Assembly (NCBI GenBank): GCA_937625935.1
Contig: OW569351.1
Span: 186,001-250,000 of the forward strand
Reading direction: 5' to 3'
Length of the DNA stretch: 64,000 bases
From: Tetramitus jugosus
Lineage: Eukaryota > Protista > Heterolobosea
A model generated the notes under the pieces. That model was not told where the DNA came from and made no database searches. It was given only the letters and a program-made list of their open reading frames with translations. Below, piece by piece: positions 1-64,000 of this stretch. Both the position numbers and the translations under genes were made by a program. Position 1 is the stretch's first letter, and every line of letters starts with the position of its first letter.

Positions 1-2
1 CG

Positions 3-130
3 AGTGATGTGGAGACCATGAGAGAAACAGAGTTTGTGAGATATGGAGGAGTGTTGGGTCACTTCTTGTTCAACTATGTGGACAGTACATTTACGATATT
101 GAAAGGACTGCGGCTGGCTGCAGAACAATA
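3..130 (+). CDS. Possible 3' end of a gene entering from the left edge (…SDVETMRETEFVRYGGVLGHFLFNYVDSTFTILKGLRLAAEQ*)
   Basis: Frame open from position 3 to TAA 128-130, with coding-like composition. No family recognised. Confidence 0.4.
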
Positions 131-344
131 AGTGAAATCGTCAATGCTGTCCTGCATGCAAGTGATTGTATTGGATGATCACAAATAAATACCGACTAAT
201 GACCAAACTTGACTTTTTGGCGGGCAATCAAAATTCGCTGTTGTAAAATTTTATTACAATGTGCGGAAAATTGGTGTGATTGCGAAAAACAATTTTATTG
301 GTCTGAAAAAAAAGTAACAACTAATCAGAAATCACACACACAAA

Positions 345-452
345 ATGAACACAAAGCTTATTGGTGCATTTGCTGCAGTTATCGTCGTTTCCTACTTCAT
401 GAGTGGAGGTCCAGAAAAGGAGTACAAGAAGGAACAAGGCAAGAAGCATTAA
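345..452 (+). CDS. 35-aa single-TM microprotein MNTKLIGAFAAVIVVSYFMSGGPEKEYKKEQGKKH (below ORF-track cutoff)
   Basis: ATG follows an AC-rich leader (cacacacacaaaATG) like other genes here. Hydrophobic segment then charged tail. TAA 450-452. TTTTTGGCGGG lies upstream at 214-224. Confidence 0.6.
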   Translation: MNTKLIGAFAAVIVVSYFMSGGPEKEYKKEQGKKH

Positions 453-606
453 ATTATCAAAGTTTGAAGAACATAAAACGACAACAGGGCACAAGAAGAG
501 AAATCAATGAAATTTCGACTCTAAAGCCACTATGACACACTTGGACTTTAATAAATCGGAACCTATTTGTATAACAAAATAATGAAGTTTTTTTGTTTGT
601 TTCATT

Positions 607-3600
607 TCAATGCATGTGGATTCTGACGGGTAGGCCGTAGCAAACCATGGCCGACCCCATGAGGTATCGCAGTTTACACTGATCTCGTGCGCTTGCGACA
701 AGTTTCGTCAATTGTGTGCCTTCTTTGTGCTGGGCCAATTCGTCACACATCCCATCAATCATGTGTTGAGCCATGCGATCACATTCGTTGCTTGTTACAT
801 CCCAGAGAGCACTGACCACACATGGACTGTTTGCAAATAAGAATGAATGCACAGTTCCAGATGGTTCATAGTGTCCATTCTCAGCCAGAGCGCCACTGCT
901 GCATCCCAGAAGAAGAGACACGGAACAGTTGGACACTTGTCTTCTGAGCACATCTGAATTGTAATACTGATTTCCTGCTCCATGACCCATGTAACTAGCA
1001 AAAAGAAACAATTATTGTTGATTAGTTTGATGAATAGAGTTGGTGTGCATGATGCAGAGTCTACATACATTAATAAGGGGTAGTTCGAGAGGGCATGAAC
1101 AAATTCTTCATGAATGGGGGCTCGATCAATGATACCGCACCAGTCATTATTGCGCTCGAACTGAGGTTGAAATCTAGCTTGGGTTTTCTGTAAGTCCCCA
1201 CTCGGGTTCAGAATGTAGAAGCACTTGCTGATACTGACTGGCACTGAATAATGCAGTTGATCGCCACTCAATATTTGGATCTCATTCTTGAAGTGAGAGA
1301 GATGGCAATTGAGCAAATAAAGTGAAGGCATTCTTGTGATGCTTTGGTTACGAAGACAAGGGATCGATTCAATAGGCAACCTTTGGATAATTTTGTCCAA
1401 GATGAGGACGGTGTGATGACGTTGGAGATTGTTCTTTCGTACCTGGGTTTGTACTTTCTGGCCAAGATTAAAGAGGACATGATGTTTTGGCTTCTTGGCG
1501 AGAGGACTAGACAGACTTAATGAATCTTCTTGGGGCGAATTGGCGATACAATTTTCAACTATTGTAGTCGATGAATCGAGTCTTTGTCTTCTCCTCCTTT
1601 TGGCTAGTTGTGCGACTCTTGACACGACCGGGGTCACAACTTCCTCAGGATCATTGGGAAGAACAGACGATTCAGAGACGTTGCATGACTCATTAAATAT
1701 GGACAAAAATGACTCATAGAACAATTGGCACAGGTTGTCAATCTGTTCATCATCAACAATGTCGCTCAAATAATGTAGCCATTGCTTCAGTTCGCCGAGC
1801 GAAAGGCAGTCCACGTGAGATAAAATCAGACGGATCACATTGACGTTAACGCACTTGTTTGCTAACGATTGAATTTCGGTCTGTATCTTAGAGCAAACAT
1901 TTAAAAGGAAAGCATCCTTTTGTTCACTGAGTATTAAATTACCAGATAAAAGAATCTTCTTGAAACCCAAGAGCTCATTCTCCATGCTTAGAAGTAGTTT
2001 TCTCATTTTGTCATCCAGTTGTTCTCGCTGTTTCCAATATAATATTGTCTCTTCCTTCGTTTTAATGTTGTCAACATTTAAACCAAGCTTTCCATCACTC
2101 TTGATGATATCATCAAATGAATGATGTATAGTATACAAGAGAGAGTTAGGACATTTGAGATGAAGGTAATAAAGGGGATCATTGGATTGATCTGTTTGAG
2201 AATCAACAGTTTCGTTTTCTAGAATTTGACTGGTTTTGGAATTTGTGACACTAAATGTCAGAGGCTCCATACCATGTTCTAATCGACTCAGGATTAAGTG
2301 TTTATAGTCGTGAGATAGACTAACGGTGCACACGGAAAAACCTTTTGGGAGATGAGAGAGCGAGTCGATCAAGGATTTCCTGCTTTCTTGCTGAAGTTTG
2401 GTGGTCATGGGCATCTTGTCTAAGTTCGGATTCTCTAATGACAGAGATATCTTCTTTCTATACTGAATAATATCATTCTTAATATGGCTTAGCGAGATAC
2501 TCATACCAGAATTTAAAAGATATGATGACCATATCGGATCTTGTATTACAGCGCAAAGAGACATTGCTGACAACACTGGCTTAGTAATGGTAGGCGTTTC
2601 GAACGAGATCATAGATGTAGCTGTTGATAACTGGTCATATGCCATTTGATGGGCAAACTCATTAATTGTCTCTTCTTCCAGTTGAGCCAAGTATTCCACG
2701 CCTAAGTGATACCTGACAATCGCGGCATCTTGACTGTTCACATCTTGTATATATCTCAATGCCTTCGAAAACATGCTTGTGGCTTCTGCATATTGTCCTA
2801 AACTTTTCTTGACTACTCCATAGTGGCAATCTATCATTGATGTCAGCATAGAAATAGTGTAATGATCAGAATTGAGAAGCGAGCTGGATCCACCAATAGA
2901 TCTTCTACTTCCTTTTGATGGAGAAAGAATCATGGATCCTCTTCCATTCATATGGGATATCATTTGTTCTAGAAGCGATGTGGCTTGACTGAGACAATCC
3001 GAGGATTCAATAAATTGCTGAGAATCCCGGTAAGCCTCGCTAAGCTCGATAAGAGCAATTATTCTTTGTATTCGGTATGTACTATCGAGCTTATGCCAAA
3101 GTTTCATAGCATCCACAAGGAGCGATATTGTTTTTGCTGAACAACATTTCTTTCTCTCAATGTTACCCAGACTGGTAAGGAACTGAGCACAGAGAGATAT
3201 ATTGAAATGTTGACCGGACAATAGAAGCCCTTGATGAAGATAATGCGTCGCCTCTCGAGTATAGCCTCTACTTTCATAGATTTGACCCGTTTGCAGAAGA
3301 CTCAGGCATAAGTTGTTCACTCGTTCAAAGTTTGGACCAACACTTAGTAGGCTTGTTCGACATGATAAAGCACTTAGAGCACTCTCGATCGCTGAGAATG
3401 AATCAATGTTTTCTGGTATATTTCTACCTCTTAAATAACTTAATGCATAATAATATTTACAATCTGAGAGTAGATCCAGATATAGACGTCTTTCTGTCAA
3501 ATCATTTCGAATGTGCGCTATCGCTTTTAATCCTCTAGATAATGAGTCATATGTGATAAAGAAGTATGATTCAATAATAAGGAAAGCTATTTTTGACATT

Positions 3601-4913
3601 TCCAGTTTTTGGTCTTCTCTACTTTCCTCAAGAAGAGAATGTCCTTTTCGTATTAACTGTCGAGCAATTGTCATATCTCCAACATCAATGAAAAATCGGA
3701 CTGCTTGAACGTACCAACTGATTTTGTCGTGAATTGGAATAGATGATTTCTCTATCACGGGGGTCGCATTATGAAACAGAGTTACACATAATCCACTTCC
3801 ATAATATTCTAGAATAGAGGCTGTGATTTTACATTCATTGTATAAAGCTCGGTCGAAATGGTTCGGATCAACTTCATTTATCCACTTGAGTGCCTCCACA
3901 TAATAATTATCAATCGATAGGGTAATGAGATTAAAACCCTCAGTGATAGAACTTATGTCATACAATTTCTCAATTTCAATGTTCTGATGAAGATCAACAT
4001 TTGACAGCGATACTTTTGTTTGAATGGCACACGTGCCAGCTCGAAGCAGCACAATTGACATATAATAAGAGTACTTTTCCACATGAGAACAAGTTTTCAA
4101 TATGGCATAGCAACGGACAGCGTTATCAAGTGCTTGCCGTATCAATCCTTCATTCATTAACATCGTATTCTTCCGAAATAATAGTACCACATATTCTAAA
4201 TCTCGTTCCTCTTTGTACGACAACAGTTGATCAATAGAAATATCGCGTTCTTGTCTAAACACCACCGAATCGTACGATTCGTAACACTTTAGTTCTTCTT
4301 CAAGGAGGTATTTCCAATGCGTTGTAACAGCAAATTTATGCTTGTTCGTTTCGTTGGCGACAGTTTTTTGCTTTTGCAACAAATTATGCAAAGTAAAAGG
4401 TTGTAGATTGGTTGTTGTCACTGATCCATTTGATTGTTTCATTTTATATTTACATCGAACATATCTGTCTACTAAATCAATTATCTGAGTGTTTAAAGCT
4501 TTGTCTTCGTTCATTAAATGAAAATCCAAAAAAAATATAGTTTGAACAAATGATTGCATTGCTGCTTTAAATTGATCTGCCTTGAATAAACACCTAGATC
4601 TTAGCTCGTGAGCTTTCGTCATAGCACTCTTTGCTTTTTGAAGATTGTTCACCAGTGAAGTTTTGTTCTTGTCGGTCACTGGTGTCTTTGAAAGAAATTG
4701 AATGTATTGCATAAAGTGAGAAGCGCTGGTAGACAGCATATTGGCAGCTTCTGTAAATTGTTGGATTTGTTGTTCATTGTTGTTTGCAGTGCCATCACTT
4801 TTATTATAAAGCTTCACGGCTTCATTGAATAGTGAAGAAGCCTTTCGAAATACTTCAGTGCCATTGCTGGTTGTTGGGGTGGCGACTGTGGCATTACCTT
4901 CTTCCCGTGTCAT
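607..4913 (-). CDS. ESP1: Separase (peptidase C50), 2 exons, intron 995-1068, about 1410 aa
   Basis: Splicing GTATGT...TGCTAG restores LIYMGHGAG (catalytic His). LLGCSSG gives the catalytic Cys, followed by ALWDVT. Also LILDKIIQRLPIESIP/RMPSL, YILNPSGDL and a helical N-terminal region. Confidence 0.95.
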
Positions 4914-4965
4914 TGCCTTCTGTGTTGTGGCTCACACAAAATCAAATAAATCACAAAAGTCGCGA

Positions 4966-5009
4966 TTTTGGCGCCACAAAATTGTAACGGTCAGGACAGA
5001 ATTGGCGCG
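4966..5009. promoter_or_regulatory. Paired E2F-like sites upstream of separase
   Basis: TTTTGGCGCC (4966-4975) and TTGGCGCG (5002-5009), 50-95 nt upstream of the ATG. Confidence 0.55.
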
Positions 5010-5021
5010 AGCAAAATACAC

Positions 5022-5762
5022 CTAGCCAGCATGGTCATCATGGCAGAGGAACGAGTGGTTTCTTGTATAGTGGTATTGAAGTTGATTTGGGCCATACCTC
5101 CACTTTTGTTGAATTGATTCACCGTCGAGTAATCCAAGGGTGGCAACATCTCTCATCCGCAACCAATCCTTCCATGTGGTGGCTGTGTCAATAAACTCCT
5201 GTAGTTCTCTCTTTGTTTGATCAGTCATGTTGTGAGCTTGAACATTTGTTTGAAGCAACTCTCCGAGATCATGCTCCGTTTGGAAGACAACTACGGCTCG
5301 CAAAGCAAACCAAGTTCCGTACTCTGGATGATAGCTCAAGAATGACACTTGATTATCATAGTGCGCAAATTGGGCGATATGAGCTGCATGTTGCATCGCT
5401 ACAGTGGGTTTTCCTTCACGGGTCATGTGATGTCCATAACGAACTTCACTCGGAATTGATAGTTCAGTCAATGCCTTGTTAATCGACGAGACAGAGTATT
5501 CGTTGAGCGGATGCGGTGACGTGCTAAGAACTGGATCAGAGGCATATTTTTCGATAAATGGCTTCCAGAGTCGTTTCGTATTTCCTATGAGCACACCCAG
5601 CGAATCTTGTCTCGAGAAGGTGGGCAGCAATAAATGAGTCTTGTTGGAATCCGAAATAAAAAGGTTGTTGTAAGTGTTGACAGAGAATGGCTCAATGATA
5701 TCAAAGCCCAGTGGTGTTAGACGTTTGGAAAGTTGTTGGAGAATCTGATCTTGCTTCATCAA
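5022..5762 (-). CDS. MMACHC: Cobalamin-processing enzyme CblC/MMACHC homolog
   Basis: Motifs LIGNTKRLWKPF, HPLNEY, PTVAMQHAAHIA, HPEYGTWFALRAVVVF and YGPNQLQYHY match the CblC family. Confidence 0.85.
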   Translation of the reverse strand: MMKQDQILQQLSKRLTPLGFDIIEPFSVNTYNNLFISDSNKTHLLLPTFSRQDSLGVLIGNTKRLWKPFIEKYASDPVLSTSPHPLNEYSVSSINKALTELSIPSEVRYGHHMTREGKPTVAMQHAAHIAQFAHYDNQVSFLSYHPEYGTWFALRAVVVFQTEHDLGELLQTNVQAHNMTDQTKRELQEFIDTATTWKDWLRMRDVATLGLLDGESIQQKWRYGPNQLQYHYTRNHSFLCHDDHAG

Positions 5763-5842
5763 GTGTATTTGATTGTTTCTTTCTTGTTTGCAGAACGTGT
5801 GGCAAAGTGTGAAAAAATATTCTATTTACTTGCAATCGAAAA

Positions 5843-8119
5843 TTACAAAGTAGGACCATAAATTAGCATCTTCTTTGGAATGTCTGTGCTGAGGACTCTC
5901 ATTTGGAGAACGTGGAGAAATTGATGGAGCAGAGAGGTGCTTCTTCTACTTTGCTTTGGATTGAATCTGGTGGTCAATTCAGATCGGTAGTGCTTTCGCA
6001 ACTCTTCTGTTACATTTCTTCCATTCTCAAAAAATTGATAGGGACCGAATACGTGCTCATCCATTTCGCTCCACAGAATCGCAGCAAGATGTTTGAGACT
6101 GCATGTGCCTTTCCTGCTGTGTGTAGATTTCTTTGGCTTGGGCACTCTCTGTTCACATCCTCTCTTCAATTTTTTAGGTGTTACAGGTGTCAGTGGTCGG
6201 GCAGTCTTGATAGCAGCCATGTTAATTTCATTCATCAGGCGACCTCTAAGAGCATCAATGTAAGCTGCCTTGCATGTGATACTATCTACTGCGAAGTGAA
6301 TCGCATTTCTACAACAGACAAGCACAGAGCACATGTGAGCCAAGGAAGCATACTCTCCAAAGGTGAGATGACAAGTATCCAAATCTGAAAAGATATTGAA
6401 CTTTGTGGCACTTGGGTTCGGAGTGAATGACACATCAAACAATGAGATATCAATCTCCTTCAGTTTTGGACAGTTCTGAGTCACATAGTGGAACTCATCC
6501 ATTCTTATACCACATGTTTTCTCTCTCATTGCCTTTTGGTATGTGAGACTCTCTAGTTTGGGAGTGGCAAAAGAGGCAACATCCAAACCCATTCTAGATC
6601 TTCCATAATAGAAGTTCGAGACACCATAGCGACCGTTCTGTTGAACATCAGTTGGACCGCTTGTGGAGGCTGTATGACAAACGTTCATCTCAACAAACTT
6701 CAAGTTCTTCAATTGACCAAAGAGCGCATCCACTTGGCTCGAATTAGCAAATTTGATGTGGTCCATCTTGAGGAATGTCAGTGATTGACCACGGGCGACG
6801 AGACAGTTGAGGACGGATGAATCCATGTCCATATGAGAAACCTGGAGTGATTCTAGTGAGCAATGCTTCATAATCTGAACAAGACTTGAACCATATCTTT
6901 CAATTGTCAAGTGCTTTAGATTCTTCAGGTAGGGAGCAGCAGACAAAACTTCATAAGAACTTCCTCTATCCAGGGAGAGCTTATTCAAGTTTGCCATGGA
7001 TTTCAACAAATTGCACAGGGCTCTCTCACTTCTGCACACGCTCATCTCCAACACGTTGTCCAATTTGATGCCATTCATGTTCCCGGGCAGCAAATCTTCA
7101 ACATGCAGCTTGGTTAGCTTGTCGCATGTGTGGCTCAAAATTTTTCTCACTTGGTCAGGGGATAAGTATTGGGCCTTCAAGTCCAAAGTTTGCAGATTGG
7201 AGCTCAACTTTGATGAAATAGTTTCCAAGTGTGTCTCATCAGTTGTTCCATCACTCTCCTCATCACCAAGAGCTGTCAAACTCGACAGTTCATTCCAATT
7301 AACCGAGAGATGGTCATATTGATTCATGGACATGTGAATTCCATCCAAGTGTTTCAACTTTGGAGCTCTTGAGATGACTCTCTTGAGAAGTTGCTCAACA
7401 GGTGTCGCTTCTTGCCCATCACCATGCTGATAATACTCCATCTTAATTCTTTCAAGCATGGGGAAAGATACGTTGGATGTATTGTTAACGTCCAGTAGAG
7501 AAGGCAGAGAATCCTTGTTGCCGATGACTTGAGGAGCAGCAGGTGCATTATCATACTCTTCTTCATCAATGTTTTGACAAGTGTCATCATCCATCATCAT
7601 CATTGACTCACAGTCTCCCTCACACCATTGAATATGAATTTGCTTCAAATAGGTGTGAGTCAACTGCAATACCAATCCGAGATGCTCTGGGGACAAGTAT
7701 GAAAACCTTTGATGAGAAATTTTACAATTTTGAATGAATTGGATGGCTCCTCCAATCCTATTTGGATAAAAATTGAGCCAAAATTCATTCTTCTTGTCGT
7801 TTCCAAAAAATACATGACGGTTGTTCCAAATTTGAACACAAGTCATTGGATTTTTCAAAACAAACTCGTTGAAAAATCGATTCAATATTGAAATACGATT
7901 CACAAGGCATGTTTGATCCAAATATTCCAGTACCAAGTACAATAATTCTCTTGGTAGCTCCTGAATATGAATTTTGAAAAAACGATAGGTAGTGGTTGAT
8001 TGTGGCTGATTGAGTCCCACCAGGGACGATGCGCTAGAACATTTCTTGATTTGAGATTTGACAGCTAATATAGGTTGACTTTGCTTTGGGATAATTAACT
8101 TTGATAAAACCAATGGCAT
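5843..8119 (-). CDS. F-box/LRR-repeat protein
   Basis: F-box-like IQELPRELLYLVLEYLD followed by LxxLxL repeats (LQTLDL, LTKLHV, LNKLSL, CPKLKEIDI). Confidence 0.8.
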   Translation of the reverse strand: MPLVLSKLIIPKQSQPILAVKSQIKKCSSASSLVGLNQPQSTTTYRFFKIHIQELPRELLYLVLEYLDQTCLVNRISILNRFFNEFVLKNPMTCVQIWNNRHVFFGNDKKNEFWLNFYPNRIGGAIQFIQNCKISHQRFSYLSPEHLGLVLQLTHTYLKQIHIQWCEGDCESMMMMDDDTCQNIDEEEYDNAPAAPQVIGNKDSLPSLLDVNNTSNVSFPMLERIKMEYYQHGDGQEATPVEQLLKRVISRAPKLKHLDGIHMSMNQYDHLSVNWNELSSLTALGDEESDGTTDETHLETISSKLSSNLQTLDLKAQYLSPDQVRKILSHTCDKLTKLHVEDLLPGNMNGIKLDNVLEMSVCRSERALCNLLKSMANLNKLSLDRGSSYEVLSAAPYLKNLKHLTIERYGSSLVQIMKHCSLESLQVSHMDMDSSVLNCLVARGQSLTFLKMDHIKFANSSQVDALFGQLKNLKFVEMNVCHTASTSGPTDVQQNGRYGVSNFYYGRSRMGLDVASFATPKLESLTYQKAMREKTCGIRMDEFHYVTQNCPKLKEIDISLFDVSFTPNPSATKFNIFSDLDTCHLTFGEYASLAHMCSVLVCCRNAIHFAVDSITCKAAYIDALRGRLMNEINMAAIKTARPLTPVTPKKLKRGCEQRVPKPKKSTHSRKGTCSLKHLAAILWSEMDEHVFGPYQFFENGRNVTEELRKHYRSELTTRFNPKQSRRSTSLLHQFLHVLQMRVLSTDIPKKMLIYGPTL

Positions 8120-8453
8120 CCAGCTCTTTCGTTGAATAGTGTTGTCTCTTTTGCAACAAAATCAATTTGTTGTAGGTGTTGTTCTAGAAGGGAATTTTTA
8201 AAGAGAGAGAAGAGTGGTGTGTCGTTTGGTTGTTGTGTGTTTGTTTTTTTCTCGTGTTCCATGTGCGCAAAAAAAATTGTTTATTAGTATCGAAAGTCGG
8301 TGTGTGGTGGTTGGTGCCCAAAGCAGGAGTTTTATTGCAAATTGAACCTTCCGATATGAGCTATGAATAGGCGATTGTCGGCAATAATTTCCGAAGTATC
8401 TTTTTTTCCGTGATTCTCAAGTGCGAGAAAGATCAAAAAACACAAAAGGCAAC

Positions 8454-10883
8454 ATGAGCTCAGAAGAGACGATCGGGAACATCCCTCATGGAGATACCAC
8501 CAGTTCTCAACCCATATATTTAGATTACAATGCAACAACTCCTTTGCATCCCAGTGTGGGTATGGCGATGCTTCCTTTTCTCTCGGGCACCTCTGATTCG
8601 TTGTTCGGAAATCCCAGTAGTTCTCACGTTTATGGGACAAAGGCCAGGCTCGTTGTGGAGAATGCAAGGTCACAAGTTGCTCAACTGATGTGTTGTCAAC
8701 CTGATGAAATTCTTTTCACTGGATGCGGCTCAGAGTCCAACAATTATGCCATCAAGGGATTGTTATTGAATTCAGAGATGAATCAAATGGAGCGAGAGCG
8801 TGGTCAGAAGAGACGCCATATTATTACATGCAAAACAGAACATGTGTCTGTTTTGGAGGTCTGCAGATTTATGGAGAAGGAGTGCGGATGTCGGGTGAGT
8901 TATCTCGATGTTGATTCAGAGGGATTTTTGAGATTGGATCAACTAAAGCAATGCCTGTCGAATGATACTCTGCTCGTGACCATTATGCATGCAAATAACG
9001 AAACGGGAACAATACAGCCTATTGAGCGCATTGGAGAGATATTGGATCAATATGAGCAGGACCATGGGATCAGAATTTTTTTGCATTGTGACGCATCACA
9101 GAGCATTGGAAAAGTACCTATTGCATTGTACGAACGGATGATACCCAAGAGTCGCTCTTTGCCCCAATATTCAAACTTTTCTCGTGTGGATTTATTGACT
9201 ATTTGTCCTCACAAGTTTTATGGACCCAAGGGAATTGGGGCACTCTTTATCCGTGCCGGTACGGTTGGCGGAAAATTGACCAAGCAGATCCATGGAGCCA
9301 ACCACGAGCGAAATATGAGAGCGGGAACAGAGAATGTGATTTTGATTGCTGGATTAGGTAAGGCATGCGAAGTGACGAATATAGAATTGTTTGATCGGAT
9401 TCAACATATGAAACACATGAGAGATCGATTGTATTCTGGTTTGGTAGAGAAGTTGGGCCAGCAGTTCATTACCATTAATGGAGCGCTAGATACTTCGAAG
9501 CGATTACCCAATACACTGAATGTTAGTTTTAAGCATGTTGCTTCAAATACTCTATTGGACGAACTGGGTGATCAAATAGCTGCAAGCGCTGGAGCCGCTT
9601 GCCATACAGATGATGTGACTATATCTCACGTTCTAGAATCCATGAATGTAGATAAAGACGTTTCCTTGAATGCTATCCGTTTAAGTACAGGAAGGCTGCT
9701 GAACGAAAAGGATGTGGACAAAGCGGTGTCTGTTATCTCATCAGCCGTAAAACGTCTACAACCAAAGAGTGTAGATGAATTACTTAGTGGGGAATGTGAA
9801 ATAGATATGAATCCTAACTCAATTCGATTGACGAGTATGACTCATGGTCTCGGATGTGGATGTAAAATTAGACCTCAGTCATTGGAAATGATTCTTCAGA
9901 AAATTCCTAAAACAAATGATCCCAATGTCTTAGTTGGCACAGAGACCAGTGATGATGCTGGTGTTTATAAACTGACTGATGATATTGCGACAGTGATGTC
10001 CGTAGACTTTTTCACCCCAATGGTGGACGATGCCAGACAGTTTGGTGCAATAGCTGCAACAAATGCACTCAGCGACATTTATGCTATGGGTGGTCGACCC
10101 TTAACTGCTTTGAATATCGTTGGATTCCCAGTTCGGAGATTACCACTCGTAGTATTACAAGAGATATTGTTGGGTGCCCAAGAGAAGTGCAAGGAGGCTG
10201 GCGTTTCTATTGTTGGTGGGCACTCAATTGAAGATTCAGAGATATTCTTTGGTCAATCAGTAACCGGTATTGTTCATCCAAACAAAATATGGAAGAATGA
10301 GGGATCTAAGCCTGGAGATGTAATTCTCTTATCAAAACCTATTGGTGTGGGCATTATAGCAACTGCAATGAAACGAAACTCTGTTGGCCAAGGTTCACAA
10401 ATGGGACAAGCAGCTGTTACCACAATGTCACAATTGAACAAATATGTCGCAGAACTACTGTTAGAGAAAGAGTACACTGTTACTGCATGTACTGACGTCA
10501 CAGGATTTGGACTTCTTGGTCATATGAAAGAGATGGTACAGTCAAATAATCATCTATCTTTTACTGTTTCTGCTTCCCAAGTCCCTATTATCGAGGGAGT
10601 CCAAGAATTAGCTCGTATTCCTAGTCTTGTTCCTGGCGGCACTCTAAACAATCAGTTGTTTGTTCATGACATTGTGCACTTTGCTGCTGAAATCTCAGAG
10701 ACAACTAAGATTATATTATGTGATGCTCAAACAAGTGGTGGTTTATTATTTACTGTACCTGTAGAACAGTATACCAAATTGCAACATGAGTTTGATCAAA
10801 GGGGTATATTTGTCAAAAAGATAGGTTACGTCGAGCAGAGAGTCAATTTTTCAGATAACAAACAGATCCAAGTGATTGAATAG
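8454..10883 (+). CDS. Selenocysteine lyase/NifS-like PLP enzyme fused to selenophosphate synthetase (SelD/SPS, Cys form)
   Basis: N-half: YLDYNATTP, FGNPSS, HANNETG, HCDASQSIGK, PHKFYGPKG, RAGTEN, SAGAACH. C-half from about 9826: RLTSMTHGLGCGCKI, SDDAGV, VDFFTP, NALSDIYAMGG, VGGHS, TDVTGFGLLGH, DAQTSGGLL. One uninterrupted frame. Confidence 0.95.
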   Translation: MSSEETIGNIPHGDTTSSQPIYLDYNATTPLHPSVGMAMLPFLSGTSDSLFGNPSSSHVYGTKARLVVENARSQVAQLMCCQPDEILFTGCGSESNNYAIKGLLLNSEMNQMERERGQKRRHIITCKTEHVSVLEVCRFMEKECGCRVSYLDVDSEGFLRLDQLKQCLSNDTLLVTIMHANNETGTIQPIERIGEILDQYEQDHGIRIFLHCDASQSIGKVPIALYERMIPKSRSLPQYSNFSRVDLLTICPHKFYGPKGIGALFIRAGTVGGKLTKQIHGANHERNMRAGTENVILIAGLGKACEVTNIELFDRIQHMKHMRDRLYSGLVEKLGQQFITINGALDTSKRLPNTLNVSFKHVASNTLLDELGDQIAASAGAACHTDDVTISHVLESMNVDKDVSLNAIRLSTGRLLNEKDVDKAVSVISSAVKRLQPKSVDELLSGECEIDMNPNSIRLTSMTHGLGCGCKIRPQSLEMILQKIPKTNDPNVLVGTETSDDAGVYKLTDDIATVMSVDFFTPMVDDARQFGAIAATNALSDIYAMGGRPLTALNIVGFPVRRLPLVVLQEILLGAQEKCKEAGVSIVGGHSIEDSEIFFGQSVTGIVHPNKIWKNEGSKPGDVILLSKPIGVGIIATAMKRNSVGQGSQMGQAAVTTMSQLNKYVAELLLEKEYTVTACTDVTGFGLLGHMKEMVQSNNHLSFTVSASQVPIIEGVQELARIPSLVPGGTLNNQLFVHDIVHFAAEISETTKIILCDAQTSGGLLFTVPVEQYTKLQHEFDQRGIFVKKIGYVEQRVNFSDNKQIQVIE

Positions 10884-10884
10884 C

Positions 10885-11739
10885 TCAAGTGCTTTCTGGC
10901 AATTTTATCCCCTCGGGCTTTGCATAAACAAGGCACCAAACATTGTTGTCTTCCTCCATCTTTCTGATATTGAGCATTGTTTTACAATACACCTCATGTT
11001 CCAGGCCAAAGTCGTTGTATACCATCTTGTTAGCCCCACTGCCCAACAATTGGTTCGTTCCGTTATGTTTGATCAATAACGGCTTATTCCCTCTCACTAC
11101 TTCTCCTTCATACTCGACTCGGTACTGTGGATTCATGTACTCACAGATCCAGCTTGATTGATTGTCATTGGCCACATCAACTGACACCTCCTGTAACTTG
11201 GATATGGGCGAAGAAGTGCTATGAGACACAAGCTGACTTCGTAAATAAAATGGACCTCCAAACTCAGGTATTGTAGACAAAACAAAGGATTGGCCGTAGT
11301 GCAGTACGTTAGACTCACCCAGAAATAGTTTATCCATATCATTATGCATTTTGGCTGGTTTTCCGATCATAAACACAGCTCGAGCCACGGGACCCTTTTG
11401 TTCTCTGGTCGTAACTCCAAATCTATCTCTCAAATGATGTAATTTGGTGTCCAAGTCAACACAGAGGAATGATTGCGTTTGTTGATTGAACAGCATAACT
11501 CTGTCTCCAAACTGGACTGAGTGAACGTCAGATATTCTCAATGGAGTTAATTTTGTTGGTTGGAGATGTTGATCGAACTTATTCTTCATAAGATTCGATG
11601 GTAGGAGCCCCTCTTTCTTCTGCTCTGCAAAGAATTTGAGTCTGGCTTCTTCTATCTCCAAGTCCTCTGACCAGTTACCAATACGAACTCTGGGATGATA
11701 ACAAGAGTGACCCATTAACTGTTGTGGGGTATAGTCCAT
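10885..11739 (-). CDS. CFAP161: Cilia- and flagella-associated protein 161 (C15orf26-like)
   Basis: YHPRVRIGNWSED, FGDRVML, LHYGQSF, RVEYEGEVV, IKHNGTNQLL, NDFGLEHEV and terminal NVW motifs. Confidence 0.85.
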   Translation of the reverse strand: MDYTPQQLMGHSCYHPRVRIGNWSEDLEIEEARLKFFAEQKKEGLLPSNLMKNKFDQHLQPTKLTPLRISDVHSVQFGDRVMLFNQQTQSFLCVDLDTKLHHLRDRFGVTTREQKGPVARAVFMIGKPAKMHNDMDKLFLGESNVLHYGQSFVLSTIPEFGGPFYLRSQLVSHSTSSPISKLQEVSVDVANDNQSSWICEYMNPQYRVEYEGEVVRGNKPLLIKHNGTNQLLGSGANKMVYNDFGLEHEVYCKTMLNIRKMEEDNNVWCLVYAKPEGIKLPEST

Positions 11740-12180
11740 GATTTTAACAACAAGTATCTCGCGATGCCTCCACGTTTATTCATTCGAGGACGAGAGAAAA
11801 TGAGCGGTTGGAACGGCAAAATATTGTGGCACCAACAAACAGTATTCACAGGGTTTCTGAAAAGTCGCGCCAAGCGATTACAACAAAATTCCCTCGCTCG
11901 AGAATTCACCGCCTCCTGAGCGAACACAATCAACAATCGAAAACCAAAAAAAAGCAAGTGAACCATCCACGATACGCTCTCTCTGTTTCATTTGTACTGT
12001 TGCGCAACTTTCAAAGGGATAACATTGCTATTGCACCATCGGATACCACTGAACTCTGTTGTATTCCCCTATTTATCCGTTTAAACGATTCATTCAATCA
12101 ACATCATCATCAACATCACGTGAGTGTGATTATATCTGTGTAATCATCATCATCATCACCAACAACAACAACAAACAACA

Positions 12181-15100
12181 ATGCCACTGTTAAACAATCG
12201 ACCTGTTGAGCGCAGAGTTACATGCCCTAGTTCCATGAGAGGGCTTGATTCACTCGATGCTGAAAAACAATACTTTTACTATCCGTTGACCAATGAAATG
12301 TTTTCAGATTACACGTATGTATTTATGTCTCTCATGTGAGAGTGTGATTGTCATCACAGAGTTCGTTGCTGACACTTTTGATAAATCGATTCATGTGTGT
12401 GGTGTTATGAACGTATGTGTAGTGAATATGTGAACCGTGTGATACTGTACAAGCAACAAATATGGACATGCAAGTACACGAACAAATCAAGACTGACTTT
12501 TGAAGAAGCATTGAGATGTGAGAGAAAATTTCTGTACCGATTGATTCATGATCAATTCAATCGTCACATTCTAAAACCAATATGTGAATTGGTGCGAACA
12601 ATGAATGTTGTTCTGAGTACGAACCTGAATTTGAGTGTGGTTGCAGAGGACATGTTCAATCGATACACCTCTCAGTTTTTGGACGGAGAGGAAGTCATGT
12701 GCCAATTTACCCTCAATCAACCACTGTATGTTGTGTTCTGTTTTTTCATCTAGAACCTGTTCTGTTTCATCTGGAGTGATTCAATCATACTCACACATTT
12801 GTTTGTGTTTGTTTTTCATCAATGTAGTACGCTTGTGCGTGTGTTGCGGTTGGAAGATCGGGCCAATGGCCTCTATCGAGTCAAAATCATACAGCAAAAT
12901 GATGATGAATTGGACGAGCAGTTAAATATTTTTGATTCGTCACAAAATCCATGCCACACGATCCATTCCGATTGCTTGTTCCGATTTGGAGAAGATAATA
13001 TAACGATAGCATCATTGACCGAATGGCTAAGACGATGGACCGTGAGATCGACAGCGACAAAGAGACTAGAATTGAGACCAGAACTTGTAGAGTATTATTT
13101 ATTAAATGATTTCAGTGATAGTCAATTCAACTTGACGCAAATTAAGAACGATGTTGCTGCCATACCAGAAGCATTGAGAGCTACAATGAGAGGACGAATA
13201 CAAGGAGCAGCAAATGGAGGATCAGCTATAATCTCTCCCGCTTCACCTCTCTTGGGTTCAATCACCAGCGGTAGCAATATCACTGGTAGCAGAAGTTCAA
13301 GGAGTGCAACAAATGGAAGACCAAAGCAGCATGCTGATCGAAAATATCCAGTCCAGATACCATTTGATCCTACGAACATGAAGAAGGAAAGAATACCCAA
13401 TCAAGAAAATTTATACATTGTTTTGCCGCAACATCTAATCCCCAGTGCGTTAGAGGTTTGGAATTTTTGTTTTGCTTTCAGGTATGTGTGCAATGATTTT
13501 AAAGAGCAAGTGATGTCATGTTGATGAATCAATTTACTAATGCTTCGTTTTCGCAGAGAGTTTTTGGAGTGTTCTCCGTTCCCATTCTATGATTTGCAAC
13601 AAGCTTTGCTGTTTAGGCACGACGAGGACAAAGCCGAGGATCCAAGTCCATTGCTTCACTCTGTTTTGAGTTCTCTTCTTGTATATTTATTAACTCGAGA
13701 TCGAACTGCAATTGGAAAGAATGAAATCCACAAGATTATACAAAGAATGAAGAAGAAGTTTAACGAGTTGATTGATTCAGAGAATGGAGATGCATCAGAG
13801 AAGTTTATGGACATGAATGCTCGTAGTGCTTCTTCAATTAATGACGCAATATTCAAATTATGTGACAACTGGAAGCACTTGTCATGTATCGTTCTCAAGG
13901 AATATTGGAGTTTGTATGTTCTTAGTCACATTGAAGAAGAGGAGGATCTCAAAGAACAATACTCTTTTGATGAAGGAAAATTCTTTGAATTAGGAGCCAA
14001 GGAACGATTATTTGTGTTACGATTATTGGTCGAACAATGTCTACAATTGCAGATAACAAGACAGTTTATGAAGATTAAAATCATGAATACCCGGAAACAA
14101 AAGCAGACCGCTGCTTATGCAGAAGAGTTTAGCGCTGCAGGGCTTGTGCCATGTCGGTTAGTGATCCTGGGTAGAGATAGATTCAATAATTCATATTGGT
14201 TCTTCCCTGGATACGCCGGATGTATATTTGTTGAAAAAGCAGTGTTTGAGAGTGAGGTGAACGAAGCAAACGAAGAAATGAGGAATAATTTATCGCGCGG
14301 CTCCCCAAAAGCTCTCCAATACGGAATCATTGCAAGCGAAAGACAATTTAACAAACTAATATCCTGGTTGGATACGTCGGAAAGTGTTGAGAAGCGATTA
14401 AAATCGAAGCTCTCCAAGAACGAATCTGCAATCTGTAAGGCCTTCAAACACATGACTCTCATGTCCACTCTGGGAGACTCGGACGACATCAAGCAACAAC
14501 TTTCTCAACGAAGGAGAGACTTGGAGGAAAAAGCAGCAAAACTGAATGAAGATGAGAGTGATGAAGAGAAAGAAGACGAGGCAGGAGAAGCAGAAGAGGC
14601 AGAAGAGGAAGAAACAGATGCTGTGGATGATGAAAGCGAAAGTGGTTCAGATGTCAAACAAGAAGCCCCTCCAACAACAACTCGTAGTTCTACAGTGACG
14701 AGGAGACGAAGAAACACGAGCGGCATGAAGAAGGAAGAATCTGTTGCAAATGGTGCTGCAGAATCGAATAATGAGAGACGTTCACGAAGATTAGTACAGA
14801 AGCGTAAAGTTGAAGTGCTAGATGTGAAGGAAGAACCAAAGAAGAAGGCAAGAGAAACAACGAAACGAATAGGAGCGAATTCAACTGTGGCCGCAAATCG
14901 CAGGACAAAGACCGAATCGAACAACAATGGAGCATTGGTCAAGAGAAAATCACCCGAGGATCTGCAATCATCCATCTATCCCAAGTTCCTATCCATCAAC
15001 TCTCACAAATTCTATATTAACGAGTATGATTTCGCATTCTTGACCATGGCAGACGAGGGCAGCAGCGGAGAAGCAAACACCAGCACGCCAGAGAGTCATC

Positions 15101-15225
15101 ATGAACTGGAGGAGGACGAAGACGAGAATCCTTCAGTCTTGACTCCACCGAGTGGTGATGCAGCTGAGAATGGTGATGAAGAGGTAGACGAAGACGAAGA
15201 TCAAAACAGAACAGAAGACGAGTGA
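12181..15225 (+). CDS. WAC-DDT-WHIM domain ISWI accessory subunit (ACF1/BAZ1A/Itc1-like); introns 12315-12422, 12726-12827, 13482-13556
   Basis: Spliced N-terminus MPLLNNRPV...FSDYTEYVNRVILYKQQIWTCKYTNKSRLTFEEAL is a WAC domain. ALEVWNFCFAFREFLECSPF is DDT. LGRDRFNNSYWFF is WHIM. All three introns are GTATGT...AG and keep frame. Confidence 0.88.
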
Positions 15226-15360
15226 TGTGGGTCTGTCGTCAACAACAACAATTGGATTGTGTGTTTCTGCAGTCGTTGTCTTTGATCACGTGCAACAAAC
15301 CAAAAAAAATAAACCAAAAAAAACTCAACAAGCTTTTTTGATATCATCATCAAGTTCCAC

Positions 15361-16641
15361 ATGTCAGCAAAGTACAAGGCAGTCATTCTTATCGGAGGTG
15401 TCTCAAAGGGAACGAGATTTAGACCATTGTCTCTCGATCTTCCCAAACCGTTCTTCCCTGTCGCTGGACAACCCATCATATCTCAACACATTCAGTCATT
15501 GGTTCGATTGGGCAATGTTTCAGAGGTGTTTCTCATGGGATTCTATGATGAAAGCTTTTTGAGAGCCAATGTTGCCAGTGCTTCCAGAGAATTCGACATT
15601 CCAGTCACCTATTTGAGAGAGCCAGAGTCGTTGGGCACTGCAGGAGGTCTCTATCACTTTAGAAATCGCATTCTCGAGGGCAACCCTGAGCAATTGATTG
15701 TGATGCACGGTGATATCTGTTGCAATTTCCCATTGGAGCAAATCTGTGCATTCCATAACAACAAGCAAGACAGTTCACAAAGCAAGGATGTCACCATTGT
15801 TGGTACACTTGTGTCCGAGGAGGCAGCTCATCACTATGGTTGCATTGTCGAGCAATCCGCAAACAATGAGAATCAAGAAACAATTGGGGGCCCTGTTGTT
15901 CACTATGCTGAGAAGCCAGAGACAGTCATTAGCAATTTGATCAATTGTGGCATCTATGTGATCAATGCTCCACTGATCAACGATTTCCCAAAGATTCGAT
16001 CCACGAATGTGAGTAGAAAGAATGAGAATCCGCTACTAGATAACTCTGGAACCGGTTCTTCAATCAGCTTGTCATTGGAAAGAGATGTTTTCTCATCTCT
16101 TGCTGGCACGAATCGCTTGTTTGTGTACAAGTTGCAAAAAGGTGATTTCTGGGGTCAGATCAAGAGTCCTCGAGCAGCTATCCAAAGCTCACAATTGTAC
16201 ATGAAGCATTTCAAGGAGAATTCTCCAGAACTATTGGCAAAACAGGAGGACATGGGTTGTCGTATCGTTGGGGACGTGGTTACTGACTCGACTGCTCAGA
16301 TTGATCCTTCCGCTAAGATTGGACCAAACGTAACAATAGGTAAGGACGTAATCATTGGCCCAGGTGTACGTATCAGCAATTCAATCATACTGGATGGAGT
16401 AGCAATTCAGGCAAATACCTTGGTCAATTACAGCATTATTGGATGGAACAGCACCATTGGTAAGTGGTGCAGAATCGAGGGATCACCATCCGATAATTTC
16501 AATCATGGGACTGACAATAGAGAGAATATCACAATTCTGGGTAGTGGTGTCACAGTCAACCACGAACTGGTAGTCAGAAATACCATTGTCCTCCAACACA
16601 GAGAGTTGAACGAATCTGTGGCAGATCGAATTTTATTGTAG
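15361..16641 (+). CDS. GMPPA: Mannose-1-phosphate guanylyltransferase, alpha type
   Basis: KAVILIGGVSKGTRFRPLSLDLPKPFFPVAG (GMPPA-type insertion), LGTAGGLYHFR, INCGIY and a hexapeptide beta-helix. Confidence 0.92.
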   Translation: MSAKYKAVILIGGVSKGTRFRPLSLDLPKPFFPVAGQPIISQHIQSLVRLGNVSEVFLMGFYDESFLRANVASASREFDIPVTYLREPESLGTAGGLYHFRNRILEGNPEQLIVMHGDICCNFPLEQICAFHNNKQDSSQSKDVTIVGTLVSEEAAHHYGCIVEQSANNENQETIGGPVVHYAEKPETVISNLINCGIYVINAPLINDFPKIRSTNVSRKNENPLLDNSGTGSSISLSLERDVFSSLAGTNRLFVYKLQKGDFWGQIKSPRAAIQSSQLYMKHFKENSPELLAKQEDMGCRIVGDVVTDSTAQIDPSAKIGPNVTIGKDVIIGPGVRISNSIILDGVAIQANTLVNYSIIGWNSTIGKWCRIEGSPSDNFNHGTDNRENITILGSGVTVNHELVVRNTIVLQHRELNESVADRILL

Positions 16642-16722
16642 TTATCTTCATAGACATAAAGAAGCTACTGTCATGTAAATGTCATGTAAAAAGAAGACAT
16701 AATTCCTCCAAACCTTTTATCG

Positions 16723-17814
16723 TTACACTTTGTTGGTACCAGTTTCATTGATGATCATATCCTTCTTTTGGCTCTTTTCTTCCATTTCCAAACGCTTATA
16801 GTTGGAATACAATCCAAAACCAACAATGGATAGAATTAAACCAAACATGCTCACTGGTTCAATTTCACTCTTGAAGATAAAGAAAGCCAAAATGGTTTGG
16901 AGACAAGCCTTGGCAGTTCCAGAGATTGTGTTTGTCAATGGAGAGGTATACTTGATCTGCAAGAAGAATGCAATGTTAATCAAGAAACCACACAGACCAG
17001 CAAACGTCATGAGAGCCCAGAACTTCAAATTCCACAAGAAACTGACAGAGAGAGCCTTGGACAACTCTCCAGTAACCAAACTCAGAATAAACATGAACAC
17101 AATCGCAATCACAGTGTTATAAATGAGCAAAATCCTGTTAAAAAAGATAAAAGTGTTAATGATCGAATGAATGAATAGACCTCACAATGAACACACTAAA
17201 AAAACATACCAGTGATTGTCCTTGACAACATTCAACTTTTGCTTGACATAAATGGAATTGAGAGAGACGAACATGGAGCTCAACAATCCGAAAAACAAGC
17301 CAAACAATGACAAATTAATGGTTGAAAAATCTCTCACTTTTCCCAATGCACCAACCACATATCCAACAAACACAACACCACATGCGAACAACACATTGTA
17401 CGAATTGGTCTCATGGAACATCAATTTTGCAAACAAAACTGTGAAGCAAATCGATAGAGATCTTGCAATCTGATACAAGTGAACATCCACAAAGTTCAAG
17501 CACAAATTATTAAATGCAAGCATGCAAACATAAACAACAGTCAATGGAATCACTTGCTTTGCAACATTCAAATCAAACTCCAAATCAGGCAAAAAAGACA
17601 GAGCAGGAACAGTCTTGTTCAATGGATATGTGACGAGGATGCAAACAAGAGCAACAATCAATTGATAGAGAGTGGTGGTCAATGGATAAGGGAAGCTAAG
17701 CTCAGAGCTATCATCCAGAATGAACTTGTTCAGAAACACAGTGGAAATGGAGATGACAAAGTAAAATGAGACCACGAGCGCAATGGTGGCAGAATTGTTC
17801 TTTTTGTCGGACAT
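16723..17814 (-). CDS. GDP-fucose transporter (SLC35C1-like), intron 17135-17209
   Basis: YFVISISTVFLNK, FNNLCLNFVDVHLYQIARSL, LNSIYVK, QIKYTSPLTNTISGTAKAC. Splice gives DNHWILLIYN. Confidence 0.88.
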
Positions 17815-17984
17815 TGCTCAATTGTGTGATGTTATTGTTGTGTGTCGCGTTAAGTTTTCTGTTCGCTTCACAATGTGACTATTTTTCCGTACCGCATCTT
17901 TTTGGCGCCTCACTCTAGTTTACAATTAGTGCGTCCGACAAAGATTGTTCAAAGAGAGATAACAAAACTGGGCCAAAAATAAAA

Positions 17985-19397
17985 ATGTCTAAACAGTTGG
18001 AGAGTGAAGATGAGTATACGGAAACAGGGACTGATGAAACAGGAGAGGAATCAGAGTACACTGACGAAGAAGAGGATGATGACTTGGGAGACAGATATAG
18101 CTCAATGACGAGACAGAATGGGGACCAAGATGATTTTGATTTTGAAGAGTCAGATGATGAATCTCACGTCTCTAAACCTGTTGTCTCTCAACCGGAGCAG
18201 TATCATCCCTTGAGACAAAGTTCCGCGAGTAACAAAACCTTGATGAATTCTTCTTCGGTTTCCCGTGTAAATTCTGCGACTTATGCTAATCAACTGAATA
18301 GGACAGGTAGTGCCAAGTCTAGTAGCAATCCCAACATTCAGCAGCGCGTACCATCGGCGGCTGCTAGAGTTTCAAGTGCTGTCAGTACCAGATCGACTGT
18401 CGTTAAGAATCAGCCCTTCGATGAAGTTATCGAGACTGGAGAAAGCGAGTCTGATACAGAAAGTATTCCTAGTGAAGAAGGGACTCCCAGAATGATACAA
18501 TCACAACCAATCACGAACGGAACCAGAGTCAATTCTGGTAAAGTTCTCAATCCCTCCATGAATGAATTGTCTAAAACGCAACAAGCTAGATCAAGTGCTC
18601 ATGGGAACTTGAGTAATAGTATGAGAAGAAATTTAAGTATGGATACTGATGATTCTGTTTCTTCGGACGAGTCTGGGAAGGATGATGAAGATGAAGATGA
18701 GTCAACAGATGATGAAGACTCGCCAAAACCTCTGGAGTACAATCCAAAAGACTATGAACAATTACCTGTCTCTGCTGAAATCAAACAACTATTTGCATAC
18801 ATATCTGCTTACAAACCTCAAGAGATAGAATTGGATACAAAATTGAAACCCTTCATCCCCGACTACATTGCAGCCGTGGGAGAACTTGACCCCTTTCTAA
18901 AGGTACCCAGACCAGACGGTAAACCTGATTTCTTAGGTCTGAAAGTTATCGACGAACCAGCTGCTGATCAGTCAGATCCCACAGTAGTTACCCTGAACAT
19001 TTCATATCGAGATACAAAAATATCCAACCCCGTAACAATTATTAACAGTGTTGAGCTGGCAGAGAAGAACCCTAAACGGATACAGAAGTGGATTGAAGAT
19101 ATCCGGGAACTTCATAAAACCAAGCCTCCTCCAACAGTGAACTACTCCAAAAATATGCCAGATATTAATCAGCTCATGCAAGCATGGCCTGAACAGTTCG
19201 AAGAACTCCTACAATCTGTTGAATTGCCTGGTGCCGAAGTTGACTTCGATTTAGGGGAGTATGTTAAATTCGTCTGTACTGTTCTGGACATTCCCGTGTA
19301 TGGGAATCCTATAGAGTCTCTCCATTTATTATTTACTCTGTATCTGGAGTTCAAAGCCAATCAGCACTTTAGCCAGCAGATTGAACAGCAAATGTAG
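17985..19397 (+). CDS. IFT46: Intraflagellar transport protein 46
   Basis: YNPKDYEQLPVSAEIKQLF, LKPFIPDYIAAVGELDPFLKVPRPD, MPDINQLMQAWP, ESLHLLFTLYLEFK. Confidence 0.95.
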   Translation: MSKQLESEDEYTETGTDETGEESEYTDEEEDDDLGDRYSSMTRQNGDQDDFDFEESDDESHVSKPVVSQPEQYHPLRQSSASNKTLMNSSSVSRVNSATYANQLNRTGSAKSSSNPNIQQRVPSAAARVSSAVSTRSTVVKNQPFDEVIETGESESDTESIPSEEGTPRMIQSQPITNGTRVNSGKVLNPSMNELSKTQQARSSAHGNLSNSMRRNLSMDTDDSVSSDESGKDDEDEDESTDDEDSPKPLEYNPKDYEQLPVSAEIKQLFAYISAYKPQEIELDTKLKPFIPDYIAAVGELDPFLKVPRPDGKPDFLGLKVIDEPAADQSDPTVVTLNISYRDTKISNPVTIINSVELAEKNPKRIQKWIEDIRELHKTKPPPTVNYSKNMPDINQLMQAWPEQFEELLQSVELPGAEVDFDLGEYVKFVCTVLDIPVYGNPIESLHLLFTLYLEFKANQHFSQQIEQQM

Positions 19398-19610
19398 ATT
19401 GTTCAACGAGATAATTGAAACTTGAATTTGTAATAGTTTTTGTAAAAAAGCCCTATGGAAACATCTATTTTTATTTTGATCAAAAACAAAGCATTCGGTC
19501 ATCAACATCTGTACATAAGCACAAACAAAGAAGTAAAGCTTTCACCGAAAGGTTTCGACCCAACATAAACTCACAACCAACTGTAAAACAGCAACAACAC
19601 TTATTATAAC

Positions 19611-20393
19611 ATGTCATCAATTGGTACCGGATATGATTTATCTGTGACAACATACTCACCAGATGGACGTTTATTCCAAATTGAATATGCCGCAAAGGCA
19701 GTCGAAAATAGTGGAACAGCGATTGGTATTTGCTGCCAAGACGGTGTCGTGATGGGAGTAGAAAAGCTAGTGGAAAGTAAAATGATGGAAGCTGGCAGCA
19801 ACGAACGTATTTTCAACGTTGCTCGTCATGCGGGTATCGCTGTTACAGGCTGGAAGCCAGACACTAGACAAATTGTGAACAAAGCTAGATCAGAAGCAAA
19901 GGAATATTTGAATTTTTATGGATCTCAAATTCCTGGTCACATTTTGAACGAGAGGCTATCTAGTTTTGTTCACACGTACACAATGTATGGATATTTGAGA
20001 CCATTCGGAGCAACTACCCTGATGGCTACACATGATGAGATGAAGGGATATAATCTATGGATGATTGAACCATCTGGAACTTCATGGGGCTATCATGCAG
20101 CTGCTGTCGGTAAAGCCAGACAAGCCGCAAAGACCGAGATTGAAAAGTTGGATTTCACTAAAATTACATGCAGAGAAGCAGTCAAAGAGATTGCTAGAAT
20201 CATCTATAGCACACATGACAATGTGAAGGACAAGCCATTTGAATTGGAGTTGAGCTGGTTGTGTGAAGAGTCCAAGAATCAACATCAAAGAGTTCCTCGC
20301 CCAATTCAAGAAGAAGCAGAAGAGTTGGCCAAGAATGCAAACAAGGAAACCGACGAAATGGAAGAGGACGAAGAATTGATTGATGCCGAATAA
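19611..20393 (+). CDS. PSMA3: 20S proteasome subunit alpha 7
   Basis: MSSIGTGYDLSVTTYSPDGRLFQIEYA, AAKTEIEKL, KDKPFELELSW and an acidic tail. Confidence 0.97.
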   Translation: MSSIGTGYDLSVTTYSPDGRLFQIEYAAKAVENSGTAIGICCQDGVVMGVEKLVESKMMEAGSNERIFNVARHAGIAVTGWKPDTRQIVNKARSEAKEYLNFYGSQIPGHILNERLSSFVHTYTMYGYLRPFGATTLMATHDEMKGYNLWMIEPSGTSWGYHAAAVGKARQAAKTEIEKLDFTKITCREAVKEIARIIYSTHDNVKDKPFELELSWLCEESKNQHQRVPRPIQEEAEELAKNANKETDEMEEDEELIDAE

Positions 20394-20562
20394 CTCGGCG
20401 TGTGTGATATATAAAAACAAAACCATCATTTTTCTTGTAAATTTCGATCGATGCATTGTGTCCTGTGCAGAGATGACGTGCCCCCCAAAAACCTTCCTTC
20501 TCGTAACGTTCCTCCTCACAATTCGAGAAAAAAAACGAGAAAAACAAGCGAAAGAGTGCAGA

Positions 20563-22601
20563 ATGGAACAAGACGATGATGAAGCGGTTGCGTGTGATTC
20601 ACAATTGTTGATGGATGAGCCATCAATCACACAGAGTGGTGTAGATGCCGAGTCAGCAACTGATGATTATTTGATCACATCGCCCACGACTCCACTCTCC
20701 CCCTCTCTGGCCACTGGTGATTCCTCCACCTGGGTCAGACGCAGCACTCGAAAGAGAAAGAGTCTGTTGGATGATGATACATTGTATTCTGAGGAGAGAC
20801 TCTACTTGCAACGACAGCAACAACAGCAGCAACACCAACGAAGAAAGAGGAGCAAAACCAACAATGGTAGTGAAAATGGTGGTGGTGGTGGTAGCAGCAG
20901 CAATAGTAGTAATGGCAGTAGCAATAGTAGTAGTAGTAGCAGTTTTATGGGTGGCAGTGGTGGATATAGGAGCAGCGATGATGAACACATGGAGGACGAA
21001 AATTTTTTGCGCTCCAAGATTTACAAGCTGTGTGACATGATTCGCGATTGCAAGGGAAGTGTCTGTGTGTTTACAGGTGCCGGCATCAGCAGAAGTGCAG
21101 GATTGCAGACATATAGAGGCAAGGATGGACTGTGGGTATCAAAAAAGAGATTAACGAGCTGTAAGGCGTCTATATGGTTCCCCACATTTACTCATCGTGC
21201 ACTCAGTGTCATGATGCAAGCTAACATGTGTCAAAATATCATTACTCAGAATTGTGACTCATTGCACGGCATAACCAATGAATCTCTGAATGATCGCATT
21301 GTAGAAATTCATGGTAATTGTTTCAAGGAAATGTGCATCAAGTGCGGTTCAGTGTTCACTCGAGATTTCATTATCAGTATGCCGACGTCACCTACCGTGT
21401 ACCAAGATTTTCTCAAGAAACAAAAGGGTGAGGAGGATGGTGATCATGAGACAAGCAAAAGCAGCACAAAGGATAATAGTGGAAGTCGCAGTAGCGGAAA
21501 AGATGAATCGATAAAGAGTCCACGACTAAACAAGAACCAAAAATCTTCAACTTCTGACAAGCAAACCAAGCAGAAGAAGGTGACAATGGTGAAAAAGGAG
21601 AAAGAAGAGGAAAAAGAGCAAGAGGAAGCATCGTATCCAGTCAGAAGAAGGAGGCGAAGAAAAGTGCAAAATACTCCAGAGAAATCTCAGCCATCCTCCA
21701 GTACCATCACCTATGTGAAATCAGAGACTGAAAAGAACACGGTCGAAGAGAAGCCATCAATACACGACATGCAAAAGAATCAACCTAAAATCAAATTAAC
21801 AGAGAATGATGAAGCACATTTAACTGGCAGATTATGCGAGAAATGTGATGGAAAGTTGCGAGACGTCATTGTGAACTTCGGAGAGTCAGTGCCAGAGGAA
21901 GACTGGGAGAAGGCAGTTGAATTTGGTCAATCCTGTGATATCACAATAGTTCTTGGGTCATCCCTAAAGGTTGCACCGTATGTACTTGATTATCTACACT
22001 GTTGAAATGAGTCCCTTGGTTTACTTACTTTTTTGTCATTAACAACAGCACCAATCAACTCGCTCAACAATCAGATAAGTTGATCATTTGTAACCTTCAA
22101 CGAACGGCGTTGCATGAAGAGGCAGACATGGTTTTAAAATGCTCGAGTGATACTCTTATGTTACAGCTCATGAAAGCGCTTGAATTAACAGTGCCCGACT
22201 TTGTGTTTTCATATCCATTTCACTTGTGTTATGAACAACCAAAGCGAGGTCCACCCAAAGTGTACATTAAGCTCGTGGAGGGAACGACGCGTAATATATT
22301 TAAGAGTGTGAACATACAACTATCCAGTAATGTTACTATTAATTTGAATCGGAAGAACAAATTCAGTGTGTCATTGAGTGATAAGCTGAAGAAGAAAGCA
22401 ACCATATCAGTATCAGGCGAGGTTGACAAAGCAATGTTTTCATGCAAGCTTCGAACTCCCGGCAGTAAAAAGTCGGAAACAAACAATAAGATTGAGTTTG
22501 AAATGACAGCCGACTTTGGCAAGCTGGATACCATGGAACAGAAAATAGAATGCTCACTGAATGCAACCACCTATCAGTGGTCAGTTACACTTGCCGAATA
22601 A
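20563..22601 (+). CDS. Class IV (SIRT6/7-like) sirtuin, intron 21978-22048
   Basis: FTGAGISRSAGLQTYRG, TQNCDSLH, EIHGN, CIKC...TGRLCEKC, VNFGE, LGSSLKV. Exon 2 supplies IICNLQRT. Confidence 0.88.
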
Positions 22602-22624
22602 TAAGGACGAATACAAATTTGATA

Positions 22625-23980
22625 TTACTGCTCTATTCCCTTGCAACGTTGCAACAGGATTGAAAGTTCTTCCTGGAAACCTTTTTCGAGATTATCCAAA
22701 TTCTTCATTAATTGCCTTGCTGTAGCAGCAATGTCATCGTACGAAGGCTCCTCCAATGTTGACTCAGCACCTATCTCTAGTTTGTGTCGTCGTTGGTATT
22801 GTACTAGCAGCTTTTGCATCATTTGGAATGCACCTGTCGCATGCGTTGCATCTACTGTTTTCGGAGACTTCAAAGTATTTTTGTCAATCAAGTTTTGTAG
22901 TTTGCCAGTTTGGAATGCGTCTTGCAATATTGTTCCATGTTGGATGAATTTGCTAGGATATTCACCCTCAACCTTTGACAGGTGTTTGTCCCATTCTGAA
23001 TAAAGTGATTTAATGCTTCTTCCAAGCAGAATCGATAGATATTGTTTCAGAAGTGCGACATTCATTTTTCCAGATGGAACATCCTCCGTATCAGCATCAT
23101 CCATCATTCGCAGCGAAGTGAAGGACATTGGATCAAGCTTCTGAGCTATTGTTACATATTTTGAAACAAATTTTGTTTCCGAGTCTCTCCATTTGGTTTT
23201 CTTGAGCGATGACATGTGATGATCAAACAGCTTCAGATCATTCTTCAACTCGTTTCTTGTTTCTCGATCTGTTGTGATCCGATCAATGAGTCGCAACATG
23301 AAACGAGAGTGGTGAGCATGCTCTTGTGCTACAACTACACTTTCATGACGTTCATGCTTATCATTGCTTGCAGTAGTGGTATTGCTAGTATTATTACTGT
23401 TGGCGGTAGTATTGTCTGAAAAATCGTCATCATCTCCATCCGTCTCCATTGAATCATTGACCAAACAGTTACTCTCATTGTTGCTACGAGTAGTAGTATT
23501 GTTGTTTTTGTGCTTGTCGGTAGCCGTTGTGTCATTGATCATTGCGGCAGTCGCAGCAGTCGTAGCAGCAGTCGTAGTAGTAGGAACATGTGCAATCTCA
23601 ATCGTAGTTGGTAATGTAGGTGGAGGTGGGGCACTACCACCACCATTCTTGTTATTGCTATCGTTGTTCAATTTATGTCTCATCATCATCATCTCATCAT
23701 CAATGTCCATCAACAGCAGTTGATGATTGGAACCTGGTTCACTCTCATTTTCAAGCTCAAACAAAATGTCGTCACTATCATTCTCATCATCATCACCATC
23801 ATCCTCAGCATCACCAATATCATTGTGCTCGTCTTCATCAGCAGTGCTGCTATCATTCAGAGATAAATTGATTTTTTGGATAGAGAAATAGGTTTGATCC
23901 TGCTTGGCTAAACGTTGAGGCGAGATCACACTGTCGCTATCATCGCTGCTGTACTCACCATCACTCGACTTTAACTTCAT
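22625..23980 (-). CDS. Hypothetical protein with acidic/low-complexity N-half and helical C-terminal domain (probable true start MKLKSSDG at 23980)
   Basis: Long open frame. ATG 23980 is preceded by an A/C-rich leader-like stretch. No family recognised. Confidence 0.6.
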
Positions 23981-24070
23981 GTTCGCTTGTTTTGTTGTTG
24001 CTTCGTTTTTTTTTGAGACGGAAATCTTGTGGTGTTGTTTTAATTTGTAAATTAAACAGCCATATCCATC

Positions 24071-24583
24071 ATGTGGATTGTATCCAATTAATTCAAAGTC
24101 CTCAAACTTGAAGTCATCAATATAGGTAACCTCTCTATTGATTCTGAGTGTTGGGAATGGTTTAGGTTCCCTCTTTACTTGTTCTTTCAATGCATTCTTG
24201 TGATTGTTGTAGATGTGTGTATCACCTAGTGAATGAATGAACTCACCGGGTCTCAATCCACAGACATGAGCTATCATAATGGTTAGTGGTGCATAACTAG
24301 CAATGTTAAATGGGACCCCTAACCCAACGTCACAAGAACGCTGATACATCTGACATGACAACTCACCATTAGCTACATAAAACTGGCAAAACATATGACA
24401 AGGAGGCAATGAGACCAGATTTAAGTCTGAAGGATTCCATGCAGTCATCACAATTCTATGATCCTCTGGTTTGTTCTTAATCTTTTCAATACAATCCATC
24501 AATTGATCAAATCCCTGTCCATTATAGTTACATTCATAATCAATATATTTTGCACCCCAATGTCTCCATTGAAAGCCATATAC
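24071..24583 (-). pseudogene. Thymidylate synthase C-terminal half (fragment)
   Basis: [48 protein letters not shown]. An in-frame TAG (acceptor-like ...aataatatag) lies just before it. N-half and the C-terminal MAV tail are missing. Substitutions EDHR and ASYAP. Confidence 0.8.
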
Positions 24584-24656
24584 CTATATTATTGTCAATT
24601 CAGGTGTTGAAGGCTAGCGTGGTAAAAAGGAAGTAAGGCAGTGGCTGAATGTTTGT

Positions 24657-25080
24657 CTACTGCAGGTTGAACTCATCATGTAAATCTCGATAAATAATCG
24701 GAAGATCTTCCATATCAGCGTTCTCTTCTAATTGATTATGAATATCATCGACAGCTCGTAATTCAATCCTTTCACTCAGGTTACGTGTATCATGTATCAT
24801 CTCCGTTAGCATGTTGAGTCTGTCTTTTAGTACTTTAATATCGTACAAGAGCTCATTAGAATGGGAGGTCTTCTGTTGTACATCTCCTATACTGATGAAA
24901 TTTCTTGTTTCAACCGGTAGCTTTTCCATCATCCACCCAAATCAAATACTGTTCAACGCTCGGGGGTCATAGTTCATTGAAAAGAAGTCTTTTTGAGTAT
25001 CGTTTAAACGGCCTTCAATGAATTGTAAACTGTTAAATTTTTCAATAATTTCTGCCAACCGACAAACAAAGAACGGACAC
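24657..25080 (-). pseudogene. Degenerate ORF fragment with an in-frame TGA (…PRALNSI*FGWMMEKLPV…)
   Basis: The frame of ORF 24657-24932 continues upstream through a single TGA for about 45 more codons. Confidence 0.4.
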
Positions 25081-25090
25081 CACCCCACAG

Positions 25091-25576
25091 ATGCAGTACG
25101 AACCAAACAATAGCACACCACCTAATACGAATTATGGACCAAACAACAACATGCCACCCAATATGAATTATGTACCAAACCATACACCCCATAACACACC
25201 ACCTAATATGAATTACGGACCAAACAACCCTTACCCATTCACTTTCGTTCAATTCGTTCAAATACCTTTGGATTATTTCCATGAAATAACACAAACAAAA
25301 AAGGAAAACAAAGAGAACATGAACAAATTAGAGCAAAAATTAGAGCAGAAGGTAGAGAAATAAGAGGAAAAGGTGGACTTATTGAATGCTGAACTATCTG
25401 AAAATCGAACGAAACTTGTTGGGGTGTCCATTGAATTAGCAACCATGAAACCAGTGTTTAAATGTTTGAAAGACCAATTAATACTTGGTCAAGATACTAG
25501 AGCGTGTTGTAAATTTGTAACGGAGAAACACGTGTTGACATGTAGTATCGACCAGTTGTCACACACTTCCAGATGA
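25091..25576 (+). pseudogene. Degenerate gene with PPNMNYGPNN-type repeats and a coiled coil, broken by an in-frame TAA
   Basis: ORFs 25091-25363 and 25373-25576 share one frame. KLEQKLEQKVEK*EEKVDLL suggests a TTA>TAA change. Confidence 0.5.
25100..25232 (+). repeat. Imperfect 36-bp-scale tandem repeat (ccacctaatatgaattatggaccaaacaac variants), about 3 copies
   Basis: ccacctaatacgaattatggaccaaac, ccacccaatatgaattatgtaccaaac and ccacctaatatgaattacggaccaaac seen directly. Confidence 0.75.
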
Positions 25577-25684
25577 CAAAGATGTAGTTGTAGAGGATCA
25601 ATGCAGGATAAGATTTATTGATTTATTCATGGACAGTGTTGCTTACTCACCCCACGACAATAGCATTAGCACAACTACTACGTG

Positions 25685-26497
25685 TTATTCGAGTGCGATG
25701 TTATGAATTTCCTCTGCCAATGACTCGAATTCACTCGCATTCACGACATCTCGCAGATCCTGTAATATTTTCTCGTCAAGATCATTACTATTCAAGAGGT
25801 CACGAACCTTGTTAAACGAACTGGCGAGTCTGATGTTTTGAGTCTTCAACGTTGTGATGGTCTCTCCGACGCAGTAATGGAAAATACGAATAAGTCTTTC
25901 TGACGCTTTACCTGAAAGAATACCATTTCGCTTCAAATCTTCACTGTGGTTATCATACTTGAAACTTAAGTTTCTGGTATCATTACCACCAATTTCACGC
26001 CCTTTGCAACACCTGAGAGCTGCTGTAATACTTTTAATCTCTAATTCTTCAAACTCAGACGTACTACTGTCAGTGAACAATTTAATCACATTGCCATTCA
26101 ACACCCCGACTGTTTCATTGCCGAGTAAAACATACACTCGTAGGAACAAAGGCGAACTCGTTACCTATAGTAACAAAAGGACCTGGATGAGTACAATATT
26201 CAACAACAAGATTCTCTATCAATTGACTATTGTCCAGTGTAGGTCTCAACGTTTCTTGATCAATCCAGCAGCGCAGTACTGAAGGTACTTCAACTCTTTC
26301 CCCAAAGTAATTCATAAAGCGACTAGGACTTCTCGGTTGCACGTACAATTTTCTATAAACAACGTACTTGGAGTTATACCCTCGTCATTAACTTGTTCTC
26401 TAACTGCTTTCAATAAGAGGGTCTTCAGAACGTTTACGTTTTGAATGATACGAAAGGAAGAGTTGAACTCAACAGTATGGGACAAAACATGGTCCAT
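25685..26497 (-). pseudogene. Frameshifted gene remnant (three overlapping same-strand ORFs)
   Basis: ORFs 26312-26497, 26115-26348 and 25685-26149 overlap end to start in different frames. Confidence 0.45.
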
Positions 26498-26625
26498 GTG
26501 AGCTCACATTATTTTGAACTCTACACTTGTGTTCATTTGTTTCCTTTTTTTTAACTTTTTGTAACAAAACCACAGTTGAACGTTGTACAAACTACAGTTT
26601 TATGGTGAAGATGCTTTCATGAAGA

Positions 26626-28545
26626 CTACGTTTGATCAGTGGTAATTCCTTGTTCCTCGCTACTATTGTTCTTCTCCTGTTTGACATTGGCCGAAGAGGA
26701 CTCTGTGAATGCAGTGGTTGGCGTTGTTTCTTTTGTGGTTGCTTCAAGAGGTGGTGAGGGTGGAGAGAGTGTCAGTGTTGATGACAACTCCTGTTGCTTG
26801 TTGAGCAAGGGTGTCTCTCCTTCTGTTGGTGTTGCTGCACCATCGACGACTACCACGACTGCATCTTGTTCTTGCTGTTGTTGAGGAGACTGAGCACGCA
26901 ACAGTTGTTGCTCTGGTTCATCGAATCCCAATCGAGACAAAATCTCATTGTCATCATGGATTTCAAACGGAGCACTAAAATTGAAGAAGACTTCAGTCAT
27001 TGGTGTGTCCATCTCACACTCAATATTGGTCTCATTGTCCGTATGAACAATAATGAATGGCAGACTGACTCTAGGACTCGTATCACTCAAGAATTGTGTC
27101 GAAGTGTTGCGACTGTAGAGATGAGCCAGTGATCTTTGCTGCTTAATGAGCTCTGTCAACTGCCGTCCCTTCATTTGCAAATTCTCTAGTCTCTGTTTCT
27201 TAATGTCCATCAGATTGGTCACCTCTTGTTGATAGTCAATGGGCAAACCTTGCCACTTGATATCCTTCTTGTCCTTGGTAATGATACCGACTGCCATCAG
27301 TACATTCAACGCATCATACACTCTTCTTCTAATATTCTTCTCATCGTGTGGCTTCTCACTCGGTGGATTCTGTTCCATAAACTCCTTGACAAGTTCATTG
27401 GCCACTTCATTGTACGTTGTTGTTCCCTTCTTTTGCACTTGTTCACACACTTTCATACTGAACAATCGAAGTCCCTTGCCGCTTCTCGATCCAGCACCAG
27501 AAGAAGCACTACTACTACTGCCCATGGATGGTGAAGAAGATAACAAAGATTCTCTCGTTGTTGCTGCTGCTGATGTTGCTGATTTGGTATTTGGTGTTTT
27601 TTTGGCCTTCTTGGCTGAAGAACCAGGTGTTGTAGAGACGTCTTTTGATGATCGTTTCTTTGTTTTTGTTTTGCCTGTAGTTGTTGTTGAAGATGTGGGT
27701 GAGGATGATGACTGCTGTTGTTGCTGTTGTTGTTGTTGTAGTTGCTGCTGAAGTTGTTGTTGTTGAATTACAGTGATGGGTGCCCCTACAATCTGAGCAC
27801 CATTCGGTAGCATAGGGAACGATGGGTAGAGCCACATGGTTGGTGGTGCACCTCTCTGGTCTGATCCGTCCTGTTTGATCAAATCAACACCATTCTTCTC
27901 ATCCACAATTTGTAGATGCTGTTGTTGATCCTTTGAACCGGATAGAGCCACAGCCATGGCTCCAGTGGCGACAGTGTTTGTGGATGGTGATGTTGAAGTG
28001 CCTGTTGGTGATGCTACACCTGTAGCTGTTGTTGTTGCTGTTGTTGTTGGTAGTTGAAACATGGGGAAATAGACTGGATTGATGATGGTGGGAGTTGATG
28101 TTGCTGCTGCTGAAGTGTTGTTTGAGGAACTGTTGCTATTGTTGTTGTTATTGGTATTTGTTGTTGTTGGTGGAGGATACCAATGTAGATAGTACTGTGG
28201 CGCGCCATTGTTGGATGCTGCAGTAACACCTGCAATGTTATTCGCTGTTGTTATTGCTGATGGTGCGCTTGTTGGTGATCCTACAGAGTGATGTGCTGGT
28301 AGTGCAAATATAGCTCCATTCATACCTGGCATAGTCATTGTATTCATCATGATGGGAGTGTTGGGGGATGTTGGATTGGTGGTAGTAGTGATTGTGATAT
28401 CAGAAGGTTGTGCATTCGTTGTTGGAGTCTCTGCTGCTGTTGATGATGATACAACAACTACATTGCCACTTCCCAGATTAATGTGATTGGTGTCTTGAGA
28501 AGACAATGGAGAATCATCATTTGATTTGTTGTTGTTATTCGTCAT
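26626..28545 (-). CDS. TFDP: E2F dimerisation partner (DP) transcription factor
   Basis: GKGLRLFSMKVCEQVQKKGTTTYNEVANELV, DEF box DEKNIRRRVYDALNVLMA, marked-box LPFIIV/FEIHDD. Confidence 0.96.
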   Translation of the reverse strand: MTNNNNKSNDDSPLSSQDTNHINLGSGNVVVVSSSTAAETPTTNAQPSDITITTTTNPTSPNTPIMMNTMTMPGMNGAIFALPAHHSVGSPTSAPSAITTANNIAGVTAASNNGAPQYYLHWYPPPTTTNTNNNNNSNSSSNNTSAAATSTPTIINPVYFPMFQLPTTTATTTATGVASPTGTSTSPSTNTVATGAMAVALSGSKDQQQHLQIVDEKNGVDLIKQDGSDQRGAPPTMWLYPSFPMLPNGAQIVGAPITVIQQQQLQQQLQQQQQQQQQSSSSPTSSTTTTGKTKTKKRSSKDVSTTPGSSAKKAKKTPNTKSATSAAATTRESLLSSSPSMGSSSSASSGAGSRSGKGLRLFSMKVCEQVQKKGTTTYNEVANELVKEFMEQNPPSEKPHDEKNIRRRVYDALNVLMAVGIITKDKKDIKWQGLPIDYQQEVTNLMDIKKQRLENLQMKGRQLTELIKQQRSLAHLYSRNTSTQFLSDTSPRVSLPFIIVHTDNETNIECEMDTPMTEVFFNFSAPFEIHDDNEILSRLGFDEPEQQLLRAQSPQQQQEQDAVVVVVDGAATPTEGETPLLNKQQELSSTLTLSPPSPPLEATTKETTPTTAFTESSSANVKQEKNNSSEEQGITTDQT

Positions 28546-29012
28546 TATGGTTTTGTTGTGGTGGAATGTATGTGAACTTGATGATGATGGTTTCTTGGTT
28601 GGAGGCCAATATTGTATTGATTGTGGTGGGAAGATAATGATTTTCTGTCGGAGAAATTATGTGTGATTGCTCGTGTTTGTTTTTGGTGTGGAGGAGAGGT
28701 AGGAAGGGTGGGGTAATTTTTTTGTGTCGTCTGTATGTACCTCACTCCAAATTGTTGTCTCTCTGCGAAATGTTGCTATTCAATGATCGCTGGTTGTTGG
28801 GACGAGTTTTTTTATCGTATTCCAATTTGTGGTGGGAAAAAAATGTGCGTGACTTTTTGTGGCGCCGAAATTTCGGTTACAACATTTTTCTCTTTTGGAT
28901 TTTATTGAAGCCTCAATTTCAGCATAACTGGTTGCAATACAATGGAGGTTGGGTCGATTGTTGTGAACTGATCAGGGCTTGCATACAGAATAACTTGAGA
29001 TACCTATAGAAA

Positions 29013-29484
29013 TCAGCGACCATCATCTTCATCATTAAATTTCAAACCTTTTCAGCATTAGTGTGGGTTTGTTATCGAAACACAAAAATACATGCATGCA
29101 TGTGTGCACACACATATCAAAAAAATCAAAGATGAGTTGTTGTGAATATACACACAAATCACAAAAGACACAATACCGATCATCATCATCATCAGCTTTA
29201 ATAAGTAGTAAATTACCTGTCGTTATAGTGGTGGTATTGATTGCAGAAATGGAGAGAATCAATTGATTATTGTTGTTGTTTAATGCTGCTCTCATGTTGT
29301 TGGTCATGTTGTTGTGAGTGGTGTTGGTGGTGCATGCAGATGAAAATGAAGAAGAAGAAGAAGCGGCACTTGTGGTGGCAAAGAATCGAGTGGTGGCGGA
29401 TGATTGGGGAGAAGCAGAGATGCGATTGATGGAGGAGGAGACAATGGAGCGTCGAGCAAAATTGGTACAACTTCTGAGAAACAT
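29013..29484 (-). CDS. About 100-aa mitochondrial-presequence-like microprotein with acidic tail; intron 29048-29216 (alternative donor 29176)
   Basis: MFLRSCTNFARRSIVSSSINRISA... is R/S-rich with no acidic residues. Donor ACAG|GTAATT joined to acceptor ctaatgctgaaaag gives TTGLKFNDEDDGR*. Confidence 0.55.
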
Positions 29485-29640
29485 GATTATGATTATTATT
29501 GGTATTATAACGAGAGGATAATTGTTTTTTGTGTTTGAAGTTTTTTTGAGAGTTAAAGGGCGGTCTTTCACACCTGTCGCAGAAATCTCTTTGTTTCTCC
29601 ACTCACTCAGTTCAAAAAAACAACAATTCAAATAACAATC

Positions 29641-30185
29641 ATGAACGTGCCTGCATCCGTGACTTACAAGAGAATATTGCACCTATTAGCTCCAACAAAG
29701 AAAACCGCCAGGAGTCAAACTGCATTGAAACATGTCAAATCATCATTCAGACAATCTCGTCAATTGCCATCTGATCAACAATTGAAACAATTGCAGATTG
29801 CTCAAGTGTACAGTGATTATTTGAAGGATTTGAAAGAATATACTGCATGTATTATTATTATTACTATTATTTTTGTTATTACTGTTATGACTATTGCCAC
29901 CTGTGTCATATCATCAATGAATGACTGAATGAAGGACTGATTGACTGACTGACAAGAATTTTCATTTCGCTATGTTTCTGATGATGATGATGATGATCTA
30001 TTGACGAATATAATAATCAATCGAATGTACATATTGGATATGATGGATATTAATAATCACAACAATAACAACAGGATTTAATATTTGCGTACAATATTGG
30101 TCGAACAGAGAAGACACAGAGACAAATTTTGGAGTCAACCGCAGCAACCACTGGTCTAAGATTAACAGAAGAAAGAATGGAGTAA
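29641..30185 (+). CDS. FMC1-like (LYR-related) ATP synthase assembly factor, 104 aa, GC-AG intron 29845-30074
   Basis: VTYKRILHLL...SFR...YSDYLKDLKEYT|DLIFAYNIG...LESTAATTGLRL resembles the FMC1 pattern (YL..Q.EY..L..RYN.G...ARRVGL.LP). Confidence 0.65.
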
Positions 30186-30290
30186 TAAACGAACAATCTT
30201 TGTTTTCATATGTATTTGTTCTTGTTATTGTTACACTTTGGTGTGAGATTAAATAACACGCCCTCAACCCAACAACAGATCAAGCTCTAA

Positions 30291-31579
30291 TTAGTTGTTC
30301 TTGTTGTTTTGTGATACTTGAACAACATTGTACAAATCGAGTCTCCTGTTCTTGATGGATGGTATTTGATCTCTAATCTCCTGACATTGATCAATTTGAA
30401 CATTAGCAATGGCAACACCTGGCTTCTCATCCATCTCAACTAGTTTATCACCCCATGGAGTGCACAGCATCGAGTGACCATATGCCACATAATCTGCACT
30501 CGTGTCTCTCGCAGGTGACACCACACAGACAAACAATTGATTGTCCACTGCTCTCGATCGACACAATAGTTCCCAGTGAGCTGGACCTGTTGTCATATTG
30601 AACGCACCTGGATAGACCAACAGTTCACAGCCTTGTCTCTGATAGAGCTGAGCCATCTCTGGGAATCGAATATCAAAACAGATTCCAAGTCCAACCTTGA
30701 CTGTTCTCGTTGATTGACTATCATCATCATTGCTGCTGCTGCTGCTGCGAATAGTCATGTCAAATGTAGTCAACTCATTTCCAGCAGTCAACACTGCAGA
30801 CTCTTGAAAAACAATCTTGTTGGGCACATTGATATCAAATAGGTGAACCTTGTTGTGAACAGCAATCTGATTGCCTTGATTGTCAAACACGACACTTGTA
30901 TTGTAAAACTTTTCTTTCTGTTTGGGAGAAGTCGTAGGAATGGATCCTGCAATAATATACACACCGAGCTCCTTGGCCATTTGTGAAATGTGCTTCAATG
31001 TTTGACTCGATTCCAAATTTTCAGCATAATCCGCAAAGTACTTGTTTCCATATGGGCAATTGAAGCTATTGGTAAAAAGGAGCCATGGCCATTGATGGAT
31101 GGATGGATGGATGATTGATTCAGTTGAGAACAAAATGGAAACAAACATGTCTGTCATAGTACCGTATATATCATACATATAGAATCATCAATCAATACAG
31201 ACCACTCTGGTAACACAATCAATTGAGCACCTTGCGCAGCAGATTGTCGAATCGCACTTGTTGCATTCTCAATATTCAATTGCTTGTCATGAGTCACGTT
31301 CAATTGACACATGGATAACTTGAAAAAGTGTTGTTGTTGTTGTTGTTGTTGTTGTTGACTCATTGCAAATGTTGTTGTTGTCGTGTGATGATAGTGATGA
31401 TCGTGATTATGAAACAACAATGATGGATGACAATGGTTGAATAGAGTTTTGGATGATCGGTTGTTGATGGCGCTTCGTACTACAATTGATGGAGGAGATC
31501 CGGACAATAATAAGAATGGATTTCTTGCTGCTGTTATTGTTGTTGTTTGGTGGCGGATCACACGAGACAGAAGGGCCAT
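30291..31579 (-). CDS. NIT2: Omega-amidase NIT2 with N-terminal presequence, intron 31066-31202
   Basis: Splice restores LPECFNCPYG (Glu). HNKVHLFDI (Lys), GICFDIRFPE (Cys), YPGAFNMTTGPAHW, RAVDNQ. Confidence 0.93.
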
Positions 31580-31720
31580 CGAAGTTGTTGTTTTTTTTTT
31601 CTGATTTTCAATTCTCCGCTGCTGTTTTGTTGTTGACAGGCACGAAGAAAAAACAATCAAACAGCAGCAGCAGAAGACAACACACGGAACAACACACACA
31701 CACATTCAATCGTGACAACA

Positions 31721-34700
31721 ATGAGTGCAATTGATGTAATTGGCCAAGAAAAGGGTCTATCTGTTCCAGTGTACATTCGTGTGGCCCTCTGCCCCGTTGG
31801 CAGCATCAACGCATCCACTTTTAAAAAATATGCTTCACTCATTGTTCAAAAGTGCGAACAGATTCCATTGAATCGATTGACTCGATTCAAAGACGACAAC
31901 AAGAAATCACCTTTTCAGAGAATGGACTGGGAAAAGAGTGTCATGCGATTCTATTTTGTTGATGGCACCAACTTTTCTACTCAATTCACAGAAGTTCACC
32001 AGCACAAGAAGGTTCATGCCGTGATTGGAATCATGTCCTGTCTGTCGGAGAATAATGTCTCTCATGGATATGAAAAGTATTTGAATATGAAGAAGCAGTT
32101 TGGTAGTACGGTGCAAATTGGAAAGTGTTTTGCTGTTGAACAGGATTATAATAATAATAATAATAGTAATAATAATAGTGGTAGCAATACTAACAACAGT
32201 AATAGTAGTAGTAGTAGTAATGCAATGATGATGGATTCTGCAAAGGATCTTGTGATGATACCGAGTCAAGATTTGCAACATTTGGAGTTTTATATCGTTT
32301 CCATGTTTATTGATATGGCAGCAGAGTTGATGAGAACGTTCGAAGCATATGCCAGTCATCCCAAACATCTCATATCACTGGCATTGACACATGAAGAGCA
32401 ACAACAGCAGCAGCAGCAACAGAGAAAACTATCACTCATGTCTGATACGACCATCAAGAAACGAAACGAAGTGAAATCATTGAAAATATTTGCTGATTAT
32501 GCAATGTTGTCAGGAGATTACTTGGATGCCATCACAACGTATGTTTTTTTGATCCATCTCTCTCTTGACTCGTTGTTATTATTTTGTCGAATGTTGTTTG
32601 CATTGATGCGACTGTCTCTTCTTATTCACCATTATTATGTTTTTTGTCTATGTCGTGTTTCTTTATTTATTGCATGAAAAATGAATGATATAACACCAAT
32701 TTAGCTATCAACAAGCGGCAGAGATGGCTAGAACATTTGTGAACGAAGATCCTGTAACCTATGCCAGTTGTCTCGAAGGATTGGCATCTGTTCTTTATTG
32801 GAAGTATTGTCTAGTTGTTGGATCGCCAAACAATCTAACACCTCCAATGATTGAAGATGTGTCACTCAAGTGTGAAGAGGCCATACAGTGGTATAGCAAA
32901 AGTGCAGCCAAGGAGTTGCATGTTGAAGCTCTACTGCGATATGCACGATTCAATGCCAATGGTGGATCCTCTCAAAAAATGAATGCATTGGAGTGTATTA
33001 CGAGAGCAGTTGAATTCTCCACCTATTTAACGACACAGGAACGAATTTTGGTGTGTGGCTATGCTGCACAAATTTGTCACTCGCTAGGATTTAAACGAAA
33101 ATTTGCATTCTTTTTGAGAGAGACTGCCATGTTGCATGGCCTGTTGCACAATCAGAGTGTTTCGATGCGTTTGGGATCTTTGTGTCTCGATTCTTTCAAT
33201 GTACCTCTTTTGTTGAACGATTCCGAATGGTTGCACACGAAGGCTCAGAAGAAGGACGCGACGAGAGGCTGGCAGCGGTTGCAATTGAAGCTCCTGAGAG
33301 ATGTGATCTCTTTTGCGGCATCTATGAGCCCTGCTGATTATTTAACAGAGGCCCAGTTGACCCTCTATTTATTGTGTGCCTATCATGATGTTTTGAAGTG
33401 GGCTGAACAAGCAGAGTTGTTTGAGCGATTTTGTGAGTTATCTCGAAGAATATCTCAGAATTCAGCCAATATTTCATTGCTGCCACTGCCTCTCCTGGGA
33501 TATGTGGAACCCTTGAAAATGCCTGCTCACTTGGAACCGATTGCTCACAAGGAAGAAGATGAGAACAAAAACTCCATCTTTATTTTCTCTCCGTTCGATA
33601 GGGACAATAGTACTGTGATGAAGATTAACTGGGTTCAGAATGAGCTTTCCAAAGTTAATGTCACACTGCGGAATCCGTTCCTGTTCGAAGTCATTTTGAA
33701 GCGCGTCAGTCTAAAGATTAAATTGGAGCATGGTGATTGTGAGGTGTATGAGACATCGGCGATAATCAAACCAGGAAAGGAGCAGACTGTGGAGATCACT
33801 ATTAAGCCATTGGGATATGGTCGACTCCAGATTGAAGCCATCGAAATTGACTTTGACAAGTGTAATTTGAAAGATCCTCTCACTATTCCTGTTCCATCAC
33901 TGAAGAAGGGAGAGAAGGATATTGAAATCACAGTCCTAGAGAAGATACCATTGTTAAATGTCCATGTACCTTCATCAGTGATTGCATTATTCGATGGAGA
34001 GAGCCTATCAACTACACTGTCATTCCAGAATATCAGCTCAAACGCCATTCATTTGATCACTACATCCATAGAGAGTAAACTGCGAAGTAAGCTGAGGATT
34101 GACAATTCTCGATTGCATCAGAGTATGCCTTTGAATTCAAACGGACAAACGATCAGTACTGACCTCTATATTGATGGAAGGTGGGGCAGTGGTGCAAATT
34201 CTGTTACTCTGAAAGTGAAGTACTTTGGTGTATCGAAGGCATGGTATCGAGAGATAGCCATTCCTCTTCAACTCAATATTCGCCGAGGTTTAGTGTTGTT
34301 GAGCTGCCTCTCTGTGAATGAACAATATGGAAGAGAAATTGTTGCAGAAATTGAAAATCAATCTGCCTATCCATTTGTATTACTATCAAACAATGAAGAG
34401 GATGTGAAACAAAAACTTTTACAAGAGAAGAGCATCGTAGAGAGACATAACAATGTCGATTGGAAACAATTTGTTCAGGGTATTCCTATGGCTCCTGGTT
34501 CTCGGAAGATGATTGTTGTCGGTTCTCATATTTTGCATGAAAAAGCAGGAACTGAGCCGGATCACCCCATAGAAGCATTCCACATACCGTACAGCGCAAA
34601 CATTGATGAATACAAGGAAGAGATTGCAAGTCGATTGCGTTGGAAATCATTCATGAACACATATGGTGTTGTGGGTTTCGTGCAGCCCGAAGCGGCTCCA

Positions 34701-35219
34701 CAGCCCATGTATGTGAATCCATATGCGAAGAAAAAGGAAGAAGAGGCTCTCGTCCAACCAAAGAGAAAAGTGGATTTGAAACTGAGTATAGAGGTTGGAA
34801 ATACGGAGGATGGCAATGTATTGCAGTTGGATAATTTTGATGTTGATGTCATTCGAACAACACCACCGACGTTCAATGCTGACTCAGGAACGTCTCAAAA
34901 CCTGGCTTGGACGCTGCACTGCGAACCAAAGCATGACAAAGCGTTCAAAGTATCTATTCAAATTTATCAGGATGCTCCAAATGGATCACGAGTTCAAGTT
35001 TCGTCCGAACAGCTAGCTTATGCTGGCCAACTCTCCATGAGCATCAACAATTTCAGTTCTGACTCCTCTCAACCAAGTGACAGCTCCATCGACTACAAGC
35101 ACAAAGTTCAACTCTTTTTCCTCGACACAGGCTTCTTTAACGTTTCAGTGGAATGTGTTGATGACGAGACAGAAGAACTTCTGGCCAAACCACTTCAATT
35201 TGTTGCCCGGATTCACTGA
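31721..35219 (+). CDS. TRAPPC9: TRAPP II subunit TRAPPC9/Trs120, intron 32539-32704
   Basis: IRVALCPVG, HKKVHAVIGI, KIFADYAMLSGDYLDA, LGFKRKFAFFLR, GWQRLQ, FIFSPF, VTLRNPFLFEV. Confidence 0.88.
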
Positions 35220-35356
35220 ACAACAGATTATTCTGCCCATAAATTGCAAATATTATTGTATTTATTAATTAGATCAATCCTATCTCGGAGATTCACAAGT
35301 ATTGTTTTCGTCCATTGGTTTGTTTCAAAGCTGTAATCATAATGATTTACAAAAAC

Positions 35357-36181
35357 TTAAATGAGCTTCTTCTTGATGAAAAAGTTCTTCAAATAATAGA
35401 TTTGACCAGCAGCGAATCCAACCATCAAAAACAAGGAAAACAATCCAATGTACGTTATTCTAGAGTTGGTAGATTCAGTCAATCCTCTCATTCCAGTCTC
35501 TCTATGTCTAAAATACACGTATTCACTATGGACAGACTTTACAATATCTTCCATCATTCTCAGATTGACCTCAACTGGTTTCAAGTGTTCTTTGCGCGCC
35601 AATTGCTCATAGTCAAAAGTGTCTGTTCCAGTCAACACATCAAATGATATTCTTCTGGAGAGGCCTTGATGATAAGAAGCACCTGTATACATTTATATAA
35701 ATGTTGAGTGAGTTGTTCGTTTCGAATCATCATCATCATCATCAAGGACATGTCAATTCAACCAGAGACGACTCAATCATAGATTACACATATCACATCA
35801 CACACATATCACATCACACACACATCACATCATGGACATAATAATCAACAACCACATACCTGAACTCAATCGATTAAAGAAACAGAATGAATGTTCACCA
35901 CCTTCCTTTGTCTTGAATGAAAAATCTCCACTCTTGACATTTCTGCGATCAACCAACAGATCACCCTTGTTGTCAATCACTCGGAAATCAATCTTTTGAG
36001 AGTGACCTGGACCTACATCATACTCACCATACACATCAAAATTATCAATCAATTCTTCTCTAAAGCACTTGAAATCTCTCGCTGGAAGATCAAATTGGAA
36101 TGATTGAATGGATGAGATGAATACACTACAGAGGATGAAGCTGATCAATAGTAAGACTACGAGTCTAGAATTTCTTGTCAT
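35357..36181 (-). CDS. p24/emp24/GOLD cargo receptor (TMED10-like), intron 35683-35859
   Basis: Signal peptide, KCFREE...FCF, LKPVEVNL, ESTNSRI, TM segment, YLKNFFIKKKLI. Confidence 0.92.
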
Positions 36182-36400
36182 TATCAGTTTTGTTGTTGAT
36201 TATTTGGTATGTTGTTTTCGAATTGATTTTTCTCTTCTGTTGTTGTTGGGTGACTTTTTTTTGATTATCGTGTTTTTTTGTGGGCCAACACCGCCGTTCT
36301 ATTTTTGCCTATTGGATCATGACGACAGTATGTGGTTCATTCAAGTGATTGAACAAATGAAAAGAGGAAAAATTCACACACAACAAAAGCAACACACAAG

Positions 36401-38353
36401 ATGATATCGAGAGCATTGCTCAAGAGTAGACATGCTCGTCGTTCATATCATTTAATACAAAACACTGACAATAAAACACGTTGTTGTTGTTTATGTTCAT
36501 TCATTCATCAATCCTATTCATCATCAACAACAACGACAGCACAGAACAACAATAACAACAGTCAATCACCATCATCACCATCATCAACAACAACAACATC
36601 AGACAGTAATAATAACAGCTATTCACATGACAACAATCATCACAAAAGAGTAGTAGTGCCATCATCATCATCATTACGTCCATACAAGCAACAATGGAAA
36701 CAAATTGATAGAGTGTTGATTGAACCAATGATTCAACAACAAGAACAAAAAATGAAAATGCATCAACAATCATCATCATCAAATGATACCAACAACAACA
36801 ATCATGATCAAGTAATTGTATTGCGCAACACAATTCACAAACTTTTTTACAATTTGAAACAATTTTATCAATTGATTGAATCAGTCAACACCTACAGTGA
36901 ACATCAATACAAGAAACTTGAGATGCACACTTGTTCTCTCATGTCACTCGTCCATTACAAATCATCATCCATGTCTAAATCATCATCATCATCATCATTA
37001 TCTACACAACAACAACAACAACAACAACATACAGATAATAACAATACTAATAACACTAATAATAATAATATTGATAATAATAGTTATGGTACTGTATCAA
37101 CCATCATGTATTTGATTGATGTGTGTGATGCGTTGAATCTGGTCAACATTGCACAAGAGTTGATCCAGTTCACTCACTCAACCTATCACTTACCACTCGA
37201 CTACAAGAGTTATCAAGTCATGATCTCACTGTTTGTTCGAGTGAATCGATACCATGATGCCTATCAATTCCTACAAACAATTGACAAACAACAGGGCTAT
37301 CTCACAAATTCCAAGCATCTCAAACATTTCAACTATTGTCGAGTGTATCTGCCACTGTACATGTCATTGAGTGATAAGGTGAATCAGTACAAGCATTTCA
37401 TTCGTCATCATCAGCATCAACATCACTCTACCACTACTAATACTAGTACTAATACTGCACCACCCACTCTTAAAAAGAGAAAAAGGAGCATTCATCAGAT
37501 TATGAACAACAACAACAACAACAACAACAGTAGCAATAGTGATCATTTGGATCATGAGAGCAATGATCAAAACAAGTTATCGAATCATCGGATCAATGGC
37601 CCTAGTAACGAGAATCCAGATGGTGAGACTATTGTTTCAACAACGACCGCTACTCCCAAGTCGCATCATGAACATTACAATACCAATAACAACAATCATA
37701 GTAGTAGTAGTAGTAGTAGTAGCATCAGCAATGATGATCATGAATATGTTCCATTTGGTGAATATCAATACAATAAGAAAGAGAGTGTCGCTACTCCTGT
37801 GTTGGACAAGACGTCTGGCAATGTATCCGATTCTCCAGCAGAAGCAACAGCAGAGGATAAGGCGACAGAGCAAAGACACCTACTACAGACGCAACAAAAA
37901 TATGAACTGTTGTTGAAGCATGGACCACAGTATGACACATTGTTGAGACAATTGAAACAACACATGACTGCACAAGGCATCATGAAAACAATTACGACAC
38001 TTGACATTGAAGAACGATTCAGATCGGATTATGAGAAGGCACAGTATTCGTCCACTGGTGAATACAATGCCATGGAACAGCTGTACCAGGCATCACAAGC
38101 ACTATTCAGTGAGAAGGAAATTCAGGCCATGAGTGAAGAGCTGTTTCCTTCGCTGAATGGCTCACCATCCTCGTCTGATCTCAAATGGTACGGCAAAGGT
38201 CACGGTGGTAATAACTATGGCATAGAATGGGAGGATGATGATTATCCATTCGCACTGCGGTTGCCAAACGAATACGAGGAGCCTGACTATTTGATACCGT
38301 ACAAGCAGAAGAAGAAGACAGCAGAAACAACAACGGAACCAATTGATAAATAG
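36401..38353 (+). CDS. Hypothetical, probably mitochondrial, low-complexity protein with a PPR-like helical repeat
   Basis: R-rich N-terminus (MISRALLKSRHARRSY) and SYQVMISLFVRVNRYHDAYQFLQTI, which resembles a PPR motif. Confidence 0.6.
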   Translation: MISRALLKSRHARRSYHLIQNTDNKTRCCCLCSFIHQSYSSSTTTTAQNNNNNSQSPSSPSSTTTTSDSNNNSYSHDNNHHKRVVVPSSSSLRPYKQQWKQIDRVLIEPMIQQQEQKMKMHQQSSSSNDTNNNNHDQVIVLRNTIHKLFYNLKQFYQLIESVNTYSEHQYKKLEMHTCSLMSLVHYKSSSMSKSSSSSSLSTQQQQQQQHTDNNNTNNTNNNNIDNNSYGTVSTIMYLIDVCDALNLVNIAQELIQFTHSTYHLPLDYKSYQVMISLFVRVNRYHDAYQFLQTIDKQQGYLTNSKHLKHFNYCRVYLPLYMSLSDKVNQYKHFIRHHQHQHHSTTTNTSTNTAPPTLKKRKRSIHQIMNNNNNNNNSSNSDHLDHESNDQNKLSNHRINGPSNENPDGETIVSTTTATPKSHHEHYNTNNNNHSSSSSSSSISNDDHEYVPFGEYQYNKKESVATPVLDKTSGNVSDSPAEATAEDKATEQRHLLQTQQKYELLLKHGPQYDTLLRQLKQHMTAQGIMKTITTLDIEERFRSDYEKAQYSSTGEYNAMEQLYQASQALFSEKEIQAMSEELFPSLNGSPSSSDLKWYGKGHGGNNYGIEWEDDDYPFALRLPNEYEEPDYLIPYKQKKKTAETTTEPIDK

Positions 38354-38423
38354 GAATTTGGTTTTTTAATATTTTTTCAAGTAGGGAAAAGTTAGGGTCC
38401 TCAGTGAATTTTTTAGCTGAACT

Positions 38424-41216
38424 CTAGTGCGTCTCATTCTCAATAAATTGACAATAACTGTATCCATTGTGCAAAGAGTCATCAAACAGCATGTTGTTGA
38501 ACAACTCAACTTCTTCAGGCTTAATGTCGTACTCTTCTTCCTGATTGGCTTGTTGCTTTTGTTGATGAAGAGCTTGCAACCGTGATTGAAGCATTTCATC
38601 CATGGGTAGACTTGCATTGGCATTCAAGTGTTGTTGATGACTGAGCAATGAATGATCATCAGAGTGATGACCATCAGAGTGAATTGACTGAGCCAAGGAT
38701 CCTAGAGCATCATGGCTGTTGTTGTGATTGCTCGTGGAGTGATCATGGAGGGAGGAAGGAGAAGTGGAAGAGACATTGGTGGAGTGGACATGGGCAGCAT
38801 CAGTGATATCACCACTAGAATCTACACCTGTACTCGTAGGCATCGCTCCAAAGGACATGTGATGCGAATAAATGTTGGCACTGGTGGAATCCAAGAGATA
38901 GGCATTGGTGGATGACTCTGATCCTAGGTGATCAGGCCCCTCCATGAGCATATCAGTGATGCAAGAGTGATGAACAGGTGACTCGCTCTTCATCTTCTTC
39001 CGTTCCAATCGATTGCCACTTGCACTGAGGCCACTGTTGCCTCCATTGGATGGGAATGTGGAATCACTGGTGGATGAGAGGGCTCTCTTTCTCTTTGTCA
39101 ATGGAGATTGTTCTACACTGCTGTCACTCACCCGTTCTTCATCACTGCTGTTGCTGCTATTGCCGCTATTGAGAGAAGGGGCAGTAAGAGAAGAAAAGGC
39201 ATGAGTGTGATGTTGGTGGTGTTGGTGTTGTTGTTGATGTTGTTGGTGGTAGGGTGAAGTAGGCTGCTGCATGTGATGTGTGGGCATGGATGAATGATAG
39301 AATGCATTGGTATTCACAGCAGCAGTGGATGAAGAAGAGGCAGATGGCACTGTAGTTGATTGCAGGAAAATGTTGGTGGATGGAGAGGGACGGGAGGATG
39401 AAGGAGTGTGACCAGATGGAGGATTCGAGAGGAGAATGGCAGGTGCAGCACTGGACCTTGATGGAGGAATAATGGTGAGATTGCCTAGTGAACCACCACC
39501 ACCGCCACCAATAGTTGGTAGGTGATGGTTGATTGATCCTGTGTGAACACTAGTGGTTGCGTGATGAGGGGAGGAAGTAGTAGCAGTCACAGCAGAAGTC
39601 GAGGCAACCATAGTCATCGGGGCAGCAGCATTTGATGTGTTGTTGTTGGTCAATACACAAGAGTAATAGGAACCTAGTAGGGATTGGAATCCTTCTCTCA
39701 ACTTTGAAAAGTACTTGTTGGAGAATTTTTCAACTTGTTTTGCATCCTTTGTCTTGATAAATCGGGCAATCATGTGCAAATTGTTCCTGCCATAAATCTT
39801 GACACCCTCCAAAAAGTTTCTCTTTTCTGTTTCGGTCCACTTGCCCTGTCCTCTGGTGTGCTTCTGTTTGGGTTGACCATTCGTAGTCATGGATGTTGTT
39901 GGTGTATTCGTTGTTGTGGTTGTGGATGTGGGTGTGCTGACACTCAGAGAAGCAAAGGGTGTCACTGGTGTGCGCACATCGTCTTCTTCTTCATCATCAT
40001 CGTCACTTGCTTGGTTGGGAGTGGAGAATGATGAGGAGGATGACTGTGGTGGTGGTGGTGGATACATGGATGAAAGAGTGTTACTGTTGGCAGTGAGGGG
40101 TGTAGTGAGAGCAGAACCAGGTGAAATGCACTCCAATTCCTGTTCCAACTCATCCAAGTGTCTCCTCTTCAATTCCATGACATAGTCCTTGTCATTGGAC
40201 AGAATCAAATCTCTGTGCTTTGAATTCTCCTTGAGACACAAGTCTTCAATCAAATAAAACAGCAACAGTTTCTTTTGTGATTCTCTGTGCTTGGTAGTCA
40301 TGTGCCTTCTGAGGCCATAGTGTGAGGCACAGGATGAGTCACACATGGGACATGCAAAATCACGATTCTTTGCAAACTTCTTTGAAATGACATTTGAGTA
40401 TTGACCCTTCCATCCTGCATCACTCTTGTGAACACTCTTGCAATGAGATTTGAGAGAACTGAGGTATTGATAGACTCTGTTGCACTGACCACATGAGAAT
40501 GTGTCAATGTCATGCTCATCTACACAATCCTTCTTCTTCTTCTTTTTCTTCTTATTCTTCTTATTGTCATCTTCATCAAGTGCATTGTTGTCATCTTCTT
40601 CATCAACCTCTGCATCATCTTCTTCATGGTCTGCTGTTGTTGCTTGTTCTGCTGACGTATGATGGGAATCTTCTTCTTCTTCTTCTTCACTCGACTGATT
40701 CCTTCTATTGTTGTTGTTGTTGTTGTGCATGGGAGGAGGAGACATGAGATGTTCACCATACTCTTGCATCACAGAGTAGGAAGATGGTTGATGAATGTCA
40801 TTCATGTCATCATGTGGGATCATCATGCCCATTGTATTGGAGAGTGAAGGGAGGTGATGAGAGATATGATGAGAAGACTGTTGTTGCTGTGAAGAGTGTG
40901 GATGATGATGATGATGACTGTTGTGATGGTGCGAGTGATGAATAAACGAATCTTCATCATCCATCATGACATTGCTCTCCGTATGGTGGTGGTGATGGTG
41001 TTGATGAGAAGGAGTAGAGAGATAGTGAGAAGAATGATGATTGTGATGATTGTGATGTGAATGATGATGATGATGCGAAGAAGAAGAGGATGGTTGCATC
41101 AACATCATGTGGTCATCTGTGTGATGTGGAATGCAGTCTGACATGCCATGGAATGGATGCATGTCAAGTGCATTCTCTGTTTCACAATTGGGGAAAATAA
41201 AATGATGAGGGTTCAT
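38424..41216 (-). CDS. Transcription factor with two C2H2 zinc fingers and a single Myb/SANT domain
   Basis: CGQC...HCKSVH and CPMC...HMTTKH; GKWTETEKRNFLEGVKIYGRNNLHMIARFIKTKDAKQVEKFSNKYF. Confidence 0.85.
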   Translation of the reverse strand: MNPHHFIFPNCETENALDMHPFHGMSDCIPHHTDDHMMLMQPSSSSSHHHHHSHHNHHNHHSSHYLSTPSHQHHHHHHTESNVMMDDEDSFIHHSHHHNSHHHHHPHSSQQQQSSHHISHHLPSLSNTMGMMIPHDDMNDIHQPSSYSVMQEYGEHLMSPPPMHNNNNNNRRNQSSEEEEEEDSHHTSAEQATTADHEEDDAEVDEEDDNNALDEDDNKKNKKKKKKKKDCVDEHDIDTFSCGQCNRVYQYLSSLKSHCKSVHKSDAGWKGQYSNVISKKFAKNRDFACPMCDSSCASHYGLRRHMTTKHRESQKKLLLFYLIEDLCLKENSKHRDLILSNDKDYVMELKRRHLDELEQELECISPGSALTTPLTANSNTLSSMYPPPPPQSSSSSFSTPNQASDDDDEEEDDVRTPVTPFASLSVSTPTSTTTTTNTPTTSMTTNGQPKQKHTRGQGKWTETEKRNFLEGVKIYGRNNLHMIARFIKTKDAKQVEKFSNKYFSKLREGFQSLLGSYYSCVLTNNNTSNAAAPMTMVASTSAVTATTSSPHHATTSVHTGSINHHLPTIGGGGGGSLGNLTIIPPSRSSAAPAILLSNPPSGHTPSSSRPSPSTNIFLQSTTVPSASSSSTAAVNTNAFYHSSMPTHHMQQPTSPYHQQHQQQHQHHQHHTHAFSSLTAPSLNSGNSSNSSDEERVSDSSVEQSPLTKRKRALSSTSDSTFPSNGGNSGLSASGNRLERKKMKSESPVHHSCITDMLMEGPDHLGSESSTNAYLLDSTSANIYSHHMSFGAMPTSTGVDSSGDITDAAHVHSTNVSSTSPSSLHDHSTSNHNNSHDALGSLAQSIHSDGHHSDDHSLLSHQQHLNANASLPMDEMLQSRLQALHQQKQQANQEEEYDIKPEEVELFNNMLFDDSLHNGYSYCQFIENETH

Positions 41217-41889
41217 CGTAGGTGTGCGTCTGTTGTTGTTTGTCTTGTCAGTGACAAATAGGTTATTGTTTGATGAGAGAGAGAAGCTTCAAATGTTCAA
41301 TTCGTCAACGGTTCAAACAATAATATTTCAGGGGTTGTTTCCGGTACGGTGTGAGTGTCGCGGAAAGTTCAATGGCAGAGAAAATGCGATTGGCGAATGG
41401 GAGGGTTTGTATGGCGGTGGTAGTAGTAGTGCTGGTGTGGTAGCGGTTGAGGAGAATGGGTGGTTGCTACTGTCGGTTAAAGTCTGGGAGCTTCGATAGG
41501 GATGGGTGCACCTGGTGACCAATAAAACTGGAATTCAGTGCGTCTGCGTGAGTCGTCAGTTGTTCAACTTCAAAAATTGGTATCCTCAAGAAAAAATTCA
41601 ACCAGAATGCGTTGGTTGGCTTCATTTTTTCATTGAAGCGAAAACATCCGACATCCGTCATCTTCCTTACAAAGGACAATTGGAAGATTTCGAAATGAGT
41701 GATGGAGGAGAAATATGGCGGATTATTTTTGTGTAAAATACCGACATGGCGCCAACGACTACCAAAAAAGCATGCCCGAACGCAGAAGAGATTTGTTGTG
41801 TTGTGCCGATGCGCGGGCTGAGCCATAGAACAAGCTTTCAACAACAATAGAAATCAATCACACATACACCCATCTTAATCTAGTCGATA

Positions 41890-42324
41890 ATGATACAAGG
41901 AATCAAGCACTACCTTCAGAAAAAATACTATCAATACAATGTCATGACTGTGAATCTGATGTTGGAGCCATGGGAGAGGAGTATCATGAGTATGTGTTTT
42001 GACTAGTGTGTTTGTTGTGAATGTGTGACATTTTGTGTGTGTTGTTGTTGTTTGTTGCTATTGTTGTTGTCATGTGTTCAGACAACAGTATGCACATTGT
42101 GAAACAATCCAGTTTGCCGTTATCTGGCTGTATACAATGAATCACTGACACTTTTCATCATGAAAATGATTGGCATCTCCAACTGCTTTTGCTGCACCAT
42201 GTGTTTGATTGCACAATAATTGATCTGTTCTGCAGACTCCATTATACTGATTGTCATTGGAGTGTTTGTCTATAGTATTTTGTGGTACACGTACCGAATT
42301 ATTGGAAGTGTGATCCAAACATAA
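41890..42324 (+). CDS. Serine palmitoyltransferase small subunit (ssSPT/SPTSS-like), 62 aa, intron 41990-42235; absent from the ORF track
   Basis: Spliced product MIQGIKHYLQKKYYQYNVMTVNLMLEPWERSIMNSIILIVIGVFVYSILWYTYRIIGSVIQT carries the family signature YQY...MLEPWER...N plus a TM segment. GTATGT donor, ttctgcag acceptor. Confidence 0.85.
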
Positions 42325-43148
42325 AGACTTGTTGTACGCACACTTGAATCATTTCCAATATGGATCAAATGTGAAATCTTGTTTGTTCAAACTGTTTCTA
42401 TTCTTTGTTGGAACACCCTTGAGTGGATTGGTGATTTCTTTTCCAAAGTGTGTGCACACTGCTGTTGCTTAACCACAATCACACACACTCACAGGAGATC
42501 ATCCCTTTCGGTAGCAATATCAGCTTGTTTGGTGTTCCACAGTCCAGAATGTTTGTTGGATCACACATGTGGTTGAGATTTTACACACATGTAGACCAAG
42601 TGCTGTACTACTGGTTATCTAGGCTAGAGTGCTGTCACGACTGCTCGTTATTGTCGTTCATTCAGAGTACGACATTGTGTTGTTGCTTTGTTGTTCGCTT
42701 GTTGTGTGAGGTTTTTGATTTCATTAAGTCGTGTTCGAGGTGGTGTGTAAGCTGCGAGCTTCGAGTGTGTTACCTGCTGTGTGTGGCGGGTTTTGTTTGC
42801 TCACACATTTTTCTGAGCTCACACACCTTGAAAATCCCTTGAATCTCTTCCGTCGGAACCAATACACAGCTGACCTCAAGCCACGAATCTGGTCATGTAC
42901 AACTAACTGATCATGGACAAGCTTTGGTGCATCTGAACACGGACGTGCCTTCTCAGGTTGTATGCAGGAGAGTCGAGGAAAGGAGGCGGTTCAAAGAGGA
43001 GAAATTCCATTTGTGCGCTCATTCTTCAATACTGCAGAATAACCCGGTGTGAACCAAATCAATCCACACACAAAACACACAAAACACACAAAACACACAA
43101 AACAAAAATCGAACAAGAATCATCATTATTCGTCAGTGGTACTAAAGA

Positions 43149-45218
43149 ATGAGTTCAGCATTAATGGATGATGGCAGTAGAGCCATTCAACAACAAGTAG
43201 AGATTCACTCCCACCATCACAACATTTCTCATATAGGCAGTAGTAATAGTGGTGATCATCATTTATTATTGGATGAGTACTATGAGATTGAGAAGAGTGT
43301 TGATTTAATTATTGAACATGGATTCAAGAGAGTATCTCTTCAATTCCCTGATTATTTATTGTCTGATGCCACAGCAGTCTCCTATCGCATTCAACAACTT
43401 TACTCTCAAAAGAAACAAAAACAACAACAACAACAACAACAACAACAATCATTCAATCATACTACCACAACAACAACAACAGACACAACAACAACTCAAG
43501 TGAAGCAACAACAACAACAATCACATGATGTGAGTGATATTGAAGATGTTCTTGTGGCATCTTCTACTACTACCAGTAATACTACCCCGACTATAGCAAA
43601 TCATCAAAACAATGAAAACAATGACGCCACGAACACAAATCATAATAATAGTGATGATACTACACATAATATTCATGTGTATATACTGGGTGATACATCA
43701 TATGGTAGTTGTTGTGTAGATGAAGTCAATGCACAACATGTTCACTCTGATTTCATTATTCATTATGGAAATGCATGTCTCAACATGGTGAGAAGAATAC
43801 CAGTGTTGCACGTGTTTGGTAGAGACTCTCGTATGAATGTTGAATCATGTTATGAATCATTGAATCAATACATTCAACAACATGATGATAATAATAATAA
43901 TGATAATAGTAATGATAATAGTAATACATTACAAGTCATTGTCATGTATGACTTGTTGAATGAATACTCTGTGAATCAAGTATTGAAACCATTGTGCATG
44001 GAGAGAATGAGTGAGTTGTGCAGTACGAGACGATTGACATTTGCAGAGTTGAATCAAGATGCAATCATACAAAACATGCCAAACAACAATAACAATAACA
44101 ACAATAGTACCACCAATAACAATACTGACAACGATACAAATGAAATGAACAACAATAGAGTTGTGCATGGACTTCGAATCAGTGATCGTTATTTTAAAAA
44201 GAGTTATGATGATGATGAGAATAATGATAAAGATAAGGATGACAATCATCCTCCTCATTCGACAAATCGTCACATTTTCTACATTACGAGTGACACGAGT
44301 CACATGACTAGTCTATTGATGGAGCTCAATCAGTTTACGGTTCACATTTATCACACAGAGTCCAATGGCAACAACCATGGTAGCAACAGCAACAGTCACC
44401 TGCACTCGTCATTGGCCGTTCAGAGACATCTCAAGCGCAGATATTATTTGATTCAGTTGGCAAGAGAGGCACAAGTCATTGGTATTGTTGTGGCCACTAC
44501 TTCCATCTCCAACTATCTACAAGTGTTGGCCTATTTGAAGCAATTGGTGGCACAGTCAGACAAAAAGTACTACGTGTTCTTTGTTGGTAAGCTCAACGTG
44601 CCAAAGATGGCCAACTTTGAATTGATTGATCTGTTTTGTATGATTGGATGTTCTCATGAGGCACAGAGCAGTGCACTGTTTGATCATTCGAGAGATTATT
44701 TGAAACCGATTGTGACTCCCTATGAATTGGAATTGGCACTAAAGTACAAGGAATGGAAACCAGATCAGTACACGATTGATTTCAACACAATGCTATCATC
44801 AACATCTGCTGCTGCTGCTAATGATGATGATGATGATAATGACAATGATGACACCTCCACCATTGATGATGAGAGTGGTGATCAGTACGAGTATTCATTC
44901 ATTAGTGGTACCATGAAGAGAAGGGTTCATTCTTCATCTACTGCCACCTCCACCACCAACATTCATCAATTCAATAACACGACTGATGCATTGCAGAGTG
45001 GAGGGCAGTTGATGCATTATGATGAGAGTCAAAGAGCACTCATGCAAGCTCAAATGACACCAGCCATGAATCACTTGGCTCATCGTGAATACAGAGGATT
45101 GTCCATGATTACAGAGACCTTGGATCAGGAGACTGGAGAGCCAGAGGAGTTTGCAAAACTCGAGAAGGGACGCTCAGGTATTGCTTGCGATTACACGCAC
45201 GAACATGACCAAGAATAA
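43149..45218 (+). CDS. DPH2: Diphthamide biosynthesis protein 2
   Basis: RVSLQFPDYLL, LGDTSYGSCCVDEVNAQHV, HYGNACL, VGKLNVPKMANF, PIVTPYEL, GRSGIACDY. Confidence 0.92.
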   Translation: MSSALMDDGSRAIQQQVEIHSHHHNISHIGSSNSGDHHLLLDEYYEIEKSVDLIIEHGFKRVSLQFPDYLLSDATAVSYRIQQLYSQKKQKQQQQQQQQQSFNHTTTTTTTDTTTTQVKQQQQQSHDVSDIEDVLVASSTTTSNTTPTIANHQNNENNDATNTNHNNSDDTTHNIHVYILGDTSYGSCCVDEVNAQHVHSDFIIHYGNACLNMVRRIPVLHVFGRDSRMNVESCYESLNQYIQQHDDNNNNDNSNDNSNTLQVIVMYDLLNEYSVNQVLKPLCMERMSELCSTRRLTFAELNQDAIIQNMPNNNNNNNNSTTNNNTDNDTNEMNNNRVVHGLRISDRYFKKSYDDDENNDKDKDDNHPPHSTNRHIFYITSDTSHMTSLLMELNQFTVHIYHTESNGNNHGSNSNSHLHSSLAVQRHLKRRYYLIQLAREAQVIGIVVATTSISNYLQVLAYLKQLVAQSDKKYYVFFVGKLNVPKMANFELIDLFCMIGCSHEAQSSALFDHSRDYLKPIVTPYELELALKYKEWKPDQYTIDFNTMLSSTSAAAANDDDDDNDNDDTSTIDDESGDQYEYSFISGTMKRRVHSSSTATSTTNIHQFNNTTDALQSGGQLMHYDESQRALMQAQMTPAMNHLAHREYRGLSMITETLDQETGEPEEFAKLEKGRSGIACDYTHEHDQE

Positions 45219-45339
45219 ACATGAAACAAATCTCTTCGGGGAATTGCCTACTTGATGAACGGAAGATTGAACGTCACAGATGATTGACGAACGGGAGTAC
45301 TTGACCGACGAACTGTAAGAAAGTAGCGAAGAGCAGAAG

Positions 45340-45348
45340 TATAAAAGG
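45340..45348 (+). promoter_or_regulatory. TATA-like box upstream of cofilin
   Basis: TATAAAAGG about 95 nt upstream of ATG 45435. Confidence 0.4.
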
Positions 45349-45434
45349 CCAGACAATCTGTTCGAGGTCTGGTACAAATCAACAACTCAAACACAAAGAC
45401 ATTAGTTTAACTGCAAGCTCTAAAACTTCTAAAG

Positions 45435-45866
45435 ATGACTCAGACTGGAATCCCAACTAACGACAATGCTATTACCACGTTCAGACACTGCTTCCTCAAG
45501 GGTGAACATAAATTTGTTACTTTCCTGATTAAAGATGGTTCTATTCAAGTGGAGCGCACTGGTTCTTCTCTAGAGGAGCTAGTTCTAGGCTTGCCAAGCA
45601 ATGAATGTAGATACGCAGTATACAGAGCCAACTATACCGTCCCTTCTGAAATTCAAGGAATAGCAGACAGTCAGAGAAGCAAGAGCGTCATGATATTGTG
45701 GGCTCCATCAACTGCCAATATCAGAAACAAGTTTGTCTACTCTGCTACTCGAATTCCATTTGGAAATCGGCTTGGCTTCTCTGGATTGGGTATTCAAACC
45801 AGTGATGTCAACCAGCTCTCTGAAGAAGAGATCCTGGGCAAGTGCAAGACCTTCTTCAAGCATTGA
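45435..45866 (+). CDS. ADF/cofilin family protein
   Basis: TGI..., LPSNECRYAVY, RSKSVMILWAPSTANIRNKFVYS, IQTSD. Confidence 0.85.
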   Translation: MTQTGIPTNDNAITTFRHCFLKGEHKFVTFLIKDGSIQVERTGSSLEELVLGLPSNECRYAVYRANYTVPSEIQGIADSQRSKSVMILWAPSTANIRNKFVYSATRIPFGNRLGFSGLGIQTSDVNQLSEEEILGKCKTFFKH

Positions 45867-46024
45867 GCCCATTCGAGTGAATTCTTCTGTATCCATGCAC
45901 CAAACGATCTCGGTCATGGTATAGCATGCCACCCTTTGTAAATAAAATGACTCCTGTTTTTTCAAAGATGACAACCGAATACAATTAATTTATTTACACG
46001 AGTTTGCTGTACCACCGCAATGTA

Positions 46025-47425
46025 CTACGCAATTGGTGTCATGTGATACATAGTTATGCCATGGGGAGCAACAGCGATACTCAAACTGTCTTTCACAATA
46101 CCCAGATACCTTCTAGCCCAAAGATCCTTGACGTAGAACTCTTTCTGCGATGGCACCTTCAAGTGATCCTTCCAAGAGAGTTCAACATTTGCGATTCCGA
46201 AATAAGGGTCATTCTCCACCTTTCCTGCTCTATTGAACAAGATGACAGCATATGCATCGTTGGATAATTGCTTAACCCAAACTTCTGTTCGCACACACGA
46301 GTTGGACTTGTTGAGGAGACATTCACCTGAGGTGACATTGACTCCCTTGAGACTCTCGGCTGCCATGTATCCTTGCTTGCCCAACGCGTCTTGATTCACT
46401 GCAATGACATCTCTGTTTGTAATGATATCAAACACCCATGGTTCCATGCTTCTCAAATCTCTCAAATCATTTCCGAGCAGCAGAGGAGAGTTCAACAGGG
46501 ACCACAGAGAGAAATGGGCAATGGATTCCATGGGTGTCAATTGACCGGCACTTGTCTTGACTCCCACTTCCAACATGTCTGGATCGTTCCAAGAACCAGG
46601 TGCAGAGTACTTGTACAAGTCTCTGTTGGCATCCAACAGAGTCATGACAGTGTTCCAGTTGGCGGCAATATCACCAGTCGTACGCCACGAGTTGGCCATC
46701 TTGGGTGCCCATTCCCATGGTGCCTTCACTCCCCAGTTGCAAATCGAGTAGACAATGGGTCTGCCAGTACTGTTCAGAGCCTTGCTCATACGATAGTAGT
46801 CATTCCATGGTGCTTCCTTTTGTTCATCTGTCGAATGACAATAATCAAACTTCAAGTAGTCAATTCCCCATTCGGCAAACGTATCGGCATCGATCTCATA
46901 ATAATTGTAGCTACCAGGATAGCCTTGGCACGTCTTGAGTCCAACATCACTGTAAATACCAAGAAGCATACCTTGACTGTGAGCATACTTGGCCAATCCT
47001 TGAATGCCATTGGGGAATCGAACGGGATCAGGAACCATTCTAAATGTTTTTGGATCTCTATCCATCATTGCCCAGCAATCGTCAATATTGACATAACGAT
47101 ATCCAATATCTCTCAATCCACTCCTGACCATGGAGTCGATTGTTTGAACAATGACTGACTCGTTGATCTTGCATCCAAACCTATGTACATGTATACCAGA
47201 TCAGAAACACAAGAATAATAATCAGTGTTAGTTGCTGTTGGATTGATTGACTTGCGACATATGGAGCATTTCATAGAGAAAGATAACATACTGATTCCAA
47301 CTGTTGAAACCCATGGGAGGAGTTCTTGCCAGGCCATTGTCGTAACCGTGTATCGACGTAACCAACGACACTAACCACAAACTTACTGCGATCGCTCTTG
47401 TTGCACAACTAGTAGACTGAAGCAT
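46025..47425 (-). CDS. Secreted GH27 alpha-galactosidase, intron 47181-47291
   Basis: Signal peptide, NGLARTPPMGFNSWN, YVNIDDCW, WGIDYLKFDYC, NSWRTTGDI, WNDPDMLEVG. Confidence 0.95.
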
Positions 47426-47998
47426 TGATGTTTTGAATTGGTTTTTGCCCTTACCTTGACATCACCCACCTTGTTGACAGAAAGGTCAACCAATTCGATG
47501 TTCGGGCCTTTTAGATTCCAATGGATAAATTTGGCCACCAACGTCCAGAACGGCCAAGACACACGCTTCAGCGAGAAACAGCAAGAGATTTCCAACAACT
47601 GAAGAAGCAATAGATTGATCCAATACCCAAGAGTTTCATTTCTGTTTCAGAACGAAAACTTAATCACTGGATGACTAACTTTCTACAATTCTTTATTCAT
47701 TAGTTTGATATCTCTAACTCGAAATTTAATAATGATTTATTTAATATCACTCAATATATTATCAAACATTTTACTTATATAATATTAAGATAACTATTAT
47801 TTACCGAAAATGTAACCAAAGTAAGTTTAATTCAAAACATATCGACTAACATGCAATAATTCGTTTATGTGAGACTTGAATGATGGAAGCCGTGATATGA
47901 TGTTCGTTAACTGTGCTGCTTCGTCGTTTTTGGGATGGTGATTTTTACGCCAAATTTGGTACCCAAACGGCCTCCAAATTATTTCGAACCACACAAAC

Positions 47999-49675
47999 AT
48001 GTTCAAAGGAAAAGTTGCCATTGTGACCGGATCGGGCAATGGTCTCGGATTAGCCTATGCCAAGGCTCTTGCCTCACAAGGATGCAAAGTTGTCATCAAT
48101 GACATTGGTTTGGAGTCGCCTCATGGTGGTGGTGATGCTGATCACCAAAAAGTTGTGATTCAATCGTCATCTGTGGCCAATCGTGCAGCCAATGAACTGA
48201 ATGCACTGTATGGCCAAGGAACAGCAGTGGCCAATGAGACACCAGTGTGCTATGATCGTGCAGGTGAGATTCTCGAGTGTGCCATGAAACATTTTGGTCG
48301 CATTGACTTGTTGGTCAACAATGCAGGCATCGTGAGAGACAAGGTGTTTGAAAAGACGAGTGAAACTGATTGGAACATGTTGTTGCAAGTTCATTTGAGT
48401 GGTGTGTTTCGATTGTCTCAACTCGTCTATGCTCAATTGCAACAACAGTACAAGATGAATCAGAAGAAGAATAGTCAAAGAAGCAATCAGGGAAAGATTC
48501 TATTTGTGAGTTCAGTGGCAGTGTACGGTAGTTTTGGTCAGACGGCATACGGTGCCATGAAGAGTGCACTCATTGGACTGTGTGCCAGTCTGTCACGTGA
48601 GATTCAAATGAGAAAATATCCATTCCACGTGCACACCATTATGCCATTGGCTGACTCGCGCATCCTCAGAACGAGTCACCTGCCTCAAGATGTGTATGCC
48701 ATGCTCAGTGTCGATTCCATTCTGCCTCTGTTTCTCCACGTGTGCAGTGACTCTTGTCTCATGAAGCAACCATATGAATCTGATGGTAATGGTGGTGATG
48801 AATCAGTCATGGTTGCTGCGACAGTGCCATGCGATGTGTTTGAAATGGCAGGTGGTCAACTGTTTCGCGTTCAACTACAGAGAACATCACAACCAATTGC
48901 CACGGTCGATGCAAACAACCAAGTCATCATAGTAGGCAATCGTAGTGCTGGTGCTGGAGGTGGTGGTGCAAATACAACAACAACCACACCATCATCATCA
49001 CTCCAATCATTTGATTGCAGTGATGATGCAGTGGCTCACTTGATTCAGAGCATTACTCAACAACAACAACAACAATCAAGACAAAGAACGTATGTGTCAT
49101 TCATTGTTGAACTCGTTTTTTTTACAAAATGTACTTACAGGGTATTCGAATTTAGATCTCCTCCCGTGAAACACATTGCAGCAGCAACCAGTAACAGCAG
49201 TCAACAACAAAAAGGATCAACAACTTCAACCACAATGTCATCCACCACCAACAACAACAACAGCAACAACTCAACAACAACAACAACCGACAATAGTGAA
49301 CTGGCATCTCTCTTCCAATTGATTCAACTCAATCTGAATGACATGGCAAAGAGTGATCAAGTACGCATCAACAACACTTTTCTCTACAAATTGTCAGATG
49401 ATAAGAAATACTTGTTGGACATGGGTCATTTCACTCTGAAACAATTGACATCATCTGATGATGAGAAGAATGGTGAAGCAGCAGCAGCAGATGTGACCAT
49501 TACAATGAAAGATGAAGACTTTATGAATTTGATGAGTGGCAAGTCACAGCCCGCTCAAATGTTCTTTGCCAAGAAATTAAAAGTCGATGGTAATTTGCAA
49601 TTGGCAATGAAGATGATGACCATGAGAGAAAAGTTGACTGCACCGAGAAAAGATGCCTTGTCATCCAAGTTGTAA
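47999..49675 (+). CDS. Peroxisomal MFE-2-type SDR fused to SCP2, PTS1 (SKL); probable in-frame intron 49090-49155
   Basis: VTGSGNGLG, VVINDIG, NNAGIVRD, FGQTAYGAMK; SCP2 ADVTITMKDEDF...KLKVDGNLQLAMK; C-terminal SKL. Confidence 0.85.
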   Translation: MFKGKVAIVTGSGNGLGLAYAKALASQGCKVVINDIGLESPHGGGDADHQKVVIQSSSVANRAANELNALYGQGTAVANETPVCYDRAGEILECAMKHFGRIDLLVNNAGIVRDKVFEKTSETDWNMLLQVHLSGVFRLSQLVYAQLQQQYKMNQKKNSQRSNQGKILFVSSVAVYGSFGQTAYGAMKSALIGLCASLSREIQMRKYPFHVHTIMPLADSRILRTSHLPQDVYAMLSVDSILPLFLHVCSDSCLMKQPYESDGNGGDESVMVAATVPCDVFEMAGGQLFRVQLQRTSQPIATVDANNQVIIVGNRSAGAGGGGANTTTTTPSSSLQSFDCSDDAVAHLIQSITQQQQQQSRQRTYVSFIVELVFFTKCTYRVFEFRSPPVKHIAAATSNSSQQQKGSTTSTTMSSTTNNNNSNNSTTTTTDNSELASLFQLIQLNLNDMAKSDQVRINNTFLYKLSDDKKYLLDMGHFTLKQLTSSDDEKNGEAAAADVTITMKDEDFMNLMSGKSQPAQMFFAKKLKVDGNLQLAMKMMTMREKLTAPRKDALSSKL

Positions 49676-49851
49676 ATCTGTCAATGCAAACAATAAAAGG
49701 AAACAGATTTTCGACATCTTTATTTTGGCGCTCAATCTCTCAATGACAGATGGCGCCAAATTGTCTGTGCCTCAAATCTCGCGTTTTTGCAACCAAAACA
49801 CAACACACAAAAAGACACAATAGAGATTGGATTGAGCCAGTGAGTGTGATA

Positions 49852-52800
49852 ATGAAAAAACTCTTGTCCTTTGTGACGAATCGTGTATCGATTGGTGGTA
49901 CGCACACGGACGTGATTCGTGGTGGTGCATCCAATGCTACGACAACAACAACAACAGTCAACAGAGTTCAACTCATTCCCATTCATGATGACATTTTGTG
50001 TATGTAGATGTTGTTCATCATCAATCTATCAACATAATGCTCACACACACACACTCTTCTTATGTATCATACATGACAATATTGTCACTCTTGACTGTTG
50101 TGATGCATCACAGTTCATCACTATGAATACAACAATAACAATACATATACAAAGTTTTGTGCCAACCATAACAATCATCATCAATCATTGGAACATGATG
50201 AGCAAGTGCACGATGAATACATTCAAATCATCAATGACATTCGAGATACGATTACTGTTGATTACTTTCAAGTGAGAAAGATATTGGTGGTCAATTGTAC
50301 CAGTACCATTCTACCAGAGTCATCCTTTGATATCGATATTATCAGTGGTAGTACAACCCGCATGGATGAATCCAGCAGTCATAGTATGGCATCCATGTAT
50401 TATGCATCAGCTGCTGCAGCACAAATCAATGAACAACCATCAATTCACCTCATTCAACTACAACAGTTGATGAACATGAATCATGTGTACATGGAACAGT
50501 TGCACGTTCTGTATCAGTTGTGTCATGAAATTTATACACTTCATCAGTCATTGCTCGTACTGGAGCCATCTGTGGAAGAAGCAACAGAGTCAGATGATGA
50601 GAGATTGTCATCCGAACAAGTCATGATTGTATTCTTTAGTACCAGTAGCAATAACAATAGCAACCATATGAATCATAGCAATCATCGTTCTTCACAACAA
50701 CAACAACAACATCAATGGGTCAATCATCACTCTTGTCTCACCAATACACTATTGCTCATGAGTTGTTACATGGAGTATGCCAATGGTCATTTGGTTACAT
50801 CCATGGATGCTTGTTTAAACATGATTGGACAATTGCCCAAACTCATGAAATGGAACTTTTATAATCACAACAACAACAACAATAACAATAACAATAATAG
50901 CAATAATAATAGTAGTAATAATAGTAGTCATTCATATACGAGTGCTCTTCAACAAATGATTGGTGGTACTGGTGGTAGTTGGCAACAAGTACAACAACAA
51001 CAACAACAAGTACAGGAAGAAAGAGCAGCAGAAGAGGGTGTCACTCTGCTGAACTCGGAACAAACCACAAGTCATCAACAACAACAACAACAACAACAAA
51101 AGAATGATCATACAGCCAATACAACCAACGCAACCAATACATCCAATGAGTTGATGAACAGAGTGATAATGATGAATAATCATACGGGTATTGAGAATCA
51201 ACCATCAATGATGAGACTATGTAAATTCTTTTCTCATTTGTTGCAGGATCCATTGCCTGATATCACACCTGTTCAATTGAGTCACTTGCAATGGACATTT
51301 TCACAGGGTCATGGAAGTGATGGCACTCATAGTGGTAGTCATCAGGATCAAATGATGACAATGATGATTAATCATGGCCACTTTGTTTATTTCATCAAGT
51401 GCAATGATACAATCATCTATTGTTCATCACCCCACAATCAATACTCTGTTCCATTGGACAATAGCATGGTCATGGGTGATTTTTGTCTGTTTTGTTATTG
51501 GGTGTTGGACGATGAGTTTCACAAGGTGTTTCGATTGTCATTCAACACCATGTTTCTCTCTTCTGCTACTACTACTACTGCTGCTTCTTCTTCTTCATCG
51601 TCGTCATGTAATACTCTCGTCTTGAACAGCCAACAACTAGATTGGATACACAATCACAGGCATGCACTCCCCTTCCAATACCTGTTCCAAGACTTGACGA
51701 ATATTCAAATTCAGTTGCACTATAGACCAATGCCTCAATTGACAACGATTAACCATGCCTTTACTCCTCACAACAATCTTCAAAAGAGTAGTGTAGCACC
51801 ACCACTGCCATTTGCCTACTTGAATGATGCAAAAAAGTATAGAGAGCATCTCGAATACCACATTTCACAGTCTCCATTCTACTATATTAATGAGAACAAT
51901 GGCAACTCGGTTCACAAGTATCGTACCACTGAGCACTATGGTATTGCAACGACAAACGCTCAACATACCAACAACAAGCTTGTACCATCGACTCATCAAA
52001 TGAGAGGCATGAATCGTGTCATGCAAGAACTAGAGAACAAAATTAAGAGAACATTGAAGAAGGCACAGGACAAGTATCTCATCCCATTACAATCCTCTAC
52101 CACTTCACTCTACTATGGCAACAATGAACACAGAGATACAAATGGCAGTGTAACGATGACATTTGATTCTCCAATGTCTGTCGATACCAATAGCACTATA
52201 ATCAATTCGAGTACGGTCATGAACCAGTCTCAACTGTTGTTTACGATTGATCAAGCATCTCCAAACATGAGCATGACTCATTCAAGAATCAGACACTTGA
52301 AATCATCGGCAAGAAAGAGCAATAGCAACACGCCATCAAGTGAACTTGCCAGAAGACTAAAGCTCTCTGTCGGAAGTAACAGTGCTGTTCGCTCTCCATC
52401 GAGTGTTGGTCAGAAGAGAAGAAGGGACAGCATTGATGATGGTCAAGTCAACAAACTGTTGGACTTTTCATTTGCAGATGACATGGATGCACCGAATCAC
52501 AAGAACATTAAGGAAGAACAACAAGGATTGTTGTTGGACTTTAGTGATCCTTCTCCGAGTGATGAACTAACCCACAAGAGCAACAACAACAAGACGAACA
52601 ACAGTGATTCGCTCTTGTTGGATATGAGTATGGATGTGACTGATCTGTCGACAAATGTGGTCAATCCATCACAGCCTCCTCCACCACCACCCATGAACCT
52701 TCCACCACCTCCTCCTCCACCACCAGCACCACCCTTGAATATGCCACCAATGCCTCCTTCCATGTCTGGTTTGTTGTCTTCCAAATCATCGTCAACGGCA

Positions 52801-54309
52801 CCTGTTCATCATGTTCCATTGAAGCGATTGCACTGGGCTCCATTGAGAAACAATGAGCTCACTCAATCGAAACACAGTGTATGGAAAAACGTTTCACATG
52901 TCCAATTGCCGAGCATGACTGAATTTGAAAGCTTATTCTCAAGGCAAGCCACAAACATTCCCTCTGCTGCATCGACTGCATCATCAAAGAAAAATCACTC
53001 AAATGCAGTTGACAAAGTAACTGCCTCAAACTCAACTGATGTTGCAACCACGAGCGCAAAAAATAAGGTTGAGAAGAGTGATGTGGAGCAAATGACACCG
53101 ATTGTATCCGCTCAGCAAGCCAGGAATGTTGAAATTGTGATTAGTAGCCAGTTTAGGTCACTTGTCGATATGAAAGCATCTGACATTGACACCAGATTTA
53201 GCAAATTGAAGAGAGCGATTGAATCATTTGACACAGACATATTGGATCATTCAAAACTTTGTAACTTGCATGGTTTTATGACCACTATCATGACCAGTGA
53301 TATCATTGATGCTTTTGATAAGATACCATCCGATAGAGCCAAGTTTCTACCACAAGCTGAACAGTTCCTGTACGTGCTCAACACCATAAACAGAGTGGCT
53401 GATCGGTTACAGACCATGAAATACATTCACACGTGGCACAGTGTGTATGAAACACTGGTCGCAAGAGTGTCATGTAAGCTGAGCACATGTGAACTGCTTG
53501 TGCAAGATGACCTGCTGTTGAATAAGATTGTCTTACCTTACATTTTAGTGATGGGTAACACAATGAACAGAGATACAGGTGCGCGACTGGGTAGCGCTAG
53601 TGGATTCAATTTGGATGTGCTTCCAAAATTGGCAGACACAAAGGCACAGTGTCACATTATGGCTCTTCCAAAGAAAGATACGGACTCGATGACTGATACT
53701 GAAGAAGAATCAGTCACGTCGTCCATTGTCCAGAACAGTTCATTCACACTCATGCACTATTTGGCTCATGTGCTGGAGTCGTTTGCTGATGCATCGTTCC
53801 AAGAGGGATCTGACATCAATTGCAGCATGGACGAAGAGTCATCTGTTTTGCCCAGTGAGTTTTACAAGCAACTCGACAAACCAGTTGAACAGTGCATGAA
53901 AATTACCACAACCACTATTTTGTCTCTCTTGAGTGAGTTAAACAGGCATGTTCATCACTTTGAGTCCGAGCTGAAGTTTGTGTCAAGTGATTCATCTGCC
54001 TATTCAAAATTGGAAAACATTTGTAAGATATCATCCTCTCAATTAGAGTCAGTGACTGATATTGTTGAAAAGTACAAGAGCACATATGATTACATGTTGG
54101 AGTACTACCACTTCAAAAATGCCTCTGAAAATTCGAGTTCCAATCGTGAGGAATCGAACAGTGGCAGTATTGATGAAGTGTTTGGAATACTTTACAAATT
54201 TATTTCCAGTTACAAAGCTGCCTATTTTGACAACCAAGACTTGAGGAACAAACAACAAGAAAAAATGAGGATCATGGCGAGATTAGCAAAGAAGCGACGA
54301 TTGGACTAA
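49852..54309 (+). CDS. Formin with N-terminal PTEN-like/C2 region, FH1 and FH2; intron 50000-50113
   Basis: C2-like GDFCLFC...FRLSFNTMFL...LNSQQLD; poly-Pro FH1; FH2 LKRLHW, ARNVEI, GNTMN...GF.L..L.KLADTK, TLMHYL. Confidence 0.85.
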
Positions 54310-54478
54310 ACTTCTTGTAACGATTCGCTTATTAGAGACTTATCCACTTTTAATTTATTTATGCATGCATGCTCAAACAGATCGACGAATGTTCAGTTCT
54401 GTGATGATTTGCACTGCTCACTCAATAAAATATTCCAAATATTTTGACATTGGACTGTCAAGTGGCATTGTGAACAAA

Positions 54479-55162
54479 ATGAAACATTCCACATTGCTAC
54501 TGCTCGAAGAATTGAGCAATGATCACACCTGGTCTGAATCGAACAAAACAGCTTTAGATAGCAGCACAATATTAAATGACAGTCTTGATAGCATCAATTT
54601 CGAGTACATCAAGGTGATGAAGGATTCTGAGAACTTTTTGAATTCGCCACTAGCAGGCCGGTTGTCAGAACCAAGTGCTAGTCCCAGAAAAGACACAACC
54701 GAGAGAGAATGTCTGAAATTGAAAGAGAGTATCGAAGGGGGAAAACTGAACTTAAAACTTATTGGGGTTCGAAAAACATTGAAGAATGACGAACAACTGT
54801 ACCATGAGCTCAATGAAGAAATGGATCTCGTTCAACGACAGATAGAATCAAGTATACAGAATCAAGTTGAGTATAAACCTCGAAGGAGTCAACCAACTGC
54901 TAGTGGAGCCACTGAATCGATATTTCGAGCCTACACACTGGCCATGGAGGCGTGTCAAACAGTAAATCAGGAACTCGGCACAACTCTTCAGGACTTTGAT
55001 ATGAGTAAACGTCGGATGATTGAAACAATCGAGGAATACAAACGACAATATGGGTACATTAGGGTTGATCCTGTTGCATCTGACAAGAATGACACAGATA
55101 TATTATCACACCTCATCCGCAAAAGCGATAGGATGATCAAAGACAATAGATTGAAACTGTAG
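54479..55162 (+). CDS. Hypothetical coiled-coil protein
   Basis: Open frame rich in E/K/L with heptad character. Start uncertain (54365 or 54479). Confidence 0.55.
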   Translation: MKHSTLLLLEELSNDHTWSESNKTALDSSTILNDSLDSINFEYIKVMKDSENFLNSPLAGRLSEPSASPRKDTTERECLKLKESIEGGKLNLKLIGVRKTLKNDEQLYHELNEEMDLVQRQIESSIQNQVEYKPRRSQPTASGATESIFRAYTLAMEACQTVNQELGTTLQDFDMSKRRMIETIEEYKRQYGYIRVDPVASDKNDTDILSHLIRKSDRMIKDNRLKL

Positions 55163-55246
55163 TACTTGTAAAAATTGTTCCACAAGACGAAACTACATGG
55201 GCACTTTTAATGTGTTAAGTTTACTCTGCCTAACTACACTGTGAAA

Positions 55247-57667
55247 TTAGTTGTTTGGTGCTCTCTTTGCGGCAAAGCTCTTGCTGAGAATCTGTTCCTC
55301 CCGTAGATGCTGTTGGAATTCAGCCAATTTATCTCGCAAACTCTTGATTGCATGCACCTTTCGCACGAGAAGTTGGTCCAGATTTGTGACATATTTATCA
55401 ATAGCTGATTGAGGTTGTTCGACTTCATTTAGTAGTTTCATTTCCTGCTTCATAAGCTCCATGACATCATCGATATGCTGTCTATGAGCAGCAATTACCT
55501 CCTCTTCCTCTTCTAAAATTTTGTTAATTAGTTCTTCATGAGCACGTTCCAATTCCTCCTCACTGACAGCATTGAGCCCTCCAGCAACAATACCATTAAT
55601 GTCACTATCCTCCTCTTCGTCCTCCATTTGATAATCATCTTCGATTGCTTTGATGTCATCATCATCATCAGAATTGCTATACATTTGTCCCATATCTTCA
55701 TCATCTTGATAATCATCTTCCTCTTCAATTTCATTCGCCTTCTCTCCTCGTAATTGGGCCATCTGTTGTTTATAGAGAGCTTGACGTTGTGCGTGCTCTC
55801 GTTGAATATTAACATTCTGTCTTGCAACAGCCATATTTTGCTCAACTTGTTTTTGGACTTGATGTTCTTTTATCCTCTCTCGTTGCTTCAACCTCTCTTG
55901 GGCACTCTGCTTTCTCATTTCTTTTACTCTGTCAGCATATCGAAGGGTATTTAATGTATGCTCACAGGATGAAGAGGAAGGAGCCACATTCGCAATCATG
56001 ACAGTTCTTGAATTGCCAATGAAGGAATCTTTAAGTACCTCTGTGAGTTTACTGCCTCTGAATGGCACATGCTTACTTCCCTTGTCGAGAGAGCGAATAC
56101 ATTCCTTTAGAGCCAACAAGCTCTTATTGATATCAGCACCCTCCATACGTGTTTGTTTGTCGTTGTTCATAGTATCTGCACCACGTTCACTACCAGCAAG
56201 ATCAATAAATGAAAACTTGCCAAAAACCTTGTTGTTTCCCTTCAACTTAATACAGATTTGCAGAATAGCATGTGAACGAGATGAATCACTATTTGCACCA
56301 GTTGAGCCAGTAGCTCTAATACTATTTCCATAATCAATCACTTGCATGAGAGAGTTCACATCGTTGACCTCCATCTCAGAAAGACCCACAATATTCACAT
56401 TTCCTTTAGAATCCTCTCTTGCAAACAACTTGTTGCGATTATTTAACAAATCATACAATTTACCACCATAAATCTCATAAAAACTGAGATAAATCATCTG
56501 ATTCGCTTCCAATCGTTCAAATATGTCAATTGCGGCCAACAGATACAAACCCTTGTTTGATTGTTTTCCCATCATTGTAAAAGTCTTTCCACTACCGGTT
56601 TGACCATAAGCGAAGCATGTAGCTCTTCCACCGGCAAACACGTGCTCAACCAACAACTTTGCAGTCCTGTCATATATATCAACGTTTGACGCACGAGCAT
56701 CAAAAACCTCGTCAAAGCAAAAGTCATGCTGCTCTACATATTTCGTCAAATCAACCTTTTGTTTTGGTTCATGAATAATGAGTTGTAACTCATTGACCAC
56801 CTCGAGAATATCAGTGTCTTGAGTACCCTCTTCCTTTGGATTCAATGGACGCTTTCTCACGGCCACTATAATCTTTGATTGCCTCTTCTTCTTGGCAGCG
56901 GCAGCTGCTGCGGAGGCACCACCTTTATTCAGCACCCCGGCCAAAATCTTGTTTGCTGCGGGAGCTCTTGGCAAAGGATCCTTTCGATTGCCTCGAGCAG
57001 AATTTGGTTTGCTGAGAAGGTTGTTGTTGGAGGAAGACCTTGCTGGGGCAGCTCTACCACCGTTCAATAAATCATACCGCTGTTGAGGTGTCTGTCCATA
57101 AGCAGCATTATTGGCCGAATGAACCTCAAAGAATGTGTCTTGATTTTCAAGACTGGCTGGATGAGCCCTTGAAATGGCAGTGTCCCAATCCAATAGGTCC
57201 TCTCCATTCAAGTTCTCCTTCTCTTCGTCCAACAGTGTTCGACCACTACCACCACTAACGCCACCACCCATCACCATACCATCATGAATACCACCACTGC
57301 TACCATCATAGAAGCCATTCTTCAAATCCAGAGCTTCACAATTATCCAATGCCAAATGTTCATTGAGCATGTATTGATTATTATTCTGGTGTTGTTGTCT
57401 GTAGGTTGACTCAGATGACGAAGCATTGTTGTTGTTCATCTGTTGTTGTTGTAGCTGTTGAGAGAAGTCTCCCCTCTTGACCACTTGCAACAACTCAAAA
57501 AACTTTTTCCTGTCATTCTTGCTAGAAAATCCAACCTTTGAGCTCAAGTCTTGTAAATTCATTGTTGTAAGGTGATCAATTCCAATGCCAATTTGCTTAA
57601 ATTGTGAATAATAATCTTCCAACTTGGCCAGTTGAAGATATCTATATAATTGATCATTGGAAGACAT
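55247..57667 (-). CDS. Kinesin-13 with N-terminal SAM domain (KIF24-like)
   Basis: SAM-like [14 protein letters not shown]; [46 protein letters not shown]. Confidence 0.95.
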
Positions 57668-57929
57668 TGTATCACTGCGTTGCAGTACAATACAGGTAAG
57701 GTTCGATCAAAGTGAAACAGAGTTGGCAACAATGTTAGTATGATAAAATGCGATTTTTCACCATGTAAGGCAGACAGTGATGTTGTTCCGACAAGGAGAG
57801 TACATACAGCAATCGCACAACAATCAATAGTGATTCGGTATGACTAACCAGAGAAGTTTTATGGTCAATATGTCTTGGTGATTTTTTGCCTCGACAAAAC
57901 TCAGGTTTAGACGTTACAGTCGTATTTGA

Positions 57930-57957
57930 GCGCGAAAATTACCGTATTTTTTGGCGG
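57930..57957. promoter_or_regulatory. Paired E2F-like sites upstream of kinesin-13
   Basis: GCGCGAAAA (reverse complement TTTTCGCGC) and TTTTTTGGCGG. Confidence 0.5.
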
Positions 57958-57986
57958 TAAAAGATTCAAGTCGGAGCCGTTTGATT

Positions 57987-60311
57987 TCAAATTGCCACCT
58001 TCATCGCGCCAATCTCCTTTCTACAATCAATTTTGTTAGCTCGTTTGCGGAGATGGAACAGTGGCTCTGGTGAAGGTGCTCTCTGGCAAGTAGGCTCCTC
58101 TCTTTCTGATGCGAGCACGACCAAAGGCCTCATGGACTTGATCCCGTGAACAACATGACCAAAAGTCGACTTTTCACTCACAATCAAGTCGTCAGCCTGC
58201 ATCAATAACCACATCTCAACAACAGCATGCTTCACAGAGTCTTTACTTCGTGAATTGGTGCTCACCGAAGCTTCCTTTGGTGTTCTGACCATTTGAACAG
58301 AATTCAAAAAAGAAAATTCAGCTCTATTCTCATTCAACCATCGATGACCCTCGCCAAAGGCAGGCTCAAAATCTGTTGTAACAAACAGCAAGACATCACG
58401 AATGTTGCTTGCCTGTAGTTTCATGATTCTATCCTTGGCACATTGCCAGAATGTGGACACTGGTGTCCCTTTAAACATTCTTTCTCTTGGGTTCTTTCTA
58501 ATCTGAATACCCAGGACAAATGTTGTCTCTGGTGACTCCATCTTCTTCCCAAACACTTGCATCGAGTATTGCTTCACTAGCGATTGCAATGGATCGGTCA
58601 ATTGGAGCAACCATCGCGAAACTGGACCAAACACATCCACCATGTTTGCCGCATCATTCTTCATCATATCACGGTCACCGCCATCCGTCGTCACTGCCAT
58701 TGTAGTTGTGCTCTTTGGTTGTCGATCACTGTTTGCTTCTTCTTGTTGTTTAGAGAGAAGGAGTGCACTCGATGGGAACCACTCCTGGAACAGTGATGCA
58801 TAGTTCTCATTGTCAGCATACAACAGTGTCGCAAAGTACTGTGCAGCCTCCAAATAATGCACCTTCTTTCGAGACAATCGAAGTCCATGAATGTCATTCG
58901 TGTAACGAATCGATGAATCTTCATCACCATGACCACCAGAGTGTGTTGCATCATTACCACCTTGCTTTATCTCACACTCTTGCCAATCGACTTGCTGTTG
59001 TTCGCTCATTGTAGTCTTTCCACTCTTTTTATCATCAACGACACTGTCATCATCGTCATCGATCGCCTCGATCGCATCATTCGCATGGCAACCTCCGTCG
59101 TGAAGTACTCGTTGACGCTTTTGGTTACAATAGTAGCTAGCGAGTCCATTATTGTTGTTGTTGTTGTTGTGATCAAAACTACTCATTGTTGCAAACATTG
59201 ATTGATGCAAGTGTCGAGAACACTTGAAATACACTTCGGCTTCTCTGCTCGTTGAAGCCAATGTTGTTTCTTGCATGTCATGTCTCCACTCACGATTGTT
59301 CAACAACAATGCCTGTACATTCTCTGGTAGTGCACGAATATCCCATTGTAATGTCATTTGGATATTGTCGTCACTGTGCATTGCTCTTGTATCATTCATG
59401 TTATTGTTGTTGTTGTTGTTGTTGTTATTGATTGATCTCATCCTGTCCACCAATCCTATACTACTACTACTACTACTACTATGAATGGTAGGTGCTTGTA
59501 ACAAATCATTCAAATGAGCTCTGCATCCCCTGTATCCATCCACATTCCAATCAATGAGAAACACTCGACCACTGATCATGGCATAAATGAATGAAGACAC
59601 CAATCCCATGACAATGTTACCAAATCCCGATTGTTCATGTGGTCTAAAGATTAAGAATTGATGATGATTTGTCATGACGGGTGAAAGTGGTGATGCATGT
59701 GATGATGATGATGATGATGATGATGATTGTTTCCTGATGAGTTGATCCATGACAAGAGTATGATATTGGACATAGTGTCTCAACAGAGAGTGTTGCCTCT
59801 GTTCATAAATATTGTTTGTTGTTGTTGTTGTTGTCGGTAATGTTGGTAATGTTTTTTTTTCTTCATTGGTGACTTGTTGTATTGGTTGTTGTTGTTGTTG
59901 TTGTTGTTGTATTCTTTGTGGTTGTTGGTTACCCAGCATGTTTTTGTTGTTGATATTGCATCTTTCTTCAAAGAGCACTAGTTTCATGAGAAGAGGTATC
60001 GAATGACCATTGTCATCCATATCCTGATGTGCAGCTTTCTCATCATCATTTCTCATTGTTGTCTTCATTGTACTACTTGTTGTCATGTTGAAAATGCGAC
60101 GCCAATAATAAAACATGAACAACTGAATGAGCAATGCTAGGAGAAATAGAGTGAGTATGAATCGGGTTCGAGATCCGTTCTTCTTGTTGCGAAACAGCAA
60201 TGCAAAGATGCTTGTTGTTGCGGTGTTTGATGTTGTTGTTGTTGTGGTGCTGGTAGTCCTAGGAGGAGCTTCTCCTGCATTCATGGTTGTGTAGTGGAGT
60301 CGAGAGATCAT
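57987..60311 (-). CDS. Type II membrane fucosyltransferase (GT37/NodZ/FUT8-superfamily-like)
   Basis: N-terminal TM; SGFGNIVMGLVSSFIYAMISGRVFLIDW, VLGIQIR, FVTTD, AVVEMWLLMQADDLIVSEKSTFG. Confidence 0.78.
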   Translation of the reverse strand: MISRLHYTTMNAGEAPPRTTSTTTTTTSNTATTSIFALLFRNKKNGSRTRFILTLFLLALLIQLFMFYYWRRIFNMTTSSTMKTTMRNDDEKAAHQDMDDNGHSIPLLMKLVLFEERCNINNKNMLGNQQPQRIQQQQQQQQPIQQVTNEEKKTLPTLPTTTTTTNNIYEQRQHSLLRHYVQYHTLVMDQLIRKQSSSSSSSSSHASPLSPVMTNHHQFLIFRPHEQSGFGNIVMGLVSSFIYAMISGRVFLIDWNVDGYRGCRAHLNDLLQAPTIHSSSSSSSIGLVDRMRSINNNNNNNNNNMNDTRAMHSDDNIQMTLQWDIRALPENVQALLLNNREWRHDMQETTLASTSREAEVYFKCSRHLHQSMFATMSSFDHNNNNNNNGLASYYCNQKRQRVLHDGGCHANDAIEAIDDDDDSVVDDKKSGKTTMSEQQQVDWQECEIKQGGNDATHSGGHGDEDSSIRYTNDIHGLRLSRKKVHYLEAAQYFATLLYADNENYASLFQEWFPSSALLLSKQQEEANSDRQPKSTTTMAVTTDGGDRDMMKNDAANMVDVFGPVSRWLLQLTDPLQSLVKQYSMQVFGKKMESPETTFVLGIQIRKNPRERMFKGTPVSTFWQCAKDRIMKLQASNIRDVLLFVTTDFEPAFGEGHRWLNENRAEFSFLNSVQMVRTPKEASVSTNSRSKDSVKHAVVEMWLLMQADDLIVSEKSTFGHVVHGIKSMRPLVVLASEREEPTCQRAPSPEPLFHLRKRANKIDCRKEIGAMKVAI

Positions 60312-60816
60312 AATAATGAAGAAAATATCAATATATAGATATGGGTTTGATGCAGCAGCAGTCTGCGATGTTTTTGTGATATCTCAGTCTTTCGGCAGGA
60401 TGATGATGTTTGGTGGTTGTTTGATGTTGTTTCTGGGCAAGTTAACTGATGAACGTGGATCCTTCCAAAGGATAAGATGCGAGACTCATGAGTGGCCAAA
60501 AATGATCATCTGCATGATTTGTTTGATTTTACCTACAATAAAGGTGAGTGGAGATGTGATCTCCTCCGGAACGACACTATTTTGAGACTTTGGGAACACG
60601 AAAAAGAAAATCATGATGTGTGTGGTGAATACAAAATAATATTGTTGTTGTTATTTTACCACGGAAATGCATGATGGAGTATATAGGTAACCCAAATGTA
60701 GTTGTTTGTTGATGAGATTCTCTAGAAACGCAGCAGTAGCAGCTGTCTTGTGTTTGTTGATAAGATCATACGATTAATGGAACAATGAAAATAAAAAAAA
60801 CCAATGCTGCACTCGT

Positions 60817-61214
60817 TTATCTGTTCTCCCATTCGGATTTAACAACTATAATCAGATGCAGTCCAACAATAAGGATAAACAACAACAACAATCATCATCA
60901 TCAGAAAGCAGCAGAAAGCAGCAGAGTTAGCAATCCATATAATCATATACAATTCAATCCATCTGTACATCAAATGAAAAAAAAAATAACAACAACGTAC
61001 AGTTCCAGAATTTGATGGCACCTGGCTTCCATGTAGAATCATAAACAGGCTTCACAAATTGAATGTAGGAGAATTGTCCTAAAAGTCCGAGTCCAATCAA
61101 AGCGACTGAATTGGAAAAGATGGATCTTGCGTTGAGAAATCCATTGTAGTTACCAGTCTTGAAGACTGTTTGCTTGTTCATCTTGTTGATGTAAGTCTCG
61201 AAATCAGTTGGCAT
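60817..61214 (-). CDS. 80-aa single-TM small protein, intron 60846-61000
   Basis: MPTDFETYINKMNKQ...NSVALIGLGLLGQFSYIQF...KFWN|FVKSEWENR*. GTACGT donor, ctgattatag acceptor. Confidence 0.6.
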
Positions 61215-61394
61215 TTTTGCTGTCTTGTCTCTATTACTTGTGGTGTGTTTGTTGGTCAAAGATTTTTCTCCTCTCAGTCGGAAGAAAAATGATTTTTGTC
61301 CGTGTGTGTCTCTGCCAAAACAAACCAGCAAGCAGAAACTCGCAATTATTAATTCATTCGTCCAAAAAAAACAAAAACGAACAAACATAATAGA

Positions 61395-61856
61395 ATGGCT
61401 GTTCAATTCGCATTGTTGATTAGCAGACAGGGAAAGACCCGATTGGCCAAATGGTACGCACCATACGATCAAAAAGAGAGATCACGTGTCATCAAAGAAG
61501 TTTCAAACATGGTGATTGGACGACCGTCGAAACTGTGCAATTTTCTCGACTGGAGAGATTGTAAGATTGTGTACAAGAGGTACGCATCCCTGTATTTTAT
61601 CATGTGTATAGACAAGGTGGACAATGAGTTGATTGCAATGGAAGTGGTGCATCATTTTGTGGAGACGTTGGATCGATATTTTGGCAATGTTTGTGAACTG
61701 GATCTCATTTTCAATTTTCACAAGGCGTATTGGATATTGGACGAAGTGTTGTTGAATGGTGAGTTGCAAGAGACGAGCAAGAAGGCCATTTTGAGAATTG
61801 TGGCTGCTCAGGACACTCTGATGGACAATTTGCATCAATCGAATTTTACAATGTAA
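61395..61856 (+). CDS. AP1S: AP-1 adaptor complex sigma subunit
   Basis: LLISRQGKTRLAKWY, KLCNFLDWR, VYKRYASLYF, LDRYFGNVCELDLIFNFHKAY. Confidence 0.92.
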   Translation: MAVQFALLISRQGKTRLAKWYAPYDQKERSRVIKEVSNMVIGRPSKLCNFLDWRDCKIVYKRYASLYFIMCIDKVDNELIAMEVVHHFVETLDRYFGNVCELDLIFNFHKAYWILDEVLLNGELQETSKKAILRIVAAQDTLMDNLHQSNFTM

Positions 61857-62087
61857 AATCACCACCAGTAACTTTGTAAATATCCCCAAATTTTCAATAA
61901 ACATCCTCACAACTGAAACACACACAACCACCATGTCATATATATAACAAACGCTCAATATAACAATATAACTCTTTTAGTCTTATGTCATACAACAAGC
62001 GCTCAATATAAAAGAATGGATTACACTCAAATGTTACAACAGAATGGGCTGTTTTTATTCCATGCATGTATCGCTCAAGAGATCCAG

Positions 62088-64000
62088 TTAGCAAGTACCA
62101 ATCGACTTCAGGGTACTATTCGAGCAGCAGTAAGCACTAGGATTGTAGCATGCTCCTCCACACTTCTGAGTTCCAGTTGGACACAACATCTTGTCATAAC
62201 AAGTGAAGGCAGAAGGATTGTAGCACGCTCCGTTGCAGCAGCTCAGTCCACTTGAACATTGAGTAGTCTGACATGCTGTGTCAGTGGATGTCGATGGAGT
62301 AGGACTTGGACTGGGAGATGGAGAAGAACAAGCTCCCTTGGCAGCAACGGTGCTTCCAGAGCAACACTCGTATGAATCCGTATTGTAGCAAACATTTCCA
62401 CAAGCAGCTGTTCCACTACCACAGGATGGGCAAGTCGAGGAAGATGGGGAAGGTGATGGTGATGGAGATGGAGTTGGGGAAGGAGAAGGTGATGGTGTAG
62501 GAGATGGAGAAGGGCTTGGTGTGATGGAAACTCCATCAATATCTGCAAATGGACTTGCTCTCTTTGATTGTCCATTGGATCTTGTGTACAACCAATATAA
62601 GGTGTTAGTCTTTGTGTTACCATCATCATAACCAGTCAGAGAGAGAATTTTGGATGTTGCACCAGAGACATCAAAGTTAGCTTGAGCACACAATAAGATG
62701 CCTAACCATGCGTCAGTAGCAGTGCTATAGGCAGACTTGAACACTTGATAACTTTCTGTGACCCAACTTGGAGCAAGTAGATCTTCAGCAATTGGAGTTA
62801 TAGGAAGCATTTGAATACCATGGATATACTCAACATTGGCACCGAAGAATGTTGCATAATCAACCTTTGTTTCCCAAGCAATACCAACGACCTTGTTGCT
62901 AGTAAAAGGTGCATCGTAAATAGTATCAGCAGACTTAATTTGCCAGTACTTTTGAGCAGAACGGATCTCAGTCTGAAGTAAGATTCGACCCATATCCATC
63001 AAGTTCTGATCTTGATAAACTAAACCAAGCAAGTACATTCCATAGTAGGCATTGACTGCCTCAGAAGTGGACTCTTGATTTCTTGAATCAGCAAAAGCGA
63101 AGAGACCAGCAGCAAATGAGTGACCAACAAACCAGTCCTTGTGTCTCAACTTTGTAAAAGCTGGATCAGAAGAGTTTGGATTAGCGTAATCTCTCACAAG
63201 TTCATATATCTTCTCCTTATTCTGTGTACCCCATGTTTGATCCTTCTTGATAATACAAGCAGCAGCATAAACAAAGTACCCATAATGGAAATGGTGATCG
63301 TTGTAATAGTATTGACCGTAGTCAGCAGTTGAAGAGCCAACGGAGTTCTTGCTGACAACACCGCCATAAGTCTTTTCATAAACAAATTTGTTGTCAGAGG
63401 AAGTGTAGCCAGTTCCTCCCAACCACTTGTTAAAGTATGTCTTCATGTTCGTTCTGACAGTGGATGCAATGGATGTCTGTCCCAATTCATCTGCAATCAC
63501 AGCCAATCTACCAAGTCTGGCAACGGCTTTTCCTCCAAAGTATGGATCTGTGGGCGTTGGGTAAGAGTTCTGATCGCCTTGCAACGCAGAGATCAATGAT
63601 GTCTTTGCTGCGGTATTCACAATCTCATATCGACCATAGAAGCCAACATCAGTGATTAATGATTCGATCATTGTCCATGTGTCACCAATGACAGCATCTG
63701 TGTAACCCTTGATGCCTCTGTATCTGATCTGAGGAGACGCATAGTTGGCATTCTGGATAATATCTCTGTGATGAGGCAATGAAAACATCAACAAAGAACC
63801 AGTTCCCTTCTTTTGCCAATTGAACTTGATGGTGGCCTTATCGTTCGCGACAGTGTAAGTCACTGTACCTCCTGTTGGATAGGCGGTGCTGTAAGTGTCA
63901 TACAACGATTCCTGGGTTGTTGGGTCAAGGACCATAACTGCTCTCAACCATCCATTGAATGCACCAGTGGCAGTCAGAGTGCTACCTGATTGCGTGAAGG
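62088..64000 (-). CDS. GH81 endo-1,3-beta-glucanase with PS/PT linker and three Cys-rich CBM52-like repeats; 5' end beyond the window
   Basis: DPYFGGK, YNDHHFHYGY, RNQESTSEAVNAY, HGIQMLP; repeats CGNVCYNTDSYECC, CNGACYNPSAFTC, CGGACYNPSAYCC. Confidence 0.93.
   Translation of the reverse strand, partial: FTQSGSTLTATGAFNGWLRAVMVLDPTTQESLYDTYSTAYPTGGTVTYTVANDKATIKFNWQKKGTGSLLMFSLPHHRDIIQNANYASPQIRYRGIKGYTDAVIGDTWTMIESLITDVGFYGRYEIVNTAAKTSLISALQGDQNSYPTPTDPYFGGKAVARLGRLAVIADELGQTSIASTVRTNMKTYFNKWLGGTGYTSSDNKFVYEKTYGGVVSKNSVGSSTADYGQYYYNDHHFHYGYFVYAAACIIKKDQTWGTQNKEKIYELVRDYANPNSSDPAFTKLRHKDWFVGHSFAAGLFAFADSRNQESTSEAVNAYYGMYLLGLVYQDQNLMDMGRILLQTEIRSAQKYWQIKSADTIYDAPFTSNKVVGIAWETKVDYATFFGANVEYIHGIQMLPITPIAEDLLAPSWVTESYQVFKSAYSTATDAWLGILLCAQANFDVSGATSKILSLTGYDDGNTKTNTLYWLYTRSNGQSKRASPFADIDGVSITPSPSPSPTPSPSPSPTPSPSPSPSPSSSTCPSCGSGTAACGNVCYNTDSYECCSGSTVAAKGACSSPSPSPSPTPSTSTDTACQTTQCSSGLSCCNGACYNPSAFTCYDKMLCPTGTQKCGGACYNPSAYCCSNSTLKSIGTC

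Follow-up and report, generated by a model that had tools for sequence, protein, structure and literature searches.

We confirmed that a 64,000-nucleotide window of DNA from the soil amoeba Tetramitus jugosus (the whole stretch analysed here) contains a real and intact gene encoding a NifS-like enzyme and a Cys-containing SelD as one polypeptide. The product is likely a bifunctional enzyme of bacterial type, gained in already fused form by a heterolobosean ancestor and most probably feeding the eukaryotic Sec pathway. The gene, all parts of which lie on the plus strand, occupies a single uninterrupted frame in the open-reading-frame listing (8421..10883). From the first ATG, at 8454, the complete coding sequence (8454..10883) runs for 809 codons to a TAG stop (10881-10883), with no internal stop, frameshift or intron. 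The 809 aa protein, with an expected mass of ~89 kDa, has the Pfam matches Aminotran_5 (aa 21-423, E 5.5e-53), AIRS (500-607) and AIRS_C (619-796). An earlier note, made from the letters of the sequence, had described one intronless frame joining a class-V PLP enzyme, a short linker and a complete SelD, and the single frame and the Pfam and NCBIfam matches bear this out.

The protein starts with an extension (aa 1-20, 8454..8513) that has no counterpart in the aligned bacterial fusions. It is polar and acidic, is predicted to be disordered (AF2 pLDDT <50 for aa 1-16) and by eye does not resemble a mitochondrial presequence, in agreement with the earlier suggestion that none is evident. The two domains are joined by a linker of 14 residues (aa 438-451, 9765..9806), which varies between homologues and is also predicted to be disordered (AF2 pLDDT <50 for aa 443-451); the string that spans it, QPKSVDELLSGECEIDMNPN, corresponds to aa 436-455. 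The AF2 model of the fusion has a pTM of 0.68, and its inter-domain geometry carries no confidence; the two parent enzymes are each dimeric.

The C-terminal part (aa 452-809, 9807..10880) is a SelD, or selenide, water dikinase, in complete form. Its conserved residues and the curated cut-offs of the NCBIfam models selD TIGR00476 (366.5 bits, cut-off 125) and NF002098 (350.6 bits, cut-off 299) place it in the SelD family, and it is predicted to synthesize selenophosphate. It most resembles E. coli SelD (258 bits), whose Met1 aligns to Met452. In the alignment with E. coli SelD (3u0o), Cys468, Cys470 and Lys471 correspond to Cys17, Cys19 and Lys20, and Asp501, Asp518 and Asp541 to Asp51, Asp68 and Asp91, which we take to be ATP- and metal-binding residues. 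Cys468 and Lys471 are located in the Gly-rich N-terminal loop GLGCGCK (9846..9866), of which GCGCK spans aa 467-471; these two residues and the three Asp are invariant in 51 fusions. Since Cys468 occupies the Sec/Cys17 position, no UGA recoding is needed, as had been claimed.

The N-terminal part (aa 21-437, 8514..9764) is a class-V PLP domain (Pfam PF00266) of the NifS/IscS-like group I. Among solved relatives, it scored 262 bits with E. coli IscS, 239 with NFS1 and 207-210 with SCLY. Its scores lie below the equivalog cut-offs for NifS (TIGR03402, 367 against 530.75) and IscS (TIGR02006 and NF010611, 326 against 643 and 335 against 548), marking it as a distinct subfamily that is not orthologous to housekeeping NifS or IscS. 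Alignment with IscS equates His130 with H104, Lys254 with K206 (HK motif) and Cys383 with the Cys of SSGSAC, and all three are invariant in the 51 fusions. The PLP lysine, Lys254, is part of the stretch Cys251-Pro-His253-Lys254 (9204..9215). K220 (QSIGK) had been a candidate for this role and was ruled out by the same alignment; the equivalent of human SCLY Val256 is Cys251, not Ser217. An insertion of ~20 residues (9123..9182) is found at the same place in homologues P0001 and P0003 and in the Willaertia protein, and is missing from the bacterial fusions and homologue P0043 in the alignment.

His130, the conserved PLP-stacking His, is followed by Val131 (8841..8846), which takes the place of Asp146 in human SCLY and of Lys105 in IscS (IscS alignment and residue counts; PMC3266270; bioRxiv 2020.02.07.939272). 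Asp146 is the Sec-specificity determinant of animal SCLY (PMC3266270; bioRxiv 2020.02.07.939272), and human SCLY both required a Lys for cysteine desulfurase activity and needed nothing more to gain it (PMC3266270). Pro occupies this site in 47 of the 51 fusions and Asp in one. At the site of SCLY Val256, three residues before the PLP Lys, T. jugosus has Cys251, all bacterial fusions (44/44) have Ala and only Willaertia has Val. The mobile catalytic loop SAGAACH (aa 378-384, 9585..9605; AF2 pLDDT <50 for aa 382-386) contains Cys383, the predicted persulfide or selenopersulfide carrier, and His384. The latter is at the site of human SCLY His389, which directly follows Cys388 (PMC3266270), and a His is present there in 50 of the 51 fusions. 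The group-I consensus SSGSACTS (bioRxiv 2020.02.07.939272) and the T. jugosus SAGAACHT match at four of eight positions, and SCLY was not among the matches of a 40-residue catalytic-loop query against the PDB.

The earlier label of selenocysteine lyase is thus not upheld, as the IscS and NFS1 scores exceed those of SCLY and the Sec-specificity Asp is missing; judging from these sequence features, this half does not belong to the animal-type Sec lyases. The loop had also been considered nearer to SCLY than to NFS1. This stands as regards the His after the catalytic Cys, but that His is common in stand-alone bacterial NifS-like genes away from selD. Of 55 stand-alone NifS-like loci with no selD alongside, 41 had the EHP...ACH active-site signature; this sample is biased by the search pattern, and the signature was rejected as proof of Sec specificity. 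Considering the Val in place of Asp and how common the signature is in stand-alone genes, any preference for Sec is putative and Cys is an equally possible substrate.

The fusion design is not new. The earliest one described is that of Geobacter sp. FRC-32 (Zhang et al. 2008, PMC2398784). For the NifS-SPS fusions of Naegleria gruberi and Acanthamoeba castellanii, the explanation given was that a bacterial gene had been transferred when already fused (Mariotti et al. 2015 in Genome Res, PMC4561486). The earlier note had rightly mentioned such fusions in a few bacteria and amoeboid protists. Its description of the fusion as rare is not borne out, as fusions are abundant in uncultured bacteria. 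The best 120 matches of each of two word searches all had the three-domain architecture, mostly with ~730-760 aa and a few longer ones of eukaryote type; Willaertia magna, Naegleria fowleri and N. lovaniensis were among them. In GTDB, 25 of the 80 best loci were fusions, from at least 12 phyla. Bacterial fusions are now annotated as 'selenide, water dikinase SelD' or 'cysteine desulfurase NifS/selenium donor protein'.

Trees of the full-length protein, the NifS half and the SelD half each recovered one clade of seven eukaryote-type sequences (SH-aLRT 98-99) with the same inner topology, in which T. jugosus groups with Willaertia, Naegleria and environmental eukaryote sequences; the A. castellanii fusion was not among the sequences compared. 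In the outgroup-rooted NifS tree, this clade was nested in bacterial fusions, with the mitochondrial IscS of the host far outside. Separate phylogenies of the domains had been proposed as a check, and their congruence agrees with horizontal transfer of an already fused bacterial gene. The trees show that both halves share descent from a fused bacterial family.

The T. jugosus protein aligns end to end with bacterial NifS-SelD fusions, with the same domain order and with invariant motifs in common at the active sites (EH-x, HK, SAGAACH and GCxCK); identity is ~50% across 93-98% of the length. It is longer (809 aa versus ~736 aa) due to the N-terminal extension and two insertions, and it has Cys where the Geobacter FRC-32 fusion has Sec in SelD. 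It resembles the Naegleria and Acanthamoeba fusions in its bacterial-like character, its NifS-like N-terminal part, its C-terminal SelD, in which Cys takes the Sec position, and its selenoprotein-bearing host. However, its identity to the fusions of Willaertia and Naegleria is only 49-52%, it is intronless, whereas small introns were reported for the Naegleria and Acanthamoeba fusions (PMC4561486), and the PLP-stacking His is followed by Val instead of Pro. Animal SCLY and SEPHS2, and the T. brucei SCLY-SEPHS2 complex, share with it a group-I NifS-like fold, a mobile Cys loop, the His after the catalytic Cys and the proposed passage of Se from Sec to a flexible N-terminal SPS loop. In contrast, these are separate polypeptides, and SCLY Asp146 and Val256 are replaced by Val131 and Cys251 in the T. 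jugosus fusion, whose sequence is nearer to IscS. According to work cited in PMC4561486, E. coli IscS, CsdA or SufS with free Sec likewise support selenophosphate synthesis by SelD. Those partners are non-covalent and non-dedicated, unlike the covalently tethered ones of T. jugosus, whose NifS half has none of the IscS markers Lys105, Ser and Thr.

The fusion locus was the only SelD/AIRS gene detected in the 26-Mb genome with TIGR00476, PF00586 and a SelD-half protein search (E <= 1), a sole-copy statement that refers to one assembly of 56 contigs and a filtered first-look search. N. gruberi, in contrast, also has a methyltransferase-SPS that complements selD (Mariotti 2015 Supplement S2, PMC4561486). 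A genome search for the Sec machinery, advised in the earlier note, retrieved tRNA-Sec(TCA), SepSecS, eEFSec (420 bits against the human protein) and a PSTK candidate. The part concerning SECIS elements was uninformative, as the Rfam SECIS_1 model had zero matches in the whole genome and zero in controls too. A TGA within the SepSecS match was rejected as a Sec codon because of its location at the end of an exon-like segment. A glutathione peroxidase gene has a TGA at the catalytic site (NVASK*G), so that the selenoproteome previously proposed for the organism has at least one member, alongside tRNA-Sec, SepSecS and eEFSec. No separate SCLY was present among the class-V PLP matches of the genome: the match on contig C17 is a phosphoserine phosphatase-aminotransferase fusion, and the remaining ones are MOCOS, kynureninase, a PLP decarboxylase and an Aminotran_5/PP-loop fusion. 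Given the sole SelD/AIRS gene, the Sec machinery and the Sec-containing glutathione peroxidase, the fusion is probably the only selenophosphate source of the eukaryotic Sec pathway of its host.

We propose that an ancestor of the heterolobosean amoebae took up an already fused bacterial gene. The group-I NifS/IscS-like lyase would act on free selenocysteine (or cysteine) to release its Se (or S), and Se would be carried as a selenopersulfide on Cys383 of the mobile loop. With ATP, SelD would convert it to selenophosphate via the flexible Cys468/Lys471 loop, in a domain that begins just 14 residues past the end of the NifS domain. As the only selenophosphate synthetase found in the genome, the enzyme most likely feeds the ordinary eukaryotic pathway, in which PSTK, SepSecS, eEFSec and tRNA-Sec would lead to selenoproteins such as the glutathione peroxidase. 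A direct hand-over of Se from the NifS half to the SelD half is plausible. E. coli NifS-like proteins donate Se to SelD (Lacourciere et al. 2000, as cited in PMC4561486), and the T. brucei SCLY-SEPHS2 binary complex requires the N-terminal region of SEPHS2 (bioRxiv 2020.01.28.922716). We found no activity data on any NifS-SelD fusion in the literature searched, and we infer the expression of the fusion, its two activities, any preference for Sec over Cys and the intramolecular transfer.

The strong similarity of the protein to bacterial ones could point to bacterial contamination or to an assembly that wrongly joined two adjacent genes, an artefact that is effectively refuted. The gene is a single open frame whose GC content (0.40-0.44) is in line with that of neighbouring genes, and its stop codon is 1 nt from that of a convergent CFAP161-like flagellar gene (10885..11739, minus strand), which rules out contamination and places the gene in eukaryotic DNA. 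An independent environmental contig (L102, 99.5% identical) contains the same junction and the same convergent neighbour, and all homologues among the matches listed are likewise fused. The contig of homologue P0003 carries IFT52/CFAP161, a eukaryotic context, and that of P0001 (65% identical) is mRNA-like, with an ORF at 123-2537 of 2583 nt and A13 at the end. Another reading, rather improbable, gives the fusion an auxiliary or detoxifying role, as may be the case in N. gruberi, with the main SPS of the host missing from the assembly. The two SPS genes of N. gruberi are indeed both fusions (Mariotti 2015 Supplement S2, PMC4561486), and the assembly is in 56 contigs, but the three independent searches converged on one locus and every other Sec-pathway gene sought was present in the same assembly. 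There is even less reason to expect that the selenophosphate serves a non-Sec use, such as tRNA selenouridine or a labile Se cofactor. Bacterial SelD has such uses too, as PMC2276186 indicates, and the gene is bacterial in origin. However, no SelU homologue was retrieved in the genome search, and a full eukaryotic Sec pathway with a Sec-containing glutathione peroxidase needs an SPS, of which the fusion is the only one found, making this use very improbable.

The alternative with most weight concerns the N-terminal half, which might be an ordinary cysteine desulfurase, mobilising sulfur or serving as a generic carrier of persulfide or selenopersulfide, rather than a lyase that recycles selenocysteine. 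The fusion would then do no more than place a general chalcogen donor beside SelD, with Se coming mainly from selenide or from selenite reduction. Its top database matches are NifS/IscS rather than SCLY, Asp146 is not conserved, the active-site signature recurs in the stand-alone loci mentioned above and bacterial NifS-like enzymes use both Cys and Sec (PMC3266270). Nevertheless, we consider this unlikely. All but one of the 51 fusions have Pro or Val in place of the Lys that confers desulfurase activity. Where desulfurases have a PLP-contact Ser, the fusions have Ala, Cys or Val, and the catalytic Cys is followed by an SCLY-like His. Moreover, the fusion to SelD is kept in at least 12 bacterial phyla, and the host genome encodes a separate, canonical mitochondrial IscS. 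Beyond the preferred reading of a bifunctional enzyme feeding the Sec pathway, a bolder version is possible but doubtful. The acquired fusion may have displaced the ancestral eukaryotic SPS2, the methyltransferase-SPS (kept by Naegleria) and a separate Sec lyase, so that one chain of bacterial type would perform both Sec breakdown and selenophosphate synthesis for a eukaryotic SepSecS pathway. The NifS half would owe its selectivity for Sec to residues other than Asp: Pro or Val in the place of Asp146, Ala or Cys in that of Val256, and a His next to the catalytic Cys.

A bacterial fused gene serving a eukaryotic Sec pathway has already been published for Naegleria and Acanthamoeba; what is added here is only a broader distribution, the sole-copy status in T. 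jugosus and the pattern of residues occupying the specificity positions. How selenophosphate synthetase is supplied with Se while free toxic selenide is avoided is, according to PMC11431864, still unclear, and a naturally tethered lyase and synthetase is a handy object for testing direct Se transfer. As the gene is intronless, has Cys instead of Sec, thus needing no recoding, and is apparently the only SPS of its host, it should be easy to express and genetically informative. If the displacement of the ancestral enzymes and the Sec selectivity of the NifS half were true, the T. jugosus fusion would provide a natural system in which to test direct selenium transfer within one chain.

The NifS-like/SelD fusion proposed in the earlier note is borne out by a single open frame on the forward strand (window 8421-10883), in which the first ATG, at 8454, opens a coding sequence of 809 residues ending in a TAG stop (10881-10883). 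Pfam domains Aminotran_5, AIRS and AIRS_C cover residues 21-423, 500-607 and 619-796, respectively. The NCBIfam selD model matched with 366 bits (cut-off 125), while the NifS (367 bits) and IscS (326-335 bits) equivalog models remained under their cut-offs. The linker, SAGAACH and GCGCK strings quoted in that note were all found in the protein. Since Met1 of Escherichia coli SelD pairs with Met452, the inter-domain linker comprises only residues 438-451. From the aligned sequences of 51 fusion proteins, AlphaFold2 gave a model with a mean pLDDT of 86 and a pTM of 0.68, in which low confidence was confined to the N-terminal extension (residues 1-16), the Cys loop (382-386), linker residues 443-451 and residues 272-291, which are conserved.

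The gene does not stand out in its surroundings by GC content (0.44 and 0.40 in its two halves, 0.41-0.42 in its neighbours and 0.41 in the window), with the window at G000:C8:186001-250000 of an assembly of 26.35 Mb in 56 contigs. Downstream lies a convergent CFAP161-like flagellar gene. The two stop codons are 1 nt apart (window 10881-10887), so that each 3' UTR must overlap the coding region of the other gene. An independent environmental contig (L102) carries the same junction and the same neighbour, with 99.5% identity over 2005 nt.

Alignment to E. coli IscS equates His130 with the PLP-stacking H104 and Lys254, in an HK motif, with the PLP lysine K206, and identifies Cys383 as the loop cysteine. 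In the SelD half, alignment to 3u0o equates Cys468, Cys470 and Lys471 with Cys17, Cys19 and Lys20 of the E. coli protein, and Asp501, Asp518 and Asp541 with its Asp51, Asp68 and Asp91. All nine residues are invariant in the 51-fusion alignment.

Whether the NifS half is a selenocysteine lyase, as it had been labelled, is less clear. Three positions set Sec-specific human SCLY apart from non-specific desulfurases (Collins et al., PMC3266270; numbering confirmed from bioRxiv 2020.02.07.939272). Asp146 of SCLY, Lys in other group-I enzymes (IscS K105), is Val131 in the window protein; 43 of 44 bacterial fusions have Pro and one Asp, and among the seven eukaryote-type fusions the three of the window clade have Val and the remaining four Pro. 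Val256, Ser/Thr in other group-I enzymes (Ser in IscS), is replaced by Cys251, a residue shared by six of the seven eukaryote-type fusions (Val in Willaertia); all 44 bacterial fusions have Ala. His389, elsewhere Thr/Ala (Thr in IscS), is retained as His384 in all seven eukaryote-type and 43 of 44 bacterial fusions (Asp in the other). Judged by sequence, the NifS half resembles housekeeping desulfurases at none of the three sites, but agrees with SCLY at only one. His384 is its one SCLY-like residue there; Val131 and Cys251 speak against the label, as do the bit scores, in which IscS (262) and NFS1 (239) exceed SCLY (207-210). The EH-P...AC-H signature also occurred in 41 of 55 stand-alone NifS-like loci lacking selD within 3 kb, a sample biased by the search pattern. 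Taken together, these observations lead us to call the NifS half a distinct NifS/IscS-like subfamily, for which a Sec preference, though unproven, is plausible.

Two word searches retrieved thousands of related proteins, and all three domains were present in each of the best 120 from either search. Among these, bacterial matches were mostly ~736 residues long, with ~50% identity over 93-98% of the query. Among eukaryotes, the named matches came from Willaertia magna (49%), Naegleria fowleri and N. lovaniensis, and the closest relatives were the environmental proteins P0001 (65%) and P0003 (63%). The P0003 gene shares a eukaryotic contig of 35.6 kb with genes for IFT52, CFAP161 and guanylate cyclase; the P0001 contig (2583 nt, ORF 123-2537, A13 at its end) looks like an mRNA. 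The fusion had been thought rare. Bacteria have it far more often than assumed, with 25 fusions in the 80 best loci of a GTDB species-genome scan, from Zixibacteria, Bacteroidota, Calditrichota, Cloacimonadota, Planctomycetota, Ignavibacteriota, Lentisphaerota, Chloroflexota, Fidelibacterota, Myxococcota and KSB1, among others.

Trees were inferred by maximum likelihood (IQ-TREE, LG+C20, quick search) from the full length and, as had been suggested, from each half separately. The seven eukaryote-type sequences formed one clade in all three (SH-aLRT 98-99), with the window protein, P0001 and P0003 set apart as a trio. Full-length and NifS-half sequences gave the same branching order, ((window trio), (Willaertia, (two Naegleria))), P0043, consistent with a heterolobosean source organism. 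An insertion after residue 223 occupies the same place in the trio and Willaertia. P0043 itself is a divergent 826-residue environmental fusion, sister to the heterolobosean clade, on 2.6 kb, transcript-like contigs of 52% GC (Logan, SRR32315873 and SRR32315890), and may represent another eukaryotic lineage with the fusion. Stand-alone NifS-like genes, together with the mitochondrial IscS of this genome, served to root the NifS-half tree. In it the eukaryote-type clade was nested within bacterial fusions, with mitochondrial IscS far outside; a closest bacterial group is suggested only tentatively by the full-length tree, in which Bacteroidota were nearest (support only 86). Protist NifS-SPS genes have been attributed to a fusion formed in bacteria and later transferred (PMC4561486), a conclusion that our trees reproduce and extend.

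The Sec machinery expected by the earlier note was found in the genome: a tRNA-Sec with a TCA anticodon (78 bits; ARAGORN agreed), SepSecS split into three exon-like pieces (the TGA reported in its match is at a segment end) and eEFSec (420 bits to the human protein, with euk_SelB_III and eEFSec_4th domains). The only solved relatives of a second KTI12-family gene are PSTK. A selenoprotein is also encoded, a glutathione peroxidase with an in-frame TGA in the catalytic NVASK*G motif (VVNVASK*GLAAKNY; G000:C32:121522-121944, L109:1501-1626, minus strand), split by a short intron-like gap. SelU was absent from the genome search. Whole-genome searches with the selD model, the AIRS domain and the SelD half as protein query (E <= 1) found no second SelD/AIRS locus, and the fusion is therefore most likely the sole selenophosphate source for this eukaryotic-type Sec pathway. 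In contrast, N. gruberi has a methyltransferase-SPS beside its NifS-SPS, and the latter contains small introns (Mariotti Supplement S2), whereas the window fusion is intronless. In a filtered first look, the AIRS search also gave no PurM, PurL or ThiL-type gene, so that de novo purine synthesis may be missing in this amoeba, which is only a lead.

No separate SCLY was found among the class-V PLP genes of the genome, the others being a mitochondrial IscS, MOCOS, kynureninase and two fusions. The ORF of the canonical IscS/NFS1 (G000:C15, L010:1396-3093, minus strand; 645 bits to the IscS model) has ~165 additional N-terminal residues, much above the expected length of a mitochondrial presequence. 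One fusion, of 629 residues, pairs an HAD domain resembling phosphoserine phosphatase with a phosphoserine aminotransferase (SerC, 462 bits; G000:C17, L012:1462-3348, minus strand). The other joins a desulfurase-like class-V aminotransferase to a PP-loop ATPase (ATP_bind_3) in a 1244-residue open frame running past the locus edge (G000:C7:495983-499048, L013:646-3711, plus strand); it may be a second design coupling chalcogen donor and consumer, perhaps for tRNA thiolation. Elsewhere in the assembly, 18S rRNA genes occur only on two small separate contigs (C53 and C55), in alternating orientation at ~21-23 kb spacing. At 2117 nt they are long for eukaryotic 18S rRNA. Their arrangement looks similar to that of Naegleria, whose rDNA is on an extrachromosomal element.

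NifS-like enzymes keep Se from Sec as a sulfoselenide on the mobile-loop Cys (PMC3266270). The binary complex of SCLY with SEPHS2 in Trypanosoma brucei, in which the PLP site is buried, depends on the N-terminal region of SEPHS2 (bioRxiv 2020.01.28.922716). The SelD N-terminal loop of the fusion begins 14 residues past the end of the NifS domain, which makes it geometrically reasonable that Se would be passed within the tethered chain from Cys383 to Cys468.

In line with the earlier note, NifS-SPS fusions have been published, from Geobacter FRC-32 (PMC2398784) and from N. gruberi and Acanthamoeba castellanii (PMC4561486); PMC6006210 also mentions one from a diplomonad. In the literature searched, we found none of the NifS-SelD fusions characterized biochemically. 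The window gene is a further case of this published type, in another heterolobosean, and what is added is incremental: the abundance in bacteria, its standing as the only SPS found, the intronless gene and a definite set of residues at the specificity positions. The NifS-SelD fusion remains a good but unsurprising object for experiments.
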